Shown here piece after piece: positions 1 to 64,000 of a DNA stretch of 64,000 nt. The stretch spans positions 54,795 to 118,794 of the forward strand of contig JBMNJR010000008.1 of the NCBI GenBank assembly GCA_050951765.1, in the 5' to 3' direction. The notes beneath the pieces are model-generated. The model saw only the letters and a program-made list of their open reading frames with translations. It made no database searches and had not been told where the DNA came from. Made by a program: the position numbers and the translations under genes. The stretch's first letter is position 1, and each line of letters opens with the position of its first letter. This stretch comes from a bacterium. Its GTDB lineage: Bacteria; Bacillota; DTU030; JBMNJR01.

Positions 1-182
1 GCAGGCTTTAGACCCCGGTTTTTATGAACGACGAACGCATCGCCGTATTCTTTAACTCCTTTCTTTATGCGTTTTACCTGTCGTTCGCTTAAGCCTAAGA
101 TCTCTGCCGCTTCACTGATTGTCATCTTACCTTCGAGCAGACAACGGGCAATATGAAGTTTGTTTCGTTCATCCTGTGTCAT
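1..182 (-). CDS. ISNCY-type transposase, N-terminal HTH part (partial; runs off the window start)
   Basis: Minus-strand ATG at 182; translation MTQDERNKLHIARCLLEGKMTISEAAEILGLSERQVKRIKKGVKEYGDAFVVHKNRG resembles the HTH N-terminus of the transposase fragment at 59217..59606 (LLDLSVRQV..HKNRGRKP). Confidence 0.5.
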   Translation of the reverse strand, partial: MTQDERNKLHIARCLLEGKMTISEAAEILGLSERQVKRIKKGVKEYGDAFVVHKNRGLKP

Positions 183-283
183 TGATAATATCATCCTTTC
201 ATTGTAGCAGAGGGTGACATTTTCTCAGAACAATTTCAGGGTGACATTATCACAGAACAAACACACACCAGTGGCTCAACCTC

Positions 284-312
284 TTGACATTTCCCCATAT
301 TTCCGCTATACT
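284..312 (+). promoter_or_regulatory. Sigma-70-like promoter for tRNA-Leu
   Basis: TTGACA, 17 nt spacer, TATACT, about 15 nt upstream of the tRNA 5' end. Confidence 0.4.
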
Positions 313-326
313 AAAATCTGCAACGT

Positions 327-413
327 GCCGAAGTGGTGGAACTGGCAGACGCGCTGGATTCAAAATCCAGTGGGGGCAACTCCGTGTGGGTTCGACTCCC
401 ACCTTCGGCACCA
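327..413 (+). tRNA. tRNA-Leu (anticodon CAA)
   Basis: 7 bp acceptor stem GCCGAAG/CTTCGGC, anticodon loop TTCAAAA, long variable arm, T-loop TTCGACT, encoded CCA end. Confidence 0.85.
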
Positions 414-755
414 AACCCAATATACTCAAGAGTTCCGAGGTTTTCACATGATGAAGACTTCGGAACTTTTATTTTTGCGCAATGCGCTGGATACTAAGGT
501 TCTCACCGCACTGGATTATTAGAACTAAACAAAATCAAATCCCCTCAAATGATAAGCCTCGTTCAATCAACAGAATTACGCTTAACTTTTTTAACTAAAG
601 CAGGAGTATGATAATAAATGCCGAAAAAGAAAATAATAGGACAAATGTATAATGATAGTAATATAATATTTTTTGCAGAACTTTTTTGTTGTATTCTTAA
701 CTACAATGTTCATCAATTGTACCTTTATTAATAAATTAAAAAGGGAGGTAAATTT

Positions 756-2234
756 ATGACTAAGCCACGCGTGCTAATTGCGGAATTCAAGCACGAAACA
801 AATTCATTTTGTTCTACAAAAACCGGGCTCAAAGATTATGAAAACCGGTCCTTGAAGCAAAAAGATGAGATCTTTTCGTTTTTCAAAGGTGTCAGGGTTG
901 AGTTGGGGGGTATCATTGACGGCTGTAAAGAGGAAGGTTTGGAAATGGTGCCTGCAATTGCCGGCAATGCCATGCCGGGCGGTCATGTTACCAGAGATGT
1001 TTTCGAATTTATTAAAAACGAAATCTTAACTGTTCTGAAAAATGATAAAAACATCGACGGTATTCTCTTATCTCTGCACGGGGCAATGGTTTTAGAAGAT
1101 GCTCCCGATGGGGAAGGAGAACTGCTCACCGCAATACGTGCAGTTGTTGGGCCGGATATGCCTATTATGGCCACCTTAGATCTGCACGCAAACTTAACCA
1201 CAGCAATGTTGGAAAATGCTACTGCCCTCTTCCCATATAACACATATCCCCATATAGATCAATATGACCGCGGTTATGAAGCTGCAAAAATAATGGCAGC
1301 AACACTACGCAAGGAAATCAAGCCTGTCATGAAGATGAAGCAACTACCTATTTTGGCACCTTGCATGCAAACAGCAAAAGAACCTATGCATTCATTAATG
1401 GAAATGGTTTTTGCAATTGAGGATAAACCCAATGTTATCAATACTGCTATCCTTCACGGTTTCCCCTGGGCGGACATCCATGACGCAGGCTGTTCTGTAC
1501 TCGCCGTAACCAATGATGACGAACAACTGGCAGCAGAAATAGTTGATGAAATCGGAGAAGTAATGATGAAGCGGCATAAGGAATTTATCGCACCTGCGGT
1601 TCCTATAGAGGAAGCAGTAAAAAGAGCTATGGAAGCACCAGAAGGTCCCATCGTGTTGGCTGATATAGCAGACAACCCGGGCGGTGGCGGTCCTGCGGAT
1701 GGAACTCAAATTTTACAAAAGATGATCGAAATGGGAGCAAAAAATGCCGCGGTTGCCCTGATCCTTGATCCGGAAGTAGTTGATCAAGCTATTAAAGCCG
1801 GTGTTGGTGCCACAATCACAGCTAAACTGGGCGGGAAAACTGAACCTGCAGCTCTCCATGGAGAGCCGATAGAGGTTTCAGGAAAAGTAAAAACAATAAG
1901 TGACGGGGTTTTTGTCAATAAAGGACCAATGGGTAGAGGCTTACGCAATACCACCGGCCGTACTGTAGTCTTAGATATTGATGGCATAGAAGTTATTGTA
2001 GTGGAAAATCGCGTTCAACCTTGGGATCCGGAAATCTTCCGCCGCAATGGTATTGAGCCTACGGATAAACAAATCATCTTAGTTAAATCATCCCTCCATT
2101 TCCGGGCTGCATTTGGCCCCTTAGCCAAGGAAATTATTGACGTTGATGCTCCGGGTCTATTATCGCCGAACTTCCACTTCTTTGATTTCAATAATGTCCG
2201 GCGCCCAATTTTCCCCCTCGATGAAATAGAATAG
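756..2234 (+). CDS. M81 family metallopeptidase (MlrC-like)
   Basis: 492 aa ORF; N-terminus RVLIAEFKHETNSF typical of the MlrC/M81 family; RBS AAAGGGAGG upstream. Confidence 0.75.
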   Translation: MTKPRVLIAEFKHETNSFCSTKTGLKDYENRSLKQKDEIFSFFKGVRVELGGIIDGCKEEGLEMVPAIAGNAMPGGHVTRDVFEFIKNEILTVLKNDKNIDGILLSLHGAMVLEDAPDGEGELLTAIRAVVGPDMPIMATLDLHANLTTAMLENATALFPYNTYPHIDQYDRGYEAAKIMAATLRKEIKPVMKMKQLPILAPCMQTAKEPMHSLMEMVFAIEDKPNVINTAILHGFPWADIHDAGCSVLAVTNDDEQLAAEIVDEIGEVMMKRHKEFIAPAVPIEEAVKRAMEAPEGPIVLADIADNPGGGGPADGTQILQKMIEMGAKNAAVALILDPEVVDQAIKAGVGATITAKLGGKTEPAALHGEPIEVSGKVKTISDGVFVNKGPMGRGLRNTTGRTVVLDIDGIEVIVVENRVQPWDPEIFRRNGIEPTDKQIILVKSSLHFRAAFGPLAKEIIDVDAPGLLSPNFHFFDFNNVRRPIFPLDEIE

Positions 2235-2243
2235 AAAGGTTAT

Positions 2244-2279
2244 AAAAAAACCTATGCTAGATTTAGCATAGGTTTTTTT
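2244..2279. terminator. Bidirectional rho-independent terminator
   Basis: A-tract, hairpin CCTATGCTA/TAGCATAGG, T-tract, between convergent genes. Confidence 0.6.
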
Positions 2280-2299
2280 ATGATTATTTGTATTTTCCC

Positions 2300-3610
2300 T
2301 TAGCCAATGCTCAGCATCTCCACAGACTGTAATCGGTTAAACCTTGTGTTTTCTCGTCTAATGAATTGGAAGGTAATTACCGTAGCTAACAGATCGGATA
2401 TGGGGAAAGCTGCCCAGACGCCCATTAAACCCAAATCAGCAATCTTAGGTAAAATTAGTACCAGGGGAATGAGGAGGAATGTTTTTCGCAATAAGGCTAA
2501 CCCAAAGGAGATTTTAGCTCTGCCCAAGGCCTGGAATAATCCGGTTCCAACTACATGAACCCCGATCACCGGTACCATGGAAATAGTAATCTTTAGGGCT
2601 TTTTGTCCCATATCCAAAAGAGTCTGATCGCTGGTGAAAAATCCAATTATTTGTTGTGGAAAGAGCATTGCCAAAGCAAATCCAACGGTTCCAATTACAG
2701 TGTTTACTATTAATGATAAGCTAATGGCTTCCTTTACCCGCTGATATTTCCCGGCACCGCAATTAAAGCCTATAATAGGTTGCATACCTTGTATAACTCC
2801 AAAAAGGGGCATTGCCTTAAACATTAACAAACGATTGATAATCCCGTATGTCGATAGCGCCAGATCGCCACCATACAGCACCAATGAATTGTTGATAACT
2901 ACCCCAACTAAACTGTCTGCCACATGCCTGATAAAGGGAGCTGCTCCCACAGCCACCATTTCCTTAATTAATGGTAAATCCGGCCTAAGATGACATAAGC
3001 GAATTTGCAAAGAACTCTTACCACTGTAAAAATAAGCTACTACATAAATAAAAGATATCGATTGAGCTATTATCGTAGCAATAGCCGCACCTTTAACACC
3101 CATATTGAGGAAATAAATAAAAATCGGATCAAGAATAATGTTCATACTGGCTCCGATAAACATTGAATACATAGCAATCCTGGCATTGCCTTCTGCCCTA
3201 ATCAAGTCATTACCAGATAAGGCCAGTGAAAAAAACACATTCCCGAGAAATATTATAGTTATATAGTCCTTTGCATAGGGAAGAATTGTTTCTGTAGCGC
3301 CAAATAACAGAACTATCGACTCAACAAAAATAGTTCCAAAAACAGCAATTAACAATCCCAATAGTATTAGAAGGAGAAAGCTATTCCCTCCAATCCTATT
3401 TACCTTTTCTTGATTGCCTTGGCCTAAATATCTAGATAGGGCTGATGCCGCGCCTATCCCAATCAAATGGGAAAAAGCCGAAATTAATGTTTGAATCGGA
3501 AAGGTAATCGCCAAGCCCCCGATAGCTGTATCCCCAACCCATTTGCCGATAAAAACTGTATCGGCAAAGTTATATATGGCTGAACCCATCATTGCCATAG
3601 TAGCAGGCAA
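2300..3610 (-). CDS. MATE family efflux transporter
   Basis: 436 aa polytopic membrane protein with MATE-like N-terminus (DTVFIGKWVGDTAIGGLAI). Confidence 0.8.
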   Translation of the reverse strand: MPATMAMMGSAIYNFADTVFIGKWVGDTAIGGLAITFPIQTLISAFSHLIGIGAASALSRYLGQGNQEKVNRIGGNSFLLLILLGLLIAVFGTIFVESIVLLFGATETILPYAKDYITIIFLGNVFFSLALSGNDLIRAEGNARIAMYSMFIGASMNIILDPIFIYFLNMGVKGAAIATIIAQSISFIYVVAYFYSGKSSLQIRLCHLRPDLPLIKEMVAVGAAPFIRHVADSLVGVVINNSLVLYGGDLALSTYGIINRLLMFKAMPLFGVIQGMQPIIGFNCGAGKYQRVKEAISLSLIVNTVIGTVGFALAMLFPQQIIGFFTSDQTLLDMGQKALKITISMVPVIGVHVVGTGLFQALGRAKISFGLALLRKTFLLIPLVLILPKIADLGLMGVWAAFPISDLLATVITFQFIRRENTRFNRLQSVEMLSIG

Positions 3611-3753
3611 AGATAAATTTAATAATAATTTACCGACCTTCTCTTCACCTAACTTATTATTGTTTCTTTTTATTTTAGCTCACTCCAGCTTCTAAAATCG
3701 TAAATAATCAAAGCTGTAATATATCTTGCAACAACAATTAGCTGTTACTTAAT

Positions 3754-4356
3754 TCAATCCCGCAAATACCCCTCTTCCGATGCTTCCCTTATTATTTTTT
3801 GGACATAACTCCATAAAGCCGGAACATTGTCCTCCAAAATACTATTTCGCTGCAAAACCTTTTTTCTGGTAACCCCAGGTTTTGTCCATGTGTGGGCTCT
3901 GGTATGGTGGTTTAATAGTAATGGTTGAAATCGATCTAAAGAGGCGGCAAACTTTGCTTCCGGTGTCTCCTGTGCTTCAAACTCCCGCCACAGCGACCAT
4001 AATTCTTGCGCCTGATCCTGCGGTAATAAACCAAAAATGCGTTTCGCCGCCGCCAGTTCCCGTTCTTCCTTATCCGCATGGGCAGCTTCATCATAACAAA
4101 AGGTATCACCGGCGTCAATTTCTACCAAATCGTGAATTAATACCATTTTTAACACCTTTAATAAATCCAGTCTTTGATCTTCAGCATACTCTGAAAGCAA
4201 AATGGCCATTAAGGCCAAGTGCCACGAATGTTCGGCATCGTTTTCATTCCTAGTCGTACCGATGACTACGTTCTGCCTGAATACGTTTTTTAGTTTATCT
4301 ACCTCCACAATGAAATCCAATTGTTGCGCTAACCGCTGATGCTTCAAACTAAACAC
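3754..4356 (-). CDS. HD domain phosphohydrolase (YfbR-like)
   Basis: H..HSWH and HDLVEIDAGD motifs of the HD superfamily. Confidence 0.75.
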   Translation of the reverse strand: MFSLKHQRLAQQLDFIVEVDKLKNVFRQNVVIGTTRNENDAEHSWHLALMAILLSEYAEDQRLDLLKVLKMVLIHDLVEIDAGDTFCYDEAAHADKEERELAAAKRIFGLLPQDQAQELWSLWREFEAQETPEAKFAASLDRFQPLLLNHHTRAHTWTKPGVTRKKVLQRNSILEDNVPALWSYVQKIIREASEEGYLRD

Positions 4357-4910
4357 TCCCCCATTGTTTTCAAACCTACAATAATAATAACAAAAGAGAA
4401 CCCATCCATAAAGGACGGAGCTCTGTTTCTTAATTATACTTCCACATTGGAAAGAGAAATCCCTTTTAGTAAGTGGTTACAGGGTAAACATAACTCAGCA
4501 TATGACTATGATCACTTATTTTGCAAAAAAATAAAGCCCCGCCCGGACTCAATTGTTTGTTTTATTTGGTAAAGCAGGCCTGCCTTAGATAAGCAGGCGC
4601 TGCCAGCAAGGCAAACTGATAGCCCAACTGCAAATACATACTTTGTCAGCGGTTTAATCCCGCAAGGGGCTAAATGGTTCAAGCTAAACTATGCTCCTAT
4701 TGAGGCGGTTCCCAGGGAACGTACTCCCGTTCTAGCCTTGTGACAATCGCAGTCCCAGCCAGCAGAATAATGCGCTTGGCTTCTGGGGCACTGAAGCTGA
4801 CTAAGAAAAGCCAATCAAAACCACGTCATCTTAATACAGAGCGCATACCCGTAAATAATACCTATGTATGATCGATCATAGATTTGTATTACCATGCATT
4901 TCCTTTTGCC

Positions 4911-4940
4911 AAGCAATTAAAAAAGAACCCAAGCGGGTTC
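4911..4940 (-). terminator. Rho-independent terminator downstream of the Crp/Fnr gene
   Basis: Hairpin GAACCC-AAGC-GGGTTC followed on the minus strand by TTTTTTAATTG. Confidence 0.5.
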
Positions 4941-4959
4941 AATTAAATGTCCTGCATAG

Positions 4960-5643
4960 CTAGCCTTCCTGCAAGCAATTCTCCAAACTATTTATATTTT
5001 TTATTTCTATCTTATTCCGCCGAAACCAAATTAAACCTTCTGCCTGCATCTTTGCCAATTCCCGGGAAAGGGATGGCCGTTGAATCCCCAATTGTTCGGC
5101 CATTTCTTTACGGGAACAGGGCAAGGTAAGAAACAATGAATTCTGCGTATGATATTCCTCTAAAAGATAGCTGCAAACCTTTTGCCTGATAGTATGGTAA
5201 GAAAGTCTATTGATCTTTTTGTTTAAGGTAAGAATCTTGTTAGATAAAAGCACAAAAAAGTTGTTTAACACTTGCGTATTGGAACTACAGAGCTTAAGCA
5301 TATCTTCTTTGGAAAGGAAAATTATCTTCGTATTCTCAATGGCAACGATAGTGGCCGGATACTTATGCACTTCAAGAAAAATAATTACCTCACCAAAAAT
5401 ATCCCCTGGCTTTAACCGGGTAAGGGTAATGGTTTTGCCGGCAGGGTTAATTTTTTGAACCTCTACCATTCCCGCGAGAACAATCCCCAATTTAGAACAT
5501 TCTTCATCTTCAATGGCTATTACCTGCTCCCTTTTATAAGTTGCCACTTGATAATTGACCCTCTCCAAGACCTGGGTGATATTTTCCCGGGAAAGATGCT
5601 TAAAAAGCATACAGTGGCGGAGAGCTTTTATTAGATCATCCAT
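4960..5643 (-). CDS. Crp/Fnr family transcriptional regulator
   Basis: cNMP-binding-like N-domain and C-terminal HTH (MAEQLGIQRPSLSRELAKMQAEGLI); start moved to the internal ATG at 5643 which has RBS AAGAGGGA; ORF track extends to 5691. Confidence 0.8.
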   Translation of the reverse strand: MDDLIKALRHCMLFKHLSRENITQVLERVNYQVATYKREQVIAIEDEECSKLGIVLAGMVEVQKINPAGKTITLTRLKPGDIFGEVIIFLEVHKYPATIVAIENTKIIFLSKEDMLKLCSSNTQVLNNFFVLLSNKILTLNKKINRLSYHTIRQKVCSYLLEEYHTQNSLFLTLPCSRKEMAEQLGIQRPSLSRELAKMQAEGLIWFRRNKIEIKNINSLENCLQEG

Positions 5644-5660
5644 AATTCGATCCCTCTTTC

Positions 5661-5678
5661 CGGTAACAATTGTTACCG
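5661..5678. promoter_or_regulatory. Perfect 18 bp palindrome, candidate operator
   Basis: CGGTAACAATTGTTACCG between the divergent Crp/Fnr regulator and the ferredoxin-domain gene. Confidence 0.35.
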
Positions 5679-5746
5679 CTTTCTGAACCAAATAATACTA
5701 TAATAAGATTATAATATCAATATAATAGAGAAGGGAACGGGGAAAA

Positions 5747-6478
5747 ATGAAAAGAAAAATCATTAAGATACATGCGGACAAATGTAATGGCTGTGGATTG
5801 TGCGCAGAGGCATGCCACGAAAGGGCGATTGAAATAGTAGACGGGAAGGCAAAATTAGTATCAGATATTTATTGTGATGGCCTAGGTGATTGTCTGCCTG
5901 CCTGCCCTGCTAATGCTATTGAAATTATTGAAAGGGATGCAGCTCCTTATGATGATGCAGCAGTAAAAAAACGGATTGCTACCCTGGAAAATGCACCGCA
6001 GACCGAGACCTTAGCTTGCGGTTGCCCCGGCAGCCTGGAACGCTCCTTAATAACAAAAGATGCTGCAGAACCGGCACAAAGGAAATCTACAGAAAAAGCT
6101 TATTGCCGCCATGAATCCCAGTTACAGCAATGGCCTGTGCAATTATCACTAGTTAATACCCAGGCGAATTACTTTAACGGGGCCAATATCCTCCTGGCTG
6201 CCGATTGCACAGCTTATGCTTATGCCAATTTCCATCAAGATTTTATAAAGGACCACATTACCTTAATCGGCTGTCCAAAACTAGATGACATCCGATACTA
6301 TGCGGAAAAACTCACAGCTATCTTAAGCAATAATAATATTAAAAGCATAACTGTAGTAAAAATGGAAGTGCCCTGCTGCAATGGTCTTGTACAGGCGATA
6401 AAATCAGCGATGCTAAACGCCAAGGTAATAGTCCCCTATAGGGAAGTGACCATTAGTACAGAAGGACAAATCATTTAA
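5747..6478 (+). CDS. 4Fe-4S ferredoxin-domain protein
   Basis: Two ferredoxin-type Cys motifs (CNGCGLCAEAC, CDGLGDCLPACP) plus a C-terminal Cys-containing domain. Confidence 0.65.
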   Translation: MKRKIIKIHADKCNGCGLCAEACHERAIEIVDGKAKLVSDIYCDGLGDCLPACPANAIEIIERDAAPYDDAAVKKRIATLENAPQTETLACGCPGSLERSLITKDAAEPAQRKSTEKAYCRHESQLQQWPVQLSLVNTQANYFNGANILLAADCTAYAYANFHQDFIKDHITLIGCPKLDDIRYYAEKLTAILSNNNIKSITVVKMEVPCCNGLVQAIKSAMLNAKVIVPYREVTISTEGQII

Positions 6479-6691
6479 TAGGCTTATGTAATTGGCTGGC
6501 TGGCAAAGCCAGCCCCTAAATTTGAAAATATCATGATATAGGGGCGACCTTTGGCAGACCCGCTGTACCACATAAATGTGTAAAACAGGCTAGCAAAACA
6601 ACCTTGCTTCCGGAATCTGAAGGAGGTACTTACTATTGGATATAGTATGTGCCTCCTTTGCTACTCACATATCGCTAAGCATGCAATTTTA

Positions 6692-7498
6692 CTAATCCCG
6701 AATTGGATCCGACACCGCATTTTTTACATCCTGTAATAAGGCAGCAAACTCTTCCACCGCCGCATACAACAGCTTTTCACCCTTTTCTTTACTGGCAACC
6801 GTGGGGTCACCTACAATCCCCGATATGGTTTTTTGCTCCATACTGGTAAAATAGGCAACATCACCGCTTTGCATTAAATCAACCTGTGCACGCTGTACCT
6901 TAGGCGGTGGGATCTCCTTTAACACCTTTTCCATATGTACTTTTTCCGGAGCCAAGGCTAAGTAGAGAGAAGTCTCCAACTCACAAGCATGACCTAAACC
7001 ACCTCGCTCAGACTCCCGCAGTTGGGCCATTGCCTTTTTGGAAAATACCCAATGATTAGCAAAGAAAATCATCGCTTGTTTATTATGCAACTTAACTTCA
7101 TTCAGGGCAACCCTTAAGGCACCGTTATTGCCGGCATGACCGTTGAGCACTACTATTCTCTTTACTCCATAACAAAGTAAACTATTACAGATGTCTTGGA
7201 TTACCCGGATAAAGGTATCTTGGCTTAAACTTAAAGTCCCGGGAAAATAAAGATGATGCTGCGAACAACCAAAGGTAACAGTGGGGGTTACCAGCACATT
7301 ACAATCAGCAGCTGATTGGGCAGCTCTTTTTGCAATTTCTGTGACTAAAAAACTATCTACGTCAACAGGCAAATGAGGACCGTGTTGTTCAATGGATCCT
7401 ACTGGAATAATGGCAATGGTTTCATCGTTAATCCGTTCTTTAATGGCCGGACTTGCTAAGTTTGTCAACATAATTTCCGCAGGCATTATATTCACCAC
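6692..7498 (-). CDS. Creatininase family amidohydrolase
   Basis: IPVGSIEQHGPHLP and LNGHAGNNG motifs. Confidence 0.75.
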   Translation of the reverse strand: MVNIMPAEIMLTNLASPAIKERINDETIAIIPVGSIEQHGPHLPVDVDSFLVTEIAKRAAQSAADCNVLVTPTVTFGCSQHHLYFPGTLSLSQDTFIRVIQDICNSLLCYGVKRIVVLNGHAGNNGALRVALNEVKLHNKQAMIFFANHWVFSKKAMAQLRESERGGLGHACELETSLYLALAPEKVHMEKVLKEIPPPKVQRAQVDLMQSGDVAYFTSMEQKTISGIVGDPTVASKEKGEKLLYAAVEEFAALLQDVKNAVSDPIRD

Positions 7499-7535
7499 CC
7501 TTAAATTATTTATTTCTTTTTGCAGACTCTGAACC

Positions 7536-7590
7536 TGGCTAGCCTAATTTTACCGCCGGCTCTGCCACCGTGGCGGCCCTTCCAAGAAGT
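7536..7590. repeat. Dispersed intergenic repeat, family R2 copy
   Basis: GCTAGCCTAATTTTACCGCCGGCTCTGCCACCGTGGCGGCCC; near-identical to 35551..35600 and reverse-complementary to 25264..25308. Confidence 0.6.
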
Positions 7591-7702
7591 TTAAGTGTTA
7601 GCCGCAACCCCTTTTGTACCACAAAGTAGACATTCCTTTATCCTCGGAGAAATGTTGCAGCTAATTTTCGTCCTTATGCCGGTACCGTATATCGGCATGG
7701 TG

Positions 7703-8878
7703 CTACTCCTTAACCTCAATAAACCGTCCGCTCTGGGTCCGCACAAGATAAGGTTTGCCATTACGGGTATAGACCCTGGGCAAGCGCCGGCTAAGGCAAC
7801 AAAGTACTTCACCAAGAGTTACGCCTAAAAGGGGATTTACCTCCTCCGGTGATACTGAGGCTTCACCTTGCTTTCCAAAGATGACAACCTCCTCACCAAC
7901 CTTGACTTCCAAATCCCCGGCATCAACCATACACATATCGGCACAGGTGGCAACAATTGTTTTCCTTTGCCCCTTAAGCAACACCGGACATTTGCCGGCT
8001 AACCGTTTCGACAGCCCGTCACTGGAACCTAAAGGCAAGGTGATTATTCTTGTATCTTGGGCAGGGCGATAGAATGCGTCATAGCCGACACCATCCCCTG
8101 CTGCTACCGGAATAGCATGCACAGCTATGGTCTTAAGTTGTAACGCCGGTTTGAGAGTTAGATTTTTCTCTGCCTCCGGGTAAGGGTAGTAGCCGTAAAA
8201 AATGCGGCCTGTTCGTACTGCATTAAAATGAGTGCTGGGTAAATCATATGTTGCGGCACTATTGGCAGCATGTCGCAGCGGAATATCAATCCCTGCCGCC
8301 GCCAATTCCTCAAGGACTTGATTAAATACCCTCAATTGCCTTTCCGTGTCAGTCTTATCCTTCTGCGCAGCCTTGGCAAAATGAGTGAAGATCCCTTCCA
8401 ACTCAATACCAGCTAAACCTTTCACAAACCGGGCAAACTCAACTGCATCCTCCGGCTGCACACCAATGCGATTTAAACCAGTATTTACCTTCATATGCAC
8501 CTTAACCACTTTCCCTTTTTCTTGCGCCACAGCCGCCAATTCTTTCGCTATTTGCCGGGTATACAGGGCAAGAGTTAAATCATGATCAACGGCTGCTGCC
8601 AATTGGCAAGGAGCAGTATAACCCAAAACCAAAATAGGAGCAGTGATCCCGTGATCACGCAACTCCAAAGCCTCATCCACCATCGCCACAGCAAGACGGT
8701 CTGCGCCGTTGGCCAATGCTACCCGCCCCACTTCCACAGCGCCATGGCCGTAGCCGTCACCTTTTACCACTACAATAAACTGAACCTTCTCCCCTATATG
8801 ACGCCTAATCTCCCGTACATTATTACCAATGGCATCAGTATCGATTTCAACCCATGCCGGTCGCCAAAATCTATCCAT
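7703..8878 (-). CDS. alr: Alanine racemase
   Basis: MDRFWRPAWVEIDTDAIGNN...VVVKGDGYGHG (PLP-lysine region); start set at internal ATG 8878 with RBS GGAAAGGGG; ORF track extends to 8992. Confidence 0.85.
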   Translation of the reverse strand: MDRFWRPAWVEIDTDAIGNNVREIRRHIGEKVQFIVVVKGDGYGHGAVEVGRVALANGADRLAVAMVDEALELRDHGITAPILVLGYTAPCQLAAAVDHDLTLALYTRQIAKELAAVAQEKGKVVKVHMKVNTGLNRIGVQPEDAVEFARFVKGLAGIELEGIFTHFAKAAQKDKTDTERQLRVFNQVLEELAAAGIDIPLRHAANSAATYDLPSTHFNAVRTGRIFYGYYPYPEAEKNLTLKPALQLKTIAVHAIPVAAGDGVGYDAFYRPAQDTRIITLPLGSSDGLSKRLAGKCPVLLKGQRKTIVATCADMCMVDAGDLEVKVGEEVVIFGKQGEASVSPEEVNPLLGVTLGEVLCCLSRRLPRVYTRNGKPYLVRTQSGRFIEVKE

Positions 8879-9156
8879 TGTAGTCACCCCTTTCCGCATA
8901 TTGCCGGCATAAACCAACAGTTCCCTTTCAGTTCGCCTCATCACCTTGATAAATTGACACCTTACCTGGCAGAAAAGAACTTCGCCGTACAAAAAAATTC
9001 AGCATATAATTAAAATAATATCCTCATTAAATATTCAATGATTTTTAATATTTCCCTCCCCCCAGCAGCAAAAGTTCTGCAAAATTTTAAAAGAATTGTC
9101 CAGATGCAGAAAAAAGGGTATCAATAAACCACCCTTTTATATTACTATGCATGGAT

Positions 9157-9558
9157 CTAAAACCTACGCCACATAAATGATACTGCCCCTTGATCTAACA
9201 TTTTTTGCAGATATCTCTCCAACCACCCCTTAAACCAGGTACGACTAAGGGGGAAAAGGAACAAAAAACCTGTTATGTCTGTGAGCAAACCGGGAGCCAA
9301 TAGTAATAAGCCGCCAACCAGCACCAAAAGGCCATGCAATAGATCAGATGTGGGAAGTTCACCTTGGGCAAGTTGTGCTTGAATTCTATAAAGCAAAAAT
9401 AGTCCTTGGGATTTAGCTAAGAATGCTCCCACAAAGCCGGTGCCAATAACCAAGGCAATGGTCGGCCACACTCCAAGCCGTTGGCCTACCGCCAACAAAA
9501 TCCAGAGTTCGATAAACGGTATTAACGTAAAAGCAAGCAAAAGCCGCAGCAACATCAA
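9157..9558 (-). CDS. fxsA: FxsA family membrane protein
   Basis: 133 aa, two TM helices, motif LLAPGLLTDITGFLFLFPLSR. Confidence 0.7.
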   Translation of the reverse strand: MMLLRLLLAFTLIPFIELWILLAVGQRLGVWPTIALVIGTGFVGAFLAKSQGLFLLYRIQAQLAQGELPTSDLLHGLLVLVGGLLLLAPGLLTDITGFLFLFPLSRTWFKGWLERYLQKMLDQGAVSFMWRRF

Positions 9559-9582
9559 TTCTCACCCTCAATCGCTTGATCC

Positions 9583-11187
9583 CTAAATCTTAGACTTGAT
9601 CACCCGGCCTGCCCGTACCCCGGTAAGTTTACCTGCATTTAAGGATAATTGGCCATTAACAAGTACATGCTCTACACCCACAGGAAATTGGTTAGGTTCT
9701 TTATAAGTACCTAAGTCAATAATTGTTTCCGGATCAAAGATAGTGATATCTGCCTTCATGCCCTCTCTTAATATGCCTCGATCTTGAAGATTTAATCTCC
9801 GGGCCGGATTAGCCGTCATTTTTTGGATCGCTGCTTCCATGGTCATAATACCTTGTTCACGAACATACTTGCCTAAGATGCGGGGGAAAGTTCCATATAC
9901 CCGGGGATGTGGTTTCCCGCCCACAATACCGTCGGAACAAACACATATGCACTGGTGCTGCATAATTCGCTCCACGTCTTTTTCGTCGCTATGGAAATTA
10001 GCCATGGTTACAGCGCCATCTTCTTCGATTAAGAGATCTGCCACCACGTTTGTAGGTGTTTTCCCTGTTATTTGGGCTAACTCTGCAATATTTTTCCCTT
10101 CGGCATACTTATTTTTCTCTGATTGCACAGCAGTTATCAAAATTGAATCCCAACCATTGGTTATAGCCCGGTTTTCCCATTTGGTACTAGGTGTTTCATG
10201 ATCTTTATGCAACTGTGCCCTTATTTTCTGATCCCTTAATTTGGCTAACATTTTTTCCGTCCCACCTTCATGATACCAAGGCGGAATCATCATATCTAGC
10301 ATAGTGCTCCCGGCTGTATATGGATATTGATCAAAGGTTACATCTAAACCATCCGCCCGGGCTTGATCAATCAAAGAGAGAACTTCTGCGGATCTCCCCC
10401 AATTGCTTTTACCGGCGACTTTCAAGTGGGAAATATGTAACGGACATCCGGCTTCCCTACAATATCCCACTACTTCGGCTATTGCATCCCGGATCCGATC
10501 ACTTTCACTTCGCAAATGGACAACAAAAAAGCCACCATTGTCAGCAATAACCCTGAGGAGTTCCACAAATTCCCTTTTATCGGCATACATACCCGGCGGA
10601 TAAATCAAGCCGGTAGAAAAACCGCATGCTCCTTCATGAAAAGCTTGGTTGACAATCTCTTTCATCTGTTGGATTTCCTGGTCAGTAGCCGGACGGGCAT
10701 CCCAACCTACAACCATTGCCCGCACATTACTATGGGGAACTAACATCAGGTTATTACTGGCAGGGCTCACCTTGTCCAGTTCCGCCAAGTATTCCCCCAT
10801 CGTCCGCCAAGTCCATTTATCAACGTACCTACCAAGCAAACCTAACAACCGTTTTTGCATTAAGGATACGTTTTGATCGTCAATGGGCGCTACTGAAAGA
10901 CCGTCCTGCCCCAAAAGGGCCGTGGTTATACCTTGCCGTAACTTTGCTTCTTCCTGTGGATACTTGAATACCAATAAGTCGGAATGGGTGTGCATATCAA
11001 TAAATCCCGGGCAAGCAACCAAGCCCTTTCCGTCTATTACCTTTTTTGCTTCAATGTCAATTCTGTGCTTAATGGCAACGATTTCCTCGCCCACAATCCC
11101 AATGTCGCCATTAAACCAAGGACTACCGGTGCCGTCAACTATTTTCATATCTTTAAGCAAAATATCTAACAAGAAACCCACCTCCAT
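9583..11187 (-). CDS. N-acyl-D-amino-acid deacylase (D-aminoacylase) family amidohydrolase
   Basis: 534 aa; metal-dependent amidohydrolase signatures (DMHTHSD, GFSTGLIYPPG). Confidence 0.75.
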   Translation of the reverse strand: MEVGFLLDILLKDMKIVDGTGSPWFNGDIGIVGEEIVAIKHRIDIEAKKVIDGKGLVACPGFIDMHTHSDLLVFKYPQEEAKLRQGITTALLGQDGLSVAPIDDQNVSLMQKRLLGLLGRYVDKWTWRTMGEYLAELDKVSPASNNLMLVPHSNVRAMVVGWDARPATDQEIQQMKEIVNQAFHEGACGFSTGLIYPPGMYADKREFVELLRVIADNGGFFVVHLRSESDRIRDAIAEVVGYCREAGCPLHISHLKVAGKSNWGRSAEVLSLIDQARADGLDVTFDQYPYTAGSTMLDMMIPPWYHEGGTEKMLAKLRDQKIRAQLHKDHETPSTKWENRAITNGWDSILITAVQSEKNKYAEGKNIAELAQITGKTPTNVVADLLIEEDGAVTMANFHSDEKDVERIMQHQCICVCSDGIVGGKPHPRVYGTFPRILGKYVREQGIMTMEAAIQKMTANPARRLNLQDRGILREGMKADITIFDPETIIDLGTYKEPNQFPVGVEHVLVNGQLSLNAGKLTGVRAGRVIKSKI

Positions 11188-11334
11188 TTAACTATATTCA
11201 ACTACTAGAAGACTAGCAATTTATTATTAAAATTCTTGTAGTTCCCATCCATTTCCTGCTCTCAAAACACCAAAATAGGATATATTCTTAAAAATGCGAT
11301 AGAGTGCAAAAGAGCAAAGGAAATGCGACAGATT

Positions 11335-12159
11335 TTATTTCACTATCGCATTTCCTACTAACAATGGGGCAAAAATAATGTCCCCACATCTCCCCCCGAT
11401 AAAACCTCTATCCACCACTTCCGGTTTATCACCGTTGGCAATAACCAAAGGAATGCCTGCGGCGTTGACTATCTTCGCTGCCAAGACTTTGGTTCCCATT
11501 CCTCCAACACCAAGATTACCGCCTTCGCTGGATGCCAATGCTTCAATATCCGGCGTTATTTCTGTCACTAAAGAAATTCGCTGGGCATCCTCTGCAACGC
11601 GGGGATCTGCAGTATACAGACCATCAATATCAGATAAAATTATCAAAAGATCAGCTTCTGCCAAAACAGCTACGTACGCAGAAAGGGAATCATTATCGCC
11701 AAATTCAATTTCATCCACTGCTACGGTATCGTTTTCATTGACAATGGGGATAACCCTATAATCTAATAAGGTATTAAATGTATTCCGGGCATTAATATAT
11801 CGCTTCCCATTATCAACATCAGCTTTGGTCAGTAATATTTGAGCTACTACATAACCATACTCTCCAAATAATTTCTCATAAACATGCATAAGGACTCCTT
11901 GCCCAATGGCAGCCATTGCCTGTTTTTCTTTGGTACTACGGGGTCGTCCAGTAAGCCCAATTTTACTAGTCCCGACCACAATTGCGCCGGAACTGACTAA
12001 AATTACCTCTTTATTCTGATTGCATAAATCAGCCAATTGCCGTACCAGGTGCTCCATTCTATTTAGATTCAGTTTCCCGTTTGCATAGGTTAATGTAGAG
12101 GTACCTACTTTCACAACTATTCGCCGTGCATGCTTCAATTCTTGCCTCCCGTTTGCCAA
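11335..12159 (-). CDS. proB: Glutamate 5-kinase (short form without PUA domain)
   Basis: VVKVGTSTLT, LVSSGAI, INENDTVA, FGDNDSLSA, ILSDIDGLYTADPR, GTGGMGTK motifs. Confidence 0.85.
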   Translation of the reverse strand: MANGRQELKHARRIVVKVGTSTLTYANGKLNLNRMEHLVRQLADLCNQNKEVILVSSGAIVVGTSKIGLTGRPRSTKEKQAMAAIGQGVLMHVYEKLFGEYGYVVAQILLTKADVDNGKRYINARNTFNTLLDYRVIPIVNENDTVAVDEIEFGDNDSLSAYVAVLAEADLLIILSDIDGLYTADPRVAEDAQRISLVTEITPDIEALASSEGGNLGVGGMGTKVLAAKIVNAAGIPLVIANGDKPEVVDRGFIGGRCGDIIFAPLLVGNAIVK

Positions 12160-12214
12160 TCCTTCTCTCCTCCCCTAGCATTAGGTTTTATCTTTCCTGC
12201 ATTATAGTCGACAC

Positions 12215-13963
12215 CTAATAAACATGTGCCCTACCTCGATAGATCAAGCCCCTACCGCTATCAACGGTAACATTGACTTCCGCGGCCAATAGTTTTAACG
12301 CACCCTTAGCACCGACCACCACTGGTATGCCTAGGCTCAAACCTACCACAGCAGCGTGGGAAGTTAGCCCCGCTTCTTCTGTAACCACAGCGGCAGCCTG
12401 CTCAACAAAGGGCATATATTCCCGATCTGTAGCCAAGGCTACTATGACGTCCCCCGGCTGAAAACGTTCTTGCAGCTCCTTGTGGGTTCCTGCCAAACAG
12501 ACCCTGCCTGTGGCAGCCCCTTGGCCAATCCCGATCCCCCGGAGCAGGATATCTCCTACCGTATGAACCTTGATTAAATTTGTCGTTCCCGGCACACCAA
12601 CCGGATGCCCGGCAGTTATCACAACCAAATCCCCATTTTTGATCAAGCCCTGATCCAATCCTGCAGTGATGGCAGAGGCAAACATTTCATCCGTACTTGA
12701 CGCCTGTTCTTTTAAGACCGGGTGCACCCCCCAAACCATCGTTAGCTGCCGCAGCACTTTTTCCTGGGGTGTAACGGCAATAATTGGTGCCTTGGGACGA
12801 TATTTGGCTATAACCCGGGATGTATAACCCGATTGAGTAGCCGTTAATATTGCAGCTGCATGTAGGTTATGTGCCACAGTGCAAGTTGCATAACCGACAG
12901 CATCGGTTATTGTTTGCGCAACCGCCCCTTTACGCCGTAGGATTTCTGCATAATCCAATGCTGTTTCCGCCCGTTGGGCAATATTATTCATGTGCTTTAC
13001 TGCCTCTACAGGATATTTACCCGTAGCAGTTTCTGCAGAAAGCATAATAGCGTCACTACCGTCAAAAATAGCATTGGCTACGTCACTGGCCTCAGCTCTA
13101 GTTGGCCGTGACTTTTCCACCATTGATTCTAACATCTGGGTGGCAGTAATCACCAGCTTACCTGCCTGGTTACATTTTTTAATAATTTGTTTTTGCAAAA
13201 TGGGTACGTCTTCCGCCGGAATTTCCACCCCCAAATCTCCCCTGGCCACCATTAAACCGTCGGCGACCTTAAGGATTGAATCAATATTTTCTACGCCTTC
13301 CAGGTTTTCAATTTTAGCAATAACCGGAATCGCTGCCCCTTCCTCCTCAAGAAACCGCTTAATTGCCAGCACCCCGGCAGCATTGCGGATAAAGGAAGCG
13401 GCAATATAATCAATACCTTGCCGGATACCAAATATAAGATCCTGCTGATCCTGTTCGGAAAAAGCAGGTAACGAAACTCTAGTATCAGGTAAATTTACCT
13501 TCTTTCCACTGAGCAATGTTCCGCCGTGTACCACCCGGCATTTTATTTCATCCCCCACCACAGTAACAACCTCTAATTGTAGCAAACCATCATCCAAAAG
13601 TACAGTGGCACCTGGTTTTATTTCCTTATGCAATTCTGGGTAGTTAACGTAAACTCTCCTCCCATCACCTTCCACAGGACTGGTGGTCAAGGTAAAGATA
13701 TTATCCTCCTGAAGTTGAATCGCACCTCCACTAAAACTGCCGATCCGGATCTCCGGACCTTTTGTATCTAAAAGAATACCTAAAGGATGTCCCAACTGGG
13801 CAGCAACAGACCGTAAAGTATTGATGCGCGTTCGATGTTCGGCATAAGTACCATGGGAAAAATTCAAGCGGGCAACATTCATCCCTGCCCGGATCATCTC
13901 ACGGATCGTTTCCGCTGACTGACTGGCCGGCCCAATGGTACAAATTATCTTAGTCCGCCGCAT
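12215..13963 (-). CDS. pyk: Pyruvate kinase with C-terminal PEP-utilizer domain
   Basis: MRRTKIICTIGPASQS...MNVARLNFSHG N-terminus; 582 aa. Confidence 0.9.
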   Translation of the reverse strand: MRRTKIICTIGPASQSAETIREMIRAGMNVARLNFSHGTYAEHRTRINTLRSVAAQLGHPLGILLDTKGPEIRIGSFSGGAIQLQEDNIFTLTTSPVEGDGRRVYVNYPELHKEIKPGATVLLDDGLLQLEVVTVVGDEIKCRVVHGGTLLSGKKVNLPDTRVSLPAFSEQDQQDLIFGIRQGIDYIAASFIRNAAGVLAIKRFLEEEGAAIPVIAKIENLEGVENIDSILKVADGLMVARGDLGVEIPAEDVPILQKQIIKKCNQAGKLVITATQMLESMVEKSRPTRAEASDVANAIFDGSDAIMLSAETATGKYPVEAVKHMNNIAQRAETALDYAEILRRKGAVAQTITDAVGYATCTVAHNLHAAAILTATQSGYTSRVIAKYRPKAPIIAVTPQEKVLRQLTMVWGVHPVLKEQASSTDEMFASAITAGLDQGLIKNGDLVVITAGHPVGVPGTTNLIKVHTVGDILLRGIGIGQGAATGRVCLAGTHKELQERFQPGDVIVALATDREYMPFVEQAAAVVTEEAGLTSHAAVVGLSLGIPVVVGAKGALKLLAAEVNVTVDSGRGLIYRGRAHVY

Positions 13964-14029
13964 TTGAAATCCTCCTCTGTAATGTCAACCACGTTTCCAG
14001 TAAACCGGTTAAACGTCACTACCTCAAAA

Positions 14030-14227
14030 CTAACGGATAGTTGATTGTAAAATTTCCTGGGCTTCCTCTACTTCACACTCCGGAACTAATATCTCTACAT
14101 AGCCAGAATCACCCAAATGAGGAACACCTATCGGCCGGAGCATGACTAAAATCCCTTCGCTGTCAAGTACGCCTTTTAACGACTCAGCCTCTATGCGATT
14201 GCGAGCTATAAATACCACAGTCCACAT
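14030..14227 (-). CDS. Small hypothetical protein (possibly DUF2007-like)
   Basis: 65 aa ORF between pyk and dnaE; weak family resemblance only. Confidence 0.4.
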   Translation of the reverse strand: MWTVVFIARNRIEAESLKGVLDSEGILVMLRPIGVPHLGDSGYVEILVPECEVEEAQEILQSTIR

Positions 14228-14451
14228 GATGCTCCCCTACTCTCCCTTCTCATCCACAGTATGCAATTTCACAGTAACCGTTCAGATCAATATTTAAAAT
14301 TTCAGCACGCAGGATATCCTCACCTTTATACACTAGTAGTTTATCTTTCCTTCGACTACCTTTTACCGGAATCCTTTTCGCAGTACAATAATTTTTTCAT
14401 TGTCACCTGTTAGATGTTTCCACGATAACATCTACTCTAAAAATACGACCC

Positions 14452-14547
14452 GGCTCGACAAGGAACCGGAGAGAGCGAAGCCGGAAGTGATGGACAATTA
14501 ATTTTCATTCCTCTGCTGGTGTCGAGAATCGGCATGGGCGTCTACTC
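14452..14547. repeat. Dispersed repeat, family R1 partial copy (right half)
   Basis: About 96 bp near-identical to 35432..35532 and 54603..54710, ending ...CGGCATGGGCGTCTACTC; on the minus strand begins 6 nt after the dnaE stop. Confidence 0.7.
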
Positions 14548-14552
14548 CCATC

Positions 14553-17500
14553 CTACCCGGACAAATCCTTGACTGCTGCTTCTGCAGGCCCTAAAATCGT
14601 TTTCAGCTCATTCATCAGTTCACTTTGCAGTTCCACTGTTAAATTAGGCACCCGATGCAAAGATTTCTCCTTTTGAAAGTAAAGAAAAACAGGATGCGGG
14701 CCGGGAAACTTTGTCAGCAAACGGAGCACTTGATTCATGCTTTGTTTTGCCTGCCTGGAACTTAGACGTACATATAGTGCTTTCTTCGCCGCATCCAAGT
14801 GTGATGTATTCAACTCGGTTATCTGCTCTGCTATTACTTTCACCTCAGTTTCCTGCCAATTTACCTCCCCTTTGACCAAAAGCAGTGCATCTTCCGTCAA
14901 TAAGGAACGACTTTGCTCATATAGCCGGGGAAAGATAACAACTTCATATGTACCTGTAAGATCCTCTATGGTAGCAAATAGCATCTGTTGCCCATTTTTG
15001 GTCAATATTTGTTTACCGGCGCTATATACACCGGCCAAAGTGACTTTTGCACCATCGGCAAAATCCTGTAATTCCTTGCTACTTACGGTTTGTTCCCGTA
15101 AAAAAGTAGCATAACGGGCTAAAGGATGGCCGGAAATATAAAGACCCACAGTCTCCTTTTCCAGAGCAAGCAACTGTTCCGGAGGAAACTCCGGTATTTG
15201 CGGCAGTTCCGCACCAATTGGATCCATTTCTTCAGTAAAAAATTCAAATAGAGAATACTGGCCGGTTAATTTCTCCCGCTGCAATTGTTGCGCAACATCT
15301 AATACCTGATCCAACCCTGCCAACAAACGGGCTCGCAACTCCCCTACGGAGCCAAAGGCTCCACACTTAATCAAACTCTCAATAACCCGCTTATTGACTA
15401 CCCGCAGATCAACTCGATTACAAAAATCTTGAAATGAGGTGAAACTCCCACCCTCTTCCCGGGTGGCAATAATGTTTTCAATTGCCCCTTTTCCCACATT
15501 TTTCACCGCAGCCAAGCCAAACCTGATTTTCCTGCCTACAACAGTAAAATCGGTTAAACTCTCATTTACATCAGGTGGTAAAATCTCAATACCCAACCGG
15601 CGACATTCATCAATATAAAGAGCTACCTTATCGGTATTCTCCATGACACTGGTTAATAGAGCTGCCATGTACTCTACCGGATAGTTTGCCTTCAAATAAG
15701 CCGTCTGATAAGCAATCACGGCATACGCCGCAGAATGACTTTTATTAAACCCATACCCGGCAAAATGGGCCATTAAATCAAAGATTTCCCCTGCTATCTT
15801 TGTAGGAATCTTCCGCTTAACAGCCCCCTGTAAAAATTGTTCCCGCAATGCGGCAATGACTTCTGGCTTCTTTTTCCCCATGGCTCGCCGCAAAATATCG
15901 GCTTCACCAAGGCTGAAACCTGCCAATTGGCTGGCAATCTGCATTACCTGCTCTTGATATAGAATAATTCCATATGTTTCCTTCAGGATCGGCTCCAAAG
16001 TAGGATGTAGGTATTCCACCTGCTTGCGTTGGTGTTTGCGGGCAATATAATCCTCTACCATACCACTGCCTAACGGCCCCGGTCGGTAGAGAGCAACTAA
16101 AGCCACAATATCATTAAGACTGCTGGGCTGTAAATCTTTAATCAGTGTCCTCATACCCGCACTTTCAAGCTGGAAGACACCGGAAGTGTTCCCCTGCTGT
16201 AACATTGCATATGTATTCTGATCTTCTGCAGGAATATTCCGGGGATCGATAACTATTCCTTGGGTAACTCGAATAATTTTCAAGGTATTCTGGATCACTG
16301 TTAAAGTTCTTAAGCCTAAGAAATCCATTTTTAACAGCCCAAGTTCTTCAATAGTATCCCAGGGAAATTGAGTTGTCACCACTCCGTCTGAAGTTTTCTG
16401 TAAGGGAACATAAGCAGTTAAAGGTTCCCGGGAAATAACTATACCTGCAGCATGAACCGAAGCGTGCCGGGGGAGGCCTTCTAAGATTCGAGCAGTTTCT
16501 AATACCTCTCCCAAAGCAGGGTCTTGGGCTACCAATTGGCGCAAGTTTGTACTTACCTGCAAAGCCTTCTCCAGAGTCATGCCCAATTCCATTGGGATCA
16601 ACTTCGCCAATTTGTCTACATCACCATAGGGGATACCATAAACCCGCCCTACATCTCGCACTGCACCCCTTGCAGCCATGGTACCAAAGGTCACTATTTG
16701 GGCTACCCGGTCCTTACCATACCGTTTGATCACGTAATCAATTATTTCCCCTCGCCGGTCATCACAAAAATCTATATCTATATCAGGCATGGTTACCCGC
16801 TCCGGGTTTAGAAAACGCTCAAAGATAAGACCATGTGCCAACGGATCTATATCAGTAATACCGAGGCAATATGCCACCAAACTACCAGCTGCCGAACCGC
16901 GGCCAGGCCCGACCAAAATTCCCTGTTCCCGGGCAAAACGGATTAAATCCCACACAATCAGGAAATAACCAGCATAACCCATTTTATTGATCACATTAAG
17001 CTCATAAGCCAGCCGTTCCTTTATCTCCTCCGTCAGTTGAGCATAACGTCCTATTAAACCTTGCCGGCACAGTTGTTCTAAATATACTTCTGGAGTATTC
17101 CCACTAGGTAATGAAAAAGCAGGTAAATGCAAATGCCCAAAATCCAGTACTACGTTACAGCGCTCTGCAATAGCTATAGTATTAGCAACAGCCTCCGGAA
17201 CAGCATGAAACAGTTGCATCATTTCCGCCGTTGATTTTAAGTAAAACTCTTGAGTGGGAAAACGCAGTCTGCCTTCATCAGCCAAATTTTTTCCCGTTTG
17301 AATGCATAGCAGCACATCATGAGCAGTAGCATCATTTTTCTTGATGTAATGCAAGTCATTAGTAGCCACCATGGGTATAGCCATATCCCTGGCTAACCGG
17401 ATTATTTTTTCGTTGCTTTCTTTCTCCACTGCCATACCATGATCTTGCAACTCCAGAAAAAAGTTATTCTGCCCAAATATCTCCCTGTATGTTTTGGCAG

Positions 17501-17972
17501 CATCCCGTGCCCCGGCTTCATCCCCTTGCAATAATTTGGTCGGGATCTCACCGGCTATGCAGGCAGTAAGGGCAATCAAACCCTTACTATACCGGGAAAG
17601 GAGTTCCTTGTCTACTCGCGGCTTATAATAAAATCCTTGCAGATAAGCTTGTGAAACTATTTCCAACAAGTTTTGGTATCCTTGCTGGGTTTCCGCCAGT
17701 AAAACCAAGTGATACAAATTATCATCAATCCGCGGTTTCCGGTCAGCCATTGTCCGGGGAGCCACATAGACCTCACAACCTAACAGAGGTTTAATCCCAT
17801 GCTTTAGACAACATTTATAAAATTCCACTACACCGTACATAACACCATGATCAGTAATAGCCAGTGCCGGCATCTCAAGCTGGGCGGCAGCAGTTACTAA
17901 ATCTGATATTCGCGCTGCTCCATCTAATAGACTGTACTCTGTATGACAATGAAGATGAACAAATTTAGACAC
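14553..17972 (-). CDS. dnaE: DNA polymerase III alpha subunit
   Basis: PHP domain start FVHLHCHTEYSLLDG; probable GTG start at 17972 preceded by AAGGAGGG; ORF track extends to 18041. Confidence 0.9.
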   Translation of the reverse strand: MSKFVHLHCHTEYSLLDGAARISDLVTAAAQLEMPALAITDHGVMYGVVEFYKCCLKHGIKPLLGCEVYVAPRTMADRKPRIDDNLYHLVLLAETQQGYQNLLEIVSQAYLQGFYYKPRVDKELLSRYSKGLIALTACIAGEIPTKLLQGDEAGARDAAKTYREIFGQNNFFLELQDHGMAVEKESNEKIIRLARDMAIPMVATNDLHYIKKNDATAHDVLLCIQTGKNLADEGRLRFPTQEFYLKSTAEMMQLFHAVPEAVANTIAIAERCNVVLDFGHLHLPAFSLPSGNTPEVYLEQLCRQGLIGRYAQLTEEIKERLAYELNVINKMGYAGYFLIVWDLIRFAREQGILVGPGRGSAAGSLVAYCLGITDIDPLAHGLIFERFLNPERVTMPDIDIDFCDDRRGEIIDYVIKRYGKDRVAQIVTFGTMAARGAVRDVGRVYGIPYGDVDKLAKLIPMELGMTLEKALQVSTNLRQLVAQDPALGEVLETARILEGLPRHASVHAAGIVISREPLTAYVPLQKTSDGVVTTQFPWDTIEELGLLKMDFLGLRTLTVIQNTLKIIRVTQGIVIDPRNIPAEDQNTYAMLQQGNTSGVFQLESAGMRTLIKDLQPSSLNDIVALVALYRPGPLGSGMVEDYIARKHQRKQVEYLHPTLEPILKETYGIILYQEQVMQIASQLAGFSLGEADILRRAMGKKKPEVIAALREQFLQGAVKRKIPTKIAGEIFDLMAHFAGYGFNKSHSAAYAVIAYQTAYLKANYPVEYMAALLTSVMENTDKVALYIDECRRLGIEILPPDVNESLTDFTVVGRKIRFGLAAVKNVGKGAIENIIATREEGGSFTSFQDFCNRVDLRVVNKRVIESLIKCGAFGSVGELRARLLAGLDQVLDVAQQLQREKLTGQYSLFEFFTEEMDPIGAELPQIPEFPPEQLLALEKETVGLYISGHPLARYATFLREQTVSSKELQDFADGAKVTLAGVYSAGKQILTKNGQQMLFATIEDLTGTYEVVIFPRLYEQSRSLLTEDALLLVKGEVNWQETEVKVIAEQITELNTSHLDAAKKALYVRLSSRQAKQSMNQVLRLLTKFPGPHPVFLYFQKEKSLHRVPNLTVELQSELMNELKTILGPAEAAVKDLSG

Positions 17973-18218
17973 CGGCCTTCCCTCCTTGAACGAGACTTCA
18001 TTTGAGGAGTAATCGACTCCCTTATTGTTTGTCGAGCACATACTGGACCAGCAGGCCTTCCCGCCGTATATTGAGGCGGGAGGCTTAGGCTAGTTAGTTC
18101 AGTCAGTACCGAACTTTTTCTCTAATTCCACACCTTAGGGATAACTCCTCCTACATACAATTGGGATAATTATTCCATAAGGTCTATATTTCTCATAAAT
18201 GGAAAAGGGGAATAAAAG

Positions 18219-18596
18219 GTGAGTAAGATTATTGCCGATCTAACTATAAGTTTTTTTGTTGCCCTGGGGGTGGTTTTAGGAGGATCTATTATTGGTTCCC
18301 TGGGAGCAACATTAGCAAACCATTATCCTGAAGATACAATGATCGAGCTGGCCCGCCAAATCAAAGTTTGGGCAGTATTGGTCGCACTCGGCGGCACTTT
18401 TCCCTCTCTCCATGCCTTGGAGGCGGGCTTATTTGAAGGCCAGCTGCGGGCAATCGCCCGGCAGCTTATCTTTATACTGATCTCCTTCAGCGGCGCGCAT
18501 CTGGGCTATATGCTCATTTCTATTGTTGAAGGGGGATTAAAACAATGCGGGCAAAGGAGGCAGTTTTTCTCTTGGGGTTTCTCTGTGGTTGCCTGA
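18219..18596 (+). CDS. ytrH: Sporulation membrane protein YtrH
   Basis: Clear similarity to B. subtilis YtrH (FFVALGVVLGGSIIGSLGA...VWAVLVALGGTF) and conserved position next to dnaE. Confidence 0.75.
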   Translation: MSKIIADLTISFFVALGVVLGGSIIGSLGATLANHYPEDTMIELARQIKVWAVLVALGGTFPSLHALEAGLFEGQLRAIARQLIFILISFSGAHLGYMLISIVEGGLKQCGQRRQFFSWGFSVVA

Positions 18597-18994
18597 TCAT
18601 GAATTTATTCTTGGCAGCTAAACTGGACACACTCTATGCAGAGATTGAATCCCTGGCCACAGCCCTGGCCGAGCGGGAATCACTCCTGGAACGGCTGCAA
18701 GAGGCCAGTGCAAACAGCAGTTCACCTATTATCAAAGAAATAAAGCCGGAAATAATTCTCAAGGGTAACCGGCCTTTACAAATAGAACTGGAAAAAAGGG
18801 TACGGGAATGGTTGGATATCTTTCTGGGCCGGGATTTGTCTTCCCTTGACCCCGCGGCCATTCCCTTTATTATCGATGGGCGGATAGAAACTATTAACGG
18901 CCGCAAAGTGCGCCTGGAAGTGGAAACCACCGTTGTCTCCGAACAGTTAATCATATTTATCCGCCCTCATTGGGAAAATCAAAATGAAGGATAA
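18545..18994 (+). CDS. ytrI: Sporulation protein YtrI-like
   Basis: N-terminal TM helix then coiled-coil; directly downstream of ytrH as in Bacillus. Confidence 0.5.
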   Translation: MRAKEAVFLLGFLCGCLIMNLFLAAKLDTLYAEIESLATALAERESLLERLQEASANSSSPIIKEIKPEIILKGNRPLQIELEKRVREWLDIFLGRDLSSLDPAAIPFIIDGRIETINGRKVRLEVETTVVSEQLIIFIRPHWENQNEG

Positions 18995-19022
18995 CAGCCG
19001 CTACCGCATGCTAGCAAAAGAC

Positions 19023-19784
19023 TTAAGTTGAGACAATACAGCCTGTGCCGCCTGCCTGCCTGCTTCTATGTAAGATTGCGGATGGTCTAAATCTAAAAGG
19101 CTTCAACTTTGTGACTACCGGCTGTATTATTAGGTCAGCTTTGGGCAGCTGTGCGGCAACATTGGCTCTCTGCATCAAGATAATGGTCTGAATAATAACC
19201 TGAAATATATGCTCCGGTGGCTCCCAACCAAGAGTTTGCGCACCTAAATCAACGGCAATTACCTTTTGTGCGCCCAGGGAGCGGGCAACATCTACCGGCA
19301 GATTGTTGACAACACCACCATCAATTAAAAGTTTCCCTTCCACCTGCACAGGTGTGAAAATGCCCGGTATCGTACAGCTTGCTCGTACAGCAGTACATAC
19401 TGATCCTGAAGTAATAATTATCTCAGCCCCTGAGCTCAAATCACAGGCCACCGCAGCAAAAGGGAGCTGTAATTGGGAAAAAGTTCGCCTGCCAATATGC
19501 TTAGCCAGATAAGCTTCAAACCGTTCCATCCCCAACAACCCCAAATATGGCCGCTGTAGACTAACAATATCCCACCAATGGGTATCATGGGCCAAGGTAA
19601 GTAAATCCGCCGATTTATAGCCGCTGGCATAAAGGGCTCCCACCAAACTACCTACACTGGTACCAGCAATAACATCAACTTGAATATCTTCCTGCTCTAA
19701 CACTTGCAACACACCTATATGGGCTAAGCCCCAAGCTAACCCTCCACTTAAAACCAGCCCTATTCTCCGGTCTGGATTATCCAT
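19023..19784 (-). CDS. Patatin-like phospholipase
   Basis: GLVLSGG and GTSVGS (Gly-X-Ser-X-Gly) motifs. Confidence 0.8.
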   Translation of the reverse strand: MDNPDRRIGLVLSGGLAWGLAHIGVLQVLEQEDIQVDVIAGTSVGSLVGALYASGYKSADLLTLAHDTHWWDIVSLQRPYLGLLGMERFEAYLAKHIGRRTFSQLQLPFAAVACDLSSGAEIIITSGSVCTAVRASCTIPGIFTPVQVEGKLLIDGGVVNNLPVDVARSLGAQKVIAVDLGAQTLGWEPPEHIFQVIIQTIILMQRANVAAQLPKADLIIQPVVTKLKPFRFRPSAILHRSRQAGGTGCIVST

Positions 19785-19836
19785 TCCCTTTCAAACTCCT
19801 TCTAATATGCTAAAAACAAAGAGCGCCAGTGGCGCC

Positions 19837-20232
19837 CTAATCTATGCCTAAGTCATCAAAAGGAAAGGAGTCAGATTTATATTTTGCCGAAAAACTCTCC
19901 ATCCCAATATTTATCCCGGAAGGAGCGAAGAAAAAAATATACTCGCCAATCTTTTGCATATTCCCCTCAACACTATAGGTGGCTCCGCTCATGTAATCCA
20001 CAATCCGTTGGGAAAGGGCATGGGAAAGTCCTTCCAAATTAATGATTACTGGACGTCCTTCTTTAATATGAGTAGCCATTTTTTTAGTATCTCCAAAACT
20101 ATCAGGTTTAATCACAACCACTTTAACCTGTTGCTGATCGATTTCTACATTCCAATGTTCTATTTCACTTTCAGACGTTTCCTCCCTGCCAAAACCTAAG
20201 GAATACATAAAACGGCGAAAGATTTTCGCCAT
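19837..20232 (-). CDS. sepF: Cell division protein SepF-like (DUF552)
   Basis: 131 aa; conserved SepF C-terminal domain (VIKPDSFGD...PVIINLEGL...RIVDYMSGATYSVEG). Confidence 0.7.
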   Translation of the reverse strand: MAKIFRRFMYSLGFGREETSESEIEHWNVEIDQQQVKVVVIKPDSFGDTKKMATHIKEGRPVIINLEGLSHALSQRIVDYMSGATYSVEGNMQKIGEYIFFFAPSGINIGMESFSAKYKSDSFPFDDLGID

Positions 20233-20426
20233 AGCCCCTCATCCTTCCCTGATCATTAGTGCTACAGAAAATGCCTATTTACACAACCGCATTAATTCAC
20301 TATAGAAGAGATACATTGTCAAGATATTAAGTCAAAGTAATATTCGACAATTAATAGTCATTTCCTGCACTGTGACCTGCTTTTTCTGATGGAATACAAG
20401 TAGAGGGGAATATAATACATTGGTTA

Positions 20427-21620
20427 CTATTCAATTTGGGATAGAAAGTCTTTGATCCGCTTCACACCTTCTTCAATCCGTTCCATTGATGTCGCATAAG
20501 ATAACCGTACATAGTTATCATTGCCAAAGGCAATGCCCGGGGTCAACGCTACCTGAGCCTCGACCAATAATAGTTCGGCCAAGTCTAATGAACCGCTTAT
20601 CACTTGGCCTTTATATTCCCTTCCAAAATATGCGGATACATTGGGGAAAACATAAAAAGCTCCTACCGGTACCCTACAGGTTACACCGGGGATCTCCATT
20701 AAAGCCTTTACCACGTAATTACGACGCCGTTCAAACTCAGCTACCATTTGAGTGACAGTTCCCTGATCACCTTCTAATGCCGCTAAACTTGCTGCCTGGG
20801 CGATGGAATTGGGGTTGGACGTAGCATGACTTTGAAAACTGCCCATTGCTTTGGAAACAGCCTGCGGTGCCGCTGAATAACCAATGCGCCAACCGGTCAT
20901 TGCATAAGTCTTGGACATGGCATTAACAATGATCGTACTTTCCTTTAATTCCGGAGATAATGTAGCAATACTTGCAGCTTTTACCCCGTCATAGACAAGT
21001 TTCTCATATACTTCATCAGATATCACAAATAATTGATGCTTTAAGATTACCTCGCCTAAGGCTGCTAATTCGGCCTCATCATATACTGAGCCGGTAGGAT
21101 TGCTGGGGCTATTAATGATTAAGCCTTTTGTCCGTTGCGTAATGGCTGCTTCAAGTTCTTCAGCGGTTAACTTAAAATCATTTTCTTCTTTAGTGTCTAC
21201 AACTACCGGAACACCCTGGGCCATTTTCACCATTTCCGTATAGCTAACCCAGTAGGGAGCCGGAATAATTACTTCTTCCCCGACATCTACCAGCACCTGG
21301 AGCGCATTAAAAAGGGCATGTTTCCCTCCATTGGTTACTACAATTTGCTCCGGTGTGTACTCCAATTTACTATCGCGCCATAATTTTTTGCAGATTGCCT
21401 GCCGCAATTCAACAATTCCAGTGGCACTGGTATAACGGGTAAAACCTTTCTCAATTGCCTGCATCCCTGCTTGGGCTATTGCCTGTGGCGTATCGAAGTC
21501 CGGCTCCCCCACAGTAAAACTGAGAACATCCATACCTTTTTTCCGCATTTCCTGCGCCCGCGTATTCATGGCCAAAGTTGGCGACGGACTGATCCCTTGC
21601 ACCCTTTCCGCCAAACGCAT
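20427..21620 (-). CDS. Class I PLP-dependent aminotransferase (aspartate aminotransferase-like)
   Basis: 397 aa; fold-type I aminotransferase sequence features. Confidence 0.8.
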   Translation of the reverse strand: MRLAERVQGISPSPTLAMNTRAQEMRKKGMDVLSFTVGEPDFDTPQAIAQAGMQAIEKGFTRYTSATGIVELRQAICKKLWRDSKLEYTPEQIVVTNGGKHALFNALQVLVDVGEEVIIPAPYWVSYTEMVKMAQGVPVVVDTKEENDFKLTAEELEAAITQRTKGLIINSPSNPTGSVYDEAELAALGEVILKHQLFVISDEVYEKLVYDGVKAASIATLSPELKESTIIVNAMSKTYAMTGWRIGYSAAPQAVSKAMGSFQSHATSNPNSIAQAASLAALEGDQGTVTQMVAEFERRRNYVVKALMEIPGVTCRVPVGAFYVFPNVSAYFGREYKGQVISGSLDLAELLLVEAQVALTPGIAFGNDNYVRLSYATSMERIEEGVKRIKDFLSQIE

Positions 21621-21652
21621 TTAAATATCCCCCCTTATTGTCCTTTCATGAT

Positions 21653-21949
21653 TTAAAGCTTTGCTTGTACTGCTGCTACCTTTGCCTCCATTGATGCCTC
21701 TCGATCACGCCTGTCATCAATCATAATAGTAGTACTTACCCGACCGGCTCCATTGTGAAAGGGTACCTCATGCATCTTTCTAATTACAGCCAAAATTTTG
21801 TCCAAATCACCCTCAATAATTGTTCCCATGGGTGTCAATTGATGCTTCAGTTCCTTTTCCTCCTGCAAAACTTTGTAACAACCTGCTACGTATTTGCTGA
21901 GACTAGTACCTATTCCCACAGGCGAAATCCTCACTTCCACAATCGCCAA
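21653..21949 (-). CDS. MTH1187/YkoF family protein
   Basis: 98 aa; family-typical N-terminus MAIVEVRISPVG. Confidence 0.7.
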   Translation of the reverse strand: MAIVEVRISPVGIGTSLSKYVAGCYKVLQEEKELKHQLTPMGTIIEGDLDKILAVIRKMHEVPFHNGAGRVSTTIMIDDRRDREASMEAKVAAVQAKL

Positions 21950-21985
21950 ACTCCGTCACCTCCTTTCGTTCAAAATAAACCTCCC

Positions 21986-23086
21986 CTACCGCCAGGGGTT
22001 AATTACCGCCTTTATTACCCGTTGCGCCTCCACATCCTGTAAGGCTTGATTTACCTGAGATAAAGAATACTCTCGGCTGATGAAACGCTCCCAAGGATAT
22101 TGTCCAGCATAACGTCCCATTACCTGAATGGAACGGTAGAAATGGCTAAAATCTATACCCCAAGTTCCTCTAATATCCAAATGTTTTTTATTAATATCCA
22201 AATGAGGGTTAAGTACTAAATTGCCGTTGTCCGTATACTGCCCTACCACCACATACGTCCCACTATCACGGGTGAAACTCATCCCCTCATTTAAGGCTTG
22301 CGGCACACCTGTTGCCTCAATAACTACGTCAGCTCCCCTGCCCTCTGTCAACGCCAGCACTTGTTCCAAACGCTGTTTGGGATCTGTATCCTCAATATTG
22401 ATTACATGGTCTACGCCTAAATCCGTCCCTAATGCAAGACGAAGAGCCGGCCCCCCTACCAAGATCACCTTTAACGCTCCTGCCAAGCGGGCCAAAATAC
22501 AGGCATTGAGACCTACGGGGCCACTGCCTTGTACTACCACTGTATCACCTAATGTAATATTTGCTCTCTGCACAGCATGAAAAGCAGTGGGCAGTCCACA
22601 ACCCCCGCCTATAAACTTCTGCGGCGCAACTCCTACCGGCAGCCGTACAACTTTTGTCCCCGGCTTTAAATAAATGTATTCACTCCAACCGCCTAATAAA
22701 CCCTCTGTAGCTGAATATGTAATCCCATAAACCTTCCGCTGGGGACAACGGGTGCTTGCCTTGGCAACTAAACAAAACCAACATTCATTACAAGTATTAT
22801 GTACATCGAGGAAAGTGACAATATCACCTTTTGTAAAAGGCTTTCCTGTTACGTCTTTTACTTCTCCAGCAATTGCGGCTATTTCCCCTACATTAATATG
22901 ACCGGGAATAATCGGATAAGGTACTTCCGCCAACCGCCCATGGAATAAATGCACATCAGTACCACAAACTTCACTGAGCAAGGTCTTCAGTAGAATAGAC
23001 CCCGGCTCCAATTTGGGCTTCGGAAAATCTTTAATAACTACCTGTTGTCCAGGTTTTTCCATTACTGCTGCCCGTACCATCTGCAT
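21986..23086 (-). CDS. Zinc-dependent alcohol dehydrogenase family protein
   Basis: Zn-binding CGTDVH motif and Rossmann GxGxxG (VVQGSGPVG). Confidence 0.8.
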   Translation of the reverse strand: MQMVRAAVMEKPGQQVVIKDFPKPKLEPGSILLKTLLSEVCGTDVHLFHGRLAEVPYPIIPGHINVGEIAAIAGEVKDVTGKPFTKGDIVTFLDVHNTCNECWFCLVAKASTRCPQRKVYGITYSATEGLLGGWSEYIYLKPGTKVVRLPVGVAPQKFIGGGCGLPTAFHAVQRANITLGDTVVVQGSGPVGLNACILARLAGALKVILVGGPALRLALGTDLGVDHVINIEDTDPKQRLEQVLALTEGRGADVVIEATGVPQALNEGMSFTRDSGTYVVVGQYTDNGNLVLNPHLDINKKHLDIRGTWGIDFSHFYRSIQVMGRYAGQYPWERFISREYSLSQVNQALQDVEAQRVIKAVINPWR

Positions 23087-23273
23087 CTCCTCCTTTAGAT
23101 CATATCCATCCTAGCAATATAATCGCACTTGCAATCCAAAAAGCAAACTGCTAATAAAGTGTCTCTATCTGTGTAAACCGGACGGCACCTAGCGTTGGGG
23201 CTCTTGGCTGGAGCGCATCAGTGCATGTGCGTGAATAGTGATACTCCTTCGCCCCATTCTGCTAACAATACAT

Positions 23274-23981
23274 CTATACAACCGGCACCATATTCCCCAA
23301 TGAAATCCCTTCTAAGGCAACTTGACAATCGTAAGCATAAACCTCTACCCCTGTCTGCTGCGCCCTGTATAATGCAGCACTAAACTCCGGATCTGTTCGC
23401 TTATTAGGCGAAAAAATGCTGGCATCATTCCGTTGAATAACAAAAAGAGCCACAGCCCGATACCCTTCCTGCCGCGCCAGCATAAGTTCAGCCACATGCC
23501 TTGTCCCCCTTGCTGTGGGAGCGTCAGGAAACAATGCCTGTCCATTTTCCACCAGGGTAACGGACTTAACTTCCATAAAACAAATCTGTTGCTCCTGCCG
23601 GATCCGAAAATCTAACCTGCTGGTTTGGTATGTTACTTCCTGTTCGACCTCTATTGCGCCATCAAACCCTAAAATTAACCCCTCCCTTAAGTTGTAAGCA
23701 ATTAACCGGTTGGGTAAATGGGAATCAATTGATACTAAAATATCATCTTGAGTGGCTACGACTAAATCAAAAGATGTTTTACGCTGCACATCCCGCCGCG
23801 GAAGCAAAAAAACCTTGGCTCCATGATAAAGAAGTTCGTGCATACGGCCGGAACTGGGTATATGGGCTATAACCTGCTCTCCGTGCAAATCAACAAGCGC
23901 CACAAAACGATTCTTACGGGCTATAAATAACCCCTGTTGTAAAGGCTCAGGATATTTTATCTGACTTTCCCTTGTTTCCAT
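23274..23981 (-). CDS. sfsA: Sugar fermentation stimulation protein SfsA
   Basis: N-terminal RKNRFVALVDLHGEQVIAHIPSSGRM typical of SfsA. Confidence 0.75.
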   Translation of the reverse strand: METRESQIKYPEPLQQGLFIARKNRFVALVDLHGEQVIAHIPSSGRMHELLYHGAKVFLLPRRDVQRKTSFDLVVATQDDILVSIDSHLPNRLIAYNLREGLILGFDGAIEVEQEVTYQTSRLDFRIRQEQQICFMEVKSVTLVENGQALFPDAPTARGTRHVAELMLARQEGYRAVALFVIQRNDASIFSPNKRTDPEFSAALYRAQQTGVEVYAYDCQVALEGISLGNMVPVV

Positions 23982-23983
23982 CC

Positions 23984-24688
23984 CTATAGCTCCCGGATAA
24001 ACCGATAAAGGTCTGCTAAATATCCTTGATAATCGGCAACCGGGTCCTTAGGCAGCCGATTGATTAAACAATCCTTAACCAAGAAGGTCTTAATCCCTAT
24101 TTGCCCGGCCACAAGATCCTCTTGCACATCATTTCCAATCATTAGGCATTCCGCCGGCTCCCGCCCAATTAGGGTCAGTATTTCTTTATAATACTCAATA
24201 TGCGGTTTACAAAAGTGCATATTCTCATAGGTTGTAACCAATCGAAAAGGGCAATCCTTTAAACCTGCCCAATGCAGGCGATGTTCCATAGCTAACCGGG
24301 GGAAAACAGGATTTGTTGCTATAACTACCTCAAAACCCTTCTCCAGGGCATTTTTAACAGTTTTCTGGGCTAAAGGCAGAAAAAACGTATCATCAGCCAG
24401 CTTGGCAAAATCATGTCGATAAAAATCCTCCAGAATTGGCATCAGTTCTTCCCGGCTAATAGATATTCTTGGAACAAAATCCAGCATAAAGGCCTCTTCA
24501 TTGGTTAAACGTTGATCCTTATTGTTAATCATGGCTTCCGTACTGGCCATAAGGTGGAAAATAAATTCCGCCGGCGCCATTAGATGGGCAAACCGGGTGG
24601 TGAGGGCACGGAAGTATATGGGTAAAAACCGATCTATATCTAAATTGAGCAATGTACCATCAAGATCAAAGAGTAATGTTTTATACAT
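23984..24688 (-). CDS. HAD family hydrolase
   Basis: Motif I LLFDLDGTL. Confidence 0.8.
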   Translation of the reverse strand: MYKTLLFDLDGTLLNLDIDRFLPIYFRALTTRFAHLMAPAEFIFHLMASTEAMINNKDQRLTNEEAFMLDFVPRISISREELMPILEDFYRHDFAKLADDTFFLPLAQKTVKNALEKGFEVVIATNPVFPRLAMEHRLHWAGLKDCPFRLVTTYENMHFCKPHIEYYKEILTLIGREPAECLMIGNDVQEDLVAGQIGIKTFLVKDCLINRLPKDPVADYQGYLADLYRFIREL

Positions 24689-24700
24689 AAGCCACCTCCT

Positions 24701-24970
24701 TTAGAGTACCTGCATATTGTAGTCAATTATCTCCACCTCGCCCAAGTCTGCAATAAAATTAATCACAGCCTGGATGTTTTGATACGCATGACCACTTTCG
24801 TTGCTGACACAAGCAATACCCAATGTCACCCTCCGCCAGGTATCTTGATCATCTATTTCCGCCAGAGATACGTTAAACCGTGCTCGTGCCCGCTGGAGCA
24901 GACTCTTTAGTACCCGCCGTTTGTCCTTTAAGGAGTTTGCTCCGGGAATATGTAGGATTACAATCCCCAT
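24701..24970 (-). CDS. DUF503 family protein
   Basis: About 90 aa from internal Met (MGIVILHIPGANSLKDKRRV); ORF track extends to 25018. Confidence 0.65.
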   Translation of the reverse strand: MGIVILHIPGANSLKDKRRVLKSLLQRARARFNVSLAEIDDQDTWRRVTLGIACVSNESGHAYQNIQAVINFIADLGEVEIIDYNMQVL

Positions 24971-25099
24971 GCCGATAACCAAATTTTTCACCTCAATTAT
25001 GATTCGATTCTTTCTCAACTAAGTGAAATCCTGCCTTATATGGTATAATTTTACTTCCACTTCCTAAAAAAACCCTTAGCAGTAAAACGCGTTATAGCT

Positions 25100-25310
25100 A
25101 GGATAGCCGTTTTGCATAGCTGGCGACTGCTTTTTGAGGTTAGAAGTTGGAAGTTAGAAAAGAACAATATAATATTAGGTTCTATGTATAAAAAAAGAGA
25201 AATAATGAACTCTTTCGCATTACTGTCTAACTTCGAATCTCTAACCTCTAACTTTTTGGAGAGGGTGGTCACGGTCGCCGGAGCCAGCGACAAAATTAGG
25301 CTAGCCCCGG
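25100..25310. repeat. Family R2 repeat locus: inverted duplicate modules
   Basis: 22 bp module CTAACTTC(C/G)AA...CTAACCTC present inverted at 25136..25157 and direct at 25227..25248; followed by the AAAATTAGGCTAGCC module at 25264..25308. Confidence 0.6.
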
Positions 25311-25341
25311 ATAAAGTGTTTCAGAATAGAAACAAATTCCC

Positions 25342-25875
25342 TCAAAGCCCTGCCAAATGCATCACAATCCCCAAAAGACCTCCGCTTACAATCATCAGGA
25401 TAGGATTAACCTTAGTAAAGGTGACAACCAAAAAAGTAATAACGGCAACCAGTGCTGCAAGTACATCTTTAATTGCAGAGGGTATAAGATAAATTCCTGC
25501 AGATAAGATAAGTATCGGCAACACGGAACAAATACCGTGCAAGGCCTCACGCACAACTACATGGTCTCTGTGCTTGCCAAAAATTTTTGTAAACATAAAT
25601 ACAATCAATAATGTCGGTGTAAAAACCGCGGTTGTCGCTATTATGGCTCCACCGAGTCCGGCAATTTTGTATCCCACAAAAGTGGCTGCATTAATTGCAA
25701 TCGGCCCCGGGGTCATCTGTGAGATCGTTATGATCTCCAAAAATTCCTCAACCTCCAGCCACCCTCTTTGAATTACTATCTCTTGCTGAATTAAAGGCAA
25801 CATGGCATAACCGCCGCCAAAGGCAAATAGACCAACCTTAAAAAACGCCCACCCCAAAGACAACGAAATTAGCAT
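25342..25875 (-). CDS. Chromate transporter (ChrA half-size subunit)
   Basis: 177 aa membrane protein with ChrA-like motif FGGGYAMLPLIQ. Confidence 0.75.
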   Translation of the reverse strand: MLISLSLGWAFFKVGLFAFGGGYAMLPLIQQEIVIQRGWLEVEEFLEIITISQMTPGPIAINAATFVGYKIAGLGGAIIATTAVFTPTLLIVFMFTKIFGKHRDHVVVREALHGICSVLPILILSAGIYLIPSAIKDVLAALVAVITFLVVTFTKVNPILMIVSGGLLGIVMHLAGL

Positions 25876-25879
25876 ATGC

Positions 25880-26491
25880 TTATTCCCTACCTTTCTCTTT
25901 TTGCCTAACCCAATTGGGCCAAAGCAGTAAACAAATACGGGAAACAGCTGCAGCCCAAATTATCATAATCGGGCGGATCCCTAAAACTATTACTGCCAAA
26001 AAACCGACTACCATATAAACAATTGCAGTTCTATCGGTGATAAAGCGCCTGCCAATGGAAAATGCGGATACCATTATTAACCCCGCCACTACCGGTTTCA
26101 CCCCGTCAATAAAGACCTTTATAATGACAATCCCCTGTAAATTATTAAAAAACTTAGCAATTGCCAATAAAGTAAAAAAGGATGGAAGCACAATCCCCAA
26201 TGCTGCCGCAACCGCCCCTGCCCAACCCCGAGTTCTTGTTCCCACAAAAACTGCTATTTTACCCGCTACTGCACCGGGGATACATTCTGTCAAAGAAATT
26301 CCCCGCATGAACTCAGCGGGCTCAAGCCAGCGCCGGCGAACTACTACTTCTTTTTCAATAATGGGAATCATGGCGTAGCCACCACCAAAAGAAAAAAGAC
26401 CAATCTTAAAAAAAGCCAAGAATAAACCGGCTAGAGAAATTCTACTTACAGTCATTTTCTTTCTGCATTCCAAATCTGCATCTCCCCTCAT
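25880..26491 (-). CDS. Chromate transporter (ChrA half-size subunit)
   Basis: ChrA-like motif FSFGGGYAMIPIIEKE; true start may be the internal Met at about 26455. Confidence 0.75.
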   Translation of the reverse strand: MRGDADLECRKKMTVSRISLAGLFLAFFKIGLFSFGGGYAMIPIIEKEVVVRRRWLEPAEFMRGISLTECIPGAVAGKIAVFVGTRTRGWAGAVAAALGIVLPSFFTLLAIAKFFNNLQGIVIIKVFIDGVKPVVAGLIMVSAFSIGRRFITDRTAIVYMVVGFLAVIVLGIRPIMIIWAAAVSRICLLLWPNWVRQKEKGRE

Positions 26492-26494
26492 CCC

Positions 26495-27604
26495 CTAGTC
26501 CATCAGTGCCTGGGCAATTTCCGCCTGCACCTTAAGATCTGCCTCCATAGCCTTCGCCTTCTCCAAAACCCGGCGTGCTTGCTTCCCGCCCAATTGCCCT
26601 AAAGCCCAAGCAGCGTGACCCCGGATAACGGGGCGCTGATCTTGGAGCAATGCTTGTATCTCCGGTACTAAATCTTGATCCCCCCAATTACCCAGAGCAA
26701 TTAAAGCGTTGCGCTGCATAATTGTTCTGCCCCGCCATCCGGCACTGGTAAAACCAAAATAAGCCCCAAATTCCCGCTTGCTCATTTTTAACAAAGACAG
26801 CAATTTAGGCCGGTGTTCAACATATACCGGGTAAAACTGGCGGTGTTTAGTAAGGGGAACCTGCTCATTGACAACACAGTTGTCCTGACAGGTATCACAA
26901 CCATAGAGCCGCAGCCCCATAGCTTTACGGAATTTATTGGGTATATACCCTTTCTTTTGCGTTAGATAAGACAAACAGCGTGTATAATCCAATACTCCCG
27001 GCGCAACCAAGGCACCGGTGGGACAGGATCGTACACAGCGGTTACAATCAGAAGCACAATCCAGTTCGGATGGACAGTCAGGAACCAGCTCCGCTTTGGT
27101 CAATATTCCCCCTAAGTAAACCCAAGTGCCCAACTTGGTAGCCAGCAATGTATTATTGGCAAAACAACCCAAACCCGCTCGCCAGGCCACTGCTTTATCG
27201 AAGAAAGGCCCCGTATCCACAAAACAAATACTTTCCGATCCGGAAGCCTCGCTCCACAAAAAATCCCGCAAGAGTTCTAATTTTCCCTCCACCACCCGAT
27301 GATAATCTATTCCCCAGGCAGTGCGGGATAAATAACCCCTGCAGCCGGATAAAACGGGCGCCTCTCCCTGGTAATACGACAAACCAATTGCAATCAGGCT
27401 CCTTGCCCCCGGTAATACCTGTTCCGGATCACATGCCGCAGCTAAATCCGCCGGCCCAAAGGGACTATATAAACCCTGCTGTTGCCGTTCTATTACCGCC
27501 GCCAATGTAGCCGAAAAAGGCTCTATTCCGGTAACACCTAATAAATCAATCCCCAATTCCAGCCCGTATTCCTTTATCTTTGCTGTGAGTGCTGTTCGGT
27601 TCAT
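26495..27604 (-). CDS. queG: tRNA epoxyqueuosine(34) reductase
   Basis: 4Fe-4S motif CNRCVRSCPTGAL and C-terminal HEAT-like repeat (PVIRGHAAWALGQLG). Confidence 0.8.
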   Translation of the reverse strand: MNRTALTAKIKEYGLELGIDLLGVTGIEPFSATLAAVIERQQQGLYSPFGPADLAAACDPEQVLPGARSLIAIGLSYYQGEAPVLSGCRGYLSRTAWGIDYHRVVEGKLELLRDFLWSEASGSESICFVDTGPFFDKAVAWRAGLGCFANNTLLATKLGTWVYLGGILTKAELVPDCPSELDCASDCNRCVRSCPTGALVAPGVLDYTRCLSYLTQKKGYIPNKFRKAMGLRLYGCDTCQDNCVVNEQVPLTKHRQFYPVYVEHRPKLLSLLKMSKREFGAYFGFTSAGWRGRTIMQRNALIALGNWGDQDLVPEIQALLQDQRPVIRGHAAWALGQLGGKQARRVLEKAKAMEADLKVQAEIAQALMD

Positions 27605-28242
27605 ACCTTATCCCCCTTATTAATCCTTCCGGTATGGCAATACTCCAGCAGCAAGCAGCGGGCGCACTCTGGGTTCTGAGCGTGACAAACCCTACGGCCG
27701 TGATGAATTAACCAGAGATGGGCAAAAGACCACTTCGCTTGCGGGATAATTTGCAGCAATTCTGCCTCTGTGGCTGCAGGGGTTTTCCCACAGGCCAACC
27801 CCAGCCGGTGACTGACTCGGAAGACATGGGTATCTACCGCTAAGGCATCCTGGCCAAAGGCTTGGCTTAAAACAACATTGGCTGACTTTCTGCCTACACC
27901 TGGGAGAGACATTAGCTCTGCTCTGGTTTTGGGAACCTGCCCGCCGTAACACTTTTCCAATAGGTAACAGGTTTTAAGAATATTCTTTGCCTTATTGCGG
28001 AATAACCCGCATTCCCTGATTTCCGCTTCCAGCTGCTCCTGCGAAAGGGAGACAAAATCCCCAGGTTCTTTATATTTGGCAAAAAGCCTCCGGGTAACCT
28101 GATTTACCCGGACATCAGTACATTGGGCGGATAGTATCACTGCGATGAGCAGTTGGAAAGGATTGGCGAAGATAAGACCAGGAGGTAATCCTCCGTATTC
28201 CTGCTCTAAGATTGTCAAGATTGCCTTAATTCTTTTCCCCAT
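27601..28242 (-). CDS. nth: Endonuclease III
   Basis: HhH-GPD motif LPGVGRKSANVVL and C-terminal 4-Cys FeS cluster loop. Confidence 0.85.
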   Translation of the reverse strand: MGKRIKAILTILEQEYGGLPPGLIFANPFQLLIAVILSAQCTDVRVNQVTRRLFAKYKEPGDFVSLSQEQLEAEIRECGLFRNKAKNILKTCYLLEKCYGGQVPKTRAELMSLPGVGRKSANVVLSQAFGQDALAVDTHVFRVSHRLGLACGKTPAATEAELLQIIPQAKWSFAHLWLIHHGRRVCHAQNPECARCLLLEYCHTGRINKGDKV

Positions 28243-28544
28243 TATACCACCCCGAATCCTGCTTAGACTACTTTATAGTTCTATGCTACCACTGTTCTCC
28301 TGCCAAGGCAATTAGGCTAAGACTTGCATATCCAACCATGACTTCCTTCGCCAGCAAAAGAAAGAGTGACATTGAAAATGTTTCCTTCTCTAGGAAGCAA
28401 AGTGATGCCAGGTTACCGGACAAAATATTTTCCTATAATTCGCAAAAAGATCAGCTTCACCCTCCCATCCGCTATAAACAAACACCGTCAGTATGCTATA
28501 ATAAACGATAATAGTAATTAATACCCAAAAAAGGAAGTGGCCAA

Positions 28545-29756
28545 ATGAAATATGTGGTGTTATTAGCTGATGGCATGGCAGATTACCCTGTTCCGGAGCT
28601 GAACGGCAAAACCCCGCTAGAAGCGGCATCAACTCCCACCATTGACAGCCTTACCCCTCATGGAGAAATAGGCATGGTTAAAACCATCCCCGATGGGATG
28701 CCTCCTGGCAGTGATACCGCCAATCTGGCAGTCTTTGGTTATGACCCGGCAACCTATTACACTGGCCGTTCCCCCTTTGAAGCTATCAGCATCGGCATAC
28801 CTTTAGCCGCCAGTGACGTTGTTTTTCGCTGCAACCTGGTTACCTTAACAGAAGATGAACCGTATGCGGCCAAAACCATCGTTGACCACAGTTCTGACGA
28901 AATTACCACGGTGGAAGCTGCACAATTAATGGAAACGATTAAAACTAAATTGGGTACGAAAGCCATGGAGTTCCACTCCGGCTTTAGCTACCGCCATATC
29001 TTAGTGTGGCATGATGCTCCCTTTGATTTTACACTGACACCGCCCCACGATATCCTCGGTAAAAAAATCAGAGAATATCTACCGGCAGGCCCTTACGGTA
29101 AAGTTTTTCTAAACATGATGGAAAAAAGCTACCCCCTTCTCGCCCAACATCCAATTAACATTGAGCGGCAAAAACAAGGGTTGAACCCGGCCAACTCCAT
29201 TTGGATTTGGGGCGAAGGGAAAAAACCCCTCTTACCCAGCTTTCAAGAAAAATACGGCCTTAAGGGTTCAGTCATCTCCGCAGTAGATCTGATCAAGGGT
29301 CTGGGACTCTGTGTGGGCTTTACTCCCATTGATGTGCCCGGAGCAACAGGGAATTATCATACCAATTACCAGGGCAAGGTTGAAGCTGCCCTGAAAGAAC
29401 TGCAAAAAGGACAAGATTTTGTCTATATACATATTGAAGCCCCGGATGAATGCGGCCATCGCTATGAAATTGAGCAAAAGGTGAAGTCTATTGAAGCTAT
29501 TGACCTAAAGGTGCTGAAACCTTTGCTAGCCGGTTTGACAGCCATAGGCGAAGATTACAAGATCATGCTCCTGCCTGACCATCCGACACCTTTAAGCTTG
29601 CGCACACATACAAATGAGCCGGTACCATTCCTTATTTATCAGAGCAATGCTAATAAAGAAAACACCTTTAGCTATAACGAAATCGACGCCCCCAAATCAG
29701 GGCTTTATATTCAAGCAGGGCATCGGCTGATGGATTATTTTTTAGGGAAAATGTAA
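28545..29756 (+). CDS. Cofactor-independent phosphoglycerate mutase family protein (archaeal-type, COG3635); possible homoserine kinase analog
   Basis: N-terminus MKYVVLLADGMADYP...KTPLE; RBS AAAAAGGAAG; immediately upstream of thrC. Confidence 0.7.
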   Translation: MKYVVLLADGMADYPVPELNGKTPLEAASTPTIDSLTPHGEIGMVKTIPDGMPPGSDTANLAVFGYDPATYYTGRSPFEAISIGIPLAASDVVFRCNLVTLTEDEPYAAKTIVDHSSDEITTVEAAQLMETIKTKLGTKAMEFHSGFSYRHILVWHDAPFDFTLTPPHDILGKKIREYLPAGPYGKVFLNMMEKSYPLLAQHPINIERQKQGLNPANSIWIWGEGKKPLLPSFQEKYGLKGSVISAVDLIKGLGLCVGFTPIDVPGATGNYHTNYQGKVEAALKELQKGQDFVYIHIEAPDECGHRYEIEQKVKSIEAIDLKVLKPLLAGLTAIGEDYKIMLLPDHPTPLSLRTHTNEPVPFLIYQSNANKENTFSYNEIDAPKSGLYIQAGHRLMDYFLGKM

Positions 29757-29774
29757 ACTCATAACCAAGAAAGG

Positions 29775-31277
29775 GTGATCCTGTTGGCGAACATCGAATA
29801 TATCAGTACCCGCGGCAATGATAAAGCAATTGGTGCGGCAGAAACTATTATCCTAGGCATCGCAGCAGATGGCGGTCTCTTTGTGCCCCGGTGTTTTCCG
29901 GCACCAATTACCGACTTAAAGCGCCTAGTTAACCTCAGTTATCAAGATTTAGCATATGAGGTAATGCAACTATTTTTAACCGATTTTACCGAAACAGAAC
30001 TACGTTCCTGTATTACCAACGCTTATGACGACAAATTCACCACTCCAACCATTGCCCCCTTAACAAATAAAGCAGGCGTCCACTTTCTGGAACTGTACCA
30101 CGGACCTACCCTAGCTTTCAAAGATATGGCTTTAACTATTTTACCTTATCTCTTGAAAACCGCCGCCAAAAAGCTAAACCAAGATGCAGAGATCGTCATT
30201 CTCACTGCCACTTCCGGCGACACTGGTAAAGCGGCTTTAGAAGGCTTTGCCGGTGTTGCCGGCACTAAAATAATCGTATTTTTCCCCGAGCATGGCGTCA
30301 GTGAAATTCAAAAACGACAGATGATTACCCAAACCGGAGCCAATACTCATGTTATAGGGATCGAAGGAAATTTCGATGACGCTCAAAGTGGGGTCAAAGC
30401 TATTTTTACCGATCCGGAACTAATAAGAAAACTAGCGGCAGCCAATAAAATGTTCTCTTCCGCCAACTCCATCAATATTGGCCGCCTGATTCCCCAGGTT
30501 GTCTACTACTTCTACGCCTACACGCAGCTATGCCGTTCCGGAGCTATCAGCTGTGGAGACCAGGTTAACTTTGCGGTTCCTACGGGGAACTTCGGCAACA
30601 TCTTAGCCGGATATTATGCCCAACAAATTGGGCTTCCCATCAAAAAACTAATCTGTGCCTCCAATGACAACAAAGTGCTCTATGATTTCTTTAATACTGG
30701 GACTTATGACCGCAACCGGGAGTTTGTTACCACCATCTCCCCTTCCATGGATATTTTAATCTCCAGCAACTTGGAGCGCTTACTCTTTGATATTTGCGGC
30801 CAAGACGGCAATAAGACGAGAACGCTAATGGAACAATTACAAAAAGCGGGTAAATACAGTATTACCACGGAAATGGCGACAAAACTACACAGCTTTTATG
30901 GTGGTTTCACTTCTGAGGCAGACACTTATCGTACTATTAAAGATGTCTTTGAAAAGACCCACTACCTGCTGGACACCCATACAGCAGTGGCTTATGCTGT
31001 TTCTCAAGCTTATCGGGAGGAAACAAAAGATACAACGCCCATGGTAGTTGTATCTACAGCCAGCCCTTACAAGTTCACCCGGGCAGTAATGACAGCCTTG
31101 GACAAAAAATATGCCGACTCGGATGAATACCAATTAATAGCAGAAATGGCTGACCTCCTACAGGAAGAACCTCCCCTGGCAATTCGCGATTTAGATAAAC
31201 GGCCGATATTACACCGGACAGTCTGTCAAAAGAAAGAAATGAAACCTCTACTGGAAAGACTGCTCCTTAATTCATAA
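29775..31277 (+). CDS. thrC: Threonine synthase
   Basis: 500 aa; YISTRG N-terminal motif and PLP-lysine region HGPTLAFKD; GTG start. Confidence 0.85.
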   Translation: MILLANIEYISTRGNDKAIGAAETIILGIAADGGLFVPRCFPAPITDLKRLVNLSYQDLAYEVMQLFLTDFTETELRSCITNAYDDKFTTPTIAPLTNKAGVHFLELYHGPTLAFKDMALTILPYLLKTAAKKLNQDAEIVILTATSGDTGKAALEGFAGVAGTKIIVFFPEHGVSEIQKRQMITQTGANTHVIGIEGNFDDAQSGVKAIFTDPELIRKLAAANKMFSSANSINIGRLIPQVVYYFYAYTQLCRSGAISCGDQVNFAVPTGNFGNILAGYYAQQIGLPIKKLICASNDNKVLYDFFNTGTYDRNREFVTTISPSMDILISSNLERLLFDICGQDGNKTRTLMEQLQKAGKYSITTEMATKLHSFYGGFTSEADTYRTIKDVFEKTHYLLDTHTAVAYAVSQAYREETKDTTPMVVVSTASPYKFTRAVMTALDKKYADSDEYQLIAEMADLLQEEPPLAIRDLDKRPILHRTVCQKKEMKPLLERLLLNS

Positions 31278-31294
31278 ACTAACGCTAAAATAAT

Positions 31295-31330
31295 CCCCGG
31301 TTAGGCAACCTTAGGCCGGGGAAATAATTT
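31295..31330 (+). terminator. Putative terminator after thrC
   Basis: Hairpin CCCCGG...CCGGGG followed by an A/T-rich tract; weak T-run. Confidence 0.35.
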
Positions 31331-31468
31331 TTATATTTATTTTGCTGATTTTTACATCCATTGAATCCTGGGGAGGAGAAAGTTATATTTCAACTAAGGC
31401 AACTTTATCGTCCTTGTTTTCGATTGCCCTGCCGGCATCCCGCCAAGCACATGTTTGCCAATGCCTAT

Positions 31469-32854
31469 TTATAGCAGGGATCTGAGCCTTTGTAAATACA
31501 TCCGACCTCTGTCACTCTGCTCTCTACTGACCGGTTTGTTTCGATAATGGGCTTCCAAAAAAAGATTAGTAAGTTGAATAACTTCCCTCTCTGCTGCGGC
31601 ATGTTTAGGAGCAGACTGTATAAATCGTCGGGCATACTCCAGAGGAGTTTCCCATGCTTTTTTCCCGCATCCAGCTTTTTGCCCCAACCGCAAAAAAGCT
31701 TCATAGGAACGAACTATTTGTAGGTAAGGATCTGGCGAAGACAGTAAATAACGGACCCTCCTTTTAATTTCGTCCCTTAACTTCCCGGCTGTAATTTTCA
31801 GCCAGGTGATAACCTGCTGTGAAAATAATTTAAGCAACTGCACAAACCTGTACCCGACTGCACGCAAGCCTGGCAGGACAGTTCTGTTGCTGGCGGGCAT
31901 ACTGTGCGCACTTAAGTGCATGTACAATAATTTAATCAATTCACGAAAACACACCACTAACAAGATAAAACCGATGAGAATAAGAGGCACCAGCCACCAA
32001 GTGGATAACTCCTGTAATTCTCCTCCCCCTTGTGGCAGAAAAGGGGCCGAACCATATTCCGGCGTATAATTGGTTTCTGGGGGCTTGCCCAAAAAAGAAT
32101 CCAATAATCTGACAAATAAAAGCCACGCAGATATAATCCCCCTCTGTATTGATAAAAGCAGCTGCAACGCCTCCCGAGAAAAAAAGATAAAAAAGAAAAT
32201 CACAGCTGCCAGAAAAGGAACCACAGCATGAATGAAAATAATGTCAAGCCTAGGTACTGCCGCTGCTGTAAAATTGGCTCCCCATAATGCTAAAGTAACA
32301 GTAAAAAGGATAAACCAACACCCAATAAGCCCTCCTAATAGAACCCCAGGCAAACCGATAAAACTCAATAAAAATAAGACCGTTGTAAACAAGAGCAAAC
32401 TTATTTCTACAGTTTTTAGGTGCAGTGAAGGATTTGCACATTGATTAAAATTTAAACAATAATACGCACCAATCAACCATGATAGCAACTGCCATAAGGC
32501 AGGAAAAAAAATATAAATTTTCAAATCTACCGGTACTGCCGTAGGCAGGGTGAAAATTCCACACCATAGCAAGTTTCCCCAAATTAATCCGCCACTGTAC
32601 AACAAGTATTGCATGGAATTGCTGAGAACTAGCTTTAAGACTGTGGGTTGTGACTTTAATAAATAGCGATTGCTAATGAAACCAAGAAATGTAGGAAGGA
32701 GCGCTAGCATGAGCATCCCTGCGAAACCAGTTGCAGGATCATAAAGCACTTTTTCATTAAAGGTAAAAACTTGATACCAACCATAAGCAGAAATACTTAA
32801 TAACCATGCCGTCCAAATCATCTTTGCGCCTCCCCTCTGCCTAAATCTATGCAT
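31469..32854 (-). CDS. Polytopic membrane protein, DUF4129-like C-terminus
   Basis: 461 aa with many TM helices; third gene of a MoxR/DUF58 triad. Confidence 0.55.
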   Translation of the reverse strand: MHRFRQRGGAKMIWTAWLLSISAYGWYQVFTFNEKVLYDPATGFAGMLMLALLPTFLGFISNRYLLKSQPTVLKLVLSNSMQYLLYSGGLIWGNLLWCGIFTLPTAVPVDLKIYIFFPALWQLLSWLIGAYYCLNFNQCANPSLHLKTVEISLLLFTTVLFLLSFIGLPGVLLGGLIGCWFILFTVTLALWGANFTAAAVPRLDIIFIHAVVPFLAAVIFFFIFFSREALQLLLSIQRGIISAWLLFVRLLDSFLGKPPETNYTPEYGSAPFLPQGGGELQELSTWWLVPLILIGFILLVVCFRELIKLLYMHLSAHSMPASNRTVLPGLRAVGYRFVQLLKLFSQQVITWLKITAGKLRDEIKRRVRYLLSSPDPYLQIVRSYEAFLRLGQKAGCGKKAWETPLEYARRFIQSAPKHAAAEREVIQLTNLFLEAHYRNKPVSREQSDRGRMYLQRLRSLL

Positions 32855-34161
32855 TTTACCCGGGAGGAAGCCAAACTGGATAATCTGGCAGTGGAATAGA
32901 AGCTGGCAGGATCAGATGTCTTATTAATAGTAGCTGTATATTCTTCTTTTTTCAGCCAGCTGGCAGGCGGGATATGACAGCGCATGATATATATAAAACT
33001 AGCGGTCGGTACCCCTTGTATCCGCTCCCATAACTGCTCTTGTTCATAGGGAAAAGCCCGGTTGTTCCCCTCAATGGCAGCACATAGCTTTAAAACACTT
33101 TGCGCCTGCTCTGTCCCGGTAGCAAAATCCAAGACCATTATTCCCCTTGTTCTTTGCAGATAAGCGCCGCCGGGGAAACTTGCACTTTTTTCCCAGTGCA
33201 GTATGGGAGCATTGGTATAAAAAGCCACTTTAGCACCCTGTTCCAAATGAAATAGAGCAATACCCGCCGCATAACTAATAATATTCTCCAATAGCAAGTC
33301 TTCGGTTGAATAATTACTTTCATACAACGGCTGACCGGCAACACTCACATCAAGTACTACCAAGCAGTATTCCGACTCCTTGCGCTGATAAAGATTGCTC
33401 TTTAAGCTACCTGTACGGGTTGTGGCATACCAATTGATGCTTTTTAACGAATCGGTCAGTTGATAATCCCTCACTCCCTGAACTTGATACGGATCCTCAA
33501 TGCCAATATTTCGCTCCCGTTCATTGTCCTCCAAGGCCAAAACCGGCAGCAGGTCGCCTGCACCTTTGAGCCGGGGAAAAACAAAAAGATACTGTTCTTC
33601 CCCAATCCGGATCAGGCCACGAAACAACCCGGAAGGATCGCCCACAAACAGCTGCGGAGGAGGAAGATAATATACTCCCCGCTTAGATATCTTAAGCTGC
33701 AAATCAACATTTATTCTCTCCTTTTCCGGCAACCATGCATAGGAAACTGTATGATGATACCAAACTGGTACCACCTGACCAGCTGCGGCCAAACCATCGG
33801 CGCTTGCAACGGTGGTAACAGTTATGGGAATATCACCAAAACAGGTAAAACCTTCCGGAAGGGAAAAACTGATCCCCGCCCGGACCAAAGGCAAAAACCA
33901 CCGGTTACTAAATTTAAATTTCCATGTTAGCTTTTCATCGGTAAAAATATTTTCTTGTATTGCTAGACTCTCACCCATGGTAAACCGACTGCTAAATAAG
34001 GTCCAGCCATAACTCCATAATAAATAAGCAAGATATAGTAAAAGAAAGAAAAAAGGGATTGCCAAACGATAATACAGGGTAAAAATGGCAACTGCAGCTG
34101 CGATCAGTTGGGCTCTACTGCCGGCAAGGGGTGTTGTACTAATAACCAGATGTTTTTTCAT
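32818..34161 (-). CDS. DUF58 domain protein (VWA-like MoxR partner)
   Basis: 447 aa; N-terminal TM segments; overlaps the MoxR gene by 4 nt. Confidence 0.65.
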   Translation of the reverse strand: MKKHLVISTTPLAGSRAQLIAAAVAIFTLYYRLAIPFFFLLLYLAYLLWSYGWTLFSSRFTMGESLAIQENIFTDEKLTWKFKFSNRWFLPLVRAGISFSLPEGFTCFGDIPITVTTVASADGLAAAGQVVPVWYHHTVSYAWLPEKERINVDLQLKISKRGVYYLPPPQLFVGDPSGLFRGLIRIGEEQYLFVFPRLKGAGDLLPVLALEDNERERNIGIEDPYQVQGVRDYQLTDSLKSINWYATTRTGSLKSNLYQRKESEYCLVVLDVSVAGQPLYESNYSTEDLLLENIISYAAGIALFHLEQGAKVAFYTNAPILHWEKSASFPGGAYLQRTRGIMVLDFATGTEQAQSVLKLCAAIEGNNRAFPYEQEQLWERIQGVPTASFIYIMRCHIPPASWLKKEEYTATINKTSDPASFYSTARLSSLASSRVKCIDLGRGEAQR

Positions 34162-35162
34162 TCTTCCCGCGCCCTTAATGGTACCGGTATTTCACCCAGC
34201 AGTTGCTTAAGAAAAGCTTCAGGTTTATTGCCTTTATACCTCTCGCTTTTTTGTAGTTTTAAGCGATGGTTAAATACCGGCAAACATAATTCCTTAATAT
34301 CGTCCGGCAAAACATAGTCACGCCCGCTGAGCAAAGCCCATGCTTTGGCGGCTTTAACCATGCCGATGGAAGCACGTGGGCTCAAAGCAAGCTCCACCGC
34401 TTCGTGCCGCCTAGTTGCCTCCACCAAGTCTAGGATATACTGTACCAGCGAATCCTCTATATATACATCTTGGGTCAATTGTTGCAGTTCCATAACCCTT
34501 TGGGGATTAAGTACAGGCTCCACCTTTTCCACAGCATGGTCAAAAACATGTTTACTCACAATAATAGTCTCAGCAGAGCGCAATGGATACCCCAATGTGA
34601 TTTTCAGTAAAAAACGATCCTGCTGGGCAAAGGGTAAAGGAAATGTGCCTTCACTTTCGATTGGATTTTGCGTGGCTAACACTAAAAAGGGTTCAGGCAA
34701 TAAACGGGTTATACCATCAATGGTAATTTGTTTTTCCTCCATCGCTTCCAATAAAGCCGATTGCGTACGGGGAGTAGTACGATTAAGTTCATCAGCCAAT
34801 AATATATTGGTCAATACCGGGCCGGGGCGAAACTCAAACTCCCCTGTTTTGATATTATAATAATTAATACCCGTTACATCGGAAGGCATAAGATCCGGCG
34901 TAAACTGAATCCGCTTAAAACTGCATCCCAAAACCCTGGCTATAGTTTTCGCCAAGGTTGTTTTCCCTGTACCGGGAAGATCTTCAATTAAGATATGGCC
35001 CCGGGCTAACAAAGCTGTCAAAGCCAACTCCACAGCATCGCTCTTCCCGATAATTATCTCTTCAATCCGCCCTTTGGTGATACTTAATATTTCTGCTGCA
35101 GCGGAAAAACTCAATTCTGCAGGGTTTTGCCTTGGCAAGGAAAACCCTCCTTCCTCATGCAA
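34158..35162 (-). CDS. MoxR family AAA+ ATPase
   Basis: Walker A GTGKTT and Walker B LLADELNR. Confidence 0.85.
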   Translation of the reverse strand: MHEEGGFSLPRQNPAELSFSAAAEILSITKGRIEEIIIGKSDAVELALTALLARGHILIEDLPGTGKTTLAKTIARVLGCSFKRIQFTPDLMPSDVTGINYYNIKTGEFEFRPGPVLTNILLADELNRTTPRTQSALLEAMEEKQITIDGITRLLPEPFLVLATQNPIESEGTFPLPFAQQDRFLLKITLGYPLRSAETIIVSKHVFDHAVEKVEPVLNPQRVMELQQLTQDVYIEDSLVQYILDLVEATRRHEAVELALSPRASIGMVKAAKAWALLSGRDYVLPDDIKELCLPVFNHRLKLQKSERYKGNKPEAFLKQLLGEIPVPLRAREE

Positions 35163-35284
35163 AATATTTGCTCTGATTTTATCCTATCATAAAATTCTTT
35201 CCAGCTTTGTTTTTTCCTCTTTCTGATAGCATTTGCACCTAAACGGCTAATTCTGGGCTCGACAAAAAAACCCGGCTCCTTATA

Positions 35285-35532
35285 GAGTAGACGCCCATGC
35301 CGGTATACATCACCTGCGGAAGGCCTGTCCAAAGCCGAAGGCGACGGGCACTAAAGCTTAGGTTCCTTGTCCGGCATGTACATGAGCCCATGGCACCTCT
35401 ATACTTCCGGCAACTGAAAGTATAGAGGCATGGCTCGACTCGACAAGGTACCGGAGAGAGCGAAGCCGGAAGTGGTGAACAATTAATTTTCATTCCTCTG
35501 CTGGTGCCGAGAATCGGCATGGGCGTCTACTC
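35285..35532. mobile_element. MITE-like element, repeat family R1, complete copy
   Basis: 248 bp bounded by perfect 18 bp terminal inverted repeats GAGTAGACGCCCATGCCG (35285..35302) and CGGCATGGGCGTCTACTC (35515..35532); internal hairpin CTCTATAC...GTATAGAG; no ORF. Confidence 0.7.
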
Positions 35533-35550
35533 TGAAAACATTTTGTCCGG

Positions 35551-35600
35551 GGCTTGCCTAATTTTGCCGCTGGCTCCGGCGACCGTGGCCGCCCTCCAAC
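35551..35600. repeat. Dispersed intergenic repeat, family R2 copy
   Basis: GCCTAATTTTGCCGCTGGCTCCGGCGACCGTGGCCGCCC, homologous to 7536..7590. Confidence 0.6.
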
Positions 35601-35740
35601 TGAATAACTACTATAAAAGGCTGGGCGGCCATGCTCAGTCGCCGGCTATGTCAAACAGGTTGATCGTAAAAACAATGTCAACAGTGCTTGGCTTGCACGT
35701 ATTTTCATCTCTGTGCCGGTGGTGAAACTGACATGAAAAA

Positions 35741-36523
35741 CTATTTTGCCAACTGCAAGGAATTAGTACAATTAAATCGTGCAAATTGCTCAGGCTCAGA
35801 CAAATACATAAATTTCTGAGGTTTGGCAATATATTGACTGTAAATACTTTCTCCCCTTAGCATTGGCCACAGATGCCGGATCGCGGGAACAAAACCATAA
35901 CTTAGATTTTTTACAAACCAATCACCCCCGCTGCTAGGCTTCACATAGTAAGCGCCACCATGGAATTGCAAGAATAATTGGTAGTCCGCCACCAATTGTG
36001 CATATACTAAATTTGCCATAACCAAGGGACTTGTGCCTAAATTCATTGTAATATGACCATAACCCGGTGGAATTAAAATAATATCTCCTACGGTAGCTCT
36101 AATAAAAACCACATCTTCGATCTCATCCGCTGCTTTGCCCTCGGCTTGCAGTAAATATCCCGCCTGACCATGCAAAACCTGATATACTTCACCATAAGTA
36201 AAAGATGTGCCCGGCTTCACCGGATGGTAATGACCCAATGTTTTCACATATTCTCCGGCAATTTTACCTGGCTTTAAGATTGTGATATCGTATCTGAGGT
36301 TATAGTTGTTAAACAACTCTTGGTGCTCTATGGAACTGATCCCCCGATATATATAATAGAACTCTTCTATAGCGGCAACGGCATCTACATAAGGCAATAC
36401 CGGTTTTAAGACTTCTCCATTACGTACCTCCGGCTCAATGGGAACTAAACCCTCACCAAAAACAAGACTGCAATCATCCTGTAAGGATAGAGCTAATCCT
36501 GTAACCGATTTTAAATTAAACAT
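35741..36523 (-). CDS. Cupin-type glucose-6-phosphate isomerase
   Basis: Cupin motifs (TLGHYH...GEVYQVLHG...IPPGYGH); start overlaps the end of the upstream phosphoglucomutase reading frame. Confidence 0.7.
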   Translation of the reverse strand: MFNLKSVTGLALSLQDDCSLVFGEGLVPIEPEVRNGEVLKPVLPYVDAVAAIEEFYYIYRGISSIEHQELFNNYNLRYDITILKPGKIAGEYVKTLGHYHPVKPGTSFTYGEVYQVLHGQAGYLLQAEGKAADEIEDVVFIRATVGDIILIPPGYGHITMNLGTSPLVMANLVYAQLVADYQLFLQFHGGAYYVKPSSGGDWFVKNLSYGFVPAIRHLWPMLRGESIYSQYIAKPQKFMYLSEPEQFARFNCTNSLQLAK

Positions 36524-37975
36524 AATTATCCCTCCCCAATTCTAAGAACTGCGCAATTTGTTGCGCGATCCTTGCTACAACCTGTTCTGTTTCCGCTTCA
36601 ACATATACGCGCAGCACATCTTCAGTCCCGGAAGGACGGACAAGACACTATGCACCATCAGAAAGTACCATTTTTACACCATCCAACCGCTGTATTTGTA
36701 TAAGCTTACGACCTGCCAATTGGTCCGGAGGATTGGTAGTTAATACTGCTAATACCCTCGCTTTTGCTGCAGCTGTACAATAGAAGTCCACTCTTTTGCT
36801 ATACAACTGTCCATACTTAGCTCTGAGCATTGCCATTAGTTCCGGTAAAGTAATATCATATGCAGACAAAATACCGATCAACAATAATCCGGCAACAATG
36901 CCATCTTTTTCAGGTATTTCCCGATTAACCCCTAACCCTCCGCTCTCTTCTGCTCCTAATACTGCCCCTTCGTTAAGCATTGCCTGTGCTAAATATTTAA
37001 ATCCCACCGGTGTTTCAATCATCTTAATCCCTGCTTTTTCTGCCACCCGATCGATCATATGGGTAGTTGCCACTGTCCGAGCAAAAGCAGGATGTTCTGC
37101 ACTGTGATCTGCCATATAATCGGCATAAACGGTAAAAACCTGATTGGGGCTAATATAATTACCATCTGGACCAATAAACCCAAAACGATCCCCATCCCCG
37201 TCCAGCGCAATACCTAAATCCGCTCGGCTCTCCCGCACAGCCGCAGCTAAGTTACCGAGGTTTTCTTCCTTGGGCTCAGGGGATAATTGCCCGCAAAAAG
37301 GTTGTTCGCTGTGAATAGTGAGCACATTATGACCAAGATTGCACAAAATATGCTCCATGTAACCTGCACCAGCGCCATACATAGGATCTACCATAACCTT
37401 TAATGCACAATTCCCATTGATACCCTCCATCAGTTTGCATAGATATCGCCGGTAAATCTCAGCAGAGGAAATTTTTCTGATCAGCTTCGCACCTATTTTG
37501 CAGTGAATCCAGTATTGGATGGAACTTCCGGCGGTATCAAAGCCTCAATGGCACCGGTTATCGCATTTGGCGCGGGACCGGCAAAATCGGGAATATATTT
37601 AATCCCATTATAGTAATAAGGATTATGGCTGGCCGTAATCATAATACCGCCGGCCAGGTGCAAGTCCTTAATTGTACAAGCTATGGCAGGAGTTGGTACC
37701 GGTTGTTCGTTTAGATAAACAGGGATACCGTTGGCTGCTAAAACTTGCGCCGCAACACTGGCAAAAACATCTGACAGCAAGCGCGTATCATAGCCAATCA
37801 CAACACCACGGGTATAATCCTGTCCATTCTTTATTAGATAGGCGGCAATCCCTTGTACGACCCGAGCCAAATTTTCAGGAGTAAACTCTTGACCAATAAT
37901 TGCCCGCCACCCATCGGTGCCAAATCTGATTAAGCCCACCCTTCGCTCCCTCCACGCTTTTTTCAAGTATCCCAA
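36516..37975 (-). pseudogene. Phosphoglucomutase/phosphomannomutase, disrupted
   Basis: Active-site TASHNP in 37493..37975; frameshift near 37440..37520 (A-run GCAAAATAGG); domains II-III in 36648..37430; in-frame TAG at 36648..36650 where Trp is expected (DGA*CLVRPSGTE); frame then continues 43 codons to TAA. Confidence 0.6.
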
Positions 37976-38181
37976 ATATCTAAGTGGTTAATAATATAAA
38001 TTATTTTTATATTATTCCGGTTAATTCTGAAGATGACAAAAATATGATGAGTCCAGAACAATAGCGGAAAAAATGTTTAAACAATGAGCATGCGCGAAGA
38101 TAAAACAACAAGAAATTCCCTGTTCGTATGTAAAAACGAAACCGGACCCCCAAATACAAAGAACCGCCGAATTGCAAAGCC

Positions 38182-38209
38182 TTGACAATTATAATGTATA
38201 TGTTAGAAT
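38182..38209 (+). promoter_or_regulatory. Sigma-70-like promoter of the thi operon
   Basis: TTGACA, 16 nt spacer, TAGAAT, about 30 nt upstream of the riboswitch. Confidence 0.4.
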
Positions 38210-38240
38210 TAAATAAAAAATTGAACTATAGCGCATTATA

Positions 38241-38330
38241 TACTAGGGGAGCTGGAAACGCCAGCTGAGATAAAGACGTAATTAGTCTTTGACCCTTGAC
38301 CTGATCTGGATAATGCCAGCGTAGGGAAGT
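38241..38330 (+). promoter_or_regulatory. TPP (THI-box) riboswitch aptamer
   Basis: CTAGGGGAGC...GCTGAGA...ACCCTTGACCTGATCTGGATAATGCCAGCGTAGGGAAG matches conserved THI element segments. Confidence 0.85.
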
Positions 38331-38350
38331 AACTTTTGTTTTTGTTGTAA

Positions 38351-38386
38351 AGCATAAATCCTTATCCTGGGATTTATGCTTTTTTA
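38351..38386 (+). terminator. Riboswitch expression-platform terminator
   Basis: 11 bp stem AGCATAAATCC/GGATTTATGCT followed by TTTTT, just upstream of the thiW start. Confidence 0.65.
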
Positions 38387-38405
38387 CTTTACAGAAGGGA
38401 GGGAT

Positions 38406-38903
38406 ATGATGAAAACCCAAAAGCTTACATTAGCCGCGCTCTTCATTGCCTTCGCAACCTTGACCGCCCACGTGTTCTATATACCTGCCGGTGTAGCAAA
38501 ATGTTTTCCGATTCAACACACAGTGAACGTATTATCAGGGGTAATATTAGGACCTTGGTATGCAGTTTCCATTGCATTTTTAACTTCACTGCTGCGAAAT
38601 ATTCTGGGCACAGGTTCTCTTTTGGCTTTTCCCGGCAGTATGGTTGGAGCTTTTTTAGCAGGTATGTTATATCAAAAAACAGGAAACCAGTTAATGGCTT
38701 CCCTAGGCGAAATCGTTGGCACAGGATTTTTAGGCGCAATTGCTGCATATCCGGTAGTAAAGTTGCTTATGGGTCAAGATATTGCTATGTTCTTCTATGT
38801 GGTTCCTTTTTTTACCAGTACTACCGGCGGCACCATAATTGCCAATCTATTGTTAAAAGCAATTGCTTCCCTGAAGTTAATTAAATTGAATTCAGCTAGT
38901 TAA
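38406..38903 (+). CDS. thiW: Thiamine-precursor transporter ThiW-like
   Basis: Small polytopic membrane protein first behind the TPP riboswitch; start ATG 38406 with RBS GAAGGGAGGG; ORF track start 38376 lies inside the terminator. Confidence 0.7.
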   Translation: MMKTQKLTLAALFIAFATLTAHVFYIPAGVAKCFPIQHTVNVLSGVILGPWYAVSIAFLTSLLRNILGTGSLLAFPGSMVGAFLAGMLYQKTGNQLMASLGEIVGTGFLGAIAAYPVVKLLMGQDIAMFFYVVPFFTSTTGGTIIANLLLKAIASLKLIKLNSAS

Positions 38904-38927
38904 ACTGGATAATGGGGTGTATATTTA

Positions 38928-39749
38928 ATGAAGAATGTCTTGACTATTGCCGGCTCTGACAGCAGTGGCGGAGCAGGCATTCAGGCGGATCTAAAAACCT
39001 TTTCCGCCCATGGGGTTTTTGGCATGAGTGTGATTACAGCTATTACAGCTCAAAACACCCAAGGGGTTTTCGGTGTCGAAGACATCTCCGATGCAATGAT
39101 CGAAAAACAGATCGACGCAATATTTACCGACATTAAAGTTGATGCTGTGAAAATAGGCATGGTTTCCCAATCGAAAACCATTAAATCCATTGCAAAAAAA
39201 TTAAAGCAATACGCACCGAAAAATATCGTTTTAGATCCTGTTATGATCTCCAAAAGCGGCTATGATTTATTACTCCCGGAAGCCAAGGAAACGCTGATCA
39301 ACGAGCTTTTGCCGCTTGCTACCATAGCTACGCCAAATATTCCGGAAGCTGAAGTCATAACCGACATCAAGATCGCCACCACCCAAGACATGGAAAAAGC
39401 GGCAATAAAAATTCATGCACTGGGGACAGAAAATGTCCTGATCAAGGGTGGCCATATGCAAGCAGAGGCAACCGATATATTATACAATGGGAAAGAATTC
39501 TTTTATTTCACTGCAGAAAGAATCGCCACAAAAAATACCCATGGGACCGGTTGCACCTTATCAGCCGCCATTGCCAGTAACCTGGCTAAAGGTTATCCGG
39601 TAAGGGAAGCAGTGGCGCAAGCAAAGGATTATATTACCACAGCCATAAGGCATGCATTAGACTTGGGCACAGGTGTAGGGCCGACAAATCATTTTTATAC
39701 CTTATACAAAAAGGCTGGTTTACTTGATAATGGAGCTGAAACCAATTGA
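38928..39749 (+). CDS. thiD: Hydroxymethylpyrimidine/phosphomethylpyrimidine kinase
   Basis: VLTIAGSDSSGGAGIQADLKT N-terminus. Confidence 0.9.
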   Translation: MKNVLTIAGSDSSGGAGIQADLKTFSAHGVFGMSVITAITAQNTQGVFGVEDISDAMIEKQIDAIFTDIKVDAVKIGMVSQSKTIKSIAKKLKQYAPKNIVLDPVMISKSGYDLLLPEAKETLINELLPLATIATPNIPEAEVITDIKIATTQDMEKAAIKIHALGTENVLIKGGHMQAEATDILYNGKEFFYFTAERIATKNTHGTGCTLSAAIASNLAKGYPVREAVAQAKDYITTAIRHALDLGTGVGPTNHFYTLYKKAGLLDNGAETN

Positions 39750-40570
39750 AAATACTGCAAAGGATTTCAAAACTGTTACCGGAAATCAAAGCAAGAAAAC
39801 CGCTAATCCATCATATAACAAACTTTGTCACTGTAAATGATTGTGCAAATATTACTCTTGCCATCGGCGCTTCCCCGATCATGGCTGTTGATGGGGCTGA
39901 GGTGGCGGAAATTGTGTCAATGGCCTCTGCACTAGTATTGAATAGCGGCACATTAACTTCTGACTCCATTAAATCTATGCTTATAGCGGGGAAAAAAGCA
40001 AACGAGCTGAAAATACCTGTAATTCTTGACCCTGTGGGAGTGGGTGCTACTACATTAAGAAATGAAGCAATAAGAAAGCTATTGACAAATGTTAAAATTG
40101 CGGTACTTAAAGGCAATATGTCAGAAATAAAGTTTATATCCGGCTTGGATGTTAGCATTAGAGGGGTAGATTCTACCGCAAGTGAAGAAGGAAGCGCAGA
40201 AGCAGCAAAAAAATTGGCTGCGCAGTTAGGATGCGTGGTGGCTATAACAGGTAAGCGGGATATTATATCGGATGGAGATATAACCTTTTTTATCGATAAT
40301 GGCCATGAAATGTTGGCACATATTACCGGCACCGGCTGTATGATCTCATCATTAATCGCCTCATACAGTGGGGTTACAGATGATTATCTAACTGCTACTT
40401 TGGGAGGGATAATCTCAATGGGAATTGCCGGGGAAATTGCTTCCCGATCATTAACAAACGACCAGGGAATAGGAAGCTTTAAGGTGAATCTATTTGATTG
40501 TATCTATAAACTTACATCAGATACGATCATAAAAGAAGGTGCTATAAGTGTTTACGAAAGAAAGGATTAA
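39746..40570 (+). CDS. thiM: Hydroxyethylthiazole kinase
   Basis: Conserved ThiM N-terminal region; 4 nt overlap with thiD. Confidence 0.85.
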
Positions 40571-41177
40571 TTATACTCTCTATTTAGTAACCGATAGGGA
40601 TTTATTAGGCAAGAGGGATCTGGCTACAAGTATTGCGGAAGCTATTGCCGGTGGTGTAACTATGATTCAGTTGCGAGAAAAGAAATGTACAACAAGAGAA
40701 TTCTATAATCTTGCTGTCAAAACAAAAGCAGTCGCTGCCAGTTACAAGATACCCTTTATTGTTAACGATAGGTTAGACATAGCTTTAGCAGTGGATGCTG
40801 ACGGGCTTCATGTTGGCACTGATGACCTGCCGGTAAGTGTGGCCAGAAATTTGCTTGGTCCCGATAAAATTTTAGGAGTATCAGCGGCAAATCTTGCTGA
40901 GGCGCAGGCAGCACAAGCCCAAGGCGCCGACTATCTTGGTGTAGGAGCCATCTTCCCAACCGCAACCAAAGAGGTTACCCACAGTGTAAGCTTAACGGAT
41001 TTGCGGCTGATTAAATCCTCTGTGCAAATTCCCATAGTGGCTATCGGCGGCATCAACGAAACAAATGCAAAAGAAGTAATGCAGACAGGTATTGACGGAA
41101 TTGCTGTGGTTTCCGCTATTCTAAGCAAACCTGATATCTGCGCTGCAGCCCAAAAACTCTATAGTATAATAGTTTAG
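40548..41177 (+). CDS. thiE: Thiamine-phosphate synthase
   Basis: YLVTDR motif and TIM-barrel ThiE features. Confidence 0.9.
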
Positions 41178-41307
41178 CCCCAGCATTTTACTATTTTATC
41201 TCGAAACTGAACATAACCGGCCTGGCAGTCAGAAATCTTCTCGCAAAGATTAACTATGCTCAAAGGTATCCTCTCCCTCACCTGTGAGGTTTGGGCACAT
41301 CCAAAAA

Positions 41308-41339
41308 GGACCGTCAGCATCAGCCCGACGGTCCTTTTT
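41308..41339. terminator. Rho-independent terminator (bidirectional-looking)
   Basis: A-tract, GGACCGTC...GACGGTCC hairpin, TTTTT. Confidence 0.55.
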
Positions 41340-41469
41340 GTTTCACCGGCAAAAACACGGCCTTGTTCAACCAACATATCCATAACCTGCACCATCAGGT
41401 TCTGCCCTTCCCTCTTTTGGCTGAACAAACCATCCTTGAAATTTATGTAAAATAACCATGATATTACAG

Positions 41470-41507
41470 GAAAACGAATCAAAAACGGTTCTTCTGCGAA
41501 GAACCGT
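41470..41507 (-). terminator. Rho-independent terminator of the MATE gene
   Basis: 9 bp stem ACGGTTCTT/AAGAACCGT, followed on the minus strand by TTTTGATTCGTTTTC. Confidence 0.55.
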
Positions 41508-41580
41508 CAGTAATTATTGCTATTATATTATCATAATAAAAGCCAAATCTATGCGCTCCTGTTTATTCACCGCTTCCACT

Positions 41581-42945
41581 TCAACTTTTCGAAATCCTTC
41601 CGCTTGCATCCCTCTCCAAATTTTGCATACCATAATAAAACCAGATACTTGTTAAGCACACTGCACATAAATCTGCGAATGGCGCGGCATGCACTAAACC
41701 CCTAATACCCCAAAAGCGCGGGAAGATGATCACTGCCGGAATAAGAAAGATTACCTGCCTGGTAAGGGTTAAAAACATGGCGACTGCAGCCCGGCCAATA
41801 CACTGAAAATAACTGGAGGCAATAATCTGAAAGCCGACAACCGGCAGAAGCAAAAACCATGACTGCAAGGCTGCTGTGCTAAATTCAACCAGTTCCGGAT
41901 CCCGGTTAAATAAGCCAACTAACTGTTCCGGGAATAATCGGGTAACAGTATAACCCGCCACTACAATAACAGTGGCTGCTATAATCGCTAGCTTTATCGC
42001 CGTTTTTACCCGCGCAAATTTTCTCGCGCCATAATTAAAACTGATGATGGGCTGCACACCTTGCCTGATACCTATCACAGGCATTAGAAGAATTGTCATC
42101 AAACTGTTAATTATACCCATACCGGAAACTGCAATATCGCCGCCATACATTAACAAGTTCTTATTTAAGATTGCATTTAGGAGGCTGTTGGCCAGCTGCA
42201 ATGAAAACCCCGGAACTCCCAAGGCTGTTATTTTTGCAATAATACCTAGTTTTAGTTTCATATATTTTAGTTTCAGTTTATTTTTACTCCGGTGCCCAAG
42301 AAAATAGGCCACTACCCAGGTTGCAGAAACACATTGGGCTAAAATAGTAGCCAAAGCTGCACCGGTCATACCCATATTAAAGACAATGATAAACAATGGA
42401 TCTAAACATATATTCAGGCCAGCGCCTAAAAACATCGTATACATGGCAATTTTGGGGTTGCCGTCAGCACGAATAAAATTATTCATCCCCATACTTACCA
42501 CTTGAAAAACGGCACCAAAAAAAATTACGCGCATATATTCTATAGAATAGGGCAAAATTGCCGGGCTGGCACCAAATAAGGTTAATAGTGGTCGCAAAAA
42601 TATTTGTCCGAGAACCATAAACACTATTCCGGCAGTAACCAGCATAACAAAAGCATTACCCAGCACATACTCAGCCTCTCCCTGCCTGCCTTCGCCCAGT
42701 CTAATAGAAAATAAGGTTGCCCCGCCGACACCGAACAAAATCCCCATTGACATCAAGATAATCATAATCGGGAAGCCAATGGTAATTCCTCCGATACCAT
42801 TATGCCCCACATTATTACCAATAAAAATCCGATCGACAACATTATATAATGAATTGACCACCATACCCACAATGGCAGGTAGAGAGAATTTCACTAATAG
42901 ATCAAATACTTTTTCTTCACCCAACGGGTTTGCTGCTGCCTGCAT
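41581..42945 (-). CDS. MATE family efflux transporter
   Basis: 454 aa polytopic protein with MATE-like N-terminus; directly downstream of a MarR regulator. Confidence 0.8.
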   Translation of the reverse strand: MQAAANPLGEEKVFDLLVKFSLPAIVGMVVNSLYNVVDRIFIGNNVGHNGIGGITIGFPIMIILMSMGILFGVGGATLFSIRLGEGRQGEAEYVLGNAFVMLVTAGIVFMVLGQIFLRPLLTLFGASPAILPYSIEYMRVIFFGAVFQVVSMGMNNFIRADGNPKIAMYTMFLGAGLNICLDPLFIIVFNMGMTGAALATILAQCVSATWVVAYFLGHRSKNKLKLKYMKLKLGIIAKITALGVPGFSLQLANSLLNAILNKNLLMYGGDIAVSGMGIINSLMTILLMPVIGIRQGVQPIISFNYGARKFARVKTAIKLAIIAATVIVVAGYTVTRLFPEQLVGLFNRDPELVEFSTAALQSWFLLLPVVGFQIIASSYFQCIGRAAVAMFLTLTRQVIFLIPAVIIFPRFWGIRGLVHAAPFADLCAVCLTSIWFYYGMQNLERDASGRISKS

Positions 42946-42946
42946 A

Positions 42947-43393
42947 TTACAATTCCTCCATTGCCTTTTTTAGATCTGTTTGCTCAACTTTATCGACCAT
43001 TCTTTCCAACACAGATATAACAACATTAACCGTTTCTTTATCTAATCCCTCAGTAAGAAATTCAACCCACCGCCTTACTTTTTGTCTTATTTCATCCTTA
43101 TACTCCTTTGCCTTGGGGGTAAGATAAATTCTATTAAACCTCTTATCAGCATTATCCTTATTCTTAAACACATAACCCTTCTCTTCCAACGATTTGATGG
43201 CGCGGGTTGTTGCCGACTTATCTATATACAAGTATGTGGATAAATCTTCCTGTGTCATCCCATCTTTTTTATAAAGACAGAGTAAAAAAGCATATTCTGC
43301 TGCAGTAATATTCAATTCTTTTAATACATAATTAATATATACCTGGGCTTGCCGGTGTAAAATGGAAAGCAAACGACCTAAACTGCCATGCAA
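42947..43393 (-). CDS. MarR family transcriptional regulator
   Basis: Winged-HTH region MTQEDLSTYLYIDKSATTRAIKSLEEKGYV; TTG start with RBS GAAGGTGA. Confidence 0.8.
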   Translation of the reverse strand: MHGSLGRLLSILHRQAQVYINYVLKELNITAAEYAFLLCLYKKDGMTQEDLSTYLYIDKSATTRAIKSLEEKGYVFKNKDNADKRFNRIYLTPKAKEYKDEIRQKVRRWVEFLTEGLDKETVNVVISVLERMVDKVEQTDLKKAMEEL

Positions 43394-43410
43394 AATATCA
43401 CCTTCTTTCG

Positions 43411-43451
43411 TTGACTTAGCAATTATATCCTATAATTAATTGCCAAGTCAA
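43411..43451. promoter_or_regulatory. Inverted repeat, candidate MarR operator
   Basis: TTGACTTAGCAATTA, 11 nt, TAATTGCCAAGTCAA (14 of 15 complementary) 18 nt upstream of the MarR start. Confidence 0.35.
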
Positions 43452-43524
43452 CTAAATTAATATAAATGGTCGTGTCAAATAGTTGTAGGACATTTACTTT
43501 TATCGTCCCTTTTGGTTTTTGTCA

Positions 43525-44934
43525 CTAGAGCCTGATATTACCGTCTTGAAGGCCACGTAAACAGGGAAACATCGGAACCACTTTGCCCCTCTTTAATATG
43601 GGTATATTGGCGAACTTTTCATTAGATACTTTTTCGAATGACCGGTTCATTTTCCGCATCATGCTCTGGTTAAATCTATATCTTAAACTTGTACCCTTAG
43701 ATTTGGTATCACGAAAATGTTTTAGTTCTATCTTCCCACCACTTGCCATAAACGCTCGTAGTTCCGCCATCTTTCGCAGCCCTTCTTGGCTCCAGCCCAT
43801 GGGGCGGCTGCTTATTCTGCTCGAGAGAATATGGCTCACATGACCTCTGTACAGCTGCTGCCGCATTCTTCATGGTTATATATTACTATTGCTTCCCAGT
43901 TGTTGGTTATATATCTATGGAATTTGCGTATTTTCTCCTTCTCAGAGACACTGCCAGCCTTTTGGTATAGGCCTTTGATGATTGCTCTAAAGGCCTCTTT
44001 ATCAGAGTTTGAAAGTGCTGTGTAAATAGCAGTTCTTGCTTCCGGGTGTTGGCTCGTAGCAGTCATGATTGCTTTATTCAGGTGGTAACGATCTAATACT
44101 AACTTAGTGTTGGGAAGCCATTTTAGGCCTTCTTTTATCCAGGCCGCGCCATCACCATGTAGATAGATGCGTTCTATCTTCTCGGCTTCTGCCGCCTCTA
44201 ACCATAGGTCTTCATTGTCTTTACCACTACTGCTTATGTAATGGGTATTGATGCAGCTGCCGCGCTTTCTTTGCCTTTCTATCCCTTCGTGTATGCTTAT
44301 CAGCGGTACTATGCTGTTTTTACCGTCTTGCATGGATGCATGGTCTTCATCTGCATTTATATATAATACCGATGCCTGGCGTTTTTCGGTGGGCAGATCT
44401 ATCTTTAATTTTTTTACCTTGCGTAGCTTATTCATCACTGTTTGCCTACTTACTTCGCCCTTTGTAACGTATTTACTGCTTTTACCGTACGAGTTTTCAC
44501 TAGCACATTCTATGAGCCTTTGTGTAACAGCGGTGGATACTCGTTCGTATTTCTCTATCCCTACTGCTTTATCCAATAAATAGACATGCTCATCGTTCCT
44601 TTGATCATGAAAATAGGGTCCTGCTGAATACTATCTGTCCAAACTGTGTATAAAGCTCTCGCTTATCTTTCCTACGCTCAATTACAATTCCTTCTTGTCT
44701 TCTACTTGCTTTATCATCAACTATGGATTTGTCCAGCTCCTCAAGGTACGCTTCTACAATCTCTACTATGAAATTATCGGCCTTTTCTTTAAGATTTACT
44801 TCCATTTCTGCTATCGTTTTAGGTCCATCACCTTCAATGAAAAATTCTGCTACCCCCTTTATGAAATTTTCACAGATTTGTAGTAGAATAGTATCAAACA
44901 AGAGATCTCCTCCTTTGGTAATTGTTGTGGGCAA
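43525..44934 (-). pseudogene. ISLre2-type (UPF0236) transposase, fragmented into three frames
   Basis: Three collinear ORFs (44605..44934, 43836..44576, 43525..43866) that appear to be consecutive parts of one transposase. Confidence 0.55.
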
Positions 44935-45049
44935 ACTCTATTTTACCAAAAAGGACGATCTCTTGTTTCTTTTTTCCTACAATTATTTTACACTAGGAAT
45001 ATAAATAAACCTATACGCATAAATTAAGAACCCTTAAGACAGCAAAAGC

Positions 45050-45079
45050 TTGACCGTTGCATCACATTGGGTTTACAAT
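45050..45079 (+). promoter_or_regulatory. Sigma-70-like promoter for tRNA-Ala
   Basis: TTGACC, 18 nt spacer, TACAAT, 12 nt upstream of the tRNA. Confidence 0.4.
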
Positions 45080-45091
45080 AGGAAATAAGAG

Positions 45092-45166
45092 GGGCCTGTA
45101 GCTCAGTGGGAGAGCGCCTGACTCGCATTCAGGAGGTCGAGGGTTCGACTCCCTTCAGGTCCACCA
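45092..45166 (+). tRNA. tRNA-Ala (anticodon CGC)
   Basis: Cloverleaf with G3:U70 alanine identity pair, anticodon loop CTCGCAT, T-loop TTCGACT, encoded CCA. Confidence 0.85.
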
Positions 45167-45518
45167 TAAAAATACAGTAAAACCCGGGGGTTACAGCCCC
45201 TGGTCATTTTTGTTTCCCGGCCAGCAGCCTAAAAAGGGAACAGACGCTGCCGCAGCTCCTCCTGTGGAAATACTGGGTAGAAAGTGCACCTGCTTTTAGT
45301 TCCCTTGCAGATAAATCGTCCCCTTTTTCTTCCTAATCTCACGAAGAGGAAACCGATAGCATCCTTTTTGGATGGGTAATCGTGGCTGACCCTAACAGTG
45401 CAGAAAATGCCTATGAAACAATGAAAAATGGCGGCCTCCATAACGCCATAGCATGGAGGAACCGCCATTCTTTGTGGCTATTGTAACCGGCAACTCTCAT
45501 TCCCGGGATTGATGAGAC

Positions 45519-46150
45519 CCATTCTACTCCTTGGGGAATTCTGCTGTTACGATTTCCTGAATCCGTGACACTAATTCTTGCACAATAGCTGCCCCTTTGT
45601 CGGCACTAGCCCCTTCGGCACTGTAGAGGATACCGCTTTCGGGTACTAACCCGGCGGGTTCCGGAAAAACCAAAGGCCTGGGTTGATGTTTTTTGCCCCT
45701 TTTGGGGCTGGAATCCGTTCCGGGTGCACCAAATCAGGGCGGAAATACATAATTAGGGACGTTTCTGCAAACTGGCGTGCTCAACTTCCCAGCCGGGAAA
45801 ACCTTCCGGGAAAAGACTATTTAAAGTGTTTTCGGTTACTAAATCCCACCAGTTAACAATAACTACCTTGACGCCGGGGTGAGCTGTAGTAACTAAATGG
45901 GCAGCCTCACCCATAAACGATGTATTTTCAAAATGCCCGTTCATAAGCAGGTTGCCGGCTGGGAGCGATAACCATAATGAATTGGCGGGGCAACCAGTAC
46001 CGGTTCCCTTTCGCCTAATGCCAAAGCTAGATGATAAGGAATTAAAAGGTCTACACTCAACGGCAGATGGGGACCATGTTGTTCCACCGAGCCTACACAC
46101 AGGGCAATTGTAGAACCGGACATCTTCCGGGCAAACTCTTGCCAATTCAT
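45519..46150 (-). pseudogene. Creatininase family gene, decayed paralog of 6692..7498
   Basis: VGSVEQHGPHLP, NGH and C-terminal ADKGAAIVQELV segments lie in three different frames, with internal material missing. Confidence 0.5.
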
Positions 46151-46155
46151 ATCGG

Positions 46156-46269
46156 TTAAGGCAATTGAAGCAAAGTTGGTTTTCCGTTGAGCGAAACATG
46201 ATCAACTGCTCGTATTTCACCAAAATTTTTTACCACATCAACTATTTGTACATCATACTGTTCAACCAT
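46156..46269 (-). pseudogene. ABC transporter ATP-binding protein, N-terminal remnant
   Basis: RBS GAGGTGG plus ATG; MVEQYDVQIVDVVKNFGEIRAVDHVSL matches an ABC ATPase N-terminus, then stops before the Walker A motif. Confidence 0.4.
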
Positions 46270-46398
46270 TTTTATTCCCACCTCAAACAGTGAAGGGGCA
46301 ATTAGAAAAATTGCCCTTCACGTAAAAATTATAGAAAGATCAATACGGTAACACTAAAACATCTCGTATGGGACAAATAGTCGCATGACTATACAGAC

Positions 46399-47508
46399 TT
46401 ATTTACTCTTAAACTGCTCCCATATTGTTTGCCATTCTTTTTCATTGGCTGGAACTATCCTGGTAGCGATGCGGTCAAGCATATCATTTAACAGTTCTGG
46501 ATTGTCCATCCGCAGCAATGCAGCCTGTTCCGCACTGAGATAATCAGCTGCTTTCATATTGGGCACCGTTGAATGGAAAGCGTTTGCCCAAGCCAATTTT
46601 GCCTGTACTTCCGGACTAATAAGATACTGCACAAAGGCTTTGGCAGCTTCCGGATTTTGGCTATGTTTCATAATTGATAGTGATTCTGTCCAAGACACGC
46701 CGCCTTCTTTAGGCATAACCACTTCAATGGGATACCCTTCTCCCTTTAACAGCACTTGTAGCCATTCACCGCCAAAACTTAACCATGCACTTTCATTCGC
46801 CAAAGCTTGAATTGTATCGGCGTTGGTAGCGGCAATCACGCCTACCTGAGGACGTAAAGAATATAATGTTTCCTCCAGTTCATCCAAGTCAGGACCTTCA
46901 ATCTCATAAGGCTGCTCATGCCCCAGATAGGCTCCCAACATACCCATATTGGGCAGATACCAGTCAAAAAGAACAATTTTCCCTTTATATTTTGGATCCC
47001 ACATTACATCCATAGACATGGCTTCTTCTTCAGTTACATAGTTTGAATTATAGACAATACCATAGTAACCCCACCGGCTGACAATGGAATACATTTGATC
47101 ATTCACAAAAAGCTGTTCAAAATCCTGCCAGTGGTCATAAAAGTTTTTAATCTCCGGATAATCACCGGGATCAAGCGGTGCAATCATATCAGCAGCTACC
47201 AACTTCTCCACCCAAGGAGTATCCGGTGTCACAACGTCCCACTCCCCCGGTTGAGAATTGGTAAGAATAGAGAACATTTGATCTGAGCTGGAATAAACCC
47301 GCGAATTAACCTTAACTCCATACTTTTCTTCAAAGGGTTGAATAATTTGTTCTTCCTCATATCCGGGCATAACCAAGATATTTAACGTACCGCCTATATA
47401 ATTTTCATCTTGATCACCACTGGGTGCAGTAGTTTGTTGACCACAACCGGAAAGAATGAGAATGGCAAAAGTGAATACTAGCAACAATGCTATTGCCTGC
47501 CTTTTCAT
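46399..47508 (-). CDS. ABC transporter substrate-binding lipoprotein (polyamine PotD-like)
   Basis: Lipobox LSGC after signal peptide; 369 aa periplasmic-binding-protein-like sequence. Confidence 0.75.
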   Translation of the reverse strand: MKRQAIALLLVFTFAILILSGCGQQTTAPSGDQDENYIGGTLNILVMPGYEEEQIIQPFEEKYGVKVNSRVYSSSDQMFSILTNSQPGEWDVVTPDTPWVEKLVAADMIAPLDPGDYPEIKNFYDHWQDFEQLFVNDQMYSIVSRWGYYGIVYNSNYVTEEEAMSMDVMWDPKYKGKIVLFDWYLPNMGMLGAYLGHEQPYEIEGPDLDELEETLYSLRPQVGVIAATNADTIQALANESAWLSFGGEWLQVLLKGEGYPIEVVMPKEGGVSWTESLSIMKHSQNPEAAKAFVQYLISPEVQAKLAWANAFHSTVPNMKAADYLSAEQAALLRMDNPELLNDMLDRIATRIVPANEKEWQTIWEQFKSK

Positions 47509-47948
47509 GTGGGAAACCCCCCTCTTTTTATGCTTGATTTATAATATATATACTATATAATGTATATTTATCCGTGTCAAGTACAAGTTATTGCCCCTAA
47601 TATTTTAAAACTAAAATTAAATTTTAAACTTCCCGCTTGTGCCAAGAAAAACGCACTATTCTTCACCGGCTATAGCAATAACAAAGAAGTATTTTTATTA
47701 AACATGTTCCCTTCAATACCGGCAATTTGGCAGCTTTACACACAACCCTTTATCATCCCCTGCCGGTCGGACTTGCATGCGAACAATAATTTTCCCCTTG
47801 CATAACCTGTAGCAAGGGGTGATGATATGAACCGGCAAAGCAATATCAGTTTTGCGCTTGGTTTAAATGGATTTAAGAAAATAACCCCTGTACGGGGTTT
47901 TGATAAAAAAATCGGGATAATGCCCGGCAAAACAACTATGTCTGGTCT

Positions 47949-49340
47949 ATGGCAGAAATGGGTGATTATATCTATGTCGGTACGGCTAGGAATATCGTCC
48001 ACTCTTTGCTGCGATTTATCAGTGAAATGGTTGGCGAGGAGATCCCAGTTCCTCCGGAACTACAACCAATAAATGTTGATGACAGCGGTGAAATCTGGCG
48101 CTACCATAAAAGCGGCCGTTTCGGCTGGGAAAGGGTTTATAAGGCACCTCCGGAACCGATGAACATTGGGTTTCGGTTTATGAAACGTTATACATCACCT
48201 GCCGGAGAAACAGCTCTATATGCCGCCGCCCTTACGCCCTTAAACCCAGAATTGCTTATCCTTAAATCTGCCGATGGCGAGCATTGGTATCCCTTGGAGT
48301 CGGGGATTACCGGTTATTCAGCCAGGTATATGGCAGAACACAAAGGTAAGCTTTATATGGGAGCACTACCCTTCTTAGGCTTGGGAGAAACACTGTTATA
48401 TGTTAGCGAAGACCCCGAGGGGGAAGGATGGCAATTGATTGATGTAAACGGGGTGCCGGGGAAAAACCCGCGGGGCAGTATTGACCTTATACTTAGCTAC
48501 AATGACCGCCTTTATGTGGGAACTGTACAGTCCAACGGTTTTGAGATCTGGCGGACACTGGGTGAGCTGCCGGAAAAAGATAATTGGAAGCTGGTCGTTG
48601 ATCAGGGAGCAGGCGATGCCCGCAATGAGCACCCTTGGGCTGTTGATTTTTTTCAGGAGCATATCTACGTTGGCTCCGCCATTGAAGCTGCGGTATTCAG
48701 CGCTGTTCCGGAACAAAATATTGTCCCGCCCAAGGGTTTTGACGTGATTAGGATCGATAAAGAGGATAATTGGGAATTGGTGATTGGTGGAGATCCCGTT
48801 GTGCCAACTGAGCCCACCACTGGAACCAGGGGAAAACCGATCAGCGGCTATGATTCCGGCTTTGGCAATATATCCAATGCTTATTGCTGGCAGATACAAA
48901 CCTTCGGTAAGAAATTATATTTAGGAACCTTTAGTTGGTCAGTATTGCTTCCAGCCTTTATTCCCTTGTTACTGGATATTCTCAAAATTTTATTGGCGGG
49001 GAATACCGGAGACAAATTGGCTAATACGGGATTTAATATTGAGGAAATAGCCGAAATGGAGCTGTTCTTAAAAAGACCGCATATCGATCAATTCCTACAA
49101 TATATTGCCCGCTTAATAATGAAGCTAGGATACCGTGTTTTTGGTTTTGACCTGTGGAAAACCAGAGATGGTGTGCATTGGGAGGCAGTGACTTTAAATG
49201 GTCTCGGAAACCCATACAATTATGGGGTGCGAATGTTATTTCAATCTGAAGATAATAAACTATATCTGGGCACAGCTAACCCTTTCCAGGGGTGTGAGGT
49301 CTGGGTAAAGCAAAGACCATTTCGAGATAGCGATGATTAG
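47949..49340 (+). CDS. Hypothetical protein with repeated LY(V/L)GT blades (beta-propeller-like)
   Basis: 463 aa; recurrent motifs YIYVGTARN, LYMGALPF, LYVGTVQSNGFEIW, IYVGSAIE, LYLGTFSW, LYLGTANPFQGCEVW; no family recognised. Confidence 0.55.
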   Translation: MAEMGDYIYVGTARNIVHSLLRFISEMVGEEIPVPPELQPINVDDSGEIWRYHKSGRFGWERVYKAPPEPMNIGFRFMKRYTSPAGETALYAAALTPLNPELLILKSADGEHWYPLESGITGYSARYMAEHKGKLYMGALPFLGLGETLLYVSEDPEGEGWQLIDVNGVPGKNPRGSIDLILSYNDRLYVGTVQSNGFEIWRTLGELPEKDNWKLVVDQGAGDARNEHPWAVDFFQEHIYVGSAIEAAVFSAVPEQNIVPPKGFDVIRIDKEDNWELVIGGDPVVPTEPTTGTRGKPISGYDSGFGNISNAYCWQIQTFGKKLYLGTFSWSVLLPAFIPLLLDILKILLAGNTGDKLANTGFNIEEIAEMELFLKRPHIDQFLQYIARLIMKLGYRVFGFDLWKTRDGVHWEAVTLNGLGNPYNYGVRMLFQSEDNKLYLGTANPFQGCEVWVKQRPFRDSDD

Positions 49341-49433
49341 CCTAAAGCCTCTATTTTGCGGAAAACACTGATGGGAAGGGAATTTTAACATGCAATTATA
49401 TTATTTTATGGAGATAAAACAATCCACCGGGTT

Positions 49434-49730
49434 TTGGATGAAGCTGAATTTTGGAAGCAGCAAGAGGCTGAGTACACAGTAGTAATACGCCAAATAGTTT
49501 CCGATCTGGAACCTGAGCTTGTGCGGCAGTTGAAACAATTTGAGTTGGCATTTCAACAAACAAAAGGTTTAGCAGTCAGATGTATGGAAGCTTTAAACAG
49601 AGCCGGCAGTTGTCTTCATCCTAATCTGCGACAACAAATATTCCTTAATCGACTGCGCTCTCAGGCAAAGTCAACAATTTATCATGTTATTAAACCGCAT
49701 ACTTGCAGAAAACGAGGCAGTGCGTCATAA
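49434..49730 (+). CDS. Hypothetical small protein
   Basis: 98 aa ORF with TTG start and no clear RBS. Confidence 0.25.
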   Translation: MDEAEFWKQQEAEYTVVIRQIVSDLEPELVRQLKQFELAFQQTKGLAVRCMEALNRAGSCLHPNLRQQIFLNRLRSQAKSTIYHVIKPHTCRKRGSAS

Positions 49731-49779
49731 TTTCATAGCACATGTGGTCATCAATCTATCCGCCGCGAATCGGAATGCT

Positions 49780-50313
49780 TTATTGGAATTGCGCAAACCG
49801 TTCTGAATACCTGATGAGCAAATGGTTTTTCCATAACAGAACTTTAATTAAAATAAGGAAGTCAATCCCTAAGGTGGCAGGTTCAGCAGCCAAGTTGAAA
49901 AAATCCGGATCTGAAATAGTTATACGGTAAATAACCGTAGTCCCTTTATCTTGCTCACGTTCTATTTTTAAAACATCCTCAATCCCTGTCGGTGGGTCTA
50001 TGGCAAGAACTTCAAATTGGTTGATGGGGATAAAGGTTAGCCCACCATCTGTGGAGATTTCTACCACCAAATCATCTTCCGTCAGTTCCGGGCAAATCTG
50101 TAATACCCAGTGACTTAAATCAGGGGTAACAGGTCCACCATCGTCTATCTGGATAATATATGTCCAATAGGATACTTCATTGGTGAAGTCATAAAACGGA
50201 TTAGCCTCTGTAGTATCCCCAGGTATTAACTGTTGTGCTGGAAAACAGATAGTATAATTAGGATCCTCCGGTGGTCTGGAACAACAAATATCTGTTTGCA
50301 AAATATTAGGCAT
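49780..50313 (-). CDS. Hypothetical protein with N-terminal CC..PP Cys motif
   Basis: About 177 aa from ATG 50313 (RBS GAGGTG); N-terminus MPNILQTDICCSRPPEDP; no family recognised. Confidence 0.45.
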   Translation of the reverse strand: MPNILQTDICCSRPPEDPNYTICFPAQQLIPGDTTEANPFYDFTNEVSYWTYIIQIDDGGPVTPDLSHWVLQICPELTEDDLVVEISTDGGLTFIPINQFEVLAIDPPTGIEDVLKIEREQDKGTTVIYRITISDPDFFNLAAEPATLGIDFLILIKVLLWKNHLLIRYSERFAQFQ

Positions 50314-50606
50314 CAAAAGCACCTCACACTCGCTTCATAACTGAAGCTTTGTATTATTGCTATATACTATGTCCTCCGGCCACGCTGCGTGCAAATGCTT
50401 TAATTATAACTAAGGTTATAATTTAAAAAGTCCTCAACCAAAGTCCTTGTATCGCTATGTACCGGGTCATTGGAAATATAGGTGACATTAAGATTTATGT
50501 TTAAGCATCTGCTTAAATTGAAGCCGGGATAATAATTTAATAATTCTCTCCTAACTTGAAATACTAATATTAACTTTATGCAATATTCAGGATGGAGGAT
50601 TTGCAG

Positions 50607-60677: not shown

Positions 60678-60712
60678 ATGCGTTGCATTTTTATGACGGG
60701 GGAGGCATAGAT

Positions 60713-61045
60713 ATGAACTGGAAATGTACAGTCTGTAATTTAATCCGGCAAGGCGAAAGTCCGCCGGAGAAATGCCCTAAATGCGGTGTGCCAGGTTCAA
60801 AGTATGTACAAATGAGCAAAGAAGAATGGGATTTAGTAGAGCGCTCCCGCTACACAAATGCATTACATATAGAATTACTTACTATTTTTCCTAGGTTGAT
60901 AGAAATTGCAAAAAAAGGGCTCGAAGACAATTTGGATCCTAGATGTGTTGATTTATTTGCGCATTTACTTAAAGAGGCATCCTTCCTAGAAAGCTCAACA
61001 AAAGCAGAAATAGAAGGCCATATGAAAAAAGGAAAATGGGGATAA
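60713..61045 (+). CDS. Hypothetical protein with N-terminal rubredoxin-like zinc ribbon
   Basis: WKCTVCNL...EKCPKCGV four-Cys knuckles then a helical domain; start ATG 60713 with RBS GGGGGAGG. Confidence 0.5.
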   Translation: MNWKCTVCNLIRQGESPPEKCPKCGVPGSKYVQMSKEEWDLVERSRYTNALHIELLTIFPRLIEIAKKGLEDNLDPRCVDLFAHLLKEASFLESSTKAEIEGHMKKGKWG

Positions 61046-61182
61046 AAAGGTATTAAATAGGAGGTTTAAATATGCCAGAAGAATTCAAGATCGGATGCCA
61101 AAGGCCCCCTCTAAATAATAAAGACAATAACAAGCAAGTCTCTAACATCGAAGGGCAACCTGTGTTAAAGGAGGAACAATCC

Positions 61183-61794
61183 ATGGTTAAGGTTGGTAAA
61201 TCAGCACCGGAATTTACTGCTCCTGCATTCTATCAAGGAAAGTTTATGAATGTAAGTCTTTCCGAGTATATCGGCAAATGGGTATTGTTGTGCTTCTATC
61301 CCGGTGACTTTACCTTCGTCTGAGCAACAGAAATTTCAGCAGTTGCTGAAAAGCACCAAGAGCTGCAAGATTTAGGGGTGGAAATATTATCTGTTAGTGT
61401 AGACAGCGTATTTGTTCACAAAATGTGGAACGATCATGAACTGTCCAAAATGATTAATGGCAATATCCCATTCCCTATGTTATCCGACCAAGACGGCAGT
61501 ATCGGTAAAAAATATGGCATTTATGATGAAGATGCAGGAGTTGAAACAAGAGGAAGATTTATTATTGACCCTGATGGTATTATCCAGGGGTTTGAAGTAT
61601 TAACACCTCCGGTGGGCAGAAATGTAAGTGAATCCATTCGCCAAATTCAAGCATTTCAACTGGTCCGTGCTGCAGGAGGAGCCGAAGCAACACCCTCAGG
61701 CTGGAAGCCTGGCAAGAAGACTCTCAAGCCAAATCCCGAACTTGTGGGTAATGTTTGGAAAGAGTGGAAGGTAAGCGAAGCCTTTGAAGATTAG
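61183..61794 (+). CDS. Peroxiredoxin (AhpC/Prx family) with in-frame TGA at the peroxidatic position (predicted selenocysteine)
   Basis: RBS AAAGGAGG plus ATG 61183; ...FYPGDFTFV[TGA][11 protein letters not shown]...[13 protein letters not shown]; the TGA at 61321..61323 replaces the Cys of the FTFVCPTE motif; C-terminal EATPSGW lacks the resolving Cys of AhpC. Confidence 0.75.
61324..61350 (+). promoter_or_regulatory. SECIS-like hairpin downstream of the UGA
   Basis: Stem TTCAGC/GCTGAA with AGTT loop, beginning 11 nt after the TGA. Confidence 0.55.
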
Positions 61795-61886
61795 TTGATT
61801 TATTGCGACAAGGGCACATAATGAATAACAAACCATGTGCCCTTGTCTTGATATAAACATTTTCTCCCTGAGTCTGCGCAAGTTTA

Positions 61887-62066
61887 TCAGTACGGAAAAT
61901 GGGACGCTGTGGAGTTTAACCTAATATCGATAGTTTCATTATACATTGCCGTTTCTGCAACAACTTCTATCCCGGCTGCAGCAGCCAAGTTACTTAACTC
62001 TTCCATTGAATAAATAAAATCCGCCTGATTGTTTAAATTAACACCTACAACTATACCTTTTACCAT
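61887..62066 (-). pseudogene. GTPase HflX N-terminal remnant
   Basis: Strong RBS GGAGG plus ATG; VVGVNLNNQADFIYSMEELSNLAAAAGIEVVAE matches the HflX N-domain, then diverges and stops after 59 codons. Confidence 0.35.
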
Positions 62067-62197
62067 TTTGAGCCTCCAGTAATATCAAAATAAAAGACAC
62101 AGACCCACCCGTCTGTGCCCTTAGTACTGGTAAGAGTAGCTTAATTGTAACATGCTGATTAGTTATTTACAACATTACACCAATGGTAAATGAAGAT

Positions 62198-62593
62198 TCA
62201 ACGTGCACCTAGAGTAATGCCTAGAACAATAATTGCAGCAAAAAACGCAAATACAACCCCGATAATAATCAGAGCTAGTTTTGTTTCCGTAAGGCCAAAT
62301 TGAGTACGATACGGATCTATTTCGCTATAGCCATCTTTCTCCCGCATCTTCAAGGGACGTTTAAAACGCACCCGCTGATCATCAAATTTCTCTAGCAATT
62401 CCCATCCATTCTCAGCTTCTTCTTGACAAAGCTGTCGCAACCTCTCGCCGGTTATTTTTCCTGCAGAACGAACAATCTTAAATTCCCACCCGTTGAGGTC
62501 TTGATCACTATAACCAGTCAAGCGTTCTTCCTCCTCACGCAATTTTGCTTGCTGCGCTGCCACTGCAGCACCGACGGCAGCTCCGGCAGCCAT
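62198..62593 (-). CDS. Hypothetical protein with C-terminal TM anchor
   Basis: 131 aa; soluble domain with GWE motifs and one C-terminal TM helix. Confidence 0.45.
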   Translation of the reverse strand: MAAGAAVGAAVAAQQAKLREEEERLTGYSDQDLNGWEFKIVRSAGKITGERLRQLCQEEAENGWELLEKFDDQRVRFKRPLKMREKDGYSEIDPYRTQFGLTETKLALIIIGVVFAFFAAIIVLGITLGAR

Positions 62594-62691
62594 AGCATTA
62601 CCTCCTCTCCACCAATAAAGAAACCCAATATCATTATCTTTTCACCAAATATTGGCTAGTTCCTGTTGCCAAGGTGGAAGACATCTGATAG

Positions 62692-63918
62692 TTACTCATC
62701 CAACAGCCTTTTTTCGCCGGTAATTTCCTGTAGCGGTTTGATGTCTTGCGTTACCTCCATTGTCCCAATATACTCCCCTGCTTCGTTTCTAACAGCAAAA
62801 TAACGGATCAAAACATACTTATCTCCCATTTGAAGCCAAAAGTCTTCCTGATCTTTCTTCCCAGCCATTAAATCCGCAACTATCTTCTCCACTATGTGCA
62901 CGCTGGCGGGCGGATGGCAATTTTGCACCTTCCGGCCAATAATAGTTTTAGGTCGGGCAAAGATCCGCTCCTTCCCTTGAGAGAAATACTTCACCACGCC
63001 ATCTTTATCCACAAAAGTTATATCCACAGGCAAAGTATTCAAAATCCCATTTATTTCTTCCGGTAGAAGCATACCAGTGGGGAATTTTATATACCCCTCA
63101 GTAGCGGGCTGTTCTCCTTCTGCCTTTAGTTTTTTCTCTACATCTACTCGAACCGGCTGCCATTTTTGTTGGGGTTCTATCAGGCAATATCCGAACTCTT
63201 GGCTTTCTTCCGCAATTTCTATCCATTCATCTTCCGCTAAGGTGTCCAGTGCCATGGGAAACAATATGCTTTCTTCTTTATAAATCATTTCCTTGATTTT
63301 ATCTATGGCTTCCCTAGCTCTTGCCAATATTTTTTCCTTATTTTCTTCCGCTGCAGTCAATAACTGCCTAACCTCTTTAATTGCATCCCTAATCTCATCA
63401 TCCACACCCCACATTACCTTCGGTGGGGCTGTAATACCATACTTTTCTAAATAAGGGAACAATAAGTTTTCTTTGCGCCCATAATGCTTGTCGATTTCCC
63501 ACAGCAGATCAAAATCTTCCTGTAGTGCCTGTGCGTTTGCCTGCGTATCTTTCCGGAAGTTTTTCATATGTACCTGAATTCTATTTTGAATCAACTTCTC
63601 CAATTCCCTATTCTCCAACTTAAAGGTATGAATGGGGTGACCGGGAATATCCTCCGGCTTTTGGTCCCGATGAATTTCAGCAATCGAGCCTTTAAAAACT
63701 GCCGCATGCACGTCACATAACCTTTGTATTTCCTCCACCGGCATCCCCTCATTGATCAATGCCTGCTCCATCTCCGATATTTCTGTAGGAGAGATACCTG
63801 CAATAACTTCAGCAAACCTGGATTTAACCTCCTCCACACTTTTCCCGCTATGCAATTCATTAATAAGCTGTTTTAATACCTGCTGCCTGTACTCCCGGTT
63901 ATTAATCAGCTCACTCAT
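62692..63918 (-). CDS. DUF438-type protein with hemerythrin-like and C-terminal PAS domains
   Basis: C-terminal PAS-like region (FVDKDGVVKYFSQGKERIF...); start ATG 63918 with RBS AAAGGAGG; ORF track extends to 63993. Confidence 0.65.
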   Translation of the reverse strand: MSELINNREYRQQVLKQLINELHSGKSVEEVKSRFAEVIAGISPTEISEMEQALINEGMPVEEIQRLCDVHAAVFKGSIAEIHRDQKPEDIPGHPIHTFKLENRELEKLIQNRIQVHMKNFRKDTQANAQALQEDFDLLWEIDKHYGRKENLLFPYLEKYGITAPPKVMWGVDDEIRDAIKEVRQLLTAAEENKEKILARAREAIDKIKEMIYKEESILFPMALDTLAEDEWIEIAEESQEFGYCLIEPQQKWQPVRVDVEKKLKAEGEQPATEGYIKFPTGMLLPEEINGILNTLPVDITFVDKDGVVKYFSQGKERIFARPKTIIGRKVQNCHPPASVHIVEKIVADLMAGKKDQEDFWLQMGDKYVLIRYFAVRNEAGEYIGTMEVTQDIKPLQEITGEKRLLDE

Positions 63919-64000
63919 AAGATCGCCTCCTTTAATGATATTCTCTCCGCAGTGAATTATTCTATAAGTTGGAATTCTACAGAAAAAATTCAATCCCTTT

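Follow-up and report, generated by a model that had tools for sequence, protein, structure and literature searches.

The region from 61072 to 61794 of the window, the 64-kb stretch of DNA that we analyzed, very probably constitutes one intact prxU gene, which encodes a peroxiredoxin of the AhpC/Prx1 fold with selenocysteine as the peroxidatic residue. Recognizing prxU recovers a complete antioxidant enzyme and identifies the uncultured organism as a probable selenium user. The gene is a member of the known and widespread PrxU family and is nothing categorically new. Experiments have established Sec-Prx as a family of selenoproteins since 2001 (Sohling et al., Biol Chem 382:979, as cited in PMC13188914 and PMC8533274). 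For Sec-Prx, PMC13188914 gives the motif PxxxTxxU, and selenoproteome surveys list a TxxU motif; in the Sargasso Sea data, only one family was more abundant than Sec-Prx (PMC1088965). The comparison of relatives yielded two by-products, namely a TGA that is universal in the clade and a very compact SECIS element with clean covariation at synonymous sites. In addition, a conserved cysteine arm together with a nested start offers a testable hypothesis on the recycling of a peroxiredoxin without the canonical resolving cysteine.

Features of the prxU locus and of the second UGA gene; positions are those of the window.
Feature	Position	Strand	Remark
Shine-Dalgarno sequence AGGAGGT	61059..61065	+	6 nt 5' of the long-form start codon
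prxU, full coding region, long isoform	61072..61794	+	240 codons including the UGA (Sec84); stop codon TAG 61792-61794
N-terminal G8-C9-Q10-R11-P12 motif, candidate tethered resolving or redox Cys	61093..61107	+	conservation in 80 sequences
Internal Shine-Dalgarno-like AAGGAGG inside the long ORF	61168..61174	+	match of at least 5 nt in 78/80 sequences
Conserved internal start codon (203-aa short isoform, Sec47)	61183..61185	+	ATG 78/80, GTG 2/80
Cys74 (Cys37 of the short form), 10 residues before Sec	61291..61293	+	invariant in three family alignments
Active-site motif P77-G-D-F-T81-F-V-U84 (PxxxTxxU)	61300..61323	+	P77 and T81 invariant
UGA codon of the peroxidatic residue, predicted Sec	61321..61323	+	TGA in the best 80 relatives and the window
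Predicted SECIS hairpin	61334..61351	+	stem 61334-61340 / 61345-61351, loop AGUU 61341-61344
Arg160, conserved active-site arginine (RGRFIID)	61549..61551	+	invariant in the family alignment; aligns with R of RGLFIID in 5zte and 4fh8
Thr207 at the typical 2-Cys resolving-Cys site	61690..61692	+	EATPSGW versus EVCPAGW, phmmer alignment to 5zte and 4fh8
13-bp inverted repeat GACAAGGGCACAT ... ATGTGCCCTTGTC	61807..61847		directly past the stop codon (direct reading)
Second UGA gene, Spx/ArsC-related, U13-T-T-C16 replacing CxxC	60321..60677	+	TGA 60357-60359; TIGR01617 100.6 bits, cut-off 75

A TGA codon at the peroxidatic position of a PrxU-family gene

Direct reading of the DNA gave two open reading frames in the same frame, 61072..61323 and 61378..61794, with a TGA at 61321-61323 as the sole interruption, just as the first-pass annotation had described them. 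Reading through this codon yields 240 codons from the ATG at 61072, with the TGA as codon 84, and 203 codons from the ATG at 61183, with the TGA as codon 47. With the selenocysteine entered as cysteine for HMM scoring, the short and the long form reached 393.6 and 407.8 bits, respectively, against the NCBIfam equivalog NF040737 (peroxi_PrxU), which has a cut-off of 270, while the score against the AhpC equivalog TIGR03137 stayed at 188 bits, under the cut-off of 272. Pfam matches were to AhpC-TSA (6.5e-39), Redoxin and 1-cysPrx_C. The inverted repeat past the stop codon is possibly a terminator shared with the convergent gene, as we infer from its position; it has a 15-nt loop and a weak T run, and it was not among the calls of a terminator scan.

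The nearest solved relatives of the protein are typical 2-Cys peroxiredoxins (phmmer E-values of 1e-48 to 1e-41, with matches spanning almost the whole length), and in alignments with these the TGA coincides with the peroxidatic cysteine. The assignment of the TGA to this residue of an AhpC/Prx-type protein (PGDFTFV-U-ATE), made at first from the open reading frames, is thus borne out by the 2-Cys alignments and by the NF040737 score above its cut-off. The catalytic residues Pro77, Thr81 and Arg160 are invariant across the family alignment. Compared with typical 2-Cys peroxiredoxins and AhpC (PDB 5zte, 1qmv, 1yep), the predicted protein has the same fold and falls in the same subfamily, with the Pro, Thr and Arg and the 1-cysPrx_C region conserved; it differs in carrying selenocysteine for the peroxidatic cysteine, Thr207 for the resolving cysteine, a cysteine for phenylalanine at position -10 and a cysteine arm at its N-terminus.

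By scanning one genome per GTDB species, we found relatives at no fewer than 596 loci, that is, in at least 596 species-level genomes, and analyzed the best 80. These are 64-78% identical to the window protein and come from Bacillota, Desulfobacterota, Spirochaetota, Nitrospirota, Dehalococcoidia, Caldithrix and others. In all 80, as in the window, the peroxidatic codon is TGA and both halves of the gene are intact. Close homologues with TGC or TGT at the Sec codon also exist. The first-pass annotation had taken selenocysteine peroxiredoxins to be known in a few anaerobes; the family is indeed known, and with a curated NCBI equivalog and this number of species its spread had been understated.

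If the TGA were a true stop, left by a nonsense mutation of TGC or TGT, by a sequencing error or in a pseudogene, the locus would encode an 83-aa piece and perhaps a 138-aa piece from the GTG at 61378. Such a split was foreseen for standard gene callers in the initial reading, and the gene calls that are public for near-identical contigs from metagenomes do divide prxU into precisely these fragments of 83 and 138 aa. In addition, the 64-kb window yielded no tRNA-Sec (ARAGORN) and no selA, selB or selD (ORF inspection), so the case for Sec decoding is carried by the two UGA genes and their hairpins instead of by the machinery. However, the TGA is shared by 80/80 of the best relatives over several phyla, with both halves strongly conserved (60-79% identity), and the same sequence was assembled independently from several samples (L081, L083). 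Furthermore, the GTG at 61378 is the conserved Val codon of an L-G-V-E motif, not a conserved start, and neither fragment holds a complete active site. We therefore give scarcely any credence to a true stop, and the reading of the locus as one gene decoded through its UGA stands.

A reassigned genetic code, in which UGA would mean Trp (code 4) or Gly (code 25), finds its apparent support in the public databases: among the 120 nearest protein clusters, the Sec site is occupied by W in 111, by G in one and by Cys in eight. Yet for one W cluster whose loci we fetched, the DNA reads TGA and the database entry was not reproduced under code 11. We regard the W and G letters as artefactual, produced by gene callers that adopt code 4 or 25 when a contig is short, which means that the relatives are mistranslated at the catalytic residue in 112 of these 120 clusters. 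Of the 39 window ORFs that reach 200 aa, 7 end in TGA, which is thus an ordinary stop there, which excludes a reassigned code. Moreover, the site is that of the catalytic nucleophile, where Trp or Gly would abolish peroxidase chemistry, and the relatives come from many phyla with the standard code. The probability that we leave to a reassigned code is negligible. Together, the equivalog score, the TGA in 80/80 best relatives, the covariation of the hairpin described below and the use of TGA as a normal stop elsewhere argue strongly for a Sec-peroxiredoxin of the PrxU type, as had been proposed at the outset.

The hairpin downstream of the UGA

The 6-bp stem with an AGUU loop that had been noted 11 nt past the UGA is present and extends to a 7-bp stem beginning 10 nt past it (UUUCAGC-AGUU-GCUGAAA), and it gains support from covariation and from RNAalifold. 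As a single sequence, the hairpin folds with -8.0 kcal/mol, corresponding to z = -1.3 in a 40-nt context and z = -2.7 in a 24-nt context, and the fold of the 60 nt 3' of the UGA was not better than that of shuffled sequences (z = -0.12). The fold by itself is thus modestly above chance, and it is the comparison with relatives that lifts the predicted element past chance.

Across the 80 aligned sequences, 98% of the pair cells are paired and double changes occur in four of the seven pairs. The pair 18-27, formed by the third bases of a Ser codon and of the second Ala codon, is A-U in 47 sequences, G-C in 28, U-A in three and G-U in one, and is never unpaired; another third-position pair is U-A in 51 and C-G in 16. 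None of 500 shuffles equaled the observed pairing, a test that, like the Mann-Whitney test, ignores phylogenetic relatedness. When the hairpin registers were slid, the paired fraction fell to 41-72%, and RNAalifold independently yielded the same helix. The conserved peptide [IVL]SAVAEK also constrains most of the hairpin bases, and the informative signal is therefore that of two or three synonymous positions.

The pairing follows the identity of the catalytic codon. Among the 80 genes with TGA, all seven pairs are formed in 70, six in nine and five in one, while five homologues with TGC or TGT retain 3, 4, 4, 5 and 6 of the seven pairs. These comparisons argue that the hairpin is under selection as RNA, that it goes with the TGA and that it is degraded in the Cys forms.

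In the minimal SECIS of E. coli fdhF, the upper stem-loop is found some 11 nt past the UGA, carries G-U in its loop and is bound by SelB. Like this element, the window hairpin is short, lies 10-11 nt past the UGA and has a small apical loop with G-U. It differs from the fdhF element in its 7-bp stem without the bulged U, its AGUU loop and its lack of an extended lower stem. The loop GGUC, which is the loop sequence of the fdhF SECIS, occurs in 22 of the 80 compared sequences (relatives and window). A small apical loop containing G is a stated hallmark of bacterial SECIS elements (PMC1088965). Rfam, searched with gathering and E-value thresholds, reported no SECIS family over the locus; this reflects the coverage of the library, and we do not count it against the hairpin.

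Nested starts, the N-terminal arm and the resolving thiol

The first-pass annotation had placed the region of interest from 61183 onward. This position does hold a conserved internal start, but the gene most likely begins at 61072, as judged from the conservation of the stretch in between. The 37-codon extension is kept in frame in 80/80 relatives, and residues 1-240 are matched by relatives found with tblastn. NF040737, a model of 233 positions, takes in the extension; the 240-aa form covers model positions 2 to 232/233. Among 80 sequences, namely the window and 79 related loci, 69 have a Shine-Dalgarno-like match of at least 5 nt ahead of the equivalent long-form start.

Within the extension, a G-C-x-R-P motif stands out, with the extended consensus M-[PA]-E-E-[FI]-K-x-G-C-x-R-P. 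In 80 sequences, the Cys is present in 80, the Gly in 79, the Arg in 79, encoded by all six of its codons, and the Pro in 80, encoded by all four. The start codon lies exactly 8 codons before the invariant Cys9 in 79/80 sequences, and a variable linker of about 27-34 residues leads from Cys9 to the internal Met. Invariant residues combined with free synonymous variation imply that the 37-codon extension is under selection at the protein level.

In the six codons before the internal start, Glu codons are GAG in 101 cases and GAA in 31, compared with 362 and 719 over the remainder of the gene (p = 2e-21, Fisher test). This bias toward GAG ahead of the internal start implies that the internal Shine-Dalgarno-like sequence is selected at the nucleotide level. 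A Shine-Dalgarno sequence thus precedes each of the two nested starts, which probably give rise to two proteins, one of 240 aa that bears the Cys arm and one of 203 aa that lacks it. Some lineages (L093/L094) encode the short form alone, which implies that the arm is dispensable. In the AlphaFold model of a Cys homologue (P0102), which has a mean pLDDT of 85.8, the arm reaches about 63 and the linker stays below 50; the model thus predicts the Prx core with confidence, leaves the linker disordered and gives intermediate confidence to the arm.

These arrangements place the window gene next to two described proteins. PrxU of Eubacterium (Peptoclostridium) acidaminophilum likewise has UGA/Sec at the peroxidatic PxxxTxxU site and no C-terminal resolving cysteine. 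As described by Sohling and colleagues, that protein reportedly matches 203 aa with Sec47. In contrast to it, the window gene comes from a different, uncultured organism, its best genomic relatives being 78% identical, and like most family members it adds the 37-residue extension, in which one Cys is invariant. The seleno-peroxiredoxin CLOST_2406 of Clostridium (Acetoanaerobium) sticklandii is annotated with Sec84 in 240 aa (PMC3091704, Table 2), a geometry identical to that of the window long form; the likeness is one of annotation, drawn from the position of Sec and the length. In the literature searched, we found no discussion of the 37-residue N-terminal extension and no description of an N-terminal Cys arm combined with a nested internal start.

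The C-terminal region that usually carries the resolving cysteine reads EATPSGW, as noted from the outset, and aligns to EVCPAGW of 5zte. From this, a single-Sec peroxiredoxin had been deduced. The C-terminal resolving Cys is indeed absent, but 'single-Sec' is not established, given that Cys9 and Cys74 are invariant. A 1-Cys enzyme has no conserved second Cys, and here Cys74 is invariant in all forms and Cys9 in 80/80 long forms; a 2-Cys enzyme has its resolving Cys in EVCP(A/S)GW, where Thr207 is found. The position aligned to Cys74 is Phe in 2-Cys peroxiredoxins.

A working model can be put forward on this basis. By analogy, the UGA at 61321-61323 would be recoded with the help of the hairpin at 61334-61351, which would offer its loop G-U and recruit SelB with Sec-tRNA(Sec), and SelB binding would presumably lead to Sec insertion in prxU. 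The selenolate, activated by Pro77, Thr81 and Arg160, would reduce H2O2 or organic hydroperoxides and thereby be converted to a selenenic acid. We infer that a thiol would then resolve the selenenic acid, the candidates being Cys74, Cys9 of the flexible arm or an external redoxin, for example thioredoxin. The resolving thiol would have to be other than the canonical C-terminal Cys, whose place is taken by Thr207, and a thioredoxin-type system would recycle the enzyme.

We tentatively extend this model to the family, as a possibility about which we remain doubtful: PrxU genes may be two-in-one, specifying a 203-aa core and a 240-aa form in which the Cys of the G-C-x-R-P arm resolves or relays the selenenic acid. 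The sequences speak strongly for both starts and for protein-level selection on the arm, whereas the role of the arm is conjectural. If this were true, the arm Cys would replace the lost C-terminal resolving Cys. To our knowledge, a resolving mechanism through an N-terminal arm is not known for peroxiredoxins of the AhpC/Prx1 type. The invariant Cys at position -10 competes with the arm Cys9 as a candidate resolver.

Genomic neighborhood and a second UGA gene

A second gene with an in-frame UGA, related to Spx/ArsC, lies 400 bp 5' of prxU. It likewise carries a hairpin, at 60375-60393, which starts 15 nt past the UGA and has an 8-bp stem, a GUG loop and a folding energy of -18.2 kcal/mol (z = -2.2). 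A 55%-identical homologue of its product (P0130) has a 'W' at the same site of its protein entry, presumably a TGA by analogy with the prxU entries. The presence of a second hairpin-bearing UGA gene in the window argues for the Sec trait in the host.

The neighbors of prxU in the window encode a rubredoxin, the Spx/ArsC-like protein, a rubredoxin-domain protein, a hemerythrin/DUF438 protein and a DUF255 thioredoxin-domain protein. Among the best 80 loci, the Spx-like gene, the RUBY-domain protein, DUF438 and orf131 never recur and rubredoxin is found in two, and we therefore rejected a conserved prxU synteny. De novo clustering of the neighbors at these 80 loci gave a weak recurrence of FAD-disulfide oxidoreductases (8), Fur/PerR-like regulators (7) and catalase (4). 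The neighbors in the window and the recurrent ones fit peroxide defense in an anaerobe, and prxU is part of an oxidative-stress cluster of this uncultured organism.

Peroxiredoxins can act as redox relays. The UGA could thus be decoded in a protein that serves as a redox sensor or relay to a partner through its N-terminal Cys arm, for example to the adjacent Spx-like selenoprotein. The proximity of the UxxC gene here would suit such a role, as would the family-specific tethered Cys motif, which has no known role, and signaling by peroxiredoxins is mentioned in a review (PMC13188914). Against this, the Spx-like gene is near prxU in none of the 80 relatives, the recurrent neighbors (Fur/PerR-type regulators, catalase and FAD-disulfide reductases) describe a detoxification context, and the catalytic set of Pro, Thr, Sec and Arg is intact. 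We consider a relay function very improbable and favor a peroxidase.

Among the further TGA joins in the window, we translated the minus-strand one at 54396-54394, which proved to be non-coding and without an Rfam match, and discarded it. Another, at 47044-47046, falls within a gene on the opposite strand (46399..47508).

Nested translation starts of prxU

Because the translation starts of prxU are nested and the internal ATG is preceded by its own selected SD-like sequence, the data suggest that a single gene gives two PrxU isoforms. The long start adds the invariant G-C-x-R-P arm of PrxU. Selection on the SD-like sequence of the internal ATG was detected at the codon level, where GAG is preferred over GAA (p = 2e-21).

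Coordinates of the features discussed
Feature	Position	Details
Nested prxU translation starts	61072-61185	equivalent region in the 80 best prxU-related loci (L001-L080)
Spx/ArsC-related candidate selenoprotein gene	60321-60677	TGA 60357-60359; TIGR01617 match
Hairpin of the Spx/ArsC-related UGA gene	60375-60393	lower stem 60364-60368 / 60396-60400
IS21-type element and ISNCY-like transposase fragment	~56685-59606	ORFs 57595..59157, 57077..57601, 56685..57173, 59217..59606
TPP riboswitch	38235-38344	RF00059, 78 bits

SECIS tetraloop and probable recoding of the UGA

In an alignment of the prxU hairpin region (n = 80 sequences), the first and last tetraloop bases (61341 and 61344; columns 21 and 24), both synonymous third positions, covary around an invariant central G-U. 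The tetraloop is AGUU in 56 sequences and GGUC in 22, with two others. The outer bases thus behave as if they formed a closing interaction around the G-U. Some Cys-codon homologues, with TGC or TGT in place of TGA (L091, L092), retain 5-6 of the 7 hairpin pairs, which is compatible with Sec having been replaced by Cys recently and with a SECIS in decay.

Among the 120 public protein clusters nearest to PrxU (P0001-P0120; see also loci L085-L087), the Sec codon is translated as Trp in 111 and as Gly in one. Where a short contig carries one UGA gene, gene callers apparently adopt genetic code 4 or 25; this is a systematic origin of mistranslated selenoproteins.

A candidate second selenoprotein gene and its surroundings

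Upstream of prxU lies a candidate second selenoprotein gene of the window. Its predicted product scores 100.6 bits against TIGR01617 (cut-off 75) and falls below the cut-off of the model for the known 'ArsC family (seleno)protein' (NF041106; 32.7 versus 85). The first Cys of its CxxC redox switch may be replaced by Sec (NN-U-TT-C). A homologue with 55% identity carries 'W' at the Sec site, probably a mistranslated TGA, judging from the protein entry, and public gene calls contain only a 65-aa C-terminal fragment of the window gene.

The IS21-type element and the ISNCY-like fragment are located directly upstream of the rubredoxin-prxU cluster. The IstA-like protein has 520 aa, and IstB is apparently broken into two ORFs. 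The related metagenome contig L082 lacks the insertion, and contig L081 carries ~826 bp of extra sequence in this region, with a 265-aa gene included.

An in-frame TGA join between lgt and cobO, obtained from the TGA-join scan, was rejected as non-coding; no credible ORF was found in this ~600-bp gap (54107-54712), nor any Rfam match (best E = 0.47). Elsewhere, the TPP riboswitch is positioned upstream of thiD-thiM-thiE (38928-41177).
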